In this document: piece by piece, positions 1-64,000 of the stretch
How positions within the stretch are numbered: the stretch's first letter is position 1
How the letters are laid out: each line of letters starts with the position of its first letter
Assembly: GCA_046294385.1 (NCBI GenBank)
Contig: JBKBJW010000001.1
Location: 131,588-195,587 of the forward strand
DNA: 64,000 nt
From: Brevundimonas sp.
Lineage (GTDB): Bacteria; Pseudomonadota; Alphaproteobacteria; Caulobacterales; Caulobacteraceae
Direction of reading: 5' to 3'
The notes under the pieces: generated by a model
What the model was told of the DNA's origin: nothing
The model's database searches: none
What the model saw: only the letters and a program-made list of their open reading frames with translations
Position numbers and translations under genes: made by a program

Positions 1-122
1 GCCTCGGACAGACGCGGCAGCCCGACCAGCGGCGTGTCGCCGATCGTGTCCAGGATCGAGTCATAGACCTTGCCCCGCCCCGAGGTCTTGCGGCGGCTGG
101 CGTCATAGGGGGCGTCGGACAT
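1..122 (-). CDS. cysK: Cysteine synthase A, N-terminal part (runs off window edge)
   Basis: Manual minus-strand translation from ATG at 122: MSDAPYDASRRKTSGRGKVYDSILDTIGDTPLVGLPRLSE, matching the CysK N-terminal 'IxDTIGxTPLV' motif. Confidence 0.8.
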   Translation of the reverse strand, partial: MSDAPYDASRRKTSGRGKVYDSILDTIGDTPLVGLPRLSE

Positions 123-195
123 GGGGGATCTCCGGTGGGGGGCTTTGCTGCAAGATAAGCAATGCCTTGAAACCCGAAAGGTCGGGATTGAACTG

Positions 196-1257
196 TTATT
201 CCGAGCTGGAAGCCACCGGCAAAGCCACAGCGGTGTCTACAAAGACGAACGGCAAACGCATCCGGCGGCCCGCAGTGGGCGAGCCAGAATTCTGCCAGGG
301 CGAGACTGCGAACATCGGCGCTATTTCGGCCGCTGTGGTTTCGAACCCGACCCCGGCGGGGCTTGCATCGCTGACTTCACATTCACCCAGGTGTCCGTCG
401 GCCTGTACAATGCAGGCAGCCGTGGCCCGGCCTTCACGAATCCCTTGGGCACGGGCGACGGCAGGAAACCGTTCCGCCAGCACCTCTGCCGAAGGCGTGG
501 CGACCCACGTTGGATTGCGTAAGGGCGAGCCGTCTCCGACCGTTTCTGCATTGGGGAAGCTGACGTCGATGGTGACCCGCACATCGGCGTAGGTCTTGCC
601 CTCAGGCATCCGCATCTCAAGTCGGAACAGCGGCGCCAGTTGCATCGCTGCTTCTCCGAAGCCACGATTCAGCGGCCTGTCCATGCCTACTTGACAATCG
701 CGCGGCCTGCCGTCCGGAGCCAGACCGCAATCGAGCCTCGCCGAGCCGTAGCGATCGCCGGCTTCGGGGGGTCTGGCCGCCTGAATCTGATCCGGCGACG
801 GCGCCTCCATCCAGAACGGGTCGGCGATACGCAGGCCCGTCGGCGCATAGGTATCGAACCTCAGAGCAACAGGGATCTGCACACTGGCCACGACGGGTTG
901 GCCGTTCTCCATGGCCGGATACATGCGTGCCTGGTTCAGCGTTTCCTGCATACTCCGGCTGAGGGTCCGTTCAACGATCCCGCCGTTGTCATCCGTGATG
1001 ACGCAATTGCTGAGCGTTCCATCAACTTCGGCACGGCAACGAGCAGTCAGGTCGCGGTCCCGCATGTTCACCGGCTGAGAATTGCCGAAATCCAGTCGAA
1101 ACCGCGGCCGGTCCTTCCAGGCAGGTGCCCGGAAACTGGGGCCGCGCGCCTGACGCTCAACCTCGGTCTGCTCCTGCGCGAGCATAGGCGTCGCAAACGC
1201 CAGCCCCGCAAGCAGGCTCCATACCCCGGCAGATGTCATCGTCACCCGTATAGCCAT
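196..1257 (-). CDS. TonB family protein with signal peptide and about three tandem TonB C-terminal-like domains
   Basis: Repeated 'CxxxxDGxxxxCxV...GFxxAA' units typical of Caulobacterales TonB_C proteins; N-terminal signal peptide. Confidence 0.75.
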   Translation of the reverse strand: MAIRVTMTSAGVWSLLAGLAFATPMLAQEQTEVERQARGPSFRAPAWKDRPRFRLDFGNSQPVNMRDRDLTARCRAEVDGTLSNCVITDDNGGIVERTLSRSMQETLNQARMYPAMENGQPVVASVQIPVALRFDTYAPTGLRIADPFWMEAPSPDQIQAARPPEAGDRYGSARLDCGLAPDGRPRDCQVGMDRPLNRGFGEAAMQLAPLFRLEMRMPEGKTYADVRVTIDVSFPNAETVGDGSPLRNPTWVATPSAEVLAERFPAVARAQGIREGRATAACIVQADGHLGECEVSDASPAGVGFETTAAEIAPMFAVSPWQNSGSPTAGRRMRLPFVFVDTAVALPVASSSE

Positions 1258-1314
1258 CCCGCTTCCTCGTTGGGCCCCATGCTATCCCCGAATGACGAGC
1301 ATCGGCCATAGACT

Positions 1315-2343
1315 TCACCCCTGCGCCGTCACCCGGATCAGCAGCAGCGCCAGCCCGAACAGGCAGACCAGCGACAGCACCACCGTGGCCGCCGCGCGCG
1401 GGGCTGACCGCACCACCGCCTTCAGGTCCGTCTCCAGCCCCAGCCCCGCCATGGCGATGATCGTCAGGGCCGTCGACACCGCCGCGATGACCGGCAGCCA
1501 CTCGCCCGGCAGCAGGCCTGTCGATCGCAAGCCCGCCATCGCCACGAACCCCAGGATGAACCACGGCACCAGCCGCATCGGGTTCAGCCGCTTGAACTCG
1601 CCGCTTCTGCGCGCCATCCCCAGGGCCAGCACCACGCACACCGGCCCCAGCATCAGCACCCGCACCAGCTTCACCAGCGCGCCGGTCTGCATCGCCACGG
1701 CCCCTGCCGGTGCCGTCGCCGCTAGAACCTGCGGCACCGCATAGACCGTCAGCCCGGACAGCACGCCGAACTGGACCGGCGAAAGACCGAGGGCCTGCCC
1801 GATCAGCGGCAGCAGCAGCACCACGACCACCCCCAGCACCGCCGTGAAGGCGATCGCCGACGACACGTCCTCGCCATCCGCCTCGATCACGGGCGCGACG
1901 GCCGCGATGGCCGAGTTGCCGCAAATGGAGTTGCCGCAGGCGATCAGCAGCGCCATCCCGCGCTTCAGCCCCATCATCCGCCCGATGCCGTAGCTCACGC
2001 CTATCGCCACCGCGACCAGCAGCACAATCCCCACCAGCATCAGCGGCCCGACTGCCATCACCGTCGCCGCGCTGACCGAGGCGCCCAGCAGCACAATGGC
2101 CACCTCCAGCACGGTGCGCGAACACAGGGTCACCCCCGCCGCCACACCCGCCGGCGGCGTCCACACCGTCCGCACCGCCGCCCCCAGCAGGATCGCCAGC
2201 ACCAGCGCCTCCAGCCAGGGCCGGCCGAACATCGCCGTCTCGATGGTCTGGATCGCGACCGCCGCCGCCGTGACCGCCAGACACAGCAGGACCCCCGGCG
2301 TGAACCGGCGCACGGTCGACAATGGATCGGTGAACGCCCCCAT
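1315..2343 (-). CDS. YeiH/PSE family membrane protein (putative sulfate exporter)
   Basis: About 10 TM segments; 'GNSICGNSAIAAVAPVI' and 'KLVRVLML' family motifs; lies near cysK. Confidence 0.85.
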   Translation of the reverse strand: MGAFTDPLSTVRRFTPGVLLCLAVTAAAVAIQTIETAMFGRPWLEALVLAILLGAAVRTVWTPPAGVAAGVTLCSRTVLEVAIVLLGASVSAATVMAVGPLMLVGIVLLVAVAIGVSYGIGRMMGLKRGMALLIACGNSICGNSAIAAVAPVIEADGEDVSSAIAFTAVLGVVVVLLLPLIGQALGLSPVQFGVLSGLTVYAVPQVLAATAPAGAVAMQTGALVKLVRVLMLGPVCVVLALGMARRSGEFKRLNPMRLVPWFILGFVAMAGLRSTGLLPGEWLPVIAAVSTALTIIAMAGLGLETDLKAVVRSAPRAAATVVLSLVCLFGLALLLIRVTAQG

Positions 2344-2552
2344 GGCCCCGCCTTTGATCAGGGTTCGCCCGTCGGGTCCAACCCTTCCTCAACGGAAACT
2401 CATCGCAATCCCCCGGCGCCTGTTCATTCACGCTTCGTGGATGGCGGACGCGGTCACTGGCGAAACCCGCGCGGTGGTCCACGAAGGCGCGCGGACGCCC
2501 ATCAGGGCGGCGGCTAGACCGGCCTCACCTTCTCTCACCGGACCGACATGCC

Positions 2553-3077
2553 ATGACCACCGCCCTGCCCCCGCGCCGCAACCTCGTCTCCTGGATCATG
2601 GGCGGCATCGTCGTCGTCGCCCTCGTCGTCTACGCCGTTGTCTACTGGCCGCAGCTGTCGCGTATGTCGCTCCAGCCGCATTGGCCCGACCTCGGCCTGC
2701 TGGCGCGCCAGCCGTTCCAGATCCAGCTGCACATCGCCGCCGCCCTGACTGCGCTCCTGCTCGGCACGGTCCAGCTGATCGGGGTCAAGGGCACGACCGC
2801 CCACCGGATCATCGGCTGGACCTGGGTGATCGCCATGGCCATCACGGCCGTCAGCTCGCTGTTCATCCGCCAGATCAACCCGGGCAGCTTCTCCTTCATC
2901 CACCTGCTCAGCGGCTGGACCATCATCGGCCTGCCGATGGCCGTCTATGCGGCGAGGAAGCATCGTGTTCTGGCCCACCGGCGCGCCATGACCGGCATGT
3001 TCGTCGGCGGCCTGATCGTCGCGGGGGCCCTGACCTTCCTGCCCGGTCGCCTCATGTGGGGCGTCTTCTTCGGCTGA
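2553..3077 (+). CDS. DUF2306 membrane protein
   Basis: 'KGTTAHRIIGWTWV', 'FSFIHLLS' and 'HRRAM' motifs; multiple TM helices. Confidence 0.75.
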   Translation: MTTALPPRRNLVSWIMGGIVVVALVVYAVVYWPQLSRMSLQPHWPDLGLLARQPFQIQLHIAAALTALLLGTVQLIGVKGTTAHRIIGWTWVIAMAITAVSSLFIRQINPGSFSFIHLLSGWTIIGLPMAVYAARKHRVLAHRRAMTGMFVGGLIVAGALTFLPGRLMWGVFFG

Positions 3078-3129
3078 CTTCCCGGTTTTCACCGACGCGT
3101 GTTAGGCAAGCGTCAGGGGGAGCCACCAG

Positions 3130-4344
3130 ATGACCGATGCCGCCACGCCGACTGCCCAGTCCGACCGCATCGGCGAGGTCGACATCCTGCGTGGCATCGC
3201 CCTGTTCGGGGTGATGTGGATGAACGTCTTCGGCATGGGCGACTTCCTCGTCCCGGCCGACAGGATCCACGGCCTGACCCAGTTCAAGGTTCTGGAGGAT
3301 GTGGTCGGCTTCCTGTCGCAACTGCTGGTGTCCGGCAAGGCGCAGGCGATGTTCTCCATGCTGTTCGGCTTCGGCTTCGCCATCATGATGGATCGGATCA
3401 GCGCGCGCGGCGGCAACGGAACCGCCATCTACCTGCGCCGCCTGACGGTTCTGCTGATTGTCGGCCTCGCCCATGTCATCCTGCTGTGGATGGGCGACAT
3501 CCTGAACGCCTATGCGGCCATGGGCTTCCTGTTGCTGCTGACCCGCCGCTGGTCCAACCGCTGGCTGCTGGGTGTCGGCGTGGCCCTGGCCTGCATCCTG
3601 CCGATGCTGGTGATGGCCTACTATCAGATTGCCAACCCCAACGGCCCGCCGGGCTTTGTCGCCTTGATGGAAGCGGGGTCCGAGGCGCGCTGGCCCATCA
3701 TCATGGGCCACGACTACCCGGCGCTTGTCATTGCCCATTTCAAGGGCACCTTCATCGAGTTCTACAGCCAGCCGATCGCCCTCAGCTATCTGGGCTGGAT
3801 TCTCGGCCGGTTCATGATCGGCGGCTGGATCTTCCGCCAGGGCTGGCTGCAGAACCCCGAGCGCTACCAGACCGGCTTCGCGATCGCGGCGGCGACCCTC
3901 ATCCCTTTGGGCCTCATGCTGTCCATGATGCGTCCGGTCATGAATGCGCTCGAGCTGAAGCCCCTGCCCTGGGCCATGCCCTTTTTCCGGGGCGCCGGGC
4001 AGATCAACGAGATCATCCTGGCGCTCGGCTACGGAGCCCTGATCATCATCCTGTGTCGCCTGCCCCGGGTGCGCGCCGCCTTGTCCGGCATGGGCTCGCT
4101 GGGCCAGATGGCCCTGACCAACTACCTGATGCAGAGTCTGGTCTTCTTCTTCGTCCTCTATGGCTTCGGCCTCGGTCTGCTGCCGTGGATGGGGCCGACG
4201 CTCAGCCTGGTCTTCACCACGGTCGTCGTCGGGCTGCAGGTCGTATTCAGCCGCTGGTGGCTGGCCCGCCATGCCTACGGCCCCGCCGAGTGGCTCTGGC
4301 GCTGGGCCACCTATGGCGTGAAGCCGGCGCTGAAACGGGTCTGA
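3130..4344 (+). CDS. DUF418 (YeiB-like) membrane protein
   Basis: 'RIxxVDILRGIALFG', 'GQMALTNYLMQS' and 'GPAEWLWRWATY' motifs. Confidence 0.85.
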   Translation: MTDAATPTAQSDRIGEVDILRGIALFGVMWMNVFGMGDFLVPADRIHGLTQFKVLEDVVGFLSQLLVSGKAQAMFSMLFGFGFAIMMDRISARGGNGTAIYLRRLTVLLIVGLAHVILLWMGDILNAYAAMGFLLLLTRRWSNRWLLGVGVALACILPMLVMAYYQIANPNGPPGFVALMEAGSEARWPIIMGHDYPALVIAHFKGTFIEFYSQPIALSYLGWILGRFMIGGWIFRQGWLQNPERYQTGFAIAAATLIPLGLMLSMMRPVMNALELKPLPWAMPFFRGAGQINEIILALGYGALIIILCRLPRVRAALSGMGSLGQMALTNYLMQSLVFFFVLYGFGLGLLPWMGPTLSLVFTTVVVGLQVVFSRWWLARHAYGPAEWLWRWATYGVKPALKRV

Positions 4345-4355
4345 CGACGCCGGTT

Positions 4356-4392
4356 TTCACCCCCCGTTAACCACGATGGCGCATTCGTTAAC
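4356..4392 (+). promoter_or_regulatory. CtrA-binding site upstream of fliI
   Basis: TTCA-N7-TTAACC at 4356-4372 plus GTTAAC half-site at 4387-4392; CtrA consensus is TTAA-N7-TTAA. Confidence 0.65.
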
Positions 4393-4415
4393 GGCTGCAT
4401 CAGGGGCCGTTCTTC

Positions 4416-5756
4416 TTGCGTAATCTCGTCTCGGCGATCGAAGCCATCGACCCCCTGGTCGTGACCGGCAAGGTCGCGGGCGTGAACGGCCTGCTGATCG
4501 AAAGCCGGGGCGGCCTTTCCCGCCTTGCCGTTGGTGCCCGGGCCGAGATCCAGCGCCGCCACCTGTCGCCCCTGCCGGCCGAGGTCGTCGGCTTCCGTGA
4601 CGCCAAGGCGCTGCTGATGCCGTTCGGCCCCGTCGAGGGCGTGGCCCCCGGCGCCGACATCAAGATCATCGATCAGGCCGCGGGCGTGCGCCCCACCACC
4701 GCCTGGCTCGGCCGCATCATCGACGCCTTTGGAACCCCCATCGACGGCAAGGGCCCGCTGCCCACCGGGCCGGCGCTGTATCCCCTGCGCGCGCCGCCGC
4801 CACCGGCCCATTCTCGCGGCCGGGTGGGCGAGCGGCTGGACCTCGGCGTGCGCGCCATGGACGTCTTCACCACCACCTGCCGGGGCCAGCGCCTGGGCAT
4901 CTTCGCCGGTTCGGGCGTCGGCAAGTCGGTGCTGCTGTCCATGCTGGCGCGACAGGCCACCTGTGACGCCGTCGTCGTCGGCCTGATCGGCGAACGGGGC
5001 CGTGAGGTCCGCGAGTTCATCGAGGAGACTCTGGGCGAAGAGGGCCTGCGCCGGGCCATCGTCGTGGTCGCCACGTCCGATGAACCGGCGCTCAAACGCC
5101 GTCAGGCCGCCTATATGACCATGGCCATCGCCGAGTTCCTGCGGGATCAGGATCTGGAGGTCCTGTGCCTGATGGACTCCGTCACCCGCTTTGCCATGGC
5201 CCAACGCGAGATCGGCCTGGCCGCCGGCGAACCCCCGACCACCAAGGGCTACACCCCCACCGTCTTCACCGAACTGCCCAAGCTGCTGGAGCGCGCGGGC
5301 CCCGGCCCGGTCCGCCCGGACGGCACCACCGCCGGCCCCATCACCGCCCTGTTCACCGTCCTGGTGGACGGCGGCGACCATGACGAGCCCATTGCCGACG
5401 CCGTGCGAGGCATCCTCGACGGCCACATCGTCATGGACCGCAAGATCGCCGAGCGCGGCCGCTTCCCCGCCATCGACGTGCTGAAGTCCGTCAGCCGCAC
5501 CCTGCCCGCCTGCCAGACCCCGCCGGAGCGCGAGCTGAACAAGCGCGCCCGCCAGTCCCTGAGCGCCTACGCCAACATGGAAGAGCTGATCCGCATCGGG
5601 GCCTACCGCTCGGGTGCCGATCCGATCGTCGACCGCGCCATCGCCCTGAACCCCGCGCTCGAGGCTTTCCTCGGCCAGGACAAGGACGACCACACGCGTC
5701 TTTCCGATTCCTTTACCCGCCTGGAAGCAATCCTGAACCAGGGCATGATCCAGTGA
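4416..5756 (+). CDS. fliI: Flagellar export ATPase FliI
   Basis: Walker A 'AGSGVGKS', '[15 protein letters not shown]' and 'RGILDGHIV'; fliJ downstream. Confidence 0.95.
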
Positions 5757-5769
5757 CCGGAGTTTGCAG

Positions 5770-6180
5770 ATGACCGCCTGGGCTCAATCGTTGATCCGCA
5801 TCTCGAACTATGAGGTCGAGACGCTGCAGAAGCGCCTGGCCGAGATCACCGCGCGCCGGGCCTCCGCCGAGATGCGCCTGGCCGTGCTGGACGCCGAGGT
5901 CGAGGTCGAGCGCGAGCGCGCCCGTGCCGATGGTGACGCCGCCATGCTGCTCCAGGCCTATCTGGGCGGCTGGAAGCTGCGCCGCGCCGTGGCTGAAACC
6001 GACGTCGCCGAGATCGAGACCGAGGAAATGGGTGCCCGCGATGCCCTCACCGGCGCCTTCGAGGAGCTGAAGAAGTTCGAGCACGTCGCCGAAACCACCC
6101 GCCTGAACGCCCTCATCGCCGCCGGCAAACGCGAGACGGCGGCCTTCGACGAGCTGGGCCTGCGACGTCGTGCCGGCTGA
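5770..6180 (+). CDS. fliJ: Flagellar export chaperone FliJ
   Basis: Coiled-coil protein of about 136 aa directly after fliI; 'AFEELKKFE' motif. Confidence 0.85.
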   Translation: MTAWAQSLIRISNYEVETLQKRLAEITARRASAEMRLAVLDAEVEVERERARADGDAAMLLQAYLGGWKLRRAVAETDVAEIETEEMGARDALTGAFEELKKFEHVAETTRLNALIAAGKRETAAFDELGLRRRAG

Positions 6181-7231
6181 CGGCCTGAACCGCCGCTTCC
6201 TCCTCGCCGCTCCCCTCGCACTCGCGGCCTGTCAGGGTGCCGCGCCTGCTGACGCCGCCCCCACGGCCGTCCCGCCGCTGAAATCCATCGCCCCCTGCCC
6301 CGTCGGCGTCTGCGCCATGACGGGCCATTTCGACGACCCCGCCTGGGTCGATCTGGCCACGCGCCACTTCAACCAGATCACTCCCGAGTGGGAGATGAAG
6401 ATGGAGGCGATCCTGGGCGCGGATCGTTCGTACGACTTCACCCGCCCGGACCGCATCGCCGCCTTCGCCGCCGCCCGGGGCATGCGCCTGCACGGCCACG
6501 CCCTCGTCTGGTATTCGCAAGGATCAGAGCCCTTCGCCGGCCTCGACCGCGCCCGCTTCGCCGCCGAATACGACCGCTACATCACCGCCGTCGCCGGTCG
6601 CTATCGCGGCAAGGTCGTCAGCTGGGACGTCGTCAATGAGGCGGTGGCCGAGGACGGAAACGGCCTGCGCGACTGTCACTGGAGCCGGATGCTCGGCCAG
6701 GACGGCTACATCATCCGCGCCTTCGAACAGGCCCGCGCCGCCGATCCGGACGCGGTCCTGTTCCTCAACGACTACAATCTCGAGAACAATCCGGTGAAGG
6801 GCGCGACCTTCCTGCGGCTGGTCGAGCGGTTGCTGAAGGCCGGTGCCCCCATCGGCGGCATCGGCACCCAGTCGCACCTCGACATCGAGATCCCCGTCGG
6901 ACAGATCACCACCTTCCTGCGCGACGCCGCCCAGTTCGGTCTGCCGATCCATGTCTCGGAGCTCGATGCCTCGCAACGCCGCGACGGCGGCTTCGACCCC
7001 CGCTCCGCCCGCCAGAAGCAGGACCAGCAGACCGCCCGCGTCGCCGAACTGACCGAGGCCTTCATGGCCCTGCCCTCTCGCCAGCGCTTCGCCTTCACCG
7101 TCTGGGGCCTGCGCGACTCGGACAGCTGGCTGACCCGCGACGCCCACGCCGGATCCGGCGACAGCCCCCTGCTGTTCGATGCCGCGGGCCGGCCGAATGC
7201 GATGGCGCAGGCGGTGGCGAGCGCCTTCTGA
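6170..7231 (+). CDS. GH10 endo-1,4-beta-xylanase, Tat/lipoprotein signal
   Basis: 'TPEWEMK', 'HGHALVW', 'WDVVNE' (acid/base) and 'HVSELD' (nucleophile); 'NRRFLL...LAAC' signal. Confidence 0.9.
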   Translation: MPADGLNRRFLLAAPLALAACQGAAPADAAPTAVPPLKSIAPCPVGVCAMTGHFDDPAWVDLATRHFNQITPEWEMKMEAILGADRSYDFTRPDRIAAFAAARGMRLHGHALVWYSQGSEPFAGLDRARFAAEYDRYITAVAGRYRGKVVSWDVVNEAVAEDGNGLRDCHWSRMLGQDGYIIRAFEQARAADPDAVLFLNDYNLENNPVKGATFLRLVERLLKAGAPIGGIGTQSHLDIEIPVGQITTFLRDAAQFGLPIHVSELDASQRRDGGFDPRSARQKQDQQTARVAELTEAFMALPSRQRFAFTVWGLRDSDSWLTRDAHAGSGDSPLLFDAAGRPNAMAQAVASAF

Positions 7232-7238
7232 CCTCCGC

Positions 7239-7269
7239 TTGACATCCCGCTACTTTAAAATACAAAGCA
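7239..7269 (+). promoter_or_regulatory. Putative sigma70 promoter with overlapping imperfect palindrome (operator)
   Basis: TTGACA at 7239; AT-rich TACTTT-N7-AAAGCA at 7251-7269 upstream of the DUF2141 gene. Confidence 0.4.
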
Positions 7270-7297
7270 CTTCATCATAACCGATGGAGCCTCCCCG

Positions 7298-7726
7298 ATG
7301 ATCCGCCTCGCCGCCCCCTTCGCCCTCGCCTGCCTTGCCCTGTCCGCCGCGCCGGCCCTGGCCCAGCAGGTCACCGTCACCCTGACCGGCGTGGAAGCGC
7401 GCGGGGGGCATGTGTCAGGCGTCCTGAACTCCGAGGCCACCTTCATGCGCGGTGCCGACTACACGGCCCAGGTCTCCGGCGACGCCGCCGGGACCGTGAT
7501 CCTGACCTTCCAGAATGTCGCGCCGGGCGACTACGCCCTGATGGTCATGCACGACGCCAACGACAACGACAGCTTCGACATGAGCCCCTCCGGCATGCCG
7601 GCCGAAGGCTTCGCCTTTTCCAACAAGGGCCGCCCCCTGATGGGCATGCCCACCTTCCAGGGCCTGAAGTTCACCGTCACCGCCGAAGGCGCGACGCTGA
7701 CCGAGCCGATGTTCTACATGCAGTAG
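7298..7726 (+). CDS. DUF2141 exported protein
   Basis: 'PGDYALMVMHDANDN...GMPAEGFAFSN' motif; signal peptide. Confidence 0.85.
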   Translation: MIRLAAPFALACLALSAAPALAQQVTVTLTGVEARGGHVSGVLNSEATFMRGADYTAQVSGDAAGTVILTFQNVAPGDYALMVMHDANDNDSFDMSPSGMPAEGFAFSNKGRPLMGMPTFQGLKFTVTAEGATLTEPMFYMQ

Positions 7727-7807
7727 CGCGCGATCGGTCTCCTTCGCTGGACTCGGGCTCACCCTGGCGCCAGTCTGACCAAACAAGGTTTGCCGAAGGG
7801 GGTGGAT

Positions 7808-8485
7808 ATGGCTTTGTTGCACAGACGGGCGCTTGTCGGCGGTCTCGGAGTCGGACTGGTCGGTTTCGCGGCCCCAGCAATACTCCGGGCCCAGGATCAA
7901 TCCCCGAGGTCGCTCACCGCCTCTCAAGCGGAGGGCCCCTTCTATCCCTATGACGACAAGCCGACAGATCAGGACGCCGACCTTGTCCGCGTCACAGGGG
8001 TGGACGCCGCGGCCCTGGGCGAGGTGGCCCTTGTCACCGGTTCGGTCTGGGATCGGCAGGGGCGCACTCTCGGCGGCGCTCTGGTTGAGATCTGGCAGTG
8101 CGATCACACCGGCCGCTACCTCCACCGCGACGACCCGAACACCGACCGCCCGCGCGACCGGGGCTTCCAGGGCTATGGCAAGGCCCTGACGGACCCGAGG
8201 GGCGGCTTCCGCTTCCGCACCATCAAGCCGGTGTCATATGCGGCGGTGCTGGGCGGGGAGCAGATCTGGCGCGCGCCCCACATCCACGTGATCGTCTCGA
8301 CCGGTGGCGAACGGCGCCTGACCACCCAGCTCTATGTGTCCGGCGCGCCCCAGAACGATGGCGATATCCTGCTGGCCCGGCTGACCCCGCGCGAGCGTGA
8401 AGGTCTCACCAGCGCCTATAATCCGGGCGCGGCCGCCGAAGGCGGAGCGCTGTCCGCCCACTACGACATCATCGTGGACGTCTGA
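7808..8485 (+). CDS. Intradiol ring-cleavage dioxygenase (protocatechuate 3,4-dioxygenase-like), Tat signal
   Basis: 'EGPFYP', 'VEIWQCDxxGRY', 'FRTIKPxxY' and 'RAPHIH'; N-terminal 'RRALV'. Confidence 0.85.
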   Translation: MALLHRRALVGGLGVGLVGFAAPAILRAQDQSPRSLTASQAEGPFYPYDDKPTDQDADLVRVTGVDAAALGEVALVTGSVWDRQGRTLGGALVEIWQCDHTGRYLHRDDPNTDRPRDRGFQGYGKALTDPRGGFRFRTIKPVSYAAVLGGEQIWRAPHIHVIVSTGGERRLTTQLYVSGAPQNDGDILLARLTPREREGLTSAYNPGAAAEGGALSAHYDIIVDV

Positions 8486-8490
8486 AAAGG

Positions 8491-8520
8491 AAAAGGCCCG
8501 GTGTCACCACCGGGCCTTTC
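8491..8520. terminator. Bidirectional intrinsic terminator
   Basis: AAAAGGCCCGGTG-tcac-CACCGGGCCTTT hairpin between convergent genes. Confidence 0.8.
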
Positions 8521-8543
8521 GTCATTTCAGCTGGTCGCCCTTA

Positions 8544-9245
8544 TCAGGCGGCGACGCTCTGGGCGCCTTCCGACGGGTCGCGCAGCACATAGCCGCGGCC
8601 CCAGACGGTTTCGATGTAGTGCTTGCCGCCGGCGGCCGTGGCCAGCTTCTTGCGCAGCTTGCAGATGAAGACGTCGATGATCTTCAGCTCGGGCTCGTCC
8701 ATGCCGCCGTACAGGTGGTTCAGGAACATTTCCTTGGTCAGGGTCGTGCCCTTGCGGAGCGAGAGCAGCTCCAGCATCTGGTATTCCTTGCCGGTCAGGT
8801 GGACGCGGTGGCCGTTCACCTCGACCGTCTTGCCGTCCAGGTTCACCGCGATCTCGCCGGTGGTGATGATCGCCTGGGCGTGGCCCTTCGAACGACGGAC
8901 CACGGCGTGGGTGCGCGCGATCAGCTCGTCCTTGTGGAAGGGCTTGGTCATGTAGTCGTCGGCACCGCCGCCGAAGGTCTTCACCTTGGTCTCGATCTCG
9001 GTCGAGCCCGACAGGATCATCACCGGCGTATTGACCTTGCCGACGCGCAGCTGGCGCAGCACTTCCAGACCGTTCATGTCCGGCAGGTTCAGGTCCAGCA
9101 GGATCAGGTCGTAGTCATAGATCTTGCCGAGATCGATGCCCTCTTCGCCGAGGTCTGTCGTGTAGACATTGAAGCCTTCCGACTTGAGCATCAGTTCGAT
9201 GCTCTGCGCTGTCGCGTGGTCATCTTCGATAAGCAGGACGCGCAT
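8544..9245 (-). CDS. ctrA: Cell-cycle master response regulator CtrA
   Basis: Recognisable sequence: 'MRVLLIEDD...[22 protein letters not shown]', '[53 protein letters not shown]'. Confidence 0.98.
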
Positions 9246-9313
9246 TCATGCCCCTCCAGGCAAAGCTTGGCTGTAAGAACCGACCGTCCACGGCCGGGTA
9301 ACCTTGTTCCGAC

Positions 9314-9345
9314 GTTAACCGCTGAAAACCTTAAGAGAGGTTAAC
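9314..9345. promoter_or_regulatory. CtrA half-sites in the ctrA promoter (autoregulation)
   Basis: GTTAACC at 9314, TTAA at 9331 and TTAAC at 9341 (N6 spacing). Confidence 0.65.
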
Positions 9346-9503
9346 GCCACCCCATTGAGGCGAATCGTAGGCTGATTTGCGAATCGGCGTCGAGAGTCCC
9401 GAGTCAAGCGACCGCACTTTATTCGCGAACGCGCCCAATCCCCTGTCCTGACTCAACTTTCCGCCCCGCGCTCCGGGCCTGCGACCGCTTCTGGCGAGTC
9501 TCG

Positions 9504-9519
9504 TAGGATATAATTCCTA
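9504..9519 (+). promoter_or_regulatory. Palindromic operator enclosing a perfect -10 element upstream of the gafY-like gene
   Basis: TAGGA-TATAAT-TCCTA. Confidence 0.6.
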
Positions 9520-9581
9520 TCGCAACATCCGCACGCCTCATGATGCGGACAGCGATGGTGGATTCAGGAGAGACGCGAGTG

Positions 9582-9935
9582 ATGGAATCTTACAGGGCGC
9601 CGGTGACCGACGCCGACGAGACCCGGGCCGGACTGGCCCTGCATCTGGTGGCGGCCTCGACCGGGGTGTCGATGCGGGCGCTCGGCCAGGGCCAGCGGCT
9701 GGGCATGGCGCCACTTCGGGCGCGGCGGCTGGCCATGTATCTGGCCCATGTCAGCTTCGGCTGGACGGTCGAACGGGTCGGCCACGCCTTCGGCATGAAC
9801 CGGGCGACGGCCTCGTCCGCCTGCCGCTGGGCCGAGGACCAGCGTGAGAACCCGGCGCTGGACGCCATGCTCGAGACGCTCGAGGGCTGCCTGCGCGCCA
9901 TCGTCTGCGGCGGCCAGGTCAGGCTGACCGCATGA
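9582..9935 (+). CDS. gafY: DnaA C-terminal-like HTH protein; probable GTA activator subunit GafY
   Basis: 'ARRLAMYLAHVSFGWTVERVGHAFGMNRATASSAC' DnaA domain IV-like HTH; coupled to a DUF6456 gene and next to sufE/divJ, the known context of split gafA homologs. Confidence 0.65.
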   Translation: MESYRAPVTDADETRAGLALHLVAASTGVSMRALGQGQRLGMAPLRARRLAMYLAHVSFGWTVERVGHAFGMNRATASSACRWAEDQRENPALDAMLETLEGCLRAIVCGGQVRLTA

Positions 9936-10636
9936 GCCGCGCAAACCGTGCCCGCACCCTTCTCGCCCGTCCCGGTGCCTGGCTGGCCGCATCCGGTGCC
10001 GGCTATGCGCTGCGTCTGACGCCCCATCGCGGCGCGAGGTTGCACCTGACGCTGGACGAGGCCGCCTTCCGCGACCTGATCGCCGCGCCCGGCCTTGCTG
10101 TGCGGCCCGGGGGCGGCTGGACCCTGCGGCGGCCGCCCGCCGACAGCGCGCCGCCCGAGCCGGGACGCCCCGGCCTGATCCCCGGCGAACGGCCGGTGAT
10201 GCAACCCGACGGCCGCCTGTCGCCCCGCTCCGCCAACCTGGGTGAAAGCCCCCTCGCCTGGCTGGCCCGGCGCAGGGGTGCCGACGGCCGCCCCTTCCTG
10301 ACCCCGGCCCAGACTGCCGCCGGCGAACGCCTGCGCGCCGAGGCCGAGGCCGCCCTGAAGGGTCCGTCCGTCACCATGCGCTGGGACGCCCTGCCGCGCG
10401 CAGGCGGGGGGTCCGCCGCCCGGATCGAGCCGTCGGACCGCGCCCTCTCCGCCGCCCGCCGGGTCGAGAAGGCCCTGGCCGCCTGCGGTCTGCGCCGCGC
10501 CATCGTCGAGCAGATCTGCATCCACGGCACATCGCTCCAGCTCGTCGAACGCGGCCTCGGCCTCAGACGGCGCGAAGGCAAGCGCTTGCTGATCGCCGGC
10601 CTGGACCTGCTGGCACAGCACTACCGGATCGGTTGA
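9932..10636 (+). CDS. gafZ: DUF6456 protein; probable GTA activator subunit GafZ
   Basis: 'NLGESPLAWLARRRGADGRPFLT...AGERLRAE' DUF6456/GafA C-terminal signature; ATGA overlap with the upstream gene. Confidence 0.7.
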   Translation: MSRANRARTLLARPGAWLAASGAGYALRLTPHRGARLHLTLDEAAFRDLIAAPGLAVRPGGGWTLRRPPADSAPPEPGRPGLIPGERPVMQPDGRLSPRSANLGESPLAWLARRRGADGRPFLTPAQTAAGERLRAEAEAALKGPSVTMRWDALPRAGGGSAARIEPSDRALSAARRVEKALAACGLRRAIVEQICIHGTSLQLVERGLGLRRREGKRLLIAGLDLLAQHYRIG

Positions 10637-10644
10637 TGGGGGTT

Positions 10645-10669
10645 TCCGGACAATCCGGACAATCCGGAC
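10645..10669. repeat. 9-bp tandem repeat (TCCGGACAA)x2.8
   Basis: Direct reading of the intergenic gap between the gafZ-like gene and sufE. Confidence 0.8.
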
Positions 10670-10687
10670 TCTGTTTTTCGACTCGCG

Positions 10688-11110
10688 TCAGCCCGCCGCC
10701 GCCTCGCGGATCCGGCCGACCATGCTGTTCAGCCCGTTGGCGCGCTGCCGCGTCAGGGCCGAGGGCAGGCCCAGCCGGTCCAGCGCCGCCTTGGCGTCGA
10801 ACGCCAGCACCTCCTCCGGCGTCCGACCCGAATACAGCTTCAGCAGCAGGGCGATGTTGCCCTTTGAAATCGCGCTGTCCGAGTCCGCCTCGAACCACAG
10901 CCGGTCGCCGTCGCGCCGCACCGCCAGCCATACCTGCGCCGCACAGCCCGGCACCTTGTTGGCCTCGGTGCGGTCGGCGTCGGCCAGGAGCTTCAGCCCC
11001 TTGCCCAGGTCGATGACGTATTCGATCCGCCCCTCCCAGTCGCCCAGCAGGTCGAATTCCTCGACCAGTTCGGCCAGGGTCTCGTCCAGGGTTTGCGTCG
11101 GCGGGGTCAT
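10688..11110 (-). CDS. sufE: SufE family Fe-S cluster sulfur-transfer protein
   Basis: 'DWEGRIEYVIDLGK', 'VPGCAAQVW', 'ADSDSAISKG' and 'LTRQRANGL'. Confidence 0.9.
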   Translation of the reverse strand: MTPPTQTLDETLAELVEEFDLLGDWEGRIEYVIDLGKGLKLLADADRTEANKVPGCAAQVWLAVRRDGDRLWFEADSDSAISKGNIALLLKLYSGRTPEEVLAFDAKAALDRLGLPSALTRQRANGLNSMVGRIREAAAG

Positions 11111-11295
11111 GGCGCGCCAGATAGGCCGCTCCGGCGTTAACGACAACCGGCGTGTCCATCCCCGGTCGACCGGCGTTCGTGCCTGTCCCGCCGGTCGCCT
11201 GACAGGCGCACGGGCTTTGGCCGACTCGCCCGCAAGACTAGAATGGGAAGGCTGGCCTCTTTGCCGGCAAACCGACGTCACCGCCCGGAAACCCT

Positions 11296-12984
11296 TTGAC
11301 TTCATCGCCTTCCACCCCTGCGAAGCCGCAAGCCAGACCTCAGGCTCGCGACGTGCCGACGCTCACCGCGTGGCATGCCGGCTGCGCCATGGCCGCCGCC
11401 CTGCTGGCCCTGGGTGCCCGCTGGCTAGGGGATGTGGACGGCCCGGTCTTCTTCGCGGCCCTGGCCATGGCTGCGCCGGCGCTGGCGGGGCTGCTCCTGC
11501 TGTGGCGCGACGGTCCGGCCGTCCGGGGTCTGGTCGTGGCCGTCTGGGGCGTGGCGGCGCTGATCGCGGGTGCCCTGTCCGGCGGCGCGGCGGGTCCCCT
11601 GCCCGGCCTTGTGATCCTGCCCTTCGCGGCGGGCCTCGCCTTCGGTGCGCCGAGGCTGGCCATGGCCGGGGCCGTCGGTTCGACCCTGGCGGCTCTCGGC
11701 GGCATCGTTTCCGTCTGGCTGACCGAGGGGGTGGAGCCCCGCCCCCTGCTGGCAATCACCTCCATCCTTCTCGCCGCCACGGCCACGGCGCTGGCCCTTC
11801 GCGGCGCCTGGCGCGGAGCCGCCGCCCGGGTCGAGGCCGCCGAGGCCTCCGTCCGCCGCGTCGAGGGCATCCTGTCCGCCCAGCCCGGCCTGACCCTGAT
11901 GCTGGAACCCTCCGGCCGGGTGCTGGCCGCCTACGGCACCCCGCCGCCGTCCCTGCCCGTCGATCCCCTGTTCGAGTCCGGCCTGATCGCCGCCGTCCAT
12001 GCGCCCGACCGTCCCGCCGTCCTGTCAGCCATAGAGCGGGCGCTTGCGGGCGCCGATGCCCAGACGCGCTTCGCCCCGCGCACCGCGCTGGACCGCCGCG
12101 TCACCTTCGTCGTGCGCCGGCTCGACGATCCGCACGGCCCGCGCCTGATCGCCCAGGCCTTCGACGGCACCGCCCAGTACGCCCGCGAGGTCGGCATGGA
12201 GACCCAGCGCGCCGAGGCCGAGGCCCAGAGCATGGGCAAGACCCGCTTCCTGGCCAATATGAGCCATGAGCTGCGCACCCCGCTGAACGCCGTCATCGGC
12301 TTCGCCGACATCATGCGCCAGCGCCTGTTCGGCCCCCTGCCCGAGCGCTACGGCGAATACGCGGACTCCATCCACGAGGCCGGCGGCCATCTGCTGGAAC
12401 TGATCAACGACGTGCTCGACGTCTCAAAGATCGAGGCCGACCGTTACCAGCTCTCGATCGAGCGCTTCGACGCCCGCGACGTCGTCTCCGCCGCCATGGC
12501 TCTCGTGCGCGTGACGGCCGAGGACAAGGGCGTGGAGCTGCACGGCGTCCTGCCGCCCGACATGGTCGAGGTCGCCGCCGACCGCCGGGCGCTGAAGCAG
12601 ATCACGCTCAACCTCCTGTCCAACGCGGTGAAGTTCACCCCCGCCGGCGGGTCCGTCACCGTCACGGTCGAGGTCATCGGCCCGTATCTGGAGATCGTCG
12701 TCGCCGACACCGGCGTCGGCATTGCCCCGGAAGACCTGAAACGCCTCGGCCGTCCCTTCGAACAGGCGGGCGGCGTCGACCAGCGGGCCCAGGGCACCGG
12801 CCTCGGCCTGTCGCTGGTCCGTGCCCTGGCCGAACTGCACAACGGCCGCATGTCGATGGACTCGACCCTCGGTGAAGGCTCCGCCGTCACCGTGCGCCTG
12901 CCCGTCGTCACCATCACCCGCCCCGCCCCGCCCGAAGGCGGCGCCGAGATCATCCCCCTGCGGGTCGTCGGCACCGGAGACTAG
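11296..12984 (+). CDS. divJ: Membrane histidine kinase, DivJ-like
   Basis: N-terminal TM bundle; H-box 'FLANMSHELRTPLNAVIGFADIMRQRLFGPL'; HATPase domain; divergent from sufE. Confidence 0.75.
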   Translation: MTSSPSTPAKPQARPQARDVPTLTAWHAGCAMAAALLALGARWLGDVDGPVFFAALAMAAPALAGLLLLWRDGPAVRGLVVAVWGVAALIAGALSGGAAGPLPGLVILPFAAGLAFGAPRLAMAGAVGSTLAALGGIVSVWLTEGVEPRPLLAITSILLAATATALALRGAWRGAAARVEAAEASVRRVEGILSAQPGLTLMLEPSGRVLAAYGTPPPSLPVDPLFESGLIAAVHAPDRPAVLSAIERALAGADAQTRFAPRTALDRRVTFVVRRLDDPHGPRLIAQAFDGTAQYAREVGMETQRAEAEAQSMGKTRFLANMSHELRTPLNAVIGFADIMRQRLFGPLPERYGEYADSIHEAGGHLLELINDVLDVSKIEADRYQLSIERFDARDVVSAAMALVRVTAEDKGVELHGVLPPDMVEVAADRRALKQITLNLLSNAVKFTPAGGSVTVTVEVIGPYLEIVVADTGVGIAPEDLKRLGRPFEQAGGVDQRAQGTGLGLSLVRALAELHNGRMSMDSTLGEGSAVTVRLPVVTITRPAPPEGGAEIIPLRVVGTGD

Positions 12985-13021
12985 CCAGCCGCCGGCGCCG
13001 CTGCGGTGCTGCGGTTGTGGT

Positions 13022-14467
13022 TCAGTCCGCCAAACCATAGTGACTGAGCACAGCGCTCACCCAATCGGCCTGGCCGGTCAGGTCGACATCGACCGGCACG
13101 CCCGTTGCGTTGAAACCGCGCCCGGGAAGTTCGTCCGAGGCGGCGACCACGGGAAGCCCAAGCAGGTGGCGCATTTCACCCTCGCCGACACTGAACATGG
13201 TCACGTTCTGATAGTCGATGGAGCCGCCGGTGGGCTCGCCGAAGACGGTGACACGGGCACTGCGCCGGGCCTCGATCAGAACCGCCTCCGCGGCGCTGAC
13301 CGAGTGCCGATCGACCAGGATGGCGACGTGCTGGGGCGTCGGGTGGATGGTCTCCGGCGCCGGCGTCGCCAGCAGCATGGCGGCAAGCGCCTGATCCTCG
13401 AAATAGGGGACCAGCCGGCCAGGTCGAGCCTGCATCCGGGCGATGAAATCGTCATAGAATGCCCGTTCCTGTCCCTGGGGCAGGCTGTCGCGGATATTGC
13501 TGTAATAGCGGATAATCCGGGGCGAGGAGACAGCGTGGGGATGGACCCGCGGGCCGGTCGCCGGTGCCATGTTCGCGCTGGCGTAATATGGCGCGAGAGG
13601 GCGGGCCAGGGCGGTGCTGCCGCCATCGTTGCCGCGCAGGTCAATGATCAGCAGCGGGCGCGCCCGGATGTCGGCATCGTGGGCCGAAACGAGATCGACG
13701 ATGGCCTGCCGATGCTCAGGGGAAAAGGACGGCAGGGCGACGATCGCGGCCCGGTCGCCCAAGGGGGCGAAGGTCGGCGCGCGCGGCCGGGACGGGTCGA
13801 ACGGCGACGAGGCGTCGGCCGTATCCAGCCGGCGTCCCCAGCTCAGGGGCGGCATATGCAGGATCATGCCATCGCGCTGGAGCGCGGCCGCATAGCGGAT
13901 CGGGGCCCTGTCCTCGCTTCGATAGACGGTCGCCTGAATGGTCCCGTCCGTCTCCACGAAGCGGGCCGCCACGTCGCCGACATGCCAGGCGTCATCGCGC
14001 GCCGCAGCCACGATCGCGACATGGCGGCCGGTCCCTTCCGGCACCACATGGATGTCGAACTCCGGGGCGACCCAGACGCCCTGGAGGCCCTCGAGATCCG
14101 CCGCAGGCGCGGGCGGGACCGGGCGCGGCGCATGGGCGGTGCGGTAGGCCTCTGCCTGGGCTGCGGCCAGCTCCGGCCGCTCCAGGACGAACAGGTGTGG
14201 ATCGTCGAAATAGCCGACGAACCGGCGCAACGCGTGGGTGCAGTCGGTGGGAGCAACGGTTTGGGCGCGCCGTTCCGCCTCGACGGCGAAGGCCTGGTAC
14301 GCGGCCAGTCGGGCCGGCTCGGGCGCGATTGCCACGGCATAACCGACATAGTCGGTCTCCACCGCCTGACGGATCTTGCCCAGGACGGCGGCGCAGGCAG
14401 GGTCGGCGCGGACGGTGCCGGCAGGCAGGATCAGGCCGAGGAGGAGAAGGGGAAATACAGGACGCAT
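13022..14467 (-). CDS. Secreted S41 family peptidase
   Basis: 'LIIDLRGNDGG', 'SVSAAE' (catalytic Ser), 'FGEPTGG' and 'TGVPVDV'; signal peptide MRPVFPLLLLGLILPAGTVRA. Confidence 0.85.
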   Translation of the reverse strand: MRPVFPLLLLGLILPAGTVRADPACAAVLGKIRQAVETDYVGYAVAIAPEPARLAAYQAFAVEAERRAQTVAPTDCTHALRRFVGYFDDPHLFVLERPELAAAQAEAYRTAHAPRPVPPAPAADLEGLQGVWVAPEFDIHVVPEGTGRHVAIVAAARDDAWHVGDVAARFVETDGTIQATVYRSEDRAPIRYAAALQRDGMILHMPPLSWGRRLDTADASSPFDPSRPRAPTFAPLGDRAAIVALPSFSPEHRQAIVDLVSAHDADIRARPLLIIDLRGNDGGSTALARPLAPYYASANMAPATGPRVHPHAVSSPRIIRYYSNIRDSLPQGQERAFYDDFIARMQARPGRLVPYFEDQALAAMLLATPAPETIHPTPQHVAILVDRHSVSAAEAVLIEARRSARVTVFGEPTGGSIDYQNVTMFSVGEGEMRHLLGLPVVAASDELPGRGFNATGVPVDVDLTGQADWVSAVLSHYGLAD

Positions 14468-15225
14468 CGCAGGGATCCTTTGTTGGGGTGGGGTGCAGGT
14501 CCGGACGCGCGCGGTCGGCCATTGGCGCTTGGCCAAAGGGGTCAACGTCCGGGAATTGTCGTGGGTGTGGGGCCGGGCGATCAGCCCGGTATGTCGCGGA
14601 CCGGGACCGGCCGGTCGGTAACGCCGATGCAGGTCAGAGCGGCCAGACGGGCCTCGGCCGCCCCCGGCCCGAAATAGGGACCGCGCCGCAAGGATCGCTC
14701 GCAGCGCGCCCGCGCCGCATGACCCGGCCGCTCGGAAACGCCGACGCAGGTCAGGGCGGCCAGACGGGCCTCGGCGGCCCCCGGCCCGAAATGGGGACCG
14801 CGCCGCAACGACCTTTCGCAGCGCGCCTGCGCCGCATCATCGGCGCGCAGGGCCGCCTCTTGCTGCGCGGGGCGTTCCACCGCCGCGCTGACGGCGACAG
14901 CCTGGTACGCGTGGACGGTTCCGGCCGGGAAGGTCAGGCCAAGGAGGAGAAGGGGGAACATCAGACGCATTGGAGATATCCTTTGTTGAAGTCGGGTGGA
15001 GGTGCGGACGCGCGCGGTCGGCCGTCGGCGCTGGACCGAAGGGAACGATGTCCGGGACTTGTGGTAGGCGTCGGCCGGGCGGTCAGCCCGGTGCGGCGGG
15101 GGTCCGGGCCGGCGGTTCGGGAACGCCGATGCAGGTCAGGGCGCCCAGACGGGCCTCCGCGGCTCCTGGCCCGAAGAGGGGGCCTCGCCGCAAAGCTCTC
15201 TCGCAGCGTGCCCGCGCCGCATCAT
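14410..15225. repeat. Imperfect tandem duplication (about 310-bp homologous blocks offset by about 503 bp) with a nested 117-bp repeat
   Basis: 14410-14720 aligns by eye with 14913-15223; the 14621 block repeats at 14738 and 15123. Confidence 0.85.
14581..14970 (-). CDS. Small secreted protein with two copies of a 39-aa C-x23-C repeat
   Basis: Signal peptide MRLMFPLLLLGLTFPAGTVHA; two 'ARCERSLRRGPxFGPGAAEARLAALTC' copies. Confidence 0.7.
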   Translation of the reverse strand: MRLMFPLLLLGLTFPAGTVHAYQAVAVSAAVERPAQQEAALRADDAAQARCERSLRRGPHFGPGAAEARLAALTCVGVSERPGHAARARCERSLRRGPYFGPGAAEARLAALTCIGVTDRPVPVRDIPG

Positions 15226-16447
15226 TGGCGCGCAGAGCGGCCTCATGTTGCGTGGGGCGTCCAACCGCCGCCCGGGTTGCGATGGCCTCCTGCGGCACCA
15301 CGGCGGCGATGTCGGCCGCCGCTTCAGTCGAAACCGGGATGGGCGTGGATTCAGGTGAGGCAGCGGCTGGTGCCGGGGCTGGCGAAGGATGAGTCTGGAT
15401 TGCGGAAGGCACCGTATCGGCACGGGCCGGGGTGGATGCCCGCTGGACTGCGACAGTGGTCGGGACGCGAGCGGGCGCCGTTTCGGGCCGGGCAATGGAT
15501 GCGAGGGGCATGTCGGCCGGCTGTTGGACGGTCGAGACAGCCGTCGCAGCGACCACGTCTACCGGACGGAGCCCCCAGACCAGTGTCGCGGCGCTGAGCG
15601 TGGTCAGAGCGACCGCCGCGAGCCCGGCCGCACGGCGCGGGGCTGACGGTGCCCGCCGCTTCAGCATGGCGAGCCGGATCTTCAGCGGGTGGAACCCTTG
15701 ATCGGGCCAGGCGCAGCCGAGCGGGGACTCCAGCTGGACGCCGTGGGATTTGAGCATGGCACCCGCGTAGCAGCGGCTCGCGCGCGTCTCCGCCAGCACG
15801 CGAGCGTCGCATGCCAGTTCCTGATCGATGCGCAGGGCAGCGGCAGCGATGTGCACAAAGGGATTGAACCAGCCCAGGCTGCGGACCACCACGGCGATGG
15901 CATTGACCATCGGATCGCGCCGCGCCAGATGGCCCTGCTCATGCGCCAGCACCAGCGCCCGTTCCTCGGGGGTAAACCGCCGCGCAAAATCCGCGGGCAG
16001 GACGATACGCGGTCGCAGCATGCCGACCACGACCGGCCCGGCGCGAGACTCCGTTGCGAAGACGGCTTCGCCCATCGTCGTCAGCGGGCACAGTGGCCCG
16101 AGTGCCTTCAGGAAGCGGCGCTGGCGCAGGGTGAAGATCGTCAGGGTCAGCGCCACGCCGATCAACCAGACCAGCAGGGCGACAGCACCGAGCGAGGGAC
16201 CCGACGCAAGGGCACCGGCGGTGATGGGCGTCTTGGCTGTGACCGTGGCGACGGCCCATTCGACCTCGACCTGCCTGCCCGGCACCAGCCACGCCAGAAC
16301 GGCCATCGGCGGCGCGAGCCAGAGCCCGTAGGCGATGCGGGCCCCAAACGCGCGGCGGACCGGGATCCGCACGGCCAGAACCACCACAATGGCCACCGCA
16401 AGGGTCAGATTGCCCCAGATCAACATCGAAAGCGCTTCAGCGACCAT
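15083..16447 (-). CDS. BlaR1/MecR1-type M56 metallopeptidase (anti-repressor)
   Basis: 'GARIAYGLW', 'PRIVLP', HExxH 'LAHEQGH', 'WFNPFVH' and 'DQELACD'; overlaps the blaI-family gene. Confidence 0.9.
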   Translation of the reverse strand: MVAEALSMLIWGNLTLAVAIVVVLAVRIPVRRAFGARIAYGLWLAPPMAVLAWLVPGRQVEVEWAVATVTAKTPITAGALASGPSLGAVALLVWLIGVALTLTIFTLRQRRFLKALGPLCPLTTMGEAVFATESRAGPVVVGMLRPRIVLPADFARRFTPEERALVLAHEQGHLARRDPMVNAIAVVVRSLGWFNPFVHIAAAALRIDQELACDARVLAETRASRCYAGAMLKSHGVQLESPLGCAWPDQGFHPLKIRLAMLKRRAPSAPRRAAGLAAVALTTLSAATLVWGLRPVDVVAATAVSTVQQPADMPLASIARPETAPARVPTTVAVQRASTPARADTVPSAIQTHPSPAPAPAAASPESTPIPVSTEAAADIAAVVPQEAIATRAAVGRPTQHEAALRANDAARARCERALRRGPLFGPGAAEARLGALTCIGVPEPPARTPAAPG

Positions 16448-16805
16448 CGTCGAGCTCCGCGACCAGCCGCTTCAGATCGGCGACATCCTCGGCAGTCAGC
16501 TGGTTGGTTTCGGCGAAATGGGACACCATCGGCGCCAGCCGCCCGTCGAACAGGCGGTCCAGCAGGCCCCGGCTTTCGACCTGGACGTAGTCCGCCCGGG
16601 GCGTCACCGGTGAATAGAGATAGCGACGGCCCTGCGGCTCGGCGGAGATGGCTTGCTTCGACAGCAACCGGCTGAGCAACGTCTTGACTGTCCCTTCTGA
16701 CCAGTCCCGCTCGGGGCCGACTTCGGCGACGATTTCCTCGGCGCTCAGCGGGTGCTTGCGCCACAGAGCCTCCATCACGAGGCTTTCTGCATGACTGATG
16801 CTCAT
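16437..16805 (-). CDS. BlaI/MecI/CopY family repressor
   Basis: 'ISHAESLVMEALW', 'WSEGTVKTLLSRLLSK' and 'LLDRLFDG'. Confidence 0.92.
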   Translation of the reverse strand: MSISHAESLVMEALWRKHPLSAEEIVAEVGPERDWSEGTVKTLLSRLLSKQAISAEPQGRRYLYSPVTPRADYVQVESRGLLDRLFDGRLAPMVSHFAETNQLTAEDVADLKRLVAELDDGR

Positions 16806-16806
16806 T

Positions 16807-16860
16807 CGTTTACACCTGTAATCTCCGGCCAACGAATACAGGCGTAAACGATGCTGTCAA
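16807..16860 (-). promoter_or_regulatory. Two BlaI-type operators overlapping the promoter
   Basis: TTACA-CC-TGTAA at 16810-16821 and TACA-GG-CGTA at 16837-16846 (family consensus TACA-NN-TGTA); TTGACA on the minus strand at 16855-16860. Confidence 0.8.
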
Positions 16861-17156
16861 GCCCAAAGGCGGCAGCTGTCAAAGGTGTAACGGCCGGTGC
16901 AACCGACGATCAACCGGACCGGCACCGGCTTATGGCGTGAGCGATCGCGCTGTCGTCCAGCCGGTCGTGATCGCCTCGAACCCAGGGTTCTCGGGCACAG
17001 GCTCTGAAGCACTCAGCGCTGTCGCAATGCCCGCTTTGGGTCGGTAGCTCCAGGCCGACACTCAGACGCGCTCGCAGCCACTACAGGCGGGAGCCGGCGT
17101 TGAGCGCAGTGCGGCTTGCTAGCCCTCCGGCGGCGGCCGAACGGACCTGAACGAGG

Positions 17157-18542
17157 CTACTCTTTGGGCTTTGCAGCGCCCTTTGTCGCCCGCTCCACCA
17201 CGGCCTTGCCTGTGTCGGTCTGGGCCAGCCCCTCCAGCATCGCCCCGAGGGCCTGGCCGCCCTTCGCGCTGAACACGTCGGTGATGCTGTTCATGCCCGC
17301 GGGCACGTCGCCGCCCGTCACGATCACCTTGATGTCGGCGGCCTTCAGGGCGTCGGCCTGGGCGATACCGACGGCCTGCCCGGCCTTGATCTGCTCCACG
17401 CGCACCAGATAGGTCTGGTAGCCGTCATTGCCGCCGATCTCCCTTGCGAGTTCGATCTGCGTCGAGACCGGCGCCAGAAGCAGCAGCCGCTCGGCTTCGG
17501 CCCGGCTCTGGCCCTGCGCCAGCAAGCCTTCGGCGTCGAGCTTCTGCTGTGCCAGCGTGCCTTGCGCGACCAGCTCCAGTCGTTGACGTTCGGCCTCTGC
17601 GGCGATGACCTGCTGTTGGCGCTGTCCCTCGGCCCGGATGATCGTGACCTCGCGCTCCTGCGCGGCCTGAACCTCCGCGACCCCCTTGGCGATGTCGGCG
17701 GCGCGCGTATCGGCGACCAGCTTCACATCCATTTCGCGTTCGGTGGTGTCCTTCTGGGCGACCAGGACCTGCTGCTCGGCGACCTGCTTGGCGATGCCGA
17801 CCTGCTTTTCCTGCTCGGCGGTCCGCATCCCGACCTGCTGCAGGGCGTCCTGCTGGTTCACCTCGACGATGCGCTGGGCCTCAATTTCCTTGGTCTGGGC
17901 CATCTGGCTGTTCATCGCCACGGCCTCGCGGCTCTCGCGGTCGATGCGGGATTTTTCCTTCGCCATGATGTTGGCGATGACCTGCGAGTTGGCGCTGTCG
18001 CGGATGTCCATGAACTCGATGTTCTTGACCGTCTCGACGCCCCACGCCTGAAGCTGATTGTCCACCTGGGCGGTAAAGGCCTCGGCCAGGGTCGATCGGG
18101 CTTCGAGGATTTCTTCCAGCTTGTGGGTGGCCAGCACGTTCCGGACGGCCCCCTGAAGGATGCCGGACAGCTGGTGTTGTAGCTCGTCGAAATTGGCGAC
18201 CTTTTCCGCCGCCGTGTCCGACTCTGCGATCCGCATGAAGGCCTGCACGTCGACGCGGAAAGGAAGACGCCCCGTGTCGTAGGCTTCGTAGTCTTTCAGG
18301 TTCACGTCAAAGATGGAGACCGGGAATTTGGTCACCAGGACGCCGATCCTGGGCAGGAAGGCCGGCCACTCGTAATAGACGTTTCCGGCCGACTGACTGG
18401 CGCCGTAGCTGACGCGCGACCGCCCGCGCTGGACGATGTGCACCTCGTTGGTCGGGACCACCCGGCGCAGAACAAGCGCGATCAGGAATCCAATGGCGAA
18501 GAGGCCGAGCGCTACGCCGCCGGCAACGAAATACAAGGTCAT
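17157..18542 (-). CDS. SPFH/band-7 flotillin-like protein
   Basis: N-terminal TM, 'RRVVPTNEVHIVQ', SPFH domain and a long Ala/Glu/Gln coiled coil. Confidence 0.85.
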   Translation of the reverse strand: MTLYFVAGGVALGLFAIGFLIALVLRRVVPTNEVHIVQRGRSRVSYGASQSAGNVYYEWPAFLPRIGVLVTKFPVSIFDVNLKDYEAYDTGRLPFRVDVQAFMRIAESDTAAEKVANFDELQHQLSGILQGAVRNVLATHKLEEILEARSTLAEAFTAQVDNQLQAWGVETVKNIEFMDIRDSANSQVIANIMAKEKSRIDRESREAVAMNSQMAQTKEIEAQRIVEVNQQDALQQVGMRTAEQEKQVGIAKQVAEQQVLVAQKDTTEREMDVKLVADTRAADIAKGVAEVQAAQEREVTIIRAEGQRQQQVIAAEAERQRLELVAQGTLAQQKLDAEGLLAQGQSRAEAERLLLLAPVSTQIELAREIGGNDGYQTYLVRVEQIKAGQAVGIAQADALKAADIKVIVTGGDVPAGMNSITDVFSAKGGQALGAMLEGLAQTDTGKAVVERATKGAAKPKE

Positions 18543-18707
18543 GTGAATCCCCGGAACCAGCCGGACTATGTCCATAAAGCCCGGACGGAGCAACTCTTGC
18601 GGGAGTCTGCGCGCCCGTCGGTTCGGCGGCCGGCGGTGCCGGCGGCAGGCCCCCTGAGCGGACATCGCGAAGGTCCGCTATGGGGGGTTAGCGGACTCAC
18701 ACGCAGG

Positions 18708-19187
18708 CTAGAACGCGGTCCAAACTTCTGTTCCATCGAACTCAAACCGGAGACCGGTTGAGGCCCTGACCCCGGTAAGTGTCGGCCAGTGGAACGCGAA
18801 ATCATGGATATAGACAGGTAATACGAAGTATCGCCGCCCTGTAACGTCGATGACGATTGTGCGTCTCTCAAAAAGCTTCGCCATCCAACTCGCTGCACAA
18901 AAGCGGGAGTCGGCAGAGAACGCGAAGATGCAGCCCCAAACATAACCAGGGAGCCTCGCCTCGCCCAAAGTCAACTCATGGAAGCTGTCGCCGTGAGGTG
19001 GCTCGCCGACATAACGGAGCGCAATCTCCTGCTGTTTGTCGGGGGAGACGAGCACGTAGTTGCCCATCCCGGCCCATCGGCCCTCACCATCCGCTGAGAA
19101 CTCGATCCGCTTGTCCAACGGGGCAGGATCATCGGCGACAAGTAGTCTTGGCACCGCCCTCCTCTTGGGCTTGAACCATCCGAACAT
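18708..19187 (-). CDS. Hypothetical protein (cassette gene)
   Basis: 159-aa ORF with lower GC, exactly fills the interval between repeats. Confidence 0.7.
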   Translation of the reverse strand: MFGWFKPKRRAVPRLLVADDPAPLDKRIEFSADGEGRWAGMGNYVLVSPDKQQEIALRYVGEPPHGDSFHELTLGEARLPGYVWGCIFAFSADSRFCAASWMAKLFERRTIVIDVTGRRYFVLPVYIHDFAFHWPTLTGVRASTGLRFEFDGTEVWTAF

Positions 19188-19283
19188 GAACTACCCCCAA
19201 AAAACCAAGCGGCACTGGAGCGAACTACCCGACGTCCGCTATGGGTCGATAGCGGACAGTCGGCTTTGGTGACAAAGCGGACC

Positions 19284-19778
19284 CTAGGCGACGGTCGACG
19301 TGGCTGGCTCTACGACCGGGTCCAAGGGGTCAGGTCCGAAGCGATTTGGACCTGCCGTGCCTCGCAGGAAGAACAACTCGATCATGCCCCATGCCATAAG
19401 CGGGGCGACTAAGAAGAGGCCCGTAATCAGAACGGGCAAAATGCGTTCATGGCTTGTGTCGACTAGGCGTGAGAGCACCGATACGAGGAGGGCGTGGGGG
19501 CCGAAGAAGGCGAGGAGCCACCAGCTCTCCCGGTTCCGATCGTGAAGGCGGCGCACAACACCGCCAAGCAGCAGCGTGAATGACAGAACGGCGAGCGGCA
19601 ACAAGACAGCTCCGGCAATCAGCCTGATGCCTCCTGTAGATGCGAACGCAACCGCTTGGAACGGCAGCCCTAAAATGCCGACGAGGTAAAACAGGCCAAT
19701 CGACCCATAGAGCGCCTTGCGCGACGCCCTGCCTCGCCAGCGAACCGTCGACCAAACAAACCGGATGAGCCGTTGCAT
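19284..19778 (-). CDS. DUF805 membrane protein (cassette gene)
   Basis: 'GRASRK', 'VRRLHDRNRESWW' and 'GTAGPNRFGPDP' motifs. Confidence 0.88.
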   Translation of the reverse strand: MQRLIRFVWSTVRWRGRASRKALYGSIGLFYLVGILGLPFQAVAFASTGGIRLIAGAVLLPLAVLSFTLLLGGVVRRLHDRNRESWWLLAFFGPHALLVSVLSRLVDTSHERILPVLITGLFLVAPLMAWGMIELFFLRGTAGPNRFGPDPLDPVVEPATSTVA

Positions 19779-19830
19779 CCTAAGATGAAATCACACCGGA
19801 GGGGCGTCCGCTATGGGTCGAAAGCGGACA

Positions 19831-20280
19831 TCAGCCGGGCAGTGCCGAAGCGGCCTTCACGATTTCATCGGGCGGTTCGAAAAGACGCTTTGCCAGCACT
19901 CGCACTGTCGTTCCGTCGCCAAACTCAAAGACGACGAACTGTTCTTCCCACAATCGGTAGCGAGGCCGATTACGCTCAGACCGCACGCTCACCAACTCTG
20001 ACCGTGGTCTGCGGAATCGATCAGAGACGATAACGTCTCCATCAACCCACACGGCACGGGCCCTGCCGCCGAAGGCTTTCCATAGCTCCTGGGCAGATAG
20101 AGCGAGTGCCAGCGGCGAAACCAGTGCAGTCCCTGCCCACCCGCGACCTAAGTCTGACACGTCGGGAAAGGCGGCGAGAATTACCCACGGCGCAGCCGCG
20201 ACCACGATGAAAATCGCAGCCCACTTTGCGTGATAGATCGGATTGCGGTGGGCAATGATCAAGCGAGTTTCCTTCAACAC
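19831..20280 (-). CDS. Hypothetical two-TM membrane protein (cassette gene)
   Basis: Two TM helices plus a soluble C-terminus; GTG start at 20280 chosen because the longer ORF crosses the repeat at 20306. Confidence 0.6.
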   Translation of the reverse strand: MLKETRLIIAHRNPIYHAKWAAIFIVVAAAPWVILAAFPDVSDLGRGWAGTALVSPLALALSAQELWKAFGGRARAVWVDGDVIVSDRFRRPRSELVSVRSERNRPRYRLWEEQFVVFEFGDGTTVRVLAKRLFEPPDEIVKAASALPG

Positions 20281-20390
20281 CGACCATCTTCGCAGGTGCT
20301 CAAGAGTCCGCAATGGGTCGATAGCGGGCGGTCGGGTCTGGGTGAAATGCAGACGTTGCCCACAACCTCTTGCAGTGCGACCGTCGCAGT

Positions 20391-21284
20391 ATGTTCGAGG
20401 CAAGTCCCAAAGCACGCGCCCACCGCCTCGTGAGGATTCTAGGCTGGCTGGCCCTTGCCGGGTTGCTGACGGGAGTCATCCTTGGCGCGGCGGGTTACCG
20501 GTCGGCGCGGTCCGAGCCGATCGTCCGGACGACAACGATTTCGGTTCCCGAGTGGCCCCACGGCGCTCCGCCGCTCCGCATCGCCCTGCTCAGCGACATT
20601 CACATGGGCGGGGCGGCGATGGACGTCCGACGACTAGACCGGATCGTTGATGCGGTGAACGCCCGGTCTCCCGACCTGGTGCTCATCGCCGGGGACTTCG
20701 TCTACGGGCACTCGCCAGAAGAGGGCCGTGCAGCAACGGCGCACCTGACGGCACCCCTATCGCGACTGAAGGCACCGTTGGGCGTCGTCGCGGTTCTGGG
20801 CAATCATGATCATTGGACTGACCCGGACGCGGTGCAGGAGGCGCTGGAGAGCGCCGGGGTCACCGTGCTGAAGAACACAGCGGCGGTGCGCGGACCTGCT
20901 GTGATTTTGGGCATCGATGACGCGTTCTCGGGTAACGATCAGATCGGCCTTACGATGAAGTCTGCCGAGATGCTGGCAGGTTTCCGGATCGCCCTGACGC
21001 ATGCGCCAGATCTGGCATTCAGCTTGCCCACCGACGTCACTCTGGTGCTGGGAGGGCATTCCCATTGCGGGCAGTTGGTGCTGCCGCTGATTGGACCGGT
21101 GATCGAGCGGTCGCCGCTATTGAACAAGCCGCTCTATGATCCGCGATACCGCTGTGGTGTCGTCGACGGTGACGGGCAAACAGTCATCGTAACCGGCGGC
21201 CTAGGGGCAAGTGGCCCGCCGATGCGTATCGGAGCGCCGCCCGACTGGTGGTTCATAACGCTCGTGCCCCGCAAGCCCGGGTAA
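20391..21284 (+). CDS. Metallophosphoesterase (YkuE/YaeI-like)
   Basis: 'SDIH', 'AGDF', 'LGNHD', 'THAPD' and 'GHSHCGQ' motifs; N-terminal TM. Confidence 0.9.
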   Translation: MFEASPKARAHRLVRILGWLALAGLLTGVILGAAGYRSARSEPIVRTTTISVPEWPHGAPPLRIALLSDIHMGGAAMDVRRLDRIVDAVNARSPDLVLIAGDFVYGHSPEEGRAATAHLTAPLSRLKAPLGVVAVLGNHDHWTDPDAVQEALESAGVTVLKNTAAVRGPAVILGIDDAFSGNDQIGLTMKSAEMLAGFRIALTHAPDLAFSLPTDVTLVLGGHSHCGQLVLPLIGPVIERSPLLNKPLYDPRYRCGVVDGDGQTVIVTGGLGASGPPMRIGAPPDWWFITLVPRKPG

Positions 21285-21389
21285 AGCAGTGGGGCACCAG
21301 TCATGAAGGGCGGTATTGTGTCCGCTAAGGGTCGACAGCGGACGCTTAAGCGTCCAGCCCGCACCCGCCGGGCCAGACGGTGAGCCTGG

Positions 21390-21415
21390 CCACCAGCCAC
21401 CAGTCACCAGCCACC
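21390..21415. repeat. Heptamer tandem repeat (YCACCAG)x3.7
   Basis: ccaccag ccaccag tcaccag ccacc at the right edge of the accessory block. Confidence 0.7.
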
Positions 21416-22279
21416 CTAGAGCGCGCCCAGTTCCAGGAACGCCTGCCCGGCGGCGAAGTCGCCGACCTCGAACACGGCGCGGGCCACGGTCTCGTCGCGG
21501 AACACGAACTCGATGGCGAAGGGTTCGCGCGGATCCAGCTGGTTGAGGGCCGCCGCTGCCGACGCCGGGAAGCGCCAGGCCTGGCCCTCGGTCTTGCCCG
21601 CGCTGAGCAGGCCCGGCTCGGCCTGGGCCATGCCCGACGACCAGATCACCCGTTGCAGTGCCGGGGGCGGCAGCTGACCGGCCCCGCCCAGCCATGCCCG
21701 TGGCGACTTGCCCGGATCGCGCATGACGACCCGCACCGCATAGGGGCGCGGGCGGCCGTAGAAGGACACCACCGCCGACAGGCTCTCGCCCTGCAGGCTG
21801 GTCGCATATCCGAAGGTCACGGGCGAGGCGCCGGTCATCGACGCCTGCATCAGCCGCCAGTTGGCGCTGCGATAGACGACCCGGTTGGCCTCCCAGCTCG
21901 CCCGCAGCCCGGGGAAGGTCATGCGCGGCATCCGCACCCAGCCGGCGAAGGCGTTCTCGACGCGGTTTTTCACCAGGCGCAGGTCGGCGTTGTCACAGGC
22001 CACCGTTCCGGCCCGCGCTCGCGCCCGCGCCTCGGCGTCATTCAGGGCCGTGGCCGCCACACCGCCGCGCAGGGCCGCGCCCCGCGCCTGTCGCTGGGCC
22101 GCCGTCAGGGCTGACCGCACCGGGGCCGTGAACAGGCCGCACTTCTGGTGCGCGGCCAGCACGAACGTCCGCTCGTAGAAGGTCTGGGACGCGTCAGCCC
22201 ACGCCTGCATCGGCACAGCCGCCAGCATCAGGGCGGCGATTGCAGCTTTGGCGGTTCGCGTGTTCAGGCCTATCGTCAT
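21416..22279 (-). CDS. Hypothetical exported protein
   Basis: Signal peptide ending 'QAWA'; host-like codon usage. Confidence 0.75.
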   Translation of the reverse strand: MTIGLNTRTAKAAIAALMLAAVPMQAWADASQTFYERTFVLAAHQKCGLFTAPVRSALTAAQRQARGAALRGGVAATALNDAEARARARAGTVACDNADLRLVKNRVENAFAGWVRMPRMTFPGLRASWEANRVVYRSANWRLMQASMTGASPVTFGYATSLQGESLSAVVSFYGRPRPYAVRVVMRDPGKSPRAWLGGAGQLPPPALQRVIWSSGMAQAEPGLLSAGKTEGQAWRFPASAAAALNQLDPREPFAIEFVFRDETVARAVFEVGDFAAGQAFLELGAL

Positions 22280-22335
22280 GAGACGGACCTTAGCCGTCAG
22301 GCGTTCCGGTCCGGTTTCCGAGCAGGGTTACCGAA

Positions 22336-22671
22336 TTGCTTCTCTCGACAGACCTGTGGGTGTCCGCCCTTATCCGTCGGGCGGAACTCGGCGGGGCCTT
22401 CGCCACGGTCGCGCGCAAGGGCGACGCGCGCGCCGGGACGGTGATCGTCAAGGCCTTTGACACCTCCACCCGCCGCGCCCGGCTGTATAGCGAGGCCTTC
22501 GGCCCCGACGGTGAGCGCCTGTGGATGCAGCCCGTCGAAAGCGAGTTCGAGAGCGAGCTGGACGCCTATATCCAACGTCAGGCCGGCTACGATCCCGACA
22601 TCTGGGTTGTGGAGATTGAGGACCGCGAGGGCCGGCATTTCATCACTGAAAAGGTCGCAAACGAAGTCTGA
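22336..22671 (+). CDS. DUF1491 family protein
   Basis: 'LWVSALIRR...GAFATVARKGDARAG' and 'DPDIWVVEIEDREGR'. Confidence 0.88.
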   Translation: MLLSTDLWVSALIRRAELGGAFATVARKGDARAGTVIVKAFDTSTRRARLYSEAFGPDGERLWMQPVESEFESELDAYIQRQAGYDPDIWVVEIEDREGRHFITEKVANEV

Positions 22672-22965
22672 GCCATGCGCGCTCAAACTTTATAGGCAGC
22701 ACACCCCGCCGCGCCCGTATGATGCGCGCCCGGTCTTTGACATCGTCCCGCCAACCTCGCCCGCCGCAGGGCCGCGTTTCAGTAGGAGTAAGAGTCTTCT
22801 CGGCCGCCCGGACTCCAACAGCAAAAATTTTTGGTCGGATCACACCAGCCGGTTAACGCCGCCGCCGCCGGTGCGAAAGACTTAACCGCGTTCGCGAACG
22901 GAACCGAAAGTGGCGGGGGCCTAGGGTCACATCAACGGGCCGATATGAGCCCGACGTGATGGTGG

Positions 22966-23355
22966 GTGCTCTCGATGCTGTTTCTGCTCAATGACGTGGT
23001 GTTCGATCTCGACGAGACCTGCCCGGTTTCGCCCGGCGACGCCCGGCGCTTTGAAAGCCTGGGCTTCGACTATGTCATGGAGCTGGGCTGCGAGCTGTTC
23101 GCCGAAGACCCGCTGCTGCATCAGAACGACCCGGTCCGTGCGCGCCGTCTGGCCTGGCTGATCCACGACCGCAGCCCGGAGGTGAACGCCGCCCTGTTCG
23201 CCGCCCCTGAATGCGATTGCGACCCGGCCCTGGTCGAGCCCCTGTTCTGCGCCCTGCCCGACCGCGTGATGCGCCAGCTGCACAGCCACGAACGCCAGGG
23301 CCGCCTCGACGCCGTCACCGCCGACCGCGCGGTCTGGAACCGCATGGCGGCTTAA
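22966..23355 (+). CDS. Hypothetical protein
   Basis: Host-like codon usage; TTAAC half-sites upstream at about 22853 and 22882. Confidence 0.65.
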   Translation: MLSMLFLLNDVVFDLDETCPVSPGDARRFESLGFDYVMELGCELFAEDPLLHQNDPVRARRLAWLIHDRSPEVNAALFAAPECDCDPALVEPLFCALPDRVMRQLHSHERQGRLDAVTADRAVWNRMAA

Positions 23356-23432
23356 GCCCGCACCTTTTTCTTCCTCCCTCTGTCGGCGCCCTTCATGCTG
23401 GGGCGTCGTGCCGAGGAAAGGGAGAGACGCCC

Positions 23433-23819
23433 GTGCTTTACGCCGTGCTTTGTTATGACCGCGAGGACGTCGTCGGTGCCTGGACCCAGGCCGAGGACGA
23501 GGCCGTCATGGTCCGCCTCGGCGCCGTTCAGGAAAAGCTGGCGGCCCAGGGGCGCATCGGCCCGGTGGCGCGCCTTCTGCCCACCACCGCCGCCACCACC
23601 ATCCGCAAGGGCGACAAACCCGTGGTGCTGGACGGCCCCTTCGCCGAGACCAAGGAACAGCTGCTGGGCTTCTACATCGTCGACGCCGACGATCTGGATG
23701 GCGCCCTGGCCATCGCCCGCGACCTGGCCGCCGCCAGCGGATCTCCGGGCGCGTTCGAGCTGCGACCGCTGCGGATGTTCCATGACTGGAGCACGCTGAA
23801 GGAGCAGCAAACCGCGTGA
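23433..23819 (+). CDS. YciI/DGPF family protein
   Basis: 'DGPFAETKEQLLGFY' motif; GTG start; coupled to the ECF sigma gene. Confidence 0.9.
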   Translation: MLYAVLCYDREDVVGAWTQAEDEAVMVRLGAVQEKLAAQGRIGPVARLLPTTAATTIRKGDKPVVLDGPFAETKEQLLGFYIVDADDLDGALAIARDLAAASGSPGAFELRPLRMFHDWSTLKEQQTA

Positions 23820-25051
23820 CCGATCTCGCCTGGATCGACGCCGCGCTCGTCGCCGCTCGCCCGCGGGCGGTCGGTGCCCTGTTGCGCTATTTCCGCGACC
23901 TCGATCTGGCCGAGGAGGCGTTTCAGGATGCCTGCCTGAAGGCCCTGCAGACCTGGCCGGACAAGGGCCCGCCGCGCGACCCGGCCGCCTGGCTGATCTT
24001 TGTGGGCCGCAACGTCGGCGTCGACGGCGTGCGCCGGCGGGGCAAGCAGACGGAACTGCCCGACGAGGAGAAGCTGTCTGACCTGGACGACGTCGAGGCG
24101 CCCATGGCCGAGCGGCTGGACAACGCCGACTACCGCGATGACGTGCTGAGGCTGCTGTTCACCTGCTGCCATCCGGACCTGCCGGCGACGCAGCAGATCG
24201 CCCTGGCCCTGCGGATCGTCTCGGGCCTGACGGTGCCGCAGATCGCGCGCGCCTTCCTGGTCGGCGAAAAGGCGATGGAGCAGCGCATCACCCGCGCCAA
24301 GGCGCGCGTCGCGGAGGCCGGGCTGCCGTTCGAAGCGCCGAACGCGGTCGAGCGGGCCGCGCGGCTGGGGCCTGTCGCGGCCATGATCTATCTGGTCTTC
24401 AATGAAGGCTACACCGCCCCCGACGGCCAGGGCGCGCGCGCAGGCCTGGCCGACGAGGCCATCCGTCTGGGTCGCCTGCTGCTGCGGCTGTTCCCGTCAG
24501 AGCCCGAGATCATGGGCCTGACCGCCCTGATGCTGCTGCAGCACTCGCGCACCGCCGCGCGGTTCAACGCCGAGGGCGGGTTGATCCTGCTGGACGATCA
24601 GGACCGCAGCCGCTGGGACCCCAGGCTGATCGCCGAAGGGTTGGCCCTGATCGACAAGGCCCTGCGCCACGCCCGACCCGGGCCATATCAGATCCAGGCC
24701 GCCATCGCCGCCCTGCACGCCCGGGCGGCCGACGCCGCCGCAACCGACTGGTCCGGCATCGAGCGGCTCTACGCCACGCTGGAAGCCATGAACCCCTCGC
24801 CCGTTATCAGCCTGAACCGCGCGGTCGCAGTGATGAAGGCGCGCGGGCCAGAAGAAGCGCTGGCCATGATCGAACCGCTCGCCGAGGCGCTGGACGGCTA
24901 TTTCTATTTCTTCGGCCTGAAGGGTGCCCTTCTAAAGCAGCTGAACCGCCCGAAGGAGGCCCGCATCGCCTTTGATCAGGCCGTGGCGCTGGCCAACACC
25001 CCCGGCGAGGCCGCGCACATCCGCGACCAGATCGACAGCCTGTCGGCGTGA
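23816..25051 (+). CDS. ECF sigma factor with C-terminal TPR-like extension (ECF42 type)
   Basis: 'AEEAFQDA', 'LRLLFTCCHP', 'YLVFNEGY' and 'GPYQIQAAIAALH'; DGPF gene upstream. Confidence 0.88.
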   Translation: MTDLAWIDAALVAARPRAVGALLRYFRDLDLAEEAFQDACLKALQTWPDKGPPRDPAAWLIFVGRNVGVDGVRRRGKQTELPDEEKLSDLDDVEAPMAERLDNADYRDDVLRLLFTCCHPDLPATQQIALALRIVSGLTVPQIARAFLVGEKAMEQRITRAKARVAEAGLPFEAPNAVERAARLGPVAAMIYLVFNEGYTAPDGQGARAGLADEAIRLGRLLLRLFPSEPEIMGLTALMLLQHSRTAARFNAEGGLILLDDQDRSRWDPRLIAEGLALIDKALRHARPGPYQIQAAIAALHARAADAAATDWSGIERLYATLEAMNPSPVISLNRAVAVMKARGPEEALAMIEPLAEALDGYFYFFGLKGALLKQLNRPKEARIAFDQAVALANTPGEAAHIRDQIDSLSA

Positions 25052-25084
25052 CTTCCGGCCGCTGACAGGCTACCTGCCGCCGCC

Positions 25085-26731
25085 ATGTCGAAGCTCACCC
25101 TTGAACAGGAGGCCCTGCGCCGCAGGACCTTCGCCATCATCGCGCACCCCGACGCGGGCAAGACGACCCTGACCGAGCATATCCTGCTGGCCGGTGGGGC
25201 CATTCGTGCGGCAGGGGCCGTGCGGGCGCGCGGCGAGAACCGGCGCACCCAGTCTGACTGGATGAAGATCGAAAAGGAGCGCGGCATCTCCGTCTCCGCC
25301 TCGGTCATGACCTTCGAGCACACCACGTCGGACGGCGTGGCCAAGATGTTCAACCTGCTCGACACCCCGGGCCACGAGGACTTCTCCGAAGACACCTATC
25401 GCACCCTGACCGCCGCCGACTGCGCCATCATGGTGCTGGACGCGGCCAAGGGCATCGAGCCCCAGACCCTGAAGCTGTTCGAGGTCTGCCGCCTGCGCGA
25501 CATCCCGATCATCACCTTCATCAACAAGCTGGACCGCGAGGCCCAGGACCCCATGGCCCTGCTGGACGAGATCGCGTCCCGGCTGCAGCTCGACCCCGCT
25601 CCGATCTGGTGGCCGGCCGAGAGCGGCAACCGCCTGCGCGGCATGGTCGAGATGGGGACCGGCAAGTTCCAGCCGTTCGCCAAGAAGCCCGCCGGTTCGA
25701 AAGAGGATGTGCCCCACCCCGAGGCCCTGCCGCTGGCTGATGCCGCCCTCTATTTCGAGGAAGGCGAGCACGAAGCGCTGATGGAGGCGCAGGAGCTGGT
25801 CGAGGCCGGCTATCCGTCGTTCGATCGCCAGTCCTTCCTTGAAGGCCACATGACGCCCGTCCTGTGGGGCTCTGCCCTGCGCCACTTCGGCATCGACGAG
25901 CTGCTGGCCGCCATCGGCGAATGGGCGCCCGCGCCCAAGACCATGAAGGCGCGCAAGGAAGCCCCGCCCGAGACCCGCAACGCCCCCGCCCCCGTCGAGC
26001 TGACGGTCGAACCGGGCAACGCCGAGGTCACCGGCTTCGTCTTCAAGGTCCAGGCCAATATGGACCCCAACCACCGCGACCGCATCGCCATGTTCCGCAT
26101 GGCGTCGGGCAGCTTCAAGCGCGGCATGAAGCTGAAGGTCCAGAACACCGGCAAGCAGCTGTCGGTCAACGCGCCGATCATGTTCTTCGCCAGCGACCGC
26201 GAACTGGCCGAGGACGCCTATGCCGGCGACGTCATCGGCATTCCGAACCACGGCGTCCTGCGCGTCGGCGACAGCCTGTCCGAGAGCGGCCTGATCCGCT
26301 TCGCCGGCCTGCCGAACTTCGCGCCGGAAATCCTGCAGCGCGTGCGGGTCAAGGACCCGCTGAAGGCCAAGCACCTGCGCAAGGCGCTGGACGGCCTGGC
26401 CGAGGAAGGCGTCACCCAGCTGTTCCGTCCCGAGATCGGCTCGGACTTCATCGTCGGTGCCGTCGGCCAGCTGCAGTTCGAAGTCATGGCCGACCGCCTG
26501 GGCGAGGAATACGGCCTGGACGTCATCTTCGAGCCGTCGCCCTACGCCGAGGCCCGCTGGATCGGCGGTGCAAAGGCTGACGTCGAGGACTTCATGGGCA
26601 AATACCGCCCCCAGATGGCCCGCGACATCGATGACGACCCCGTCTTCCTGGCCAAGTCGAGCTGGGAAACCGGCTACGTCGGCGAACGCTTCCCCGCCAT
26701 CGCCTTCACGAAGACGAAGGAGCGGGGTTAG
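25085..26731 (+). CDS. prfC: Peptide chain release factor 3
   Basis: 'RRRTFAIIAHPDAGKTTLTE', 'DTPGHEDFSEDTYR' and 'FKVQANMDPNHRDR'. Confidence 0.97.
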   Translation: MSKLTLEQEALRRRTFAIIAHPDAGKTTLTEHILLAGGAIRAAGAVRARGENRRTQSDWMKIEKERGISVSASVMTFEHTTSDGVAKMFNLLDTPGHEDFSEDTYRTLTAADCAIMVLDAAKGIEPQTLKLFEVCRLRDIPIITFINKLDREAQDPMALLDEIASRLQLDPAPIWWPAESGNRLRGMVEMGTGKFQPFAKKPAGSKEDVPHPEALPLADAALYFEEGEHEALMEAQELVEAGYPSFDRQSFLEGHMTPVLWGSALRHFGIDELLAAIGEWAPAPKTMKARKEAPPETRNAPAPVELTVEPGNAEVTGFVFKVQANMDPNHRDRIAMFRMASGSFKRGMKLKVQNTGKQLSVNAPIMFFASDRELAEDAYAGDVIGIPNHGVLRVGDSLSESGLIRFAGLPNFAPEILQRVRVKDPLKAKHLRKALDGLAEEGVTQLFRPEIGSDFIVGAVGQLQFEVMADRLGEEYGLDVIFEPSPYAEARWIGGAKADVEDFMGKYRPQMARDIDDDPVFLAKSSWETGYVGERFPAIAFTKTKERG

Positions 26732-28005
26732 GGCACCGCGCGGCCTTCCTCGAACCACTGGAATATCTGGTCCACGGTCACCGTCTCGGGACCTTCAAGG
26801 CGCAGGGCCGTAGGGATGTCCGACAGCCGCACCTGGCCATCAGCGGACACCCGGATGGGCCGGTGCGGGCCGTTGTACACGCTTGGGGGTGCCAGATAGG
26901 TCCGCCAGTCCTGCGGGACGGCTTCGAGCCAACCGGGAAACTCGGCCTCGACCCAGCCGAGGTCGGGCGTTTCGCGCGGCGCTTCGGGCCGGTCCAGGCT
27001 CAGGATAAGCACGGACTCTCCGCGCGCCGGGCACTGTTCACCGCGCTGTGCGAAATAGTCGGGCAGGTCGTTGAAATTGAAGGTTCGCGCCCCCGGCGGG
27101 CCATGTTCGTACCAGACATCGGGATCGTCGCTGCCTCCCACCGACCACTGGCTATCAAGGATGAACGATGCATCGCCGCGCTGGACCGTCAGGACACCGT
27201 GTTCGCCTTCAGAACTTGGCCCTGTCACGCGGCACTGATCCACCCGCGTCTGCACCAGACCGGTCGCCTTGCTGAAGAAGGCATCGACTGGATAGCTTTC
27301 CCGGATGTCGCGCGCGCCTTCGTCCCGTCGGGCGCGCAAACGCGTCAGCAGCACGTCATCGTCATAAGCGACGGGCTCCAGCGCAAGTACACTGCCGTCC
27401 GCGTCCCGGAAAACCAGATACTGCAGCGAGGGATCCAGAGTCGGATCACCGCCGCAAGAATTCGTCCGGTCGTTTCGAAACTCCGAAGCGCCCCGGTCCC
27501 AGAAATCCACCGCCTTGTGCCGCCCTGCGGCGACTGCCTTTTCATTCAGCCGGACCAGCACTTCGAGAAAGATGCTGGTTTCACGCAGATCGCTGAAAGC
27601 GTGCCATAACGGCTGCGACCATTCGCCGTCATAGAAGTACGGGCGGCGCAGTATCGCGAGTGAGAAGCGGTCGGGAGACTCGCCCTTCAGGCGCTCGATG
27701 ACCAGGGCCGCGTCGGGCTGCCGCCAAGGTGTCGATCCACCGTAATCGCACTGCTCAGACCAGGTTCCGGCGAGTCCGGCTTCCGGCAACTGATCATCGT
27801 CGACCCATGTGTCGAACTGGCGAGGGCATTGCCGTGGCCCGCGTGGCTCCACGGACACCCAGTCGATGGTCGCCGCCTCGTTCACGAGTTGGCTGACGTT
27901 GGGTTCGAAATAGCTCTCGTACAAGTTCCAATTCGACATGCTGCACGACAGCGCTGGCGTGGCCACGCTGGCGAACGCAAAAACCGTCATTGTGGCCAGA
28001 CGCAT
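26728..28005 (-). CDS. Hypothetical secreted protein
   Basis: 425-aa ORF, signal peptide followed by Cys-Ser; somewhat less GC-rich than the flanks. Confidence 0.7.
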   Translation of the reverse strand: MRLATMTVFAFASVATPALSCSMSNWNLYESYFEPNVSQLVNEAATIDWVSVEPRGPRQCPRQFDTWVDDDQLPEAGLAGTWSEQCDYGGSTPWRQPDAALVIERLKGESPDRFSLAILRRPYFYDGEWSQPLWHAFSDLRETSIFLEVLVRLNEKAVAAGRHKAVDFWDRGASEFRNDRTNSCGGDPTLDPSLQYLVFRDADGSVLALEPVAYDDDVLLTRLRARRDEGARDIRESYPVDAFFSKATGLVQTRVDQCRVTGPSSEGEHGVLTVQRGDASFILDSQWSVGGSDDPDVWYEHGPPGARTFNFNDLPDYFAQRGEQCPARGESVLILSLDRPEAPRETPDLGWVEAEFPGWLEAVPQDWRTYLAPPSVYNGPHRPIRVSADGQVRLSDIPTALRLEGPETVTVDQIFQWFEEGRAVP

Positions 28006-28309
28006 GTTCGGGCTCCCCTTGATCGAACCCTGAACGGGGATTGTGACGCTGTCGAGATGACCAGTTTCCGGAAGCCGCCAGAGCGAAATCCGGGCGCAGG
28101 CGGACGCCGACCAGAACCGCGCCCGGGCGCGGGCCGCGCGTGAACTGGCCGCTGGCGACGCCGCCGCCCCGGGCCGCTCTGGAACCTTGCCTGCAACAGA
28201 CTCCGAACCTCGGTTAGCGACCGAACCGCCGCCGCGGCGCTGCGTTTGCGTGTATCGGCCCGGGATCGCGTTTGCGGTCCCGAACCGGGACGGTTGGAGC
28301 GCGCGTCAC

Positions 28310-29527
28310 ATGTTCGAGTTCGGCAAGGACTTGAGGAAACTCTTCGCCCAGGCACGCGAAAGCGATGACCTCGGCTGGGTCGAGCTGATCGGCGTCGAAC
28401 TCTTGAAGGGCGAGGCCGCGCGGCAGTCGACGGATGCCGGGCGCGTTTCCTGCCCCCGCCCCTTCGCCGCCTGGATGCGCACCTCGGCCCTGTGGCGCGA
28501 ACACGCAAGGCGTACGGGCGTCGGTTCTAGCCTTGAGCGCGCATCCAACGCCTGCGCCGACGCCACCAAGGCCGCCCGCACTGCCGCCGACCACGCCCAC
28601 GCCGCCGTCGAGCGCGCGGAGATCGCGCTGCTACGCTTCGACCTGTGCGGCGGACTGGAACATCTGGCCGAGGCCGAGGCCGTCATCGCCGAGGCCAAGG
28701 GCCCGACCCGCACGGCGGCCAGCGCCCACGCCCGCCTGCGGGCACGCCAGGCGCGGCTGACCGACAAGCAAGGTGCCCTGCTGGACGCCGCCGCCCTGAT
28801 GGACGCGGCCTTGCATGATCTGGGCAATGCGCCCTCGCCCGCCCGCGACGAGCTGCGGCTGGAGCGGGCCATGCTGGGGCTTGAGGCCGGGGTGACCCGC
28901 CGTGACGCGCGCCTGCTGGATCAGGCCGGGCGGGATCTGAAAATTCTCGTCGAGGGTGCCGCGCCGGACGAACGGCCTCTGACCCGCGCTCGTGCCTTGG
29001 CCCTGTGCGGCTCAGGCCTGAGGGCGCTGGGGGCGCTCGCCAACGACGTGACGGCGATGGAACAGGGCGCGGCCATGTTCGATGCCGCCGCGGACCAGTT
29101 CACCCCCGATCACAGCCCGCTGGACTGGGTTGCGGTGCAGGTGCTGCGCATCGACGAGCAGCCGCCGGTTGCGGTTCTGTCCCAGGCCCAGGCGCTGAGC
29201 GCCGGCGGGGGGCTGGTGCTGGGCGCGCTCGCCCGCGAATGCCGTTTCGCCCGCGAGGCGGCGCTGGCGGAGAACAACGGCGATGTGCAGCGGCTGGATA
29301 CGCTGGATGCGGCCCTGAGGAAGCGTCTGGCCAAACCCGCCGCGTCCGACGGCCCTCTGGACTGGGCCGCCGACCAGATCGGTCTGGCCCATGTGGCTCT
29401 GGCCCGCGAGCGGCTGACCGGATCCAAGCCCGCCGCCATCGGCATGATGCTGGTGGAGGCGGCTGCGACGGCGCGCGAGCTGGGGGTCGGCGTGCTGGCC
29501 GCCCGCGCGGACCGCCTAGCCGCCTAA
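28310..29527 (+). CDS. Hypothetical alpha-helical (TPR-like) protein
   Basis: Ala/Leu-rich helical repeats; 'PLDW' occurs twice; start MFEFGKDLRKLF. Confidence 0.7.
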   Translation: MFEFGKDLRKLFAQARESDDLGWVELIGVELLKGEAARQSTDAGRVSCPRPFAAWMRTSALWREHARRTGVGSSLERASNACADATKAARTAADHAHAAVERAEIALLRFDLCGGLEHLAEAEAVIAEAKGPTRTAASAHARLRARQARLTDKQGALLDAAALMDAALHDLGNAPSPARDELRLERAMLGLEAGVTRRDARLLDQAGRDLKILVEGAAPDERPLTRARALALCGSGLRALGALANDVTAMEQGAAMFDAAADQFTPDHSPLDWVAVQVLRIDEQPPVAVLSQAQALSAGGGLVLGALARECRFAREAALAENNGDVQRLDTLDAALRKRLAKPAASDGPLDWAADQIGLAHVALARERLTGSKPAAIGMMLVEAAATARELGVGVLAARADRLAA

Positions 29528-30310
29528 AGCCACGAACGGTCCGTTGAGGAAGCGCGGCTTGCCGTAGCCGAGCGGCTGACCATCCTCGCCCAACACCCGG
29601 CCGCCGGCCGCCTCAAGGACCGCCTGTCCCGCCGCCGTGTCCCATTCCGAGGTCGGGCCGGTGCGGGGATAGGCGTCGAAGCGCCCCTCGGCGATCAGGC
29701 AGAATTTCAGCGACGAATCCATGCCCTGCCACAGGGCGCAGCCATGGCGGGCGATCAGGCGGGCAGCCTCGTCATCCTTGACGCTGTGACTCAACAAGGC
29801 GTGGGCAACGTCCGGACGCGGGCGCACGCTGACAGGCCGCCAGGCCTCACCGAAACGGCGGCGAAGGGCGACGGTCTTGCCGTCCTGCAGGCCCGAAGCC
29901 CAGGTCACGCCCGTCGCCGGTGCCGTCACAACGCCCGCCACCGGTTTGCCGTCATGCATCAGGGCAATGTTGACCGTGAAGGCCTCGCCGCCGCGCACGA
30001 ACCCCTTGGTGCCGTCCAGCGGATCGATCAGCCAGAACCAGTCCTCGGCGGCCGCGGGCGCGCCGTCGGCGGCAACAGCCTCTTCCGCCACGGTCTGTAC
30101 GCCGGGATAAAGGGCTTCCAGCCGGCTCAGGATCAGGGCCTCCGCTTCCTGGTCCGCCAGGGTCACGGGGCTGTCGTCGGCCTTGGTCTGCACCTGCGTC
30201 GCCGCAGCCCGCCAGTAGGGCAGGATCACGCGGGCGGCGTCTTCGGCGATCTCGGCGAGGATGTCGGTCAGGGCGCCCGACGTCAGGGCTGCCTTCAGGG
30301 TTTTGCTCAT
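29516..30310 (-). CDS. cysQ: 3'(2'),5'-bisphosphate nucleotidase CysQ
   Basis: 'KADDSPVTLAD', 'WLIDPLDGTK', 'FTVNIAL' and 'EWDTAAGQAVLEAAGG'. Confidence 0.9.
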   Translation of the reverse strand: MSKTLKAALTSGALTDILAEIAEDAARVILPYWRAAATQVQTKADDSPVTLADQEAEALILSRLEALYPGVQTVAEEAVAADGAPAAAEDWFWLIDPLDGTKGFVRGGEAFTVNIALMHDGKPVAGVVTAPATGVTWASGLQDGKTVALRRRFGEAWRPVSVRPRPDVAHALLSHSVKDDEAARLIARHGCALWQGMDSSLKFCLIAEGRFDAYPRTGPTSEWDTAAGQAVLEAAGGRVLGEDGQPLGYGKPRFLNGPFVALGG

Positions 30311-30404
30311 GGCGGCGCAGATAGACCATTCGCGCGGTTTCCCGAACCGGCAAATCACGTCAGCCTCGCGCAAGTTTTCGAATAACGCCTGCCGCAAGCG
30401 AGCC

Positions 30405-31076
30405 ATGACCCTCAGCGCCGTATCCGACCGCCCTGCCGTCGACCTGCCCGTGGATGGCCAGGAGCTGGCCACCTACATCGCGGCCAAGCTGTGCCATGAC
30501 TTCATCAGCCCGGCAGGGGCCATCGTCTCCGGCCTGGATCTGATCAAGGATCCTTCGGCCCAGGACATGCGCGACGACGCCATGGGCCTGATCGACCAGA
30601 GCGCCCGCAAACTGGTGGCGCTGGTGCATTTCGCTCGTGTGGCCTTCGGTGCCGCGACGACCAGCGAACGATTTTCTGGAACAGAGCTTCAGGGGCTCGT
30701 CGCCGGCATGACCGAGGGTGGCCGCGCGACCGTCGACTGGCAGGTGACCGAGGAGGGTTTCGGCAAGCCGGCGGCCCGCGCCCTGGTCAATCTGGCCTAT
30801 CTGACCGCCGGTGCCCTGCCGATGGGCGGGGTGGCGACCATCACCGCCCGGCGCGAGGGTGCGGAGCTGTGGATTGAAGGCGTGGCCGAGGGCGGGCGCG
30901 CCCGGCTGAAGCCCGAGGCCGTCACCGGCCTGTCGGGTGCCCGACTGACCGAGGGCCTGCCCGGCCAATGGATCCAGCCCTACTGGCTGTGGCTGACCGT
31001 GGCCCAGGCCGGCGGAACGCTGAATGTAACGACTGAAGAGGGGCGGGTCGTGCTGTCCGCGCGGATGCCCGCCTGA
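30405..31076 (+). CDS. chpT: Histidine phosphotransferase ChpT
   Basis: 'AAKLCHDFISPAGAIVSGLDL', degenerate CA domain, 'WIQPY'. Confidence 0.92.
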   Translation: MTLSAVSDRPAVDLPVDGQELATYIAAKLCHDFISPAGAIVSGLDLIKDPSAQDMRDDAMGLIDQSARKLVALVHFARVAFGAATTSERFSGTELQGLVAGMTEGGRATVDWQVTEEGFGKPAARALVNLAYLTAGALPMGGVATITARREGAELWIEGVAEGGRARLKPEAVTGLSGARLTEGLPGQWIQPYWLWLTVAQAGGTLNVTTEEGRVVLSARMPA

Positions 31077-31092
31077 CCGTTAGCCGTGTTGC

Positions 31093-31122
31093 TTAAGGGG
31101 CTTTCCCAACGCCTCGTTAACC
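31093..31122 (+). promoter_or_regulatory. Probable CtrA site(s) upstream of the cheY-like gene
   Basis: TTAA at 31093; CCAA-N7-TTAACC at 31106-31122. Confidence 0.5.
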
Positions 31123-31179
31123 GGCTGGCGGTGATCATAAGACGAACGCGAGCGGGGGCCGCGTCAACGAGGTCCGGCT

Positions 31180-31551
31180 TTGAATCCAAGAACCTGTCTG
31201 ATCGTCGACGACAGCCGGATCATCCGGAAGGTCGCCCGCCGCATCGTCGAGTCCCTCGGATTCGAGGTCGATGAAGCCGCGGACGGTGCCGATGCGCTCG
31301 CCTTCTGTGCCGCAACCATGCCCGAGGTCGTGCTGCTGGACTGGAACATGCCGGTGATGGACGGTCTGACCTTCCTGCGCCGCCTGCGGTCGCTGCCGGG
31401 CGGCGCGTCGCCGAAGGTGCTGTTCTGCACCATCGAGACCCGCGCTGAGCGCATTGCCGAGGCCCTGTCCGCCGGTGCCGACGACTATGTGATGAAGCCG
31501 TTCGACGGCGAGATCCTGCAGTCGAAATTCGCCGAAGTGGGAGCCGTCTGA
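31180..31551 (+). CDS. cheY: CheY-like single-domain response regulator
   Basis: 'LIVDDS', 'LLDWNMPVMDG' and 'YVMKPF'. Confidence 0.8.
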   Translation: MNPRTCLIVDDSRIIRKVARRIVESLGFEVDEAADGADALAFCAATMPEVVLLDWNMPVMDGLTFLRRLRSLPGGASPKVLFCTIETRAERIAEALSAGADDYVMKPFDGEILQSKFAEVGAV

Positions 31552-31558
31552 CGCGCCC

Positions 31559-32374
31559 ATGACCCCCGAGGATTTCGAACGTCTGCAAGCCCTGATGGCC
31601 TCGCGCGCCGGCTACCGCCTGGCGCGTGACCGCGTGCAGCTGGCCAATCACCGTTTGGGTCCGGTGGCCCGGCGCGAAGGCTTCGACACGGTCGAAGACC
31701 TGCTCGGCGCCTTGTGGTCAAAGCCCGTCGCCTCCCAGGCCTGGGCCGTTATCGAGGCTCTGCTGAACCCCGAGACCTGGTTCCGGCGCGAGCCCGCGAC
31801 ATTCAACGTCTTCGCCCGTGAACTTTTGCCCGCTCTCTCCCAGGCCCGGGCCGGCCAGCCGATCCGCATCTGGTCCGCCGGCTGTTCGACAGGCCAGGAA
31901 GCCTGGTCGCTGGCCATCGGCGCGCGCGAGTGCGGGGCCGACGTCGAAATCCTCGCCACCGACCTGAACGCCCGCGCGCTGGATAAGGCCCGGGCCGGTG
32001 CCTACACCGGCTTCGAGATCCAGCGCGGCCTGTCGGCGCGGGTCATGCTCAATTGGTTCGATCAGGTCGAGGACCAGTGGGTCGCCAATCCGGCATTGCG
32101 CGGCACCGTCCGCTTCGAGCGCGCCAACCTGCTGGAAGAGCCGGCCGATCCGGCGAAATTCGACGTCATCTTCTGTCGCCACGTGCTTTGCGACATGGAT
32201 GCCGGCAAGCGCGCCGCCGTGATCGACATCCTCGAACGCCGTCTGGTGGATGACGGCTGCCTGTTCCTCGGCGGCGATGAGCGGCTGGAAGGCGACACGA
32301 TGGCCTTCCGCCCCGTCAGCGGCCGCAAGGGCCTGTATGTGAAGGCGCCGTCGATGCTGCGCCGGGCCGCCTGA
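31559..32374 (+). CDS. cheR: CheR-type protein-glutamate methyltransferase
   Basis: 'IRIWSAGCSTGQEAWS', 'ILATD' and 'FDVIFCRHVL'. Confidence 0.88.
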   Translation: MTPEDFERLQALMASRAGYRLARDRVQLANHRLGPVARREGFDTVEDLLGALWSKPVASQAWAVIEALLNPETWFRREPATFNVFARELLPALSQARAGQPIRIWSAGCSTGQEAWSLAIGARECGADVEILATDLNARALDKARAGAYTGFEIQRGLSARVMLNWFDQVEDQWVANPALRGTVRFERANLLEEPADPAKFDVIFCRHVLCDMDAGKRAAVIDILERRLVDDGCLFLGGDERLEGDTMAFRPVSGRKGLYVKAPSMLRRAA

Positions 32375-32433
32375 TACCCCTTACCTTCAGCTCGAACCCC
32401 GCCTAGGCTCACTTCCTCATTCGGAGGGGTTCG

Positions 32434-34305
32434 ATGATGCGTCTCGGCTGGCTGTTCGGCGCCCTGGTCGCCGCCTTCGCTCTCGCCGTCTGGGCCTGCC
32501 AGTCGCCGGCACCGGTCCCGGCCTCGGCGCCTGCCTCGGAATTTTCCGCCATGCGCGCCATGGCTGATGTACGCGAGATCGCACAGCGGCCCCACCCCGT
32601 CGGCTCGGCCGACCACACACGGGTCGAGGCTTGGCTGTACGGCCGGATGACAGAGCTGAGCCTCGCTCCCCAGGTCCAGACCGGCCCGCTGGCACCCGAC
32701 TCGGTCAAGCGGCTGGAGCGCTGGGGGCTTCCCGCGGGGCCTGAGATCGAGGTTCGCAACCTTGTCGGCATCTTCCCGGGCCGCGATCCCGCCCTGCCCG
32801 CCGTTCTGGTCATGGCCCACTACGATTCCTCGGCGAAATCGCCCGGCGCGGCCGATGACGGGGCGGGGGTGGCTTCGGTGCTCGAGGCGGTGCGGGCCCT
32901 GAAGGCTCGGGGTCCGCTGGACCGCGACCTGATCGTCCTGATGACCGACGGCGAGGAGCTGGGTCTCGACGGGGCCCGTGTCTTCTTCAGCGACCATCCG
33001 TGGCGCGAGCGCGTCGGGGCTGTGGTCAACCTCGAGGCCCGGGGCGGTGGCGGCCGCGCCATGATGTTCGAGACCGGCCAGGGCAACGCCGAGACCATCG
33101 GACTGTTCGCCCGCGCGGCACCGCATGTGACCGGAGGGGTCACGTCCAATGCCCTGGCGGTCTTCGTCTATGAGTTGATGCCCAACGGCACCGATTTCAC
33201 CATCAACAAGGATCGAGGCATCGGTGGGCTGAACTTCGCCTTCATCGGTCGCCCGGACCAGTATCACGCCGCCGCCTCGACCCCCGAAGCGCTTGATGTC
33301 GGCAGCGTCCAGCATCTCGGGTCCCAGGCGCTGGAAAGCCTCGACGCCATGACCCACGCTCGCGTTCTGCCGCAAGCCGGCGGTGACGCCGTCTATTCGG
33401 ACCTGTTCGGCCTCGTGATCCTCAGCCACTCGCCCGCGATGGGCTGGCTACTGCTGGCGTTTGCCCTCGGTCTCACGGGCTTCGCCGGTTGGCGTGCACT
33501 GACGCATGCGGAGCTGGAGCTGAAGGATGTCGGACGCGGCGCGGTCGACGGGGTGTGGTTCCTGACGGCAGGCTTCGTCCTGACCCACGCCGTGCGGCTG
33601 CTGGCCGGACCGATCATGTCGCGGCCGCAGAGCCCGTCGACCTACTACGACCTGTTGGAGCGGATGCCGTGGATGGAGGCGGCGACGGCCCTGACGGTGT
33701 TGGCGCTGGTGCTGGCGCTGCTGGCCGGGCGAGGGCGCACGGATCGCCGGATCATGGCTGGGCTGATGACTCTGGCGACCCTCGCCGTGGCTGTGTTCGA
33801 GGGCCTGAACATCATCGTCCTCGGCGCCGGCGTGATTGCGACCGGGCTGTCGTTCTTCCCTCATCTGGCGTCGCGCTCGACCTGGGGCGGATGGCTGGGG
33901 CTGATCGGCCTGGTCCTGCTGTTCGGTTTCGGCGCACAGGTCTTCGCACCCACGACCGCTTTCCTGTTCCTTTGGCCCGCCCTGCTGGCGGCGGGGGTCG
34001 CCGCCTCGGCCTCCTGGTTCGACCCCGGCCTGACCCGCCCCCAATCCCTCGCGCCGGCGGCCGTCGCTGCGGCGCTTGGCACCGGCTGGCTGATGAGCCT
34101 CGCCCATCCCGTCTTCCTCGGTATCGGCATGGACCTGCCTGGCGTCCTGGCCCTGCTGGGCCTGATCGGGCTGATCTTCATCCGCCCGCTATCCCCTGAG
34201 ACCCGCATGGCGCGGCCCCTGATGATCGCCGCCGTTGTGGGGCTTCTGGCCGCAGCGGGGTTGTCGGGATACGCGCAAGTCGCCGAGCCGCCCGCCGCCG
34301 AGTGA
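32434..34305 (+). CDS. M28 family metallopeptidase with C-terminal membrane domain
   Basis: 'MAHYDS', 'GAADDGAG', 'DGEELGL', 'NLEARG' and 'YH'; multiple C-terminal TMs. Confidence 0.9.
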   Translation: MMRLGWLFGALVAAFALAVWACQSPAPVPASAPASEFSAMRAMADVREIAQRPHPVGSADHTRVEAWLYGRMTELSLAPQVQTGPLAPDSVKRLERWGLPAGPEIEVRNLVGIFPGRDPALPAVLVMAHYDSSAKSPGAADDGAGVASVLEAVRALKARGPLDRDLIVLMTDGEELGLDGARVFFSDHPWRERVGAVVNLEARGGGGRAMMFETGQGNAETIGLFARAAPHVTGGVTSNALAVFVYELMPNGTDFTINKDRGIGGLNFAFIGRPDQYHAAASTPEALDVGSVQHLGSQALESLDAMTHARVLPQAGGDAVYSDLFGLVILSHSPAMGWLLLAFALGLTGFAGWRALTHAELELKDVGRGAVDGVWFLTAGFVLTHAVRLLAGPIMSRPQSPSTYYDLLERMPWMEAATALTVLALVLALLAGRGRTDRRIMAGLMTLATLAVAVFEGLNIIVLGAGVIATGLSFFPHLASRSTWGGWLGLIGLVLLFGFGAQVFAPTTAFLFLWPALLAAGVAASASWFDPGLTRPQSLAPAAVAAALGTGWLMSLAHPVFLGIGMDLPGVLALLGLIGLIFIRPLSPETRMARPLMIAAVVGLLAAAGLSGYAQVAEPPAAE

Positions 34306-34333
34306 CGTCAGAATCGGTCGCACCACCATGAAT

Positions 34334-34384
34334 GTTCCGTACATGTTCACGAGAACAACTTGTGAACCGGAACAAACCATGCAC
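34334..34384. promoter_or_regulatory. LexA (SOS) boxes upstream of recA
   Basis: GTTC-N7-GTTC at 34334-34348, GAAC-N7-GAAC at 34353-34367 and GAAC-N7-GCAC at 34370-34384 (alphaproteobacterial consensus). Confidence 0.9.
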
Positions 34385-34453
34385 ATATTCCGGCTCACAG
34401 GGAGCGGGTCACGGCCATTCACGGCCTAAGGCGGGCCTCTCCCCCGGATACCA

Positions 34454-35566
34454 ATGGGAATCATGGCAAGGGAGAGTGGCAAGGTGGCATCTCAGGCGAA
34501 TTTGAAATTGGTCAGCAGGGACGACGGCGACAAGCAACGCGCGCTGGAGGCGGCGATCGCCCAGATCGACCGCGCCTTCGGCAAGGGCTCAGTGATGAAG
34601 CTGGGCAAGGGCGGGGTCGCCGATGTGATCCCCTCGGTCTCGACCGGCTCGCTGGGTCTCGACATGGCACTCGGCATCGGCGGCCTGCCGCGCGGGCGGG
34701 TGATCGAGGTGTTCGGCCCCGAATCCTCGGGCAAGACGACCCTGGCTCTGCACACCGTGGCGGAAATCCAGAAGTCGGGCGGCACAGCCGCCTTTGTCGA
34801 CGCCGAACACGCGCTCGACCCGGGCTATGCCCAGAAGCTGGGCGTCAACCTGGATGACCTGCTGGTGTCGCAGCCCGACACGGGCGAGCAGGCGCTGGAG
34901 ATCGTCGACACCCTGGTGCGCTCCGGCGCCGTGGACATCGTGGTGGTCGACTCCGTCGCGGCGCTTACGCCCCGCGCGGAAATCGAGGGCGAGATGGGCG
35001 ACAGCCTGCCGGGCCTGCAGGCCCGCCTGATGAGCCAGGCGCTGCGCAAGCTGACCGGCTCGATCAACAAGTCGCAGTGCATCGTGCTGTTCATCAACCA
35101 GATCCGACACAAGATCGGCGTCATGTACGGCTCGCCGGAAACGACGACCGGCGGCAATGCGCTGAAGTTCTACGCCTCTGTCCGCCTCGACATCCGCCGC
35201 ACCGGCGCGATCAAGGACCGCGATGAAGTCGTCGGCAACACCACCCGCGTGAAGGTGGTCAAGAACAAGGTCGCCCCGCCGTTCCGCGAGGTCATCTTCG
35301 ACATCATGTACGGCGAGGGCATCTCCAAGCTGGGCGAGATCATCGATCTGGGCGTCAAGGCCGGGGTGATCGAGAAGTCGGGCAGTTGGTTCTCCTATGA
35401 CAGCCAGCGCATCGGCCAGGGCCGCGAGAACGTGCGCGCCTTCCTCAAGGCCAACCCGGACATGGCGGACTCCATCGAAAAGGCCGTCCGCGCCTCGACC
35501 AACAAGATCGCTGAGGAACTGCTGGGCGCGCCCGAACCTGACGAAGGCCAGGACCTCGAGGGCTAG
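34454..35566 (+). CDS. recA: Recombinase RecA (true start may be the GTG at 34484)
   Basis: 'GPESSGKTT', '[10 protein letters not shown]' and '[17 protein letters not shown]'. Confidence 0.99.
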
Positions 35567-35572
35567 GACTAA

Positions 35573-35702
35573 ATCCTCCCCCATCGGGGGAGGTGGCGCG
35601 GCGCAGATATGCGTCGCGACGGAGGGGGCCGGCCTCATACGCCGGTGCCTGCCTTAAGCCCCCTCCACCACTGCGTGGTTCCCCTCCCCCATGGGGGAGG
35701 AT
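35573..35702. repeat. 130-bp intergenic palindromic element (CIR/RIME-like)
   Basis: Perfect 12-bp terminal inverted repeats ATCCTCCCCCAT/ATGGGGGAGGAT; internal GGAGGGGGC...GCCCCCTCC stem. Confidence 0.75.
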
Positions 35703-35766
35703 CCAGACTTCTCCGGCCGGGTCCTGCGACCCGCCGCCGACCCCGCCGGGCCGGGCCGGACGGAGC

Positions 35767-35802
35767 GGCCGCTCGATCCTCACGGATCGGGCGGCCTTTT
35801 TT
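35767..35802 (+). terminator. Intrinsic terminator downstream of recA
   Basis: 13-bp stem GGCCGCTCGATCC/GGATCGGGCGGCC followed by T6. Confidence 0.75.
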
Positions 35803-35805
35803 CGT

Positions 35806-36150
35806 TCAGCGCAGCCTGCGGACCAGGCCGGGGCGGATACGCAGGAAGGCGACATAGAGCCGCTCCAGCAGCGACAGCACCGTATCGTTCCGCGCCGCCA
35901 GCCCCAGGGGCCGCAACAGAGGGATCGCCCGCCACATGGCGGCGAAGGCGGCAGCGCCTGACAACATCACACCCGCCTCACGCGCATGGAACCGTGCCAG
36001 CAGCTCGGCCCGGTCGATGGGGCAGAAGCCGTCCCCGCTCGCGACGTCGATGAAGGTGATGGCACCACGCCGGTCCAGTCTGCGCATCAGGGCAATCTCG
36101 CGCCGACACAGGGGGCAGTCACCGTCAAACCAGACTTCGATATCAGACAT
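35806..36150 (-). CDS. DCC family thiol-disulfide oxidoreductase (DUF393)
   Basis: 'FDGDCPLC' motif. Confidence 0.88.
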   Translation of the reverse strand: MSDIEVWFDGDCPLCRREIALMRRLDRRGAITFIDVASGDGFCPIDRAELLARFHAREAGVMLSGAAAFAAMWRAIPLLRPLGLAARNDTVLSLLERLYVAFLRIRPGLVRRLR

Positions 36151-36330
36151 GATGTCCTTCTACAGTTGACCGGTCACAGACGCCCGCTTCGAAACCTCCT
36201 TGCGGCGATCGGTCCCGCCGGCGCCGGCGCCCCCAACCGCGCCGGCACCTCGCCCCTGATGCAAAGGCGACAAAACCCCTATATGACCGCCCTTCCTCCC
36301 TTGGCCGCCCTCGCCTGAAGACGAACCGTC

Positions 36331-38973
36331 ATGTCCAGCCTGAAGCAGATCCGCAGCACCTTCCTCGACTATTTCGCGGCCGACGGGCACGCCAAGGTCC
36401 ACTCGGCCCCGCTGGTGCCGCAGAACGACCCGACCCTGCTGTTCGTCAATGCCGGCATGGTGCCGTTCAAGGACTACTTCACCGGCGCCGCCACGCCCCC
36501 CTATCCGCGCGCGACCTCGAGCCAGAAGTGCGTCCGCGCGGGCGGCAAGCACAACGATCTCGACAACGTCGGCTACACCGCGCGCCACCTGACCTTCTTC
36601 GAAATGCTGGGGAATTTCAGCTTCGGTGACTACTTCAAGGACCACGCGATCGACGCGGCCTGGACGCTGGTGACGAAGGACTTCGGCCTCGACCCGAAAC
36701 GCCTGCTGGTCACCGTCTACGCCGATGATCAGGAGGCCTTCGACATCTGGAAGAAGGTCACGGGCTTCTCCGACGACAAGATCATCCGCATCGCCACCAG
36801 CGATAACTTCTGGGCCATGGGCGACAACGGCCCGTGCGGCCCCTGCACCGAGATTTTCTGGGACTATGGCGATCACGTCCCCGGCGGCCCTCCGGGTTCG
36901 CCCGACGAGGACGGCGACCGGTATGTGGAGATCTGGAACAACGTCTTCATGCAGTTCGAGAAGGAGAACGACGAGATCGTCCGTTCCCTTCCGAAGCCGT
37001 CGGTCGACACCGGCATGGGGCTGGAGCGGATCGCGAGCGTGCTTCAGGGCAAGAACTCGGTGTTCGACACCGACCTGTTCCAGACCCTGATCGCGGCCAG
37101 CGCCGACGCGACCTCGACCGATCCGAACGGCGACATGGCGGCCAGCCACCGGGTCATCGCCGACCACCTGCGCTCGTCGTCCTTCCTGATCGCGGACGGG
37201 GTCACGCCCTCGAACGAGGGCCGCGGCTATGTGCTGCGCCGGATCATGCGCCGGGCCATGCGCCACGCCCACCTTCTGGGCGCCGCCGATCCGCTGATGC
37301 ACCGGCTGGTGCCGACGCTGGTGGACGAGATGGGCGAGGCCTTCCCCGAGCTGAAGCGCGCCCAGGCCTTCGTCGAGGACACCCTCAAGCAGGAGGAGCT
37401 CCGCTTCCGCACCACCCTGTCGAAGGGCATGACCCTGTTCGACACGGCGGTTCAGGGCTTCAGGCCCGGCGACATGCTGGACGGCCAGACCGCCTTCACC
37501 CTGTCCGACACCTACGGCTTCCCGCTGGACCTGACCCAAGACGAGGCGCGCCGGCGGGGCTATTCCGTCAACGTCGCCGGGTTCGAGGACGCGATGGCGC
37601 AACAGCGCGAACGCAGCCGCGAACACTGGAAGGGATCAGGCCAGACCGCCTCGACCAGCGATTGGCTGGCCCTGCGCGAAAAGCACGGCGCGACCGCCTT
37701 CACCGGCTATGACGCCGTCGAGGGGACCGGCAAGGTCCTGGCGATCATGGTCGAGGCCAAGCCCGCCGAGCGCGCCGAAGCCGGCCAGTTCGCCGAGCTC
37801 CTGTTCGACCGCACACCCTTCTACGGCGAGGGCGGCGGGCAGGCCGGCGACAAGGGCGAGATCACGTGGTCGGGCGGTTCCGCCACCGTGCTGGACGTTC
37901 AGCGCATGGCCGGCGACCTCTATGCCCACAAGGTCGAGATCACCTCAGGCGCGCTCAGCGTCGGCGATGAGGCCGGCCTGACGGTGTCGGCCGCCGCGCG
38001 CCGCACGACCCGCGCCAACCACTCGGCCGCGCACCTGCTGCACAAGGCCCTGTCGAATGTGCTCGGCGCCCACGTGGCGCAGAAGGGCCAGATGGTCGAC
38101 GCCGAACGCCTGCGCTTCGACTTCAGCCACAACGCCCCCGTCACCGAGGACGAACTGGCGCAGATGGAGGCTGAGGTGAACGCGGTCATCCGCCAGAACC
38201 TGCCCGCCGAGACGAAGATGATGGCCCCGCAGGAAGCCATCGAGGCCGGCGCCGTCGCCCTGTTCGGCGAGAAATACGGCGACGAGGTCCGCGTGCTGAC
38301 GCTGGGCCGCGCGCTGGATGGGGATGGCCCCTATTCGGTCGAGCTGTGCGGCGGCACCCACGTGGCCCGTACCGGCGACATCGCCCTGTTCAAGATCGTG
38401 TCCGAAGGCGGTATCGCCTCCGGCGTGCGCCGCATCGAGGCCCTGACCGGCGAGGCCGCGCGCCTTTACATCGAAGGCCAGGCCGGGGTCGCCCGCCGCC
38501 TCGCCCAGGGCTTCAAGATCCAGCCCGGCGACGTGCCGGCGCGGGTCGAGGCCCTGACTACGTCCGTCAAGTCGCTGGAGAAGCAGGTCGCCGATCTGAA
38601 GAAGCAGCTGGCGCTCGGCGGCGGTTCGGGCGCGAGCGCGGCACCGGAAGAGATCAATGGCGTCAAGCTGATCGCCCGCGTTCTGGACGGCGTCGACGGC
38701 AAGGGCCTGCGCGGCGTGGCCGAGGACTTCCGCAAACAGGTCGGCACGGGCGTCGTCGCCCTGATCGGCGTAACGGACGGCAAGGCCGCCGTGACCGTGG
38801 CCGTGACCAGCGACCTGACCGGCACCGTCAACGCCGCGGACCTGGCGCGCGCAGCCGTCATCGCCATGGGCGGCCAGGGTGCGGGCGGCAAGCCTGACTT
38901 CGCCCAGGGCGGCGCGCCGGACGGGTCACAGGCCGAAGCGGGGCTGGCGGCGGTGCGGGCTGCTCTGGCCTAG
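36331..38973 (+). CDS. alaS: Alanyl-tRNA synthetase
   Basis: 'DPTLLFVNAGM', 'FEMLGNFSFGDYFK', 'ELCGGTH' and 'GVRRIEA'. Confidence 0.99.
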   Translation: MSSLKQIRSTFLDYFAADGHAKVHSAPLVPQNDPTLLFVNAGMVPFKDYFTGAATPPYPRATSSQKCVRAGGKHNDLDNVGYTARHLTFFEMLGNFSFGDYFKDHAIDAAWTLVTKDFGLDPKRLLVTVYADDQEAFDIWKKVTGFSDDKIIRIATSDNFWAMGDNGPCGPCTEIFWDYGDHVPGGPPGSPDEDGDRYVEIWNNVFMQFEKENDEIVRSLPKPSVDTGMGLERIASVLQGKNSVFDTDLFQTLIAASADATSTDPNGDMAASHRVIADHLRSSSFLIADGVTPSNEGRGYVLRRIMRRAMRHAHLLGAADPLMHRLVPTLVDEMGEAFPELKRAQAFVEDTLKQEELRFRTTLSKGMTLFDTAVQGFRPGDMLDGQTAFTLSDTYGFPLDLTQDEARRRGYSVNVAGFEDAMAQQRERSREHWKGSGQTASTSDWLALREKHGATAFTGYDAVEGTGKVLAIMVEAKPAERAEAGQFAELLFDRTPFYGEGGGQAGDKGEITWSGGSATVLDVQRMAGDLYAHKVEITSGALSVGDEAGLTVSAAARRTTRANHSAAHLLHKALSNVLGAHVAQKGQMVDAERLRFDFSHNAPVTEDELAQMEAEVNAVIRQNLPAETKMMAPQEAIEAGAVALFGEKYGDEVRVLTLGRALDGDGPYSVELCGGTHVARTGDIALFKIVSEGGIASGVRRIEALTGEAARLYIEGQAGVARRLAQGFKIQPGDVPARVEALTTSVKSLEKQVADLKKQLALGGGSGASAAPEEINGVKLIARVLDGVDGKGLRGVAEDFRKQVGTGVVALIGVTDGKAAVTVAVTSDLTGTVNAADLARAAVIAMGGQGAGGKPDFAQGGAPDGSQAEAGLAAVRAALA

Positions 38974-39545
38974 TTGGCCGCCTGCCCCGGTTCGCGGTCG
39001 GGGTTGATGTCCACGCCGGACAGCTTCCAGCCGAAGAGGCCCTTGCGCGTCATCAGCAGGGTCAGCTTCTGCTCCGGGTCGTCCGCCTGGGTGAGCGTGA
39101 CAGTGAAGGTGTTGAGGTCGCGGAAGCCGTAGCTCTGCTTGACTTCGTCACCTGCGGCGGCGGCATCAGCGGCGGGCTCGCGATTACGCAGACGGCGGGT
39201 CGGGTCGGGCGTCTCGCCGGTCTTGACCAGCTCGGCGATGACTTCCGGCGTGATCAAGAGATCCACAGCGCCGTTCACCAGCCCGGGGGCCAGGATCATG
39301 CCCAGACCCGACAGTGCCGTGTCGCCCAGCCGATTGTCCATGCGCAGCTTCGCGACCATCTCGTCGCGCAGTTCGTCCTTCAGGCTGGAACGGAAGGCAG
39401 GGAAGTCCACCAGCCGGCGCAGCGCGGCCTCGTCTCCGGCTTTCGCCGCCTCGGTCAGGTCGCGCGCGGCCAGCACCGGGGTGCCGAAATACGCAGCCGC
39501 GAAGCCGACCACGGCGACGCCGATAAGGGTGGGAATCAGTTTCAT
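38970..39545 (-). CDS. DUF2939 protein
   Basis: N-terminal TM, 'LVDFPAFRSSLK' and 'GLFGWKLSGV'. Confidence 0.8.
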   Translation of the reverse strand: MKLIPTLIGVAVVGFAAAYFGTPVLAARDLTEAAKAGDEAALRRLVDFPAFRSSLKDELRDEMVAKLRMDNRLGDTALSGLGMILAPGLVNGAVDLLITPEVIAELVKTGETPDPTRRLRNREPAADAAAAGDEVKQSYGFRDLNTFTVTLTQADDPEQKLTLLMTRKGLFGWKLSGVDINPDREPGQAAN

Positions 39546-39612
39546 CGGCGGTTCCTCCGGGTCTTTGAACGCCCGCTAATGGCTACGGTTGCTGTGAGTC
39601 GCCTCGATGACG

Positions 39613-40242
39613 TCAGGGTTTCTCGCCCTGGTCGTTTTTCGGGGGCGCGACAGGTGCTGTGCCGTCAGGCAGGCCGATGTGGACCAGCTTCCATTCGAAC
39701 GGTCCCTTGCGCTCGAAGGTGAAGACCGTGTCGGACCCGCCCTCGTCCGCCACCGACATCCGGGCACGGTTCATGCCCCAGTAAACCGGGTGCGGGATTG
39801 GCGCACCGGTCGCGGCCTCGGCTTCAGGCTGGGCCGCATAGCGGCCCTGGCCCTTGGTCAGGGCGGCGATGGCTGCGGGGGTCAGGTAGGTGTCCACGTC
39901 CGGCCCGGCGGGGGCGGTGCGCGCCTCGATCTCGCGCCGGACGGCACCGATGGGGTCCTCGATGAAGGACGGCGCCGGGGCCATGGCCGCCGGATTGCCC
40001 GACATCTGGGGCCGCAGCGACTGGCGCACGGCGGCGAAGTCGATCAGGCGCGACAGACCCGCCACGTCATTGGCCTCGGCCGCCGACCGGATGCCGAAAA
40101 AGGCCACGGCCGGTGCCGCGAAGAAGCTGACCACAGCGCCGATAACCGCCAGCATGATCAGATTGCCCAGGAAGCCGCCCGCGCCGCCGCCCTTGCGCTT
40201 CTTCTTCGCCCATACAGGCTGATGGACTTGATCTTCGGACAA
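39613..40242 (-). CDS. DUF2939 protein (paralog)
   Basis: 'LIDFAAVRQSL' and 'GPFEWKLVHI'; TTG start inferred. Confidence 0.75.
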   Translation of the reverse strand: MSEDQVHQPVWAKKKRKGGGAGGFLGNLIMLAVIGAVVSFFAAPAVAFFGIRSAAEANDVAGLSRLIDFAAVRQSLRPQMSGNPAAMAPAPSFIEDPIGAVRREIEARTAPAGPDVDTYLTPAAIAALTKGQGRYAAQPEAEAATGAPIPHPVYWGMNRARMSVADEGGSDTVFTFERKGPFEWKLVHIGLPDGTAPVAPPKNDQGEKP

Positions 40243-40386
40243 AGCGAAATCCCCTCGTAGTCGGGCCCCATGAATGCACGAACGCCGCGACACGACAACG
40301 ACGCCCGCGCCACACACGGATATCGATCTGTTCTGCCGGAGACCCGGGTTGAGGAACCCGACGCGAATCGCCACCTTCTACGCATC

Positions 40387-42885
40387 ATGTCCGACCGCCC
40401 AACAGGTCAGGCCCCGTCGCGCGTCGTCGCGGTGCTGGGGCCCACCAACACCGGCAAGACCCACCTGGCGGTCGAGCGGATGCTGGGCCACGCCTCGGGG
40501 ATGATCGGCCTGCCGCTGAGGCTGCTGGCGCGCGAAATCTACGACCGCATCGTCAAACGGCGGGGCGCAAACGCCGTGGCCCTGGTCACGGGCGAAGAGA
40601 AGATCATCCCTGCCCGCCCCCATTTCTGGGTCTGCACCGTCGAGGCCATGCCGCTCGAGCGGACGGTCGAGTTCCTGGCCATCGACGAGATCCAGCTGGT
40701 CGCGGACCCGGAGCGCGGCCACGTCTTCACCCAGCGGCTTCTGCACGCACGCGGCCGGCTGGAGACCATGTTCCTGGGGGCCGGCACGGTCGCGCCGCTG
40801 GTCCGGTCGCTGATCCCCGACGTGGAGATCGTCACCCGCCCCCGCCTGTCGCAGCTGACCTATGCGGGATCCAAGAAGCTGACCCGCCTGCCCCGGCGCA
40901 GCGCCATCGTCGCCTTCTCAACGGATCAGGTCTACGCCATCGCCGAGCTGATCCGGCGCCAGCGCGGCGGGGCGGCTGTGGTGATGGGCAGCCTGTCGCC
41001 CCGCACCCGCAACGCCCAGGTCGAGCTGTTCCAGTCCGGCGAGGTCGACTTCCTGGTCGCCACCGACGCCATCGGCATGGGGCTGAACATGGACGTCGAC
41101 CATGTGGCCTTCGCCGGCCTGAGAAAGTTCGACGGCCGCCGCACCCGCTGGCTGCACGCCCACGAGATCGGCCAGATCGCAGGCCGCGCGGGCCGGCACA
41201 TGCGCGACGGCACGTTCGGCGTCACCGGCGAGGCCGAGGATCTGGACGCCGATCTGGTCGAACAGGTGGTCGAGCATCGCTTCGATCCGGTGGAGGGGGC
41301 GGAGTGGCGCAATGCGCGGCTGGACTTCGACACCCTTCCGGACCTGTTGCGGTCGCTGACGGTCACGCCGGGGGTGCATGGCCTGAAACTGACCGGCCAG
41401 GCGCTGGACGAGACCCTGTTGCGCCGGGCGATGAAGGACGAGGACGTGCAACGCATCGCCCGCTCGCGCGGCGCCCTGATGCGGCTGTGGGAGGCCTGCC
41501 AGCTGCCGGACTTCCAGAAGACGACGCTGGACGAGCATGCGCGACTGGCCAAGGAGATCTTCCACGCCCTGACCGGCAAGGGCGGGCGGCTGGGCGAGGA
41601 CTGGGTCGCGCCGCGCTTCGCCGACCTTGACCGCACCGACGGCCAGATCGACCAGCTGTCGGCGCGGCTCAGCGGGGTGCGGACGCTGGCCTATATCGCC
41701 AACCGGCCCGACTGGCTGCATGGAGCGCAAGCCTGGCGCGACCGGACGCGCGAGCTGGAGGTGCGGCTGTCCGACGTGCTGCACGAAAGGCTGACCGCCC
41801 GCTTCGTCGACCGTCGCACAACCGCCCTGATGCGGGCCCTGAACGTCACCGAGGACGCCAGCGCCATGGTCGAGGCCGAAGGCGCGGTCGTGGTCGAGGG
41901 CCATGTGGTCGGCCGCCTCGACGGCGTGGTGTTCCAGCCGGACAAGGGATCGTCGGCGCTCGAGGACCGGGCGCTGCGCACCGCTGCGAAACAGGCCGTC
42001 GCGCCTGAGATCGCGCGGCGACTGGGCCGGCTGGCGGCGGACGGGGACGAGGCGTTCGGCGTCACGCCCGCCGGCGACGTCCTGTGGCGCGGGGCCCTCG
42101 CGGGCAAGGTCATGGCACCCGGCGATCCGTTCGCACCCCGGGTGCGGCTGCTGGGCGAGCTGGGGCCGCAAGCCGCGCGCGACCGGGCTCAGGGGCGGCT
42201 GGAGGCCTGGCTGGCGGCAGAAGCCGGGCGGGCGCTGAAACCTCTGCGACGGCTGCGACAGGCAGTCGAGAGTGGTGCCCTGAAGGGTTTGCCGCGGGGC
42301 ATTGCCTTCCGGCTAGTCGAGGCCGGCGGCGTCATCGACCGTCGAGCCATCGAGCGCGACCTGACGGCGCTCAGCCAGCAGGAGCGGCGCACCCTCAAGA
42401 CCTTCGGTGTGCGCCTCGGTGCCCACTCCGTCTGGCTGCCCGACGTGCTGAAGGCGCGTGGCAAGGCGCTGGCCCAGGCCCATGCGGGCGAAACGCTGAC
42501 CCTCGCCGCGACCGGCCTGACCGCCCTGCCCGACACGCCGCCGTCACCCCGCGCTCTCTCCGCCCACGGTCTGCGCGCCGTCGGCCGCTTGGCCGCACCT
42601 GTCGAGGTGCTGGAGCGGATGGCGGAGCTGCGCTCTGCGGGCAAAAGCCAGCTTTCCGGGTCCGCGCTCGCCGAACTCGCCTGGACCGAGGCCCAGGCGA
42701 AACAGGTGCTCACGGTGCTCAAGGGTGTGCGTGCCGACGTCGAACCGCCCCGCAAGCCGATGAAGGACTCGCCCTTTGCCGCACTGGCCGCGCTGAACGC
42801 CGAACCGGCCAGCTCGCGCCGCCGACGCCGGCCGCGCCGTGGAGGCTTGCCTAAGCGGGGTGGAGCGGCTTTGACGGACCCATGA
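40387..42885 (+). CDS. SF2 helicase (Suv3/MgpS-like)
   Basis: 'LGPTNTGKT', 'DEIQ', 'ATDAIGMGLN' and 'QIAGRAGR'. Confidence 0.92.
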   Translation: MSDRPTGQAPSRVVAVLGPTNTGKTHLAVERMLGHASGMIGLPLRLLAREIYDRIVKRRGANAVALVTGEEKIIPARPHFWVCTVEAMPLERTVEFLAIDEIQLVADPERGHVFTQRLLHARGRLETMFLGAGTVAPLVRSLIPDVEIVTRPRLSQLTYAGSKKLTRLPRRSAIVAFSTDQVYAIAELIRRQRGGAAVVMGSLSPRTRNAQVELFQSGEVDFLVATDAIGMGLNMDVDHVAFAGLRKFDGRRTRWLHAHEIGQIAGRAGRHMRDGTFGVTGEAEDLDADLVEQVVEHRFDPVEGAEWRNARLDFDTLPDLLRSLTVTPGVHGLKLTGQALDETLLRRAMKDEDVQRIARSRGALMRLWEACQLPDFQKTTLDEHARLAKEIFHALTGKGGRLGEDWVAPRFADLDRTDGQIDQLSARLSGVRTLAYIANRPDWLHGAQAWRDRTRELEVRLSDVLHERLTARFVDRRTTALMRALNVTEDASAMVEAEGAVVVEGHVVGRLDGVVFQPDKGSSALEDRALRTAAKQAVAPEIARRLGRLAADGDEAFGVTPAGDVLWRGALAGKVMAPGDPFAPRVRLLGELGPQAARDRAQGRLEAWLAAEAGRALKPLRRLRQAVESGALKGLPRGIAFRLVEAGGVIDRRAIERDLTALSQQERRTLKTFGVRLGAHSVWLPDVLKARGKALAQAHAGETLTLAATGLTALPDTPPSPRALSAHGLRAVGRLAAPVEVLERMAELRSAGKSQLSGSALAELAWTEAQAKQVLTVLKGVRADVEPPRKPMKDSPFAALAALNAEPASSRRRRRPRRGGLPKRGGAALTDP

Positions 42886-44204
42886 GCCCCTTCCAGTCCG
42901 TTCTGGCCAACAACCTGGTGGCCAACATCACCAACTTCACGGTGTGGTTCGCCGTGACCTTCTGGGTCTATCTCGAGACCCGTTCGGTCTTTGCCACCAG
43001 CGTGATCGCGGGTCTGTATCTTGTGCTGACCGCCGGGCTAGCATTCTGGCTGGGCAGCCTGGTGGACCATCATCGCAAGAAGCGGGTGATGATGGCGTCC
43101 AGCGCCGTGTCGGCCTCATTCTATTCGGTGGCTCTGGGATTGCTTCTGGCAACGCCGGAGACGGCCATGCGTCAGGTTGCGGGCCCGGCCCTGTGGGCCT
43201 TTGTCGGCCTCCTCATGCTGGGCGTGATTGCCGGCAACATTCGCTCCATCGCCCTGCCGACCCTGGTCACTGTTCTGGTGCCGGAAGACCGACGCGACCG
43301 CGCCAATGGCCTGGTCGGCATGGTGACCGGGATCGGCTTTCTGACCACGTCGGTCATCTCAGGATTCCTGGTCGCCCGCACCGGGATGGCGGGCACACTC
43401 GTCTTCGCCCTGGTCCTGACCGCCTCGGCCTTCTTCCACCTGCGCTTTGTCCGGGTGGATGAGCCCGATCCGCAGGCGGCGTCAGCGAACCCCGACGGCA
43501 CGCCGGGCCGCCGACGGGTCGATCTCAGGGGCACGCTGGCGGTGGTCGGTGCCGTGCCGGGGCTCTTTGCGTTGATCCTGTTCGCGACGTTCAACAACTT
43601 CCTCGGCGGCGTCTTCATGGCCCTGCTCGACGCCTATGCCCTGTCGCTGATGGCGGTGCAGCACTGGGGCTTGCTGCTGGGCTGCGTCTCGACCGGCTTC
43701 ATCCTTGCCGGGCTGGTCATCTCCCGCACGGGCCTGGGCAAGAGCCCGTTGCGCACCCTGATGCTGGTCAACCTGGCCGCTTGGGCTTCCGCCGCCGTCT
43801 TCACGATCCAGCCCTGGATCTGGCTTCTCGCCGTCGGCTGCTTCGTCTGGTTCTTCATCAGCCCGGTCGCAGAAGCGGCCGAGCACACGACCCTGCAAAA
43901 GGTGGTGCCGTTTGAACGTCAGGGTCGGGTCTTCGGCTTCGCCCAGTCCGTCGAGCAGGCCGCCAGCCCCCTGACCGCTTTTCTTGTCGGCCCTCTGGCG
44001 CAGTTCATCGTCATACCGTTCATGTCCGAGGGCGGCGCGGGCGCTGCGGCGATCGGCGGCTGGTTCGGCACCGGGCCGGCACGCGGCCTGGCCCTGATCT
44101 TCAGCGTGGCCGGACTGATGGGCGTGCTCGCCACACTGGCGGCCTTGAACTCGCCCCAGTACCGGCGGCTCTCGCGCGTCTATGCCGAGAGCGCACAGCC
44201 TTGA
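42882..44204 (+). CDS. MFS transporter (DHA3-like efflux)
   Basis: About 12 TMs; 'GSLVDHHRKK' and 'QGRVFG'. Confidence 0.9.
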   Translation: MSPFQSVLANNLVANITNFTVWFAVTFWVYLETRSVFATSVIAGLYLVLTAGLAFWLGSLVDHHRKKRVMMASSAVSASFYSVALGLLLATPETAMRQVAGPALWAFVGLLMLGVIAGNIRSIALPTLVTVLVPEDRRDRANGLVGMVTGIGFLTTSVISGFLVARTGMAGTLVFALVLTASAFFHLRFVRVDEPDPQAASANPDGTPGRRRVDLRGTLAVVGAVPGLFALILFATFNNFLGGVFMALLDAYALSLMAVQHWGLLLGCVSTGFILAGLVISRTGLGKSPLRTLMLVNLAAWASAAVFTIQPWIWLLAVGCFVWFFISPVAEAAEHTTLQKVVPFERQGRVFGFAQSVEQAASPLTAFLVGPLAQFIVIPFMSEGGAGAAAIGGWFGTGPARGLALIFSVAGLMGVLATLAALNSPQYRRLSRVYAESAQP

Positions 44205-44491
44205 GCGAAACGTGCCGCATCGACCTTTGGCTCTGGCGCGCCCGGTTCGTGAAGACCCGCAGCCAAGCCGCCGCCCTGGTCGAAAGCGGCGCGATCCGGT
44301 TGACCCACAACGGCACCCAGGTCCGGCTGGACAAGCCTAGCCGCGCCGTCCATCCCGGCGATCGCCTGACATTCGCCTTGAACGGACGGCTTCATGATCT
44401 GGTGGTGGAGGCGCTTGGCACCCGCCGCGGGCCGCCTCCCGAGGCCCGCAGTCTCTATGCCGAACAGCGCAGCGACGCCCCGCCCGGTTGA
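44201..44491 (+). CDS. S4-domain RNA-binding protein (Hsp15)
   Basis: '[16 protein letters not shown]' and '[12 protein letters not shown]'. Confidence 0.88.
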
Positions 44492-44555
44492 CAGCCGTCG
44501 CCGCCGGGGTCATTTGCGCAGCCCGGCTCCCCGCACCTGCAAGTCCCGCCCGCCC

Positions 44556-44897
44556 ATGACCTACATCGTCACCGACGCCTGCGTGCGCTGCAAATTCATG
44601 GACTGCGTCGAGGTGTGCCCGGTCGACTGCTTCTACGAGGGCGAGAACTTCCTGGTCATCGCGCCGGATGAATGCATCGACTGCGGCGTCTGCGAGCCGG
44701 AATGCCCCGTCGACGCCATCAAGCCAGACACCGAGGACGAGCCCGACGGCAAGTGGCTGCAGGTCAATGCGGAATACGCCAAGGTCTGGCCGAACATCAC
44801 GGTCAAGGGCAAGCCGCCCGTCGATGCAGAGGCGTTTGAGCGCGAAACCGGCAAGTTCGAGAAATACTTCTCGGAAAAACCCGGCAAGGGTAACTGA
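44556..44897 (+). CDS. fdxA: 7Fe-type ferredoxin FdxA
   Basis: '[29 protein letters not shown]' and '[12 protein letters not shown]'. Confidence 0.93.
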
Positions 44898-45194
44898 GCC
44901 CCATCCCGTCCCGGCGGCCTTTTGCCGCGACGGCGCAGCTGAAGCTGTGGATGTTTTGAATTTCCGCGTTTTTGTGATAGGTTCCTGTCATTGGGTCGGG
45001 CGGTAAGCGATTTTGTCGCGCCGCCCGAATTTGCGACAGAACTTCACCCACGAAGGTGAAGTCGGCCAGAGGTTGGGTGATCCGTTTCCGCTTTTGACGT
45101 CCAGGCCTTCCACCCCGGCGGTCCCCCGCCGGACGGAGGGCTTTTGCCGTCGGAACGACAACGCCACCCCGCTCCGGTCCAGAAAGGAACGACG

Positions 45195-45743
45195 ATGACG
45201 ACGACGAAAAGCGGTCTGGAATTCAAGGTTGGCGACGCGGTCGTCTATCCGGCGCACGGCGTCGGCAAGGTCGCGGCCGTCGAGGTCCAGGAAGTGGCCG
45301 GCATGTCGCTGGAAGTCTATGTCGTCACCTTCGACCACGAAAAGATGACCCTGCGCGTCCCCACCAAGAAGGCCAAGACTGCGGGCCTGCGCTCGCTGGC
45401 CGCCGATGACGTGGTGACCAAGGCCCTGACCACGCTGAAGGGCCGCGCCCGCATCAAGCGCACCATGTGGTCGCGCCGCGCCCAGGAATATGAAGCCAAG
45501 ATCAACTCGGGCGACCTGATCTCGATCGCCGAGGTGGTCCGCGACCTGCACCGCGCCGACAGCCAGCCGGAACAGTCCTATTCGGAGCGCCAGCTCTATG
45601 AATCGGCCCTGGATCGCATGGCCCGCGAAGTCGCCGCCGCGAATCGCATCGACAAGGACGCGGCGGTCGAGCTGCTGGCCAAGTCGCTGAGCGCCAAGAA
45701 GGCCGTGGTTGCCGCTGCTGAAGCGGAAGCCGAAGCCGCCTGA
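45195..45743 (+). CDS. carD: CarD/CdnL family transcription factor
   Basis: 'VVYPAHGVG' and 'MWSRRAQEYEAKINSGD'. Confidence 0.9.
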   Translation: MTTTKSGLEFKVGDAVVYPAHGVGKVAAVEVQEVAGMSLEVYVVTFDHEKMTLRVPTKKAKTAGLRSLAADDVVTKALTTLKGRARIKRTMWSRRAQEYEAKINSGDLISIAEVVRDLHRADSQPEQSYSERQLYESALDRMAREVAAANRIDKDAAVELLAKSLSAKKAVVAAAEAEAEAA

Positions 45744-45773
45744 TCCGCAGGCTTGAGACCTAGAGACCTATGA

Positions 45774-45803
45774 GAAAGGCCCGGGATCGTTCCCGGGCCT
45801 TTC
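45774..45803. terminator. Bidirectional intrinsic terminator
   Basis: GAAAGGCCCGGGA-tcgt-TCCCGGGCCTTTC. Confidence 0.8.
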
Positions 45804-45822
45804 GCCATTCCAGGGTCCCTTT

Positions 45823-46212
45823 CTAGGGGGGCGAGTTGGAGGGTGACCCAGAAATGGAGTCCAGGTAGGCGATCAGGTCCGCGATCTCCTGCGGTGTGAA
45901 CTGAAACTCGGGCATCGCCGGGTGGGCGGTCACAACGCCCTCGGCAAAGGCTTCCTGCAGGTCCGAGGCGGGATAGAAGGCACCCAGTTCGCGAAACGGC
46001 GGCGCGGCCTTCAAGGGACTGGCGTCAGAGCCCTCAACGGTATGGCACGAGGCGCACTGGGCGCGGGCCAGCATCCGACCGGCGTCAGCTGAGCCCGATA
46101 CGACATCCAGCCGCGTGACGGCCTGGTCCTGGGCAGCCGGTGCGGCCGCAGCCATGCATCCGCCGAGGATCAGGGCGAAACCGGCGGCGGCGATGGTGCG
46201 GGGACAGGGCAT
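45823..46212 (-). CDS. Monoheme cytochrome c (possible lipoprotein)
   Basis: CxxCH 'CASCH' and distal 'HPAMP'. Confidence 0.88.
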   Translation of the reverse strand: MPCPRTIAAAGFALILGGCMAAAAPAAQDQAVTRLDVVSGSADAGRMLARAQCASCHTVEGSDASPLKAAPPFRELGAFYPASDLQEAFAEGVVTAHPAMPEFQFTPQEIADLIAYLDSISGSPSNSPP

Positions 46213-46261
46213 GGGTGCTCCGATGACCCCTGCAAACTGAACGCATGCTCCGCTCGCCGCA

Positions 46262-46275
46262 TTGCGCTGGATCAA
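46262..46275. promoter_or_regulatory. FixK/Fnr-type box between divergent cytochrome c and usp genes
   Basis: TTGC-N6-TCAA (consensus TTGA-N6-TCAA). Confidence 0.65.
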
Positions 46276-46320
46276 GGCGCGGCGGCGCAGGTCGCGCTGT
46301 CATGGGGGCTGGAGGTTGCC

Positions 46321-47154
46321 ATGACCTGGAAAACGATCCTGCTGTCCACAGACGCCGGCGAGGACTGCGACCGCCGGACGGAACTGGCCTGCGACCTTGC
46401 CGCCGCCTTCGGTGCCCATGTCATCGGCCTGGCCGGCAGCGCGCCCATGCCCCTGCCCATGGGCGACCCCTACACCGGCGGGGCCCTGATGGGCGAAGCG
46501 CTCGACCTGTTCCGCGACATGGCGGAGGCTGAGGTCAACGCGGCGCTGAAAGCGTTCCACGCCATCGCCGCCGCCTACAAGCTGGAGGCGGAGTGGCGTG
46601 GGCGCGCCGGCTGGCCCGCCGACCTGATCGCCCGTGAAGTCCGCACCGCCGATGTGGTGGTCATGGGGCGGCGCTCGTCTCTCGCCCCGGCGCGGGCCGC
46701 CGACCCCGCTGACGTGCTCCTGGCCATAGGCCGCCCCATCCTGGTCGTGCCGCCCAAGCCGCCACGCGATCCGCTCGGCGCCCCCGCCCTGGTGGCCTGG
46801 ACCGACAGCCGGGAGGCCCAGCGGGCCGTCGCCTCCGCCTTGCCACTGCTTCGCCGCGCGTCCTTCGTCAGCGTGGTCACGGTCAACCGTGGCGACGCCG
46901 CCCGTGAAACCAGCCAGAAGGCCGTCGCCGACGTGGCCGGGTGGCTGTGCCGTCATGGTGTCGAAGCGACGCCGGCCGTGCGCACGACCGACCGCGACAC
47001 AGCCGGCGAGATCATCGCCGCCGCCGAGGAGATCTCGGCCGGGCTGATTGTGGCCGGCGGCTACGGCCACGCCCGTCTGCGTGAGGCGGTGCTCGGCGGC
47101 GTCACCCAGAACCTGCTGGCGGACGCGCCTGTCTGCCTGCTGCTCAGCCACTGA
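46321..47154 (+). CDS. Universal stress protein (tandem USP)
   Basis: 'LVAWTDSREAQRAV' and 'LIVAGGYGHARLREAVLGGVT'. Confidence 0.92.
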   Translation: MTWKTILLSTDAGEDCDRRTELACDLAAAFGAHVIGLAGSAPMPLPMGDPYTGGALMGEALDLFRDMAEAEVNAALKAFHAIAAAYKLEAEWRGRAGWPADLIAREVRTADVVVMGRRSSLAPARAADPADVLLAIGRPILVVPPKPPRDPLGAPALVAWTDSREAQRAVASALPLLRRASFVSVVTVNRGDAARETSQKAVADVAGWLCRHGVEATPAVRTTDRDTAGEIIAAAEEISAGLIVAGGYGHARLREAVLGGVTQNLLADAPVCLLLSH

Positions 47155-47168
47155 ATCCCGGAGGATCC

Positions 47169-47540
47169 ATGTCGCGCTTCCATCACATCCGTCTGGAGCT
47201 GGCTCGCGAGCCGGGTCACCCCGAAGGCGAGGCCCGTCAGGGCTACGATATCGTGGCACCGCTCGACGACGCAGGGCGTCTCGACGCTGCCGCCTGGAAG
47301 CGGGAACAGGGCCGCTGCCGGGTGCGCCGGTTCATGAAGGATCAGACCCTGTCGATCGGCGCATTGCGCCATGGATCGGGCGGGCGCTGGACCCTGGAGC
47401 TCGACCCGGTGGGCCAGGCCGAGACCGTCACCGGCTTCCGCCTCCAGGATGAAGCGTTCGTCACCGGCGAATACGTCAGCCTGACCGAACCGGACGGCCG
47501 AGAGCACACCTATGTCGTCGCCCGGATGGCCGAGGTCTGA
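47169..47540 (+). CDS. Hypothetical protein co-oriented with usp
   Basis: RBS GGAGG; 'IRLELARE..HPEG' type ORF with host codon usage. Confidence 0.75.
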   Translation: MSRFHHIRLELAREPGHPEGEARQGYDIVAPLDDAGRLDAAAWKREQGRCRVRRFMKDQTLSIGALRHGSGGRWTLELDPVGQAETVTGFRLQDEAFVTGEYVSLTEPDGREHTYVVARMAEV

Positions 47541-47543
47541 GGC

Positions 47544-48017
47544 TCAGAAATATTCCGCGTTCGCCGGGCACTGGGCGCTGATACGGCGCGCGGTGATGGT
47601 CGCGGGGATGTAAGGGCTCCAGATGCCGGCCGCGCGGATCGAGGCGCCGCCCCGGAACTCGAAGCTTTCGGGCCGGTAGGTGCCGTTCAGGCGGATGCGC
47701 ACGCGCCGGCCGCTGCGGCTGACGCAGTTGCCCTCGAACCGCGCCTGGCCGTTGCCGACCACACGGGTGGGGTAGGTGCACTGGTAATGCCGCGTCGACA
47801 GCCCGCCGAAGAAGCGATTGATCTCGCTTGCGCGGACGCATTTGGTCTCGGTGTCGCGGTTGCCGACGGCGCTGGTGGTGTATTCCCAATAGCCGGGCAG
47901 GACCGGCTGTTCGCTGGTCTGGGCCTGCGGGGCCGCGGCCGGCGCGGCCAGGAAGATCAGGCTGGCCACGGCGGGGACACCGACGGCGGCGATGCGTTTC
48001 AGGACGGAAGGCGACAT
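47544..48017 (-). CDS. DUF3617 exported protein
   Basis: 'PGYWEYT' and C-terminal 'ARRISAQC'; signal peptide. Confidence 0.75.
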   Translation of the reverse strand: MSPSVLKRIAAVGVPAVASLIFLAAPAAAPQAQTSEQPVLPGYWEYTTSAVGNRDTETKCVRASEINRFFGGLSTRHYQCTYPTRVVGNGQARFEGNCVSRSGRRVRIRLNGTYRPESFEFRGGASIRAAGIWSPYIPATITARRISAQCPANAEYF

Positions 48018-48256
48018 GTCGGCCCCTGTGTTGGTTCTCGTGGTCATGGATAAAGCCGATATATGGCGGGAATTGAACGGCCGCTGAACGGACCGCCGCT
48101 TGGGCGTTCACCTATGCGCAATGGCCACAGGCGCCTTGACGTGAAGGCGCGCCTTCCTCTATACGGCCCCCTCTCGCGCAGGACCCCTGTTCCTGCGCGT
48201 CTCTGTTTCATGCGTCAGCGACGGATTCGCGGGCGCCGCCTCTTAAGGATCTGACG

Positions 48257-48553
48257 ATGTCGCGTCGTTGCGAACTCACCGGTATCGGCCCGATGGTCGG
48301 CAACTCGGTCAGCCACTCGAACATCAAGACCAAGCGCCGCTTCCTGCCGTCGCTGAAGACGGTCAAGGTGGCCTCGGAATCGCTGGGCCAGACGTTCTCG
48401 CTGCGTATCTCGAACGCCGCGCTGCGCACCCTCGACTACAAGGGCGGCCTGGACGCCTTCATCGTCAAGGCCCGCGACGAGCAGCTCTCGGCCGCCGCCC
48501 AGCGCATCAAGCGTCAGGTCCGCGCCAAGCTGGCCGAGCAAGCCGCCGCCTGA
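48257..48553 (+). CDS. rpmB: 50S ribosomal protein L28
   Basis: 'MSRRCELTG...GNSVSHSNIKTKRRFLP'. Confidence 0.97.
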   Translation: MSRRCELTGIGPMVGNSVSHSNIKTKRRFLPSLKTVKVASESLGQTFSLRISNAALRTLDYKGGLDAFIVKARDEQLSAAAQRIKRQVRAKLAEQAAA

Positions 48554-48576
48554 TCCGGCAAGGCATCTGAGTTCTG

Positions 48577-48610
48577 AAAAGGCCGGCGGAAACGCCGGCC
48601 TTTTTGTTTG
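48577..48610 (+). terminator. Intrinsic terminator after rpmB
   Basis: AAAAGGCCGGCG-gaaa-CGCCGGCCTTTTT. Confidence 0.85.
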
Positions 48611-48635
48611 CGCGGCATGGGCGCAGTCTGCGCCC

Positions 48636-48971
48636 ATGACCCGTGACGAAATGTTCGCCTACGCGCTCAGCCAGCCCGGTGCCGCGGATTCGACGATGCA
48701 CGGCGGGCGCTGCATCCGGGTGCGCGGGCACTGGATCGTCACGGAAAGCAGCAGTGCCAGGGGCGAGGTTGCCCTGGCGCTCGACCATGGCGACGTCGCG
48801 TTCCTGATGGAGACCGAGCCCCAGACCTATTTCCAGACGCCGCATTTCCACGGCTATCCGGCGGTCCTGGTCCGCACCGAGGCCGCAGACGACGCTCGCC
48901 TGAGGGAGCAGATCGACAAGGCCTGGGCGCGGCGGGCGACCAAGACGCAGAGGGCCGCGCGCGGGATGTGA
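48636..48971 (+). CDS. MmcQ/YjbR family protein
   Basis: 'YFQTPHFHGYPAVLVR' motif. Confidence 0.8.
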   Translation: MTRDEMFAYALSQPGAADSTMHGGRCIRVRGHWIVTESSSARGEVALALDHGDVAFLMETEPQTYFQTPHFHGYPAVLVRTEAADDARLREQIDKAWARRATKTQRAARGM

Positions 48972-49057
48972 GCCCAAAGAGAAGGTTGCGGGTCGCTCAC
49001 TTGCACCCTCGCGCCGCTCCTTTAGGGTCCCCACCAAAGCCTTTGGGGAGTTCCGCC

Positions 49058-50785
49058 TTGTCCAAATTCCTTTCGCGCGCCCTGATCGGTGCCTCCCTTC
49101 TGGCGCTCAGCGCCGGCACCGCCCTGGCCCAGGACGCGGCGCCTCGCCAGTCGACCGCATTCACCCTCGAAACCGATCAGCCGCGCTCGCCGGAGCAGGA
49201 GGCGGTCCGCTTCGACAAGTCTGACCTGTCGATCACCGTCCTGCCAGAGCAGAAGGCCATCCGGGGGGTGGCCGTGCTCGACTTCACCGTGTTGGCACCG
49301 ATCGAACGGCTGGCGGTCGAACTGGACACCCTGTTCGACATTGCGAGCGTGCAGGTCGACGGCGTGACCATCGACGCGGCCAACTGGTCCAATCCCGAGG
49401 GCCGGTTGACGATCACTTTGCCCCAACCCCTGGCGGCGGGGGCGAAGACCTCGCTGCGTATCGCCTATGGCGGTCAGCCCCGTACGGCGCCCCGCGCCCC
49501 CTGGAATGGCGGCTTCGTCTGGGCCACGGCCCCGACGGGCGAGCCCTGGGTCGCCACCGCCATGCAGCTGAACGGATGCGACCTGATCTATCCCTGCATC
49601 GACAACTCGGCCGCCGAGCCGGGCCAGGTCGATCTGCATGTCACCGCGCCGTCGAACCTGTCGGCCCCCGGCAACGGCATTTTCCAGGGCAAGGCCGACA
49701 ACGACGACGGCACCTCGACCTGGAGCTGGCGCATCCAGAACCCGAACATCTATGCGGTGAACATCAACGTCGGCCCGTTCGAGGAAGTCACCGGCCAGTA
49801 CCAGAGCCGGTTCGGCAACGTCATCCCGATGCACTTCTGGCACCTGAAGTCGGACAAGCCCGAGGACGTGCAGCGGCTGTTCGCCGAGTTCCCGCAGATG
49901 CTCGACTTCTTCGAGGCCTACATCGGGCCGTTCCCGTTCGGGGCCGAGAAGATGGGTGTGGTCGAGACCCCGCACCTGGGCATGGAGCACCAGACGCTCA
50001 ACGCCTACGGCAATGAGTACAAGTTCGACGAGCGCGGCTATGATTGGCTGCTGCAGCACGAGTTCTCGCATGAGTGGTTCGCCAACCAGCTGACCAACTG
50101 GAACGCCGACGACATGTGGCTGCACGAGGGGCTCGGCAGCTATATGCAGCCGCTCTATGCGGGCTGGCTGCGCGGCGAGCGCTATATGCACCGCGAACTG
50201 GCCGACCAGCGCGAGGGCCTGATGAACCGCGCACCCGTGGTCGCGCGCCGGGCCCAGACGGTGAACGATGTCTACAATCGCCCCGGCGGCCCCGGGGGCG
50301 ACATCTATTCCAAGGGCTCGCTGATCGCCCACACCCTGCGCATGACGCTGGGGGACGAGGACTTCTTTGAGGCGCTGCGCATCCTGATCTATGGCCGCCC
50401 CGACCCGCGACCCGGCAACTTCACGCCGATGACCCGCTCGACGCCGGAATACAACGCCATCGTCAACCAGGTGACGGGCCGGAACTACGACTGGTTCTTC
50501 AACGCCTACCTCTATGAGGCGTCCCTGCCGGTCCTGACCCAGACACACGAAGGCAATCGGCTGAGCTTGCAATGGACGACGCCCGCCGGCGTCTTCCCCA
50601 TGCCGGTCGAGGTCGAAATCAACGGCCAGGTGCAGGTGGTTCCGATGACCGACGGTCGCGGATCCATTGCGGCACCCGCCGACGCGATCGTCATCGTAGA
50701 CCCTGAGAACAAGGTGCTGCGCCAACTGGACGCTGTGGATCGGCTTCAGGCCTACCGTCGATCGAGCCGGCCCCGGGCGCAGTAG
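49058..50785 (+). CDS. Secreted M1 family aminopeptidase
   Basis: 'GMEHQ' and 'HEFSHEW...WLHEG' (HExxH-x18-E); signal peptide. Confidence 0.92.
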   Translation: MSKFLSRALIGASLLALSAGTALAQDAAPRQSTAFTLETDQPRSPEQEAVRFDKSDLSITVLPEQKAIRGVAVLDFTVLAPIERLAVELDTLFDIASVQVDGVTIDAANWSNPEGRLTITLPQPLAAGAKTSLRIAYGGQPRTAPRAPWNGGFVWATAPTGEPWVATAMQLNGCDLIYPCIDNSAAEPGQVDLHVTAPSNLSAPGNGIFQGKADNDDGTSTWSWRIQNPNIYAVNINVGPFEEVTGQYQSRFGNVIPMHFWHLKSDKPEDVQRLFAEFPQMLDFFEAYIGPFPFGAEKMGVVETPHLGMEHQTLNAYGNEYKFDERGYDWLLQHEFSHEWFANQLTNWNADDMWLHEGLGSYMQPLYAGWLRGERYMHRELADQREGLMNRAPVVARRAQTVNDVYNRPGGPGGDIYSKGSLIAHTLRMTLGDEDFFEALRILIYGRPDPRPGNFTPMTRSTPEYNAIVNQVTGRNYDWFFNAYLYEASLPVLTQTHEGNRLSLQWTTPAGVFPMPVEVEINGQVQVVPMTDGRGSIAAPADAIVIVDPENKVLRQLDAVDRLQAYRRSSRPRAQ

Positions 50786-50810
50786 GCACCCTTGTGGCCC
50801 CAAGGGTGCC
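50785..50810. terminator. Hairpin between the convergent M1 peptidase and recombinase genes
   Basis: GGCACCCTTG-tggccc-CAAGGGTGCC; no T-tract. Confidence 0.45.
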
Positions 50811-50817
50811 CTCTGCT

Positions 50818-52539
50818 CTAGGGCGAGCCGGAGAGATCAGGCCTGGGCCCTGTCGTGGGCGGGTCCATCCAGGGCATTCTGCGGATCGGCATCGGTCCCT
50901 TGAGTGCAACGAGTTCGCGTCGAGACATGGCAGATCCTGCAGTCGCCGCTTTTTCCAGCAAGATCCGTTGCCGCCGCCAGCATGGCGGAAGCGGGCATAG
51001 GCTTCTGAGCGTCATGGCTGTCAGGCCGACAGGGTGCCTGCCCTCAAGAATTTCCCTCTTGAGATCTGGAGCCAGGAAGGCCAACTCCATGACATTCCCG
51101 ACATAGCAGGCGCTTAGCTGCTCCCGCCGGGCCAACGCTCCCACGGAGGCGACACGACCGCTCGCGATCTCCTCAAACCAGGCGCTGGCCCTGCTAAGTA
51201 GCTTTAGCATGGCCATGTCGGGGGCACGCCCACAGCCATCGGCCCGAAGAACAGCGCCGTTCGCGGTCCCCCGCAACGCGATCGCGATCGTTAGGTCTGT
51301 GTCCTCGCTCAACGCGCCGCTCAATGCCGACGCCCTTATCCGCAAGGTTAGGGTCATCGCCCTGTCGTTCAAGACCACATAATCCAGCACCGAGTGAGCA
51401 AGACGCCGGACCCTGGCGGATACGTCGCAACGAAGTCGCGCGGCGAGCCACTCGAGCGAGCGGGCTATGTCCGGGCTGTTGCTCGTGCGTAACGCGTCAA
51501 GATAGGCGCAAAGACCGCCCAGCACCGCTCGATCGAGGGAGGCGGTGTTGATCTTCTTGAGCCGGCCTTGTTCGCCTTGCGGACGGTGGTAGCTCTGGCG
51601 GGCGTAGCTTTTGTGATGCCTGCCCTGATAGGTCCCACCGCGGGGCGACCTAAGTATGCCGTCCAACAGGTAGAGCGGCGGATCATTTCGCTTGGCCTTC
51701 AGCGCCTCCCGGTGAGCCGCCAGCATCTTTCCGGCCCGCTCAAAAGCCTGAGGCGTTATGATGGGCTTGTGCAGGCCAGGCGTAAGGACGCCCCGGTGTC
51801 TAAGCTTGCCGATGTAGATGGGGTTGACCAGCAGCCTGCATAGTCCTGAGTGGTTGATGTGCTGTGCCGGTCTGCCTCGGGTAGGCTTGACGCGAAGATC
51901 GTGGGCAATGCCGTATTTGACCACAGCGCTGATGCTGCCGAGCTTCAGATACTGAGCGAAGTATGTCCGAACCGCTGCCGCCTCAGTTTCATTGACAACA
52001 AGCAGGCCGTTTTCCCGATCGTAGCCCACAGCGGGCACCGGGCCGACCCACATGCCCTTTGCCCGAGTGCTGGCGAACTTGTCCCTGATGCGCTCGCCGG
52101 TGATCTCTCGTTCGAACTGGGCGAAGGAAAGCAGCACGTTCAACGTGAGGCGCCCCATGGAGGTGGTGGTGTTGAACGCTTGTGTCACCGCCACAAAGGA
52201 GGCGCTTGCCTCGTCCAGGATGTTCACGATCTTCGCGAAATCGAGCAAAGCCCGCGTCAAACGGTCGATCTTGTAGACGACAACCACATCGATCAAGCCG
52301 GCGCGGATGTCAGCGAGCAGCGCCGCAAGACCTGGTCGGTGCATGTCGCCGCCCGAAAAGCCGCCATCGTCATAAGCGGTTTCTATCAGCAGCCAGCCCT
52401 CGTGCTGCTGGCTGCTGATGTAGGCTTCACAGGCGTCACGTTGGGCGTCCAGTGAATTGTAGGCTTGGTCCAGCCCTTCCTCGGACGACTTGCGGGTGTA
52501 GATCGCGCACCGGACCACTCTTGGAGCCGGCTCACCCAT
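50818..52539 (-). CDS. Large serine recombinase
   Basis: 'RCAIYTRKSS' (catalytic Ser), 'VVYKIDRLTR' and 'SFAQFERE'; recombinase domain 'NPIYIG'. Confidence 0.92.
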   Translation of the reverse strand: MGEPAPRVVRCAIYTRKSSEEGLDQAYNSLDAQRDACEAYISSQQHEGWLLIETAYDDGGFSGGDMHRPGLAALLADIRAGLIDVVVVYKIDRLTRALLDFAKIVNILDEASASFVAVTQAFNTTTSMGRLTLNVLLSFAQFEREITGERIRDKFASTRAKGMWVGPVPAVGYDRENGLLVVNETEAAAVRTYFAQYLKLGSISAVVKYGIAHDLRVKPTRGRPAQHINHSGLCRLLVNPIYIGKLRHRGVLTPGLHKPIITPQAFERAGKMLAAHREALKAKRNDPPLYLLDGILRSPRGGTYQGRHHKSYARQSYHRPQGEQGRLKKINTASLDRAVLGGLCAYLDALRTSNSPDIARSLEWLAARLRCDVSARVRRLAHSVLDYVVLNDRAMTLTLRIRASALSGALSEDTDLTIAIALRGTANGAVLRADGCGRAPDMAMLKLLSRASAWFEEIASGRVASVGALARREQLSACYVGNVMELAFLAPDLKREILEGRHPVGLTAMTLRSLCPLPPCWRRQRILLEKAATAGSAMSRRELVALKGPMPIRRMPWMDPPTTGPRPDLSGSP

Positions 52540-53035
52540 TCTTGCGGCTTCGCGTCATCAACCCCGGATTGGTCAGGCCGAAGAATGTCCAGCCGTTCCA
52601 GCGCGTGCCGGTGATCGCCCGAGCGACCGCAGAGAGGGAGGCGTAGGGTTTGCCGGCGTAGAGGAACGTGTTCCCGTCCTTAATGACCTCATGGTCGCGC
52701 CCGTCCCAAACGCGCCGAAGCACCAAAGGCACGCCTGCCCCATCGGTCAGACTGGATATCTGGGTAAGACCCGAGGCCGGCAGCAGAGTGTCTTCCACGC
52801 CATAGTGCGCGACCTGCAGGCGATAGGAGATGGCGCGGGCGAGCTTGTTCGCCGAAAGCGATTTTGGCGGACTGCGCCCAAACACCTCTATCCACCTGTC
52901 ACGGAGGCTTGCCGCTCCAAGCCGCCGTACGCCGTCCAGTTCCCGCTGCAGTGCCGCCGCCGCCGTCGCTGGAGCCCGGTCACACAAGGGGGCGGCCTTG
53001 CCCTCGCGCTGGTCTGGAGGATTATCAGAGCCCAC
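52532..53035 (-). CDS. DUF2924 protein
   Basis: 'LRRVWDGRDHEV...YASLSAVARAITGTRWNGWTFFGL'. Confidence 0.88.
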   Translation of the reverse strand: MGSDNPPDQREGKAAPLCDRAPATAAAALQRELDGVRRLGAASLRDRWIEVFGRSPPKSLSANKLARAISYRLQVAHYGVEDTLLPASGLTQISSLTDGAGVPLVLRRVWDGRDHEVIKDGNTFLYAGKPYASLSAVARAITGTRWNGWTFFGLTNPGLMTRSRKNG

Positions 53036-53255
53036 GGGGATAGCGATCGTCGGCGTCAGGAGCCTCGGAGCGCCGGGCGATCACCGCCAAAGCCCCCGCC
53101 AAGGCCGCGATGTCGTTTCCGGCCGCGACCAACCCAATTATCTCCGGCCATCCGTGCTCGGCATCTGCCCTGCCGGCCAAGGTTTGGGCCTCTCTGGCAA
53201 TCTCGAGGATCGCCTCCTGGAGCGCGGAAGAAGGGTTGGCTGCCCCGCGTGTCAT
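53025..53255 (-). CDS. Small hypothetical protein
   Basis: ATG overlaps the DUF3489 stop (ATGA) and the 3' end overlaps the DUF2924 start. Confidence 0.55.
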   Translation of the reverse strand: MTRGAANPSSALQEAILEIAREAQTLAGRADAEHGWPEIIGLVAAGNDIAALAGALAVIARRSEAPDADDRYPRGL

Positions 53256-53614
53256 TGAGCGTCTCCCAGCAGCTCTGCAACTCTCCACTGGGGGCTCGGC
53301 TGGGCATCTGCCTTTCCTGGGGCGGGCGGAGCAGGCTCCGACCCAGCCCATGCCGCTCCTGCCGGGTCCAACCAGTAGCGCCTCACCCCATCGACCACTG
53401 TCGAGGCGATCGGGCCGCCAGGCGACTTGCGGACGGCCCCTAAGAGAGCTCCCCGCACTGAATAGGCCTGCCAGCCCGTGGCTGCCGTCATGTCTGCCAC
53501 CGAAGCCCCTTGAGGCCCTTTCACGGGGCCGATTATGGCGGCGGTCCTAGGTATCTTGACCTTCGGCGCGGCATCTTTGCCCGTCAGAGCGCTCTCCTTC
53601 ATCGTCCTGGTCAT
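53252..53614 (-). CDS. DUF3489 winged-helix protein
   Basis: 'GASVADMTAATGWQAYSVRGALLG' motif. Confidence 0.8.
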   Translation of the reverse strand: MTRTMKESALTGKDAAPKVKIPRTAAIIGPVKGPQGASVADMTAATGWQAYSVRGALLGAVRKSPGGPIASTVVDGVRRYWLDPAGAAWAGSEPAPPAPGKADAQPSPQWRVAELLGDAQ

Positions 53615-54141
53615 GTCAGCTCCGTTGAGACTTGGATGGCCCCTACCGAGACAAGCCCGCGAGGCGGGCGAAGAGCTCCATAACTTGACGGTGGTCCGCC
53701 GTCGTCTCCGTGCGAGGAGCGCTTCAGGTCATGGGGCACCGCTACGATACTGGGTTACTGCGGGCCGCTGCTCGCCCTGCGCATGGGCCGCGATATCCTG
53801 CGCAAGCGCTCGCATATCCGATCCCGTCATGCTTTCAGTTCGATGCCCGCTGAGTATTTGCATCGGCACTCGCCATCACTGTCATCCTCGCAGCGGACGC
53901 ACCCCGCTCTCCAAGCCCCCGTTCTTGATCATTGCAGTCTCCACACCCTTGCACACACGCTCTGTCGAACTGCGAAGTCCAGTCGAGAAGTGACTGCACT
54001 GGCACTTACGTGGAGTGACCCCCGGGGTCGCTCAGGCAGTCCGGCCAGCTGCAGACAACCACCCCGAGGCCCACCGCTCTTTGAAATCGGTCTGTTCGCC
54101 GAGGTCAGTGGTCAAGCGGGTGCGCCAGTGCGGTTGATCCG

Positions 54142-54315
54142 CTGAAGCGGCTCAGGGAGGCCAAGGGCCTCTCCCAGGAAGAGCTCGCCTTCCAGGCCGA
54201 CATGCACCGCACCTACGTCTCAGGTATTGAACGCGGGAAGCGGAACCCAACAGTGACGGTGCTGGAACGGCTGGCCAGGCCGTTAGGGGTGCAGGCCGGG
54301 GAGCTTCTGGCCTGA
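54142..54315 (+). pseudogene. XRE-family HTH regulator lacking a normal start codon (5'-truncated or CTG start)
   Basis: Manual translation LKRLREAKGLSQEELAFQADMHRTYVSGIERGKRNPTVTVLERLARPLGVQAGELLA*; no in-frame ATG/GTG/TTG back to the TGA at 54082. Confidence 0.7.
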
Positions 54316-54380
54316 CCTCAAGTCGTCAGTTGGGCCAAGTAGAAACGATCAGGTGGACCGAAAATAATCGCGAAAGGCCG

Positions 54381-54638
54381 TCATCTGAGTAGCCGGAAGA
54401 TGAGAAAGAGACCGATCGCGGCGACAAACCATAGACCCCGGGAAATGTTCACCAGCTGACGATGGCAATCGATCTGCATCGAATAGACCATGCTGAGGTC
54501 GGTTGGACCTTCCCCCGGATTTGAGTTGGCCGCGTCTTGGCTATGGCCAGACCCTTTCGCCTGGGTCTCGTGCCTCTCAAGGATGCGGAGCAGCGCGGCC
54601 CGATCCATGGCTGCTTTGGTCGGAAACCACATAGTCAT
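54381..54638 (-). CDS. Small hypothetical protein with C-terminal TM
   Basis: 85-aa ORF with a hydrophobic tail. Confidence 0.45.
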   Translation of the reverse strand: MTMWFPTKAAMDRAALLRILERHETQAKGSGHSQDAANSNPGEGPTDLSMVYSMQIDCHRQLVNISRGLWFVAAIGLFLIFRLLR

Positions 54639-54812
54639 TCACCTTGGCTTGATGCTCACTGAACCGACAACAGCAAGGCCATCCTATGCCAGCCAGCACA
54701 AGAGACTGAAACCAAGAAGACGACCTGCCGCGGGCGACATCCCAATTGCGGTGTGCGAGGCAGGCCCGTAACGTGGCAAGGAACGGCATGGCCGAGGATT
54801 GAATCAGTGACC

Positions 54813-57011
54813 ATGCTTTATCCGGTGATCATGTGTGGCGGTGCCGGAACCCGCCTGTGGCCCGCGTCCCGGCCTTCACGGCCCAAGCAGTTCATCCCCC
54901 TCGCCGGCAACCGCTCGCTGTTTCAAGACACGGTGCTGAGGGTTGCCGGTCTGGCCGAGGGCGGCGGTGCCCTGATCATCGTGGGCGGCATCGGCCACCG
55001 CGGCTGGATCGTCGAACAGCTGGAGGAGATCGGCGTCGAGGCCCAGGTGCTGCTTGAGCCCGAGGCCCGCGATTCCGCCGCCGCCATGGCCGCCGCCGCC
55101 GTATGGACCGCGCGCCGCGATCCGGACGGGATCAATGCCTTCGTCGCCTCTGATCACCATATCCCTGACGACGCGGCCTTCCGCGCCGCCGTGCGCACGG
55201 CCGCGGATGAGGCCGCCCGCGACCGCATTGTAACCCTGGGCGTCAAACCCACCGAGCCGACCTCGGCCTACGGCTACATTCGGCCTGAGGGCGATGGCCT
55301 GGCCCCCGTCGGTGCCTTCGTCGAGAAACCCGACGCCGAAACCGCCGCCCTCCACGTCGCCGCCGGCTATCTGTGGAACAGCGGCAACTTCATCACGCGG
55401 GCCGCGACCCTGCTCGACGAGCTTCGCACCCATGCCCCGGCGGTCGAGGCCGCCGCCCGCTCCGCCCTGCCGGATGACGCCCGCTCGATCATCACCCTTG
55501 GCTCGGCCTTCAGCGCCGCACCGAAGATCTCCATCGACTATGCGGTGATGGAGAACACGCGCCGGGCGTCGGTCCTGCCGGTCGATTTCGCATGGTCTGA
55601 CCTCGGCGCCTGGGACGCCATCCGCGACAGCGGCGAGGGCGACTTCGGGATCCACATCCTCGAGGACGCCGACGGCTGTCTGGTGCGCGCGCCGGAGGGG
55701 GTGATCGTCGCCGCCCTGGGGGTTCACAACCTCGCCATCGTTGCCGAACGGGACGCCATCCTGGTCTGTGACATCAGCCGCGCCCAGGAGGTCAAGCGGG
55801 TGGTGGATCGTATCCGAACCACCGCGCCGCAGCACCTCGACTTTGCCGCCCCGCCGCCGGAAACGCTGGAAGCCGGAGCGATGCGGCTGGCGGAGTGGAT
55901 GCGACTGCGCGCCCTGCCCCTGTGGGCCACGCTGGGCCAGTCGGCCGGCGGCGCGTTCGCCGAGGCCATGACGGTGGACGGCCGCGCCTTCGCCAGCGTC
56001 CGCCATCTGCGGGTTCAGGCGCGCCAGATCCAGACCTTTGCCGAGGCCGGACGGTTGGGCTGGGCCGGCCCGTGGCGGCGTGCCGTAAACCTGGGGCTCA
56101 GCCGCCTGTTCGCAGACTATCAGCGGCCCGACGGCTGGCTCCGCGCCCGCCTTGCGGCTGACGGCTCGCCGCTGGGGGATGAGGTGCTGATCAGGGATCA
56201 GGCCATGGTCCTGACCGCCCTGGCCGCCGCCCGCGCGGCCGGCGCCGACCACGACGATCTGGAGGTTCGCGCTGCCGTCCTGCGCGATCATCTCACCGCC
56301 CGCGCCCTGGACAATGGCGCAATGGAAGAGGCCGGCGACCAGCCGCATCAGGCCGGGGTCCACATGCGGTTGCTGGAGGCCGCCCTGGCCTGGGAGGGTG
56401 TCAGCGACGACCCGGTCTGGGCCGCCATGACCGACCGCCTGACCGCCCTGGCAGCCTCGACGCTGATTGATCCCGCCGGATTGGTGCGCGAGCATTTCAC
56501 CGCCGCCTGGGTGCCTGCGGGCGACGGGCTGGTCGAACCGGGCCGTCAGTTTGAATGGGCGTGGCTGCTGGCCCGGGCCGCGAACCGCCGCAAGGACGAC
56601 ACCCTGCGCACGGCAGCCCAGCGTCTGAACGATCGAGGCCGCGAGGGTGTCTCGGAGGGCCGCCAGTTGGTGATCGAGGCGCTGGACGCGTCGTCCGGCA
56701 CTGTGCGCAGCTCGCGCCCGCGCCTGCGGCCCCAGACCGAATGGCTGAAGGCGGCTCTGGTCTTGTCCGGGTCCGCAGCGGACGGTGCCCGCGCAGCCCT
56801 GCTATCGGACGCCGCTTCGGCCCAGCGGGCTGTCTGGTCTTTCCTGACCGCCGACGGCCTGTGGCGCGACAAGATGACGACCGACGGCGGCTTCATCGAC
56901 GAGCCGGCCCCCGCCGGGTCTCTGCACCACCTGATGGCCGTTCTGGACCAGGTCGCTGCCACCGCCGGCAATGGCGGCCTGCGGGGCGGCGGACTTTTAC
57001 CCCTGGCCTGA
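54813..57011 (+). CDS. manC: Mannose-1-phosphate guanylyltransferase fused to an AGE-family epimerase/isomerase domain
   Basis: 'PVIMCGGAGTRLWPASR...PKQF', 'FVEKP', 'ISIDYAVME' and 'WSDLGAW'; C-half 'RVQARQ', 'FEWAWLL' and 'PQTE'. Confidence 0.85.
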   Translation: MLYPVIMCGGAGTRLWPASRPSRPKQFIPLAGNRSLFQDTVLRVAGLAEGGGALIIVGGIGHRGWIVEQLEEIGVEAQVLLEPEARDSAAAMAAAAVWTARRDPDGINAFVASDHHIPDDAAFRAAVRTAADEAARDRIVTLGVKPTEPTSAYGYIRPEGDGLAPVGAFVEKPDAETAALHVAAGYLWNSGNFITRAATLLDELRTHAPAVEAAARSALPDDARSIITLGSAFSAAPKISIDYAVMENTRRASVLPVDFAWSDLGAWDAIRDSGEGDFGIHILEDADGCLVRAPEGVIVAALGVHNLAIVAERDAILVCDISRAQEVKRVVDRIRTTAPQHLDFAAPPPETLEAGAMRLAEWMRLRALPLWATLGQSAGGAFAEAMTVDGRAFASVRHLRVQARQIQTFAEAGRLGWAGPWRRAVNLGLSRLFADYQRPDGWLRARLAADGSPLGDEVLIRDQAMVLTALAAARAAGADHDDLEVRAAVLRDHLTARALDNGAMEEAGDQPHQAGVHMRLLEAALAWEGVSDDPVWAAMTDRLTALAASTLIDPAGLVREHFTAAWVPAGDGLVEPGRQFEWAWLLARAANRRKDDTLRTAAQRLNDRGREGVSEGRQLVIEALDASSGTVRSSRPRLRPQTEWLKAALVLSGSAADGARAALLSDAASAQRAVWSFLTADGLWRDKMTTDGGFIDEPAPAGSLHHLMAVLDQVAATAGNGGLRGGGLLPLA

Positions 57012-57342
57012 AACCCCCGACGGAACCTGATCGTATCTGCCGCGTTAGGTTGGCTCGACACGTGCGGGCAATGGTCCGGGGGGACGCGGAAAGCCATGGA
57101 AAATAGACGTTTTTTGCCGCGCCTCCCGTGGATGGGAAACGCGGCGTTTTCCGCGGAATGTGGCGCCGAAGCGGCAGGATTGGGCTTCCCATGCGTGGAC
57201 TTTGCTTTTTTGCATGTGCTAACGAGCCGCTGTCTTCGTGTTCAGTGGGGACAGTCGTGTCGTTCGAGCGAGGGGAGGTCGTCCAGTGTTTGACAGCTTG
57301 CCATCCAGAGCCGTTCACGACGCCGCCCCGGGGACTTTTCCG

Positions 57343-57972
57343 ATGACGGACGAGTTCAAGGTCTTTCCTGGCCGCGGGATTGTGCATCGCGCCGCCAAGC
57401 GAATGCTCGACGTTGTGGTCGCGACGACTGCGCTGGTTATTCTCATTCCTGCCTTTGTTGTCATTGCGCTTCTGGTTCGACTGGACTCGCCCGGCCCCAT
57501 ACTGTTCCGCCAGCGCCGCACCGGTCTGAACGGTCGCATCTTCCGCATCCTGAAGTTCCGCACCATGTCGGTGATCGAGGACGGCCACGCCATCAGCCAC
57601 GCGACGCGCAACGACCCACGTGTGACGCGCATCGGCGACTTTCTGCGCAAGTCCAGTCTTGATGAGATGCCCCAACTGATAAACGTCATCCTGGGGCATA
57701 TGTCGCTGGTCGGGCCGCGCCCGCACGCCCTGGCGCATGACGCACAGTACGGTGCCCTCCTACCCCAATACGTTCAGCGTTTCGCTGTCCGTCCGGGCCT
57801 GACTGGTCTGGCCCAGGTCAAGGGATTCCGCGGTGAAATCCATCAGCTGGACTGCATGGAACAGCGCGTTAATGCCGACGTCGAATATGTGAAGACCTGG
57901 TCGATCCTCAGCGACATCGTGATCCTGTTCCAGACCGTTCCGTTGATCCTGCGGCGGGTGAACGCCTACTGA
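57343..57972 (+). CDS. Priming sugar-phosphate transferase (Bac_transf)
   Basis: 'KFRTM', 'DPRVTRIG', 'SLDEMPQL', 'MSLVGPRP' and 'PGLTGLAQV'. Confidence 0.92.
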
Positions 57973-58087
57973 TCCATCGGATCACGCCGGGCGCTCGGGG
58001 GGCGTCAGGTTTCGTCGGGGGCGTTCAGGCATTCGTCTTCGGCATATCTTGAATGCGGCGCGCCCCGCGCCCAGCCCTTGGAAGCGA

Positions 58088-59164
58088 ATGTCGAGCAACG
58101 GAAACAGCAAGGTCGCCCTGATCACCGGCGTCACCGGTCAGGACGGCGCCTATCTATCGGAACTGCTACTGTCGAAAGGCTACACAGTCCACGGGGTGAA
58201 GCGCCGCTCGTCGTCGTTCAACACCGGACGGATCGAGCACCTGTATCAGGACCCGCACGAGGCCTATCCGCGCTTCATCCTGCACTATGGTGACATGACC
58301 GACGCCACCAACCTGATCCGGCTGGTGCAGCAGGTTCAGCCCGACGAGATCTATAACCTCGCAGCTCAAAGCCACGTGCAGGTGTCGTTCGAGACGCCGG
58401 AATACACCGCCAACGCCGACGGCGTCGGTGCCCTGCGCCTGCTGGAGGCGATCCGCATCCTGGGGCTGGAGAAGAAGACCCGGTTCTATCAGGCCTCAAC
58501 GTCAGAGCTTTACGGCCTGGTGCAGGAGGTGCCGCAGAGCGAGACCACGCCGTTTTATCCACGCAGCCCGTATGCCGCCGCCAAGCTGTATGCTTACTGG
58601 ATCGTGGTGAACTACCGCGAAGCCTATGGCATGCATGCCTCGAACGGCATCCTGTTCAATCACGAAAGCCCGCTGCGTGGCGAGACCTTCGTCACTCGCA
58701 AGATCACCCGTGCCGTCGCCGCCATCCACCACGGATTCCAGGAACGGCTCTACCTCGGCAACCTTGATGCCAAGCGCGACTGGGGCCATGCCCGCGAATA
58801 CGTGCGCGGCATGTGGTTGATGATGCAGCAGGAGGTGGCCGACGATTATGTGTTGGCCACAGGTGAGACAACCATGGTCCGCGACTTCGTGTCCAAAGCC
58901 TTTGCCGAAACCGGCGTGACCATCCGCTGGGAAGGTCAGGGTGTGGACGAGAAGGGTTATGACGCCGCCACCGGCCGCCTGAGGGTCGAGGTTGATCCCC
59001 GATATTTCCGCCCCACCGAGGTCGACCTGCTGATCGGCGATCCGACCAAGGCGCGCGAAAAGCTCGGGTGGTCGCACGAGACCAAATGGGAGGCCCTGTG
59101 CGCCGAGATGGTCGCGGCGGACCTGATCGCCTTAGCCCACGAGAGACGGGGTCATGGCGAGTGA
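58088..59164 (+). CDS. gmd: GDP-mannose 4,6-dehydratase
   Basis: '[14 protein letters not shown]', '[10 protein letters not shown]' and 'PRSPYAAAK'. Confidence 0.97.
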
Positions 59165-60134
59165 TTTGACGGCCGTGCGCTTTGCATTGGCCAAGAAGCG
59201 CGTCTGGGTCGCGGGCCACCGTGGCATGGTCGGCTCGGCCATCGTGCGCCGATTGGCGTCCGAGGACTGCGAAATCGTCACGGCGGACCGCGCCACGGTC
59301 GACCTTAAGTCCCCGGATCAGGTCAGCGCCTTCGTCGCGGACCTCCGGCCCGACGCCATCTTTATGGCGGCGGCCAAGGTCGGTGGCATCCTCGCCAATG
59401 ACACCCAGCCCGCCGACTTTCTCTACGACAATCTCATGATTGCGGCGAACGTAACCGAGGCGGCGTATCGGAACGGCGTCGGCAAGATGCTGTTCCTCGG
59501 CTCCAGCTGCATCTACCCGCGTATGGCTCCCCAGCCAATCCCCGAGGACGCGCTGCTGACCGGCCCGCTGGAGCCGACCAACGAATGGTATGCGATCGCC
59601 AAGATCGCCGGCATCAAGCTGGCCCAGGCCTACCGCAAGCAGCACGGGTGCGACTTTATCAGCGCCATGCCGACCAACCTCTATGGGCCCGGCGACAATT
59701 TCGACCTGAGCTCCAGCCACGTCCTGCCGGCCCTGATCCGCAAGGCGCATGAGGCAAAGCGGTCTGGCGACGACCACATCACCATCTGGGGCAGCGGCGC
59801 GCCGATGCGCGAGTTCCTGCACGCCGACGATTGTGCCGACGCCTGCGTGTTCCTGATGAAGAGCTATTCGGACGCAGAGCACGTCAATGTCGGCTCAGGC
59901 AAGGACATCGCCATCATCGATCTGGCACGGCTAGTCTGTGATGTCGTGGGCTTTGAGGGCGAAATCCTGACCGACCCGACAAAACCGGATGGCACGCCCC
60001 GAAAATTGATGAGCGGCAACAAATTGAGACGGCTTGGTTGGCAACCCTCGCAAACTCTCCGAGAGGGCATAACCCAAACCTACTTAGGCTGGCTAGCCGA
60101 CCTGGGTCGCGGACGGAGCGCGAGCGCAGATTGA
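59154..60134 (+). CDS. fcl: GDP-L-fucose synthase
   Basis: '[10 protein letters not shown]', 'FLGSSCIYP', 'YAIAKIAG' and 'KPDGTPRK'. Confidence 0.95.
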
Positions 60135-61475
60135 GTCCTGACGATTCATTCGTTCAACAGTCATAACTGCGGCCGCCCACAGTAAAAAGAAATACCAAAT
60201 TCTAAACGTGACGCTACCTCCGACATTTTGTGCGGCCAACGCCAAAGCGAGGAACGGGAACACCGTATTGATGAGGCCGATATTCTTCAGGCACATGTTT
60301 AACAAATATACAACAACCGCCCCACCAAACAAACCAAGGAACATCCAATATTCCCAAAAGGCGTTTGAAATAGTCTTACGCATGTCATCCGAATTTGACT
60401 CCGTCATGGCCAGCCCCCAAGACGACAAGTCTGCATAGGCCATTTCTCTGTAGGCAAGCAGAGCATCAAATCCTCCGATGCCAACGCCGAACCAAGGCCT
60501 CTCGCTAATCACGGCTCGTGCCAACTCAAAGGGCCCCGTCATACGAATAAAAAAGCTGGTCCCAAGAACGATTCGATCAAACTGCCCGCCCGTCAATTGA
60601 TTCAACACATCGATTACAATAGGCGCGCCCACAACGAATGCCAGTATAGCAATAACAACAAATCTCCTGAACATATCAAATGCTCCGGCGGCGTTTCTAA
60701 CTAATAGCTCACCAGCAAGACCAGCGACTCCAAAGAAGAGAATAGTCGGCGATCGAACAATCACCAAGCCGACCGCCACCCCCACAGCAAGCAGCCCCAC
60801 TCGAATCCACGCCTTCGATTGACTGGTAGTTAGGGACCACATTGTGAGGGCGAAGCCGGCGTTAATTCCAACCAATGAAGGCTCGCGCCCGAATAGGCGC
60901 GGTCGTACGGCTCCATACAGGGTCAAATCCCGCACATCGGCGGCGTAGAGCGTCGTCTCCGGATAGAAAACCGCTCGCGCTGCGTCGGAGATCCCTCGAA
61001 ACCACGAGAGCTGGCTCTCCGCCACAGAACCGACAATGAGGACAACAAAAAGCCAGCCGAAGAACCGCGCGAGAAAACTTCGCCCTAGCGCGGCAGCACT
61101 CAAAAATGCTCCATAAGCCGAAAACAGAGCAGCCGAAATCTGGAATGTCGACCTTAAGCGCTTCACGAACAGATCGTCCTGGGTAGACGTCAATACTACG
61201 CTCGCAAGAAGAACGCCCACTATGATCATAAGTATCTGGAAGTAGGCCGGTCGAATCCGCCACCTATTCAGCACAATCAAAAGTGTACCCGTCAGGAACG
61301 AACCCACATTCGGGAACAAAAGAATAGTGCCACCGCCCGTGGAAGCCGAAATCTCAAGATAATAGAGAACAAAAGTCAGAATAAATAGGGCCTTCTGTAA
61401 GAATAGGCCCCATCTCTCTGACCCGGCATGGCGCCCAAACGCCAATCCGCCCAACACCGTGGAAGTGTCAGTCAT
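60093..61475 (-). CDS. Polysaccharide polymerase (Wzy)/O-antigen ligase-like membrane protein
   Basis: About 11 TMs; 'R..G..xEPS', 'S..IR' and 'PWFGVGIG' motifs; low GC. Confidence 0.65.
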   Translation of the reverse strand: MTDTSTVLGGLAFGRHAGSERWGLFLQKALFILTFVLYYLEISASTGGGTILLFPNVGSFLTGTLLIVLNRWRIRPAYFQILMIIVGVLLASVVLTSTQDDLFVKRLRSTFQISAALFSAYGAFLSAAALGRSFLARFFGWLFVVLIVGSVAESQLSWFRGISDAARAVFYPETTLYAADVRDLTLYGAVRPRLFGREPSLVGINAGFALTMWSLTTSQSKAWIRVGLLAVGVAVGLVIVRSPTILFFGVAGLAGELLVRNAAGAFDMFRRFVVIAILAFVVGAPIVIDVLNQLTGGQFDRIVLGTSFFIRMTGPFELARAVISERPWFGVGIGGFDALLAYREMAYADLSSWGLAMTESNSDDMRKTISNAFWEYWMFLGLFGGAVVVYLLNMCLKNIGLINTVFPFLALALAAQNVGGSVTFRIWYFFLLWAAAVMTVERMNRQDSICARAPSATQVG

Positions 61476-61556
61476 CTTATTCAAATCCCGAGATAATAAA
61501 TGGACAGCATTTGCTTCGAGGTCCGGATCAGGGAAAAAAGCGCCAATTTATCGCCA

Positions 61557-62813
61557 TCATTTGCGACTGCTGTTAAGTGCATGGAAAAACGACCATACAT
61601 AGCAAGCCGCGCTGATACAGAAGATTCCTGCATACCCGACGAGGAATGCCGAGCCCCCCAGGGAAAACACGGCAACTGCTGCGTACAACGCAACCAGCGC
61701 CCACACCGAAAACATTGATATGGGCAGAGCTCTTGCCACTTGTCCGGTGCTCAATAAAAAATTGCCGATCAGCGTCTGCGCCATGAGAGCGGAAAGAGTC
61801 AAACATATGGATAGGACGGCCCACAGGGTCACTGACAAGCCACTGACGAGAAACTCCAGCACAGCCCCATTGTCCGCCGCCACCACCAGGCAACCTCCAA
61901 TCACCACTGGCAAGCAAGCTCCTGCCGACGCCCACATAATGCCGCGAACCTTGGCGCGAGCACCCGAATTGTTGGCCTCCGATAGCCGCGGCATGGCGCT
62001 TTCTGACACGGCTAGGTAGGCGGCAGCGCCAAATCGAGAAACCCGGGCGAAAACGTCAAAAAGGATAACTTCTGCGCCGACCCCAAAGACGATAGGGATA
62101 AGAAAATACGGCGAGTTATACAGGGCGCTCTCATTGAGCGAGAACCAAATATTTCCCCCAATACTCTTCGAGTCCCGCGCAAAGACTCCTCTAATACCAC
62201 TATCTTTTAAATATCTCACCCCCGAAATGAAAGTGGATTTGGCCATAAACAACGCCACCACCACAACCATAACTGTAATTAGCAGATAACATATTGCATA
62301 AACTTTGAGCGACGCGCCACCCAATACAGTCAATACCAAACCAAGTGAAATGGACCGCCTTACCGTCTCTGCGGACTCAAACTCCCAGTATCTGTCAATA
62401 GATGAGCAAATAGCCTTCAAAACCATAAGGGGCAAATTAAGAGCCATGCCCGCAAATAATATCAAAAGATCAATAGCGAACTTAACACCCAAACCGGAAA
62501 ACAATATAATCCAGAGTGAGAATGCAAGTGTCGCGATAACGGCGGCAGCCGAGAATATCGAACTCACACAAACTGCCAACGCTCCGCCCGATTCCCCCGC
62601 TTTAACGAGATATTCTTCCCGAACTCTCGAATAGACCAAGGCAGGCAAACCCAGATTTGCCGACATCACGTAGGCACCAAGCCCCGAAACTAATGCGACA
62701 TAGGCATAGTCAGCCATGCCAAGCGCGCGGCTGAGAACTGCGACAAAAGAAAAGCTCCAGCCCACAGAAAGAGCCAGATTGAAAGCCTTAAGGGTAGCCA
62801 GGCGAAAGTTCAT
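61557..62813 (-). CDS. Polysaccharide flippase (Wzx)-like membrane protein
   Basis: 418 aa, about 12 TMs, 'SRALGMADYA...NLG' N-terminal pattern; low GC. Confidence 0.65.
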   Translation of the reverse strand: MNFRLATLKAFNLALSVGWSFSFVAVLSRALGMADYAYVALVSGLGAYVMSANLGLPALVYSRVREEYLVKAGESGGALAVCVSSIFSAAAVIATLAFSLWIILFSGLGVKFAIDLLILFAGMALNLPLMVLKAICSSIDRYWEFESAETVRRSISLGLVLTVLGGASLKVYAICYLLITVMVVVVALFMAKSTFISGVRYLKDSGIRGVFARDSKSIGGNIWFSLNESALYNSPYFLIPIVFGVGAEVILFDVFARVSRFGAAAYLAVSESAMPRLSEANNSGARAKVRGIMWASAGACLPVVIGGCLVVAADNGAVLEFLVSGLSVTLWAVLSICLTLSALMAQTLIGNFLLSTGQVARALPISMFSVWALVALYAAVAVFSLGGSAFLVGYAGIFCISAACYVWSFFHALNSSRK

Positions 62814-63937
62814 CGCCTACCAACACCGACATTGAAGGCGTGGATCAGTCCTGCCATCGCCATTCGCGCCCACTCTATAGTGCGTAGCAATATGAACATT
62901 GACCCTTCGTACAAAACGCGCCTCGCGCGAAGCTTGTTCGTCTGACTTACAGCCCGCGCATCGACAGCGAGCTCAGCGACGAAACCGAGCGCCGCGCCGC
63001 GTGCGCACCACTCCACATCTTCGCCCTCACCCCACGCAATCTTGTCGGACAGTGGCAACGTCTCGTGGACTCTCTTCATGACGAAGAACCCGCCCCCGTC
63101 AACGTATGGTGGGCCGTGCCGGTACAGATCAAGAAGATCCGAAGAACGGGTGTTGCGAGTAGAACGCGGTGCCCTTGTTGGCATAACCCCCAGAATTCCT
63201 GAATCGCTAAAACAAAGCGATAGATATGGACGCCTCGCCCCAAACTCCACAACCTCAACATTCGGCGCCATTATATCGAACTCATTCGGGACCCTGCTAA
63301 GTGCATTATCGTCGAGGACTAGCCGCGCATGAAGCACAGCGACCCGGTTGGCTTTCAACGCCGATATCAGGAAATTCTTTTTTCTCCCGACAAGAAACCG
63401 TCCGTCCGCATCGCGCTCGTCGTATTCTAGGTACTTTAGCCTCGGCCGAGACCGGAACAGCCCTTCCCCGCCCTTAGGGCCGCAGATCGCTATAGCTCCG
63501 GGGTAGTCGAGCTCTGGCTGGCGCTCCAGGCCATCCAGGCAACGCTCGACCAAAACCACTTCGGCAGGGTTTCCGGAAAACATCACGCCGGCCGCCCAAC
63601 CCGGCGGACATGGATCTGAAAGTCGCTCCAGGGCAAACTCGCCATGACCGACGCGTCGAAGAACGAAGTCTTCCCCAGCAACGCGCGTGGCCCATTGAAT
63701 CAGGGTTTCGAAGCTGACGGAAAACGGCGAAGCAACGACATTACGAGACCCTTCATCGCGTACAGACAGCCGCCCCCCTTTTCCAAGCGCAAAATATGAT
63801 GCCCGAACGGCCAAGGGAAACAGGCCTCGATATTTAAAAGGCCCAGAGTCAAGTATGATTTCGCTCAGCCCAGTAAACTTTCTCAAAAGCAAAAGTTGGC
63901 GTCTACTATTGAGAACGAATGTATCTCTCTCTTTCAT
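62810..63937 (-). CDS. Hypothetical protein, possible divergent GT-A glycosyltransferase
   Basis: 'KKN', 'VLH' and 'GGGFF..KR...WGEGEDVEW' resemble GT2 motifs; ATGA overlap with the wzx-like gene. Confidence 0.5.
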   Translation of the reverse strand: MKERDTFVLNSRRQLLLLRKFTGLSEIILDSGPFKYRGLFPLAVRASYFALGKGGRLSVRDEGSRNVVASPFSVSFETLIQWATRVAGEDFVLRRVGHGEFALERLSDPCPPGWAAGVMFSGNPAEVVLVERCLDGLERQPELDYPGAIAICGPKGGEGLFRSRPRLKYLEYDERDADGRFLVGRKKNFLISALKANRVAVLHARLVLDDNALSRVPNEFDIMAPNVEVVEFGARRPYLSLCFSDSGILGVMPTRAPRSTRNTRSSDLLDLYRHGPPYVDGGGFFVMKRVHETLPLSDKIAWGEGEDVEWCARGAALGFVAELAVDARAVSQTNKLRARRVLYEGSMFILLRTIEWARMAMAGLIHAFNVGVGRR

Positions 63938-63940
63938 AGG

Positions 63941-64000
63941 TCAACTATCGGGAGACCAGAGGGGTCCTTCAACAGATCCTCATATTCGTCTGGAACTCCA
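63941..64000 (-). CDS. 3' end of an upstream ORF (partial)
   Basis: Open frame ...GVPDEYEDLLKDPSGLPIV* ending 3 bp before the next start. Confidence 0.4.

Follow-up and report, generated by a model that had tools for sequence, protein, structure and literature searches.

Co-oriented 24-bp repeats delimit single-gene cassettes in Brevundimonas sp. and are probably sites of a small tyrosine recombinase encoded in its relatives

The window analysed in this study, a 64,000-nt stretch of a Brevundimonas sp. genome, carries between 17029 and 21343 a short inverted repeat that recurs between unrelated genes, and this raises the questions of whether the repeat marks the ends of mobile gene cassettes and which enzyme would move them. 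The analysis demonstrated that the repeat is real and that it is a gene-cassette boundary. An earlier note had described six full copies of a 24-bp unit, and their coordinates were exact, with 0 to 2 mismatches in the arms; a degenerate copy that it placed at 17029 was recovered by repeat finding and with a position weight matrix (PWM). The 24-bp unit stood, while its proposed division into 7-bp arms around a 10-bp spacer gave way to a 9-6-9 layout, which reads better: the site has a near-fixed core GGGTCG (A unit), and a second unit, with GGGTGG as its core (B unit), usually lies 25 bp further on. The copies claimed at 19259 and 20331 are present, but each is the second half of a 49-nt composite site rather than a separate boundary. 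When arms alone were searched in loci of the genus, so that the core was not selected on, 173 of 208 hits had the core GGGTCG (124), GGGTGG (36) or GGGGGG (13). A B unit followed 94 of the 129 first A units, and the sites, judged by their cores, were strictly co-oriented.

All sites of the window array lie on the plus strand. The first is a degenerate A-type unit (17029..17052; core GGGTCG, right arm decayed), and 46 bp after it comes a second degenerate unit (17075..17098). The right arm of this second unit opens the SPFH cassette on the left and aligns with the right arm of the B unit preceding SPFH homologs of other genomes. Cassette 1 encodes a 461-aa SPFH/Band 7 protein (17157..18542, minus strand; PF01145, E 1.6e-15). 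Within its right end, an extra right arm (18657..18663) stands 9 bp before the next unit (18673..18696; single, core GGGGGG), a head-like arrangement that was also found after SPFH in loci L146-L149 and L151 and behind the recombinase gene described below. Cassette 2 encodes a 159-aa protein of no known family (18708..19187, minus), with its stop 11 bp from the site. The composite site at 19234..19282 consists of an A unit (19234-19257, core at 19243-19248) and a B unit (19259-19282), and the DUF805 membrane protein gene of cassette 3 (19284..19778, minus; PF05656, E 3.1e-14) stops 1 bp from that B unit. The site at 19806..19829 is a short form, in which the left arm and core of an A unit are fused to the right arm of a B unit; it is 25 bp shorter than the site of the G276 homolog (500 vs 525 bp for the pair at 19806 of the window and 566 of L167). 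Cassette 4 encodes a protein of about 150 aa and of no known family (19831..20280, minus; start codon uncertain), its stop being 1 bp from the site. A second composite site (20306..20354) joins an A unit (20306-20329) to a degenerate B unit (20331-20354). Cassette 5 encodes a calcineurin-like metallophosphoesterase (20370..21284, plus; PF00149, E 2.6e-13; the true start may be later), which is YaeI-like by a match below the cut-off. The array ends with an A unit lacking a B unit (21320..21343), the last site before a conserved gene (21416-22279).

Each long interval thus holds one gene, as had been claimed, and the cassette genes are indeed less GC-rich (0.575-0.65) than three flanking genes (0.67-0.73). 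The part of the insert that carries S41, blaR1 and blaI has no sites, so these genes were not counted as cassettes. The remainder of the window yielded no further copy of at least 13 bits, in agreement with the earlier reading, and no RYYYAAC/GTTRRRY pair of the attC type was found at the 6 junctions. A Rfam scan of the window gave 0 hits, and a promoter scan for an integron-like Pc gave one sigma-70-like match, as chance gives, with genes facing both ways. Over 150 inter-site intervals, the median length was 492 bp, the median ORF cover 0.81 and the GC content 0.60; 88 genes lay on the minus and 62 on the plus strand, and across these intervals the stops abutted the site edges.

The 1.61-Mb, 52%-complete assembly was scanned with a PWM built from 16 copies. 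At a cut-off of 20 bits, 19 hits were obtained whereas each of 3 controls gave 0, a contrast that is partly circular since the PWM was trained on those same copies. A scan with the arms alone gave 17 hits at spacer 10, whereas the other spacers between 6 and 15 gave 0-2 each. Besides the window array, two further arrays and two single copies (C20:45958 and C25:1025) were found on contigs C20 and C25. The earlier note had set copies scattered singly as a sign against its reading; the copies instead cluster in co-oriented arrays, three in the genome.

Invariant gene content and breakpoints off the repeat had been named as further signs against a cassette system, and comparison with relatives and strains spoke for such a system on both points. 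The insert of 8.4 kb is missing in seven of nine relatives compared, where its flanks are adjacent, and L019 and L021 hold different content at the same locus. Separate arrays contain near-identical cassettes (98-99.7%), whose breaks fall within the core: identity begins and ends at the core, next to differing neighbours, in L015/L016 (99.7%), L185/L186 (99.4%) and L186/L187 (98.3%), and the difference between L016 and L017 (98.5%) is the 25-bp short form. SPFH copies 89-93% identical lie at other loci, in 18 of 275 genomes among the matches listed; by inspection, 8 of these 18 have a site at one or both ends, and both a head form (L148, L175, L176) and a doublet form (L178, L184) of this cassette occur. 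Homologs of cassette 4 (81-82%) stand next to other neighbours in the arrays of G276 and G090, while two homologs of cassette 5 (64-68%) have no sites alongside. In X2, a conspecific strain represented by metagenome contigs from another study, a stretch of 2,525 other bases, lying between two repeats, takes the place of cassettes 3 and 4. A 4,220-nt contig matches up to 19257 in the composite site 19234, goes on with 2,525 other nt, of which the first form a different B unit, and matches again from the composite site 20306; the rejoining side is short (63 nt with 6 differences), and such contigs can misjoin at repeats. The cassette 2 gene is kept at the same place in X2, the DUF805 gene is absent from the contig spanning its place, and cassette 4 lies behind a head site on another X2 contig. 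Short side joints of 22-49 nt, including those that go back, were considered as evidence of circles and rejected as repeat cross-matches. Metagenome runs X3-X7 gave short low-depth pieces only, and X1, perhaps the source sample, was left out of the counts. The array DNA had no match in plasmids, and the doublet had weak partial matches only.

Judged by these comparisons, a cassette runs from the core, takes in the right arm of the A unit, then the B unit and the gene, and closes with the left arm of the next A unit, and the repeats are the exact ends of single-gene modules that vary between strains and recur in other arrays. The repeats might instead be inert REP-like elements or terminators that gather in islands, the genes being swapped by homologous recombination between them. 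The single copies on C20 and C25, the stops abutting repeats as they would terminators and the 10 of 18 listed SPFH homologs without a clear site would fit this view; nevertheless, it is very improbable given the lack of any terminator-type match at the repeats, the strict co-orientation by core, the breakpoints within one 6-bp window and the fixed position behind a recombinase gene. Besides, 24 bp is a short substrate for RecA-type exchange. The repeats are very likely to be cassette recombination sites.

Such sites could act as double-stranded DNA or as folded single strands. A hairpin-specific enzyme acting on the repeats as folded single strands, in the manner of attC or of REP/HUH elements, is suggested by the 19234 doublet, which forms a pair of hairpins in either strand (z about -5.5), and by the doubled units, which look like REP dimers. 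Against this, over 154 sites none of the 11 position pairs showed arm pairing that departed from the expectation of independence, folding of the 20306 site is weak (z -1.3), and the loop is the most conserved part. CGTC-tagged REPs are likewise short GC-rich palindromes of alphaproteobacteria and often paired, but in the part of the published account that describes them (PMC3733652) they have stems of 8-9 bp and loops of 4-5 nt, rarely cluster and are given no enzyme, unlike the present 6-bp cores, co-oriented arrays and cassette exchange. The CGTC/GTAG signature itself was not found, the position before the arm being variable (C in 54 of 154), GTC being paired and the loop having 6-10 nt. A hairpin substrate is hence a distant prospect, and the lead towards a HUH or hairpin enzyme in the earlier note gained no support in the absence of arm covariation. 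The sites do have inverted arms around an asymmetric 6-bp core, with the crossover placed in the core by comparison, in keeping with the layout of tyrosine recombinase sites, whose cores have 6-8 bp.

A candidate for the enzyme, P0001 (from G023), was found in relatives. It has 208 aa and consists of the catalytic domain only (PF00589, E 2.5e-16); R59, K87, H156, R159, H182 and Y191, forming the R-K-H-R-H-Y set, were invariant in 53 homologs. The predicted model (pLDDT 85) matched the catalytic domains of XerA, XerH and Cre. A phmmer search of PDB with P0001 gave 0 hits and one with the family profile gave five Xer structures, and NCBIfam returned weak Xer hits only and no integron-integrase model. 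The lack of a core-binding domain in the 208-aa protein counts against its role as the enzyme. On the other side, a head unit stood 34-62 nt behind the recombinase stop in 29 of 35 loci of the genus compared with 5 of 136 control windows, and when homologs, most of them from outside the genus, were searched for motifs, the right arm came out. Among 106 loci, 66 outward half-sites fell in the first 200 nt upstream and at most 5 in any other bin. The array heads on C20 and C25 showed 91-95% identity over 42-46 nt with the ends of the G056 recombinase element, which has diverging arrays on both sides. These head sites, the right-arm motif and the match to the G056 ends support the lead of the earlier note towards a site-specific recombinase, and the 208-aa family is probably the enzyme of the arrays.

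The gene capture or shuffling system proposed in the earlier note is supported overall, with its trans-acting enzyme staying putative in this genome. The family was not found in this genome, within the 52%-complete assembly, and none of its four PF00589 matches belongs to it. One of the four lies 4 kb from the C25 array. Outward sites of the GCGCCA type gave nothing convincing in this genome. No recombinase-type head was found at the start of the window array, and its head-like site belongs to the end of the SPFH cassette; by analogy, the window array, without an adjoining recombinase, is like a CALIN. A strict-arm scan around 79 distant homologs was weak (19 downstream vs 10 upstream hits), and, outside the genus and beyond the recombinase's own ends, half-sites showed no downstream enrichment (23 over 348 kb downstream, 28 over 393 kb upstream), so that many homologs head no detectable array.

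Alternatively, the cassette sites may be run by host XerC/D or by a different tyrosine recombinase, the 208-aa recombinase being a passenger that uses the same sites for itself. At the genome level, the strict A site was present in 21 of the 47 genomes with the recombinase and in 46 of the 103 without it (Fisher p=1; strict site pattern, recombinase fragments counted as positive), and the recombinase profile had no match in six site-rich genomes (G159, complete with 9 sites, G005, G306, G333, G370 and G453). XerC/D-like genes are in all genomes tested, core and arms extend towards the 11-6-11 layout of dif and pdif, and G370 encodes, 800 bp from a site, a short recombinase that belongs to another family. 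While these observations favour another enzyme, insertion of a passenger into a co-oriented array would not give what was seen: the upstream sites, found in 3 of 31 loci (with flanks reaching up to 1.5 kb or more), all point away, the G056 arrays diverge, and arrays begin at the recombinase stop in L017, L187, L194 and L202. Moreover, sites are patchy (68 of 151 genomes of the genus) while Xer is universal, and CALINs are also common in genomes without IntI, according to PMC4889954 in the part concerned. Another enzyme is thus unlikely, and the preferred reading, which as a whole we consider likely, is that the repeats delimit single-gene cassettes exchanged at GGGTCG and are double-stranded sites of the 208-aa tyrosine recombinase encoded at array heads of relatives.

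According to this reading, the recombinase would bind the arms and exchange strands across the 6-bp core, and A-by-A recombination of neighbouring sites would release a circle with one composite site. The circle might then use its second core, GGGTGG, to integrate at the head site that follows the recombinase gene, a speculative step that we put forward tentatively and with some doubt. Since that head site carries GGGTGG, two overlapping cores could, speculatively, separate excision from integration; the B-type core in 46 of 52 head units, the A-then-B pairing and the occurrence of SPFH in head and doublet form were counted for this idea. The A right arm travelled with the downstream gene in 3 near-identical pairs, while strict B-core integration predicts the upstream gene, and A-by-A integration would therefore have to occur as well.

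Sites were also found in five genomes of four other families (10-43 copies), and recombinase homologs occur in 347 plasmid records, Escherichia and Klebsiella included. There were 13 matches in viral contigs. No published description of the system was found in the literature searched, which covered few subscription papers or supplements. If the preferred reading is true, the cassettes form an unrecognised class of mobile genes that is invisible to attC-based tools. The system can be tested directly with one 208-aa gene and 49-bp sites, and, as a compact tool for genome engineering, a recombinase that lacks a core-binding domain and acts on short sites would be of interest.

Known systems share parts of this organisation. 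FimB/FimE-type short tyrosine recombinases, compared by description, are alike in size (about 200 aa) and in having the catalytic domain only, but they invert one promoter switch and have no cassette arrays. In the pdif modules of Acinetobacter, genes are likewise flanked by short double-stranded sites whose centre is 6 bp long; pdif sites have AT-rich arms in alternating orientation and use host XerC/D, whereas the present sites are doubled and co-oriented, have GC-rich arms and show a link to a dedicated recombinase. In rAID-1 of Bacteroidales, as outlined in bioRxiv 10.1101/471110, a non-IntI tyrosine recombinase is likewise followed by low-GC genes split by repeated intergenic motifs, with a motif directly after the recombinase stop. 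By the same outline, rAID-1 is set apart by an XerD-like enzyme (defined by >44% identity to BF9343_RS08045) with close homologs said to be Bacteroidales-only, and by co-directional low-GC immunity genes; the genes here, as the strand counts given above show, are not co-directional.

Integrons and CALINs, as far as they are described in PMC4889954, share compact arrays of single-gene cassettes, a special site beside a tyrosine recombinase gene, enzyme-less orphan arrays, stops on the site edge and excision between neighbouring sites, the last being inferred here; mobile single-gene cassettes with site-precise ends, a mark of integrons, were found in the present arrays as well. Unlike integrons, the present arrays have 24- or 49-bp sites with a fixed 6-bp core and no attC consensus, and the 154 sites show no covariation of the kind by which a folded single-strand site keeps structure over sequence. 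The enzyme, unlike IntI with its specific insertion, is a 208-aa protein that lacks a core-binding domain and gives no match to the IntI family; the head site comes after the stop of the recombinase gene, the cassette genes may point in either direction, and growth of arrays can proceed at either end of the recombinase element. Cury et al. (PMC4889954) stated that no integron, In0 or CALIN was found in 243 alphaproteobacterial genomes and called this absence extremely puzzling, and a separate cassette system, if true, would offer an answer in that these bacteria have a gene-shuffling system of their own. It is quite possible, though short of probable, that the arrays represent a second, convergent cassette platform, with a minimal tyrosine recombinase, double-stranded composite sites and two overlapping cores separating excision from integration, which would fill the role of integrons in alphaproteobacteria and reach beta- and gammaproteobacteria, plasmids and viral contigs.

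The cassette array at 17029-21343 of the window is real and is an orphan member of an integron-like system for which no description was found in the literature searched. All six repeat copies reported in the earlier note were found in the window, and the copies at 17029 and 20331, which it had called degenerate, were recovered as weaker members of the repeat. In the window's own assembly (1.61 Mb, 52% complete), an arms-only scan gave 17 matches with a 10-nt spacer and 0 to 2 with each other spacer from 6 to 15, and a PWM scan gave 19 copies of at least 20 bits as compared with none in three controls. The PWM copies formed three co-oriented arrays plus two single copies. Besides the window array, these were located at C20:82389-85472 (array span, C20:82389-85495, or 6390-9496 of locus L001) and C25:75524-78858 (array span, C25:75524-78881, or 5525-8882 of L003). 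Each of the five window intervals held one gene, and the cassette genes were less GC-rich (0.575-0.65) than three flanking genes (0.67-0.73), both as claimed; the attC core pair was indeed absent at 6 junctions, and an Rfam scan of the window gave no match.

The C20 array carried 7 short genes on both strands, its head lay immediately behind a gene resembling lipB by inspection, and two of its cassettes had 68-72% homologs within arrays of other genomes. The C25 array had longer cassettes, including an SBP56-like gene and a PF00144 beta-lactamase-fold hydrolase gene, and was situated in an island that includes, by inspection, a gene of resolvase type; a PF00589 gene lay 4 kb off. In the window, the SPFH gene was flanked inside its own cassette by a 20-bp inverted repeat (85%; 17127-17146 and 18617-18636).

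Cassette movement was evaluated by comparison of relatives. The 8.4-kb stretch at 12960-21390 was absent in seven of nine fetched relatives, which showed both flanks together, and only the right flank was visible in the remaining two. Its left part, which is free of sites, encodes an S41 peptidase, a BlaR1-like M56 peptidase, and a BlaI-like repressor (12985-16830), with several 80-90% direct repeats within and past the M56 gene (14400-15270). Of 275 other genomes in the genus, just 4 gave matches to the array interior, all partial, when two candidates were scored per genome, a comparison that weak matches may escape. Cassette 4 had 81-82% homologs with different neighbours in the arrays of G276 and G090, and the likeness stopped at the sites. 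Copies of the SPFH cassette (89-93%) were present at other loci in 18 listed genomes; by inspection, eight were still bordered by a site on at least one side, whereas ten had no clear one. Of the 23 pairs of homologous intervals compared, the ones with 98-99.7% identity and cleanly called sites (L015/L016, L185/L186, and L186/L187) broke in the core: at the upstream end the left arm differed and everything past the core was common, while the downstream end showed the opposite. L016/L017 also broke in the core, but its upstream end was 25 bp shorter, as was that of window cassette 4 relative to its G276 homolog. At the level of sequence, these comparisons showed the cassette ends and the crossover region.

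Judged by its sequence, the repeat unit has a 9-6-9 layout. Three cores covered 173 of 208 arms-only matches in genus loci, which had been fetched because they bore sites (GGGTCG, 124; GGGTGG, 36; GGGGGG, 13). Internal sites were mostly composite. In these, a single base separated an A unit (core GGGTCG) from a B unit whose left arm was weak, whose right arm was strong, and whose core was close to GGGTGG; a B unit followed the first A unit in 94 of 129. Head sites, which open the arrays, were single units with a B-type core in 46 of 52, and an extra right arm lay 9 bp ahead of the head unit. Since the pairing frequency at arm positions of 154 sites was the same as the independence expectation, the structure is not selected as a hairpin, although good copies do fold. 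In 150 intervals (median, 492 bp), the longest ORF covered 81%, the genes were in both orientations, and stops crowded at the outer site edges.

The same arms occurred 10-43 times in five genomes from four other alphaproteobacterial families. Variant composite sites with 1- to 3.7-kb intervals were present in other families at L224-L235 (G370, G306, G333, G453, and G480); in the stretches read, a GGGTCA core was paired with TAGCCA at 45-46 bp, and a two-core design thus recurs. The spacing of the window pair 17029/17075 is likewise 46 bp. An exact A site was also seen on 13 viral contigs (L210-L222), one of which had two sites 584 bp apart.

A P0001-family recombinase is likely to be the enzyme of these sites. 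P0001, a 208-aa tyrosine recombinase of G023, has its stop 37 bp ahead of the head of a 13-unit array. A head unit was located 34-62 nt past the stop of family members in 29 of 35 genus loci, which are related and not independent, as compared with 5 of 136 control windows, and the identity of close pairs dropped to background immediately past the head unit. Motif discovery on P0001 homologs, mostly from outside the genus, rediscovered the right arm unaided. Outward half-sites numbered 66 in the 200 nt ahead of the start (106 loci) and at most 5 in any other bin. G056 and G276 had head sites at both element ends, in G056 with diverging arrays, and the C20 and C25 heads showed 91-95% identity over 42-46 nt to the G056 element ends. 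In L015, two head sites (5133 and 5227) stood back to back with nothing coding between, resembling a recombinase element minus its gene. The catalytic residues of the family were invariant, and the P0001 model (pLDDT 85) comprised the catalytic domain alone and matched XerA, XerH, and Cre. An assignment of P0001 to IntI was rejected by family-model search. With fragments counted, 47 of the 151 genomes in the genus had the family; it has at least 7,949 proteins, extends across alpha-, beta-, and gammaproteobacteria, and has homologs in 347 plasmid records. Judging by its closest named homologs, the host of the window is probably a Brevundimonas. Conjugative plasmids of E. coli carried a 58% homolog (L271 5001-5603), which had a hypothetical gene on either side and IS1 and IS26 in its vicinity. 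At some loci, among them L038, L044, L050, and L085-L088, the upstream flank of the recombinase gene bore ends of another type, with core GCGCCA and a doublet of 25 bp facing away from the gene, possibly a separate cassette channel; such ends were not found in the window's own genome.

Several observations stand against this link. No P0001-family gene was found in the own assembly, which is 52% complete, and sites and family showed no association at the genome level: a strict A site was present in 21 of 47 genomes with the family and in 46 of 103 without it (p = 1). Among genomes with at least 7 sites, four of six had the family (a tally including the unpublished G138), while G159, G005, G306, G333, G370, and G453 were site-rich yet without it. 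Downstream half-sites were not enriched at P0001 homologs outside the genus. Accordingly, half or more of the arrays are orphans or are served by another enzyme. As orphans they would resemble CALINs, which are often without their own enzyme too (PMC4889954). In G370, the gene for a 193-aa tyrosine recombinase outside the P0001 family (L268 7475-8053) lay 800 bp from a variant site (6675).

A conspecific strain in a metagenome run from another study (X2) was ca. 98-99% alike across the island. One X2 contig of 4,220 nt tracked the window to 19257, where 2,525 other letters opening with a different B unit took over, and rejoined at 20306; on a second, 19806-20334 (the cassette 4 region) sat directly behind a head site, misjoining being possible in such metagenome contigs. 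We propose that a P0001-family enzyme would recombine double-stranded cores, and that A-by-A recombination would release a circle. More speculatively, the circle might integrate at a head site through the B core, which would account for head units with B cores and without the middle 25 bp, for the SPFH cassette in both forms, and for cassette 4 being short in the window and at the head in X2. In three pairs, however, the gene that the A right arm accompanies is the downstream one, which B-core integration alone does not explain, so A-by-A integration would also have to occur.

Pdif modules and FimB/E are analogous to the cassette sites and the short recombinase, respectively. In the portion of PMC8138268 considered, simple recombinase subgroups have core-binding plus catalytic domains, and none of the subgroups there matched the P0001 family. 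Among platforms that do without IntI, rAID-1 (10.1101/471110) is the closest precedent. Integrons are alike in working, but the tests for attC and IntI that define them were negative here.
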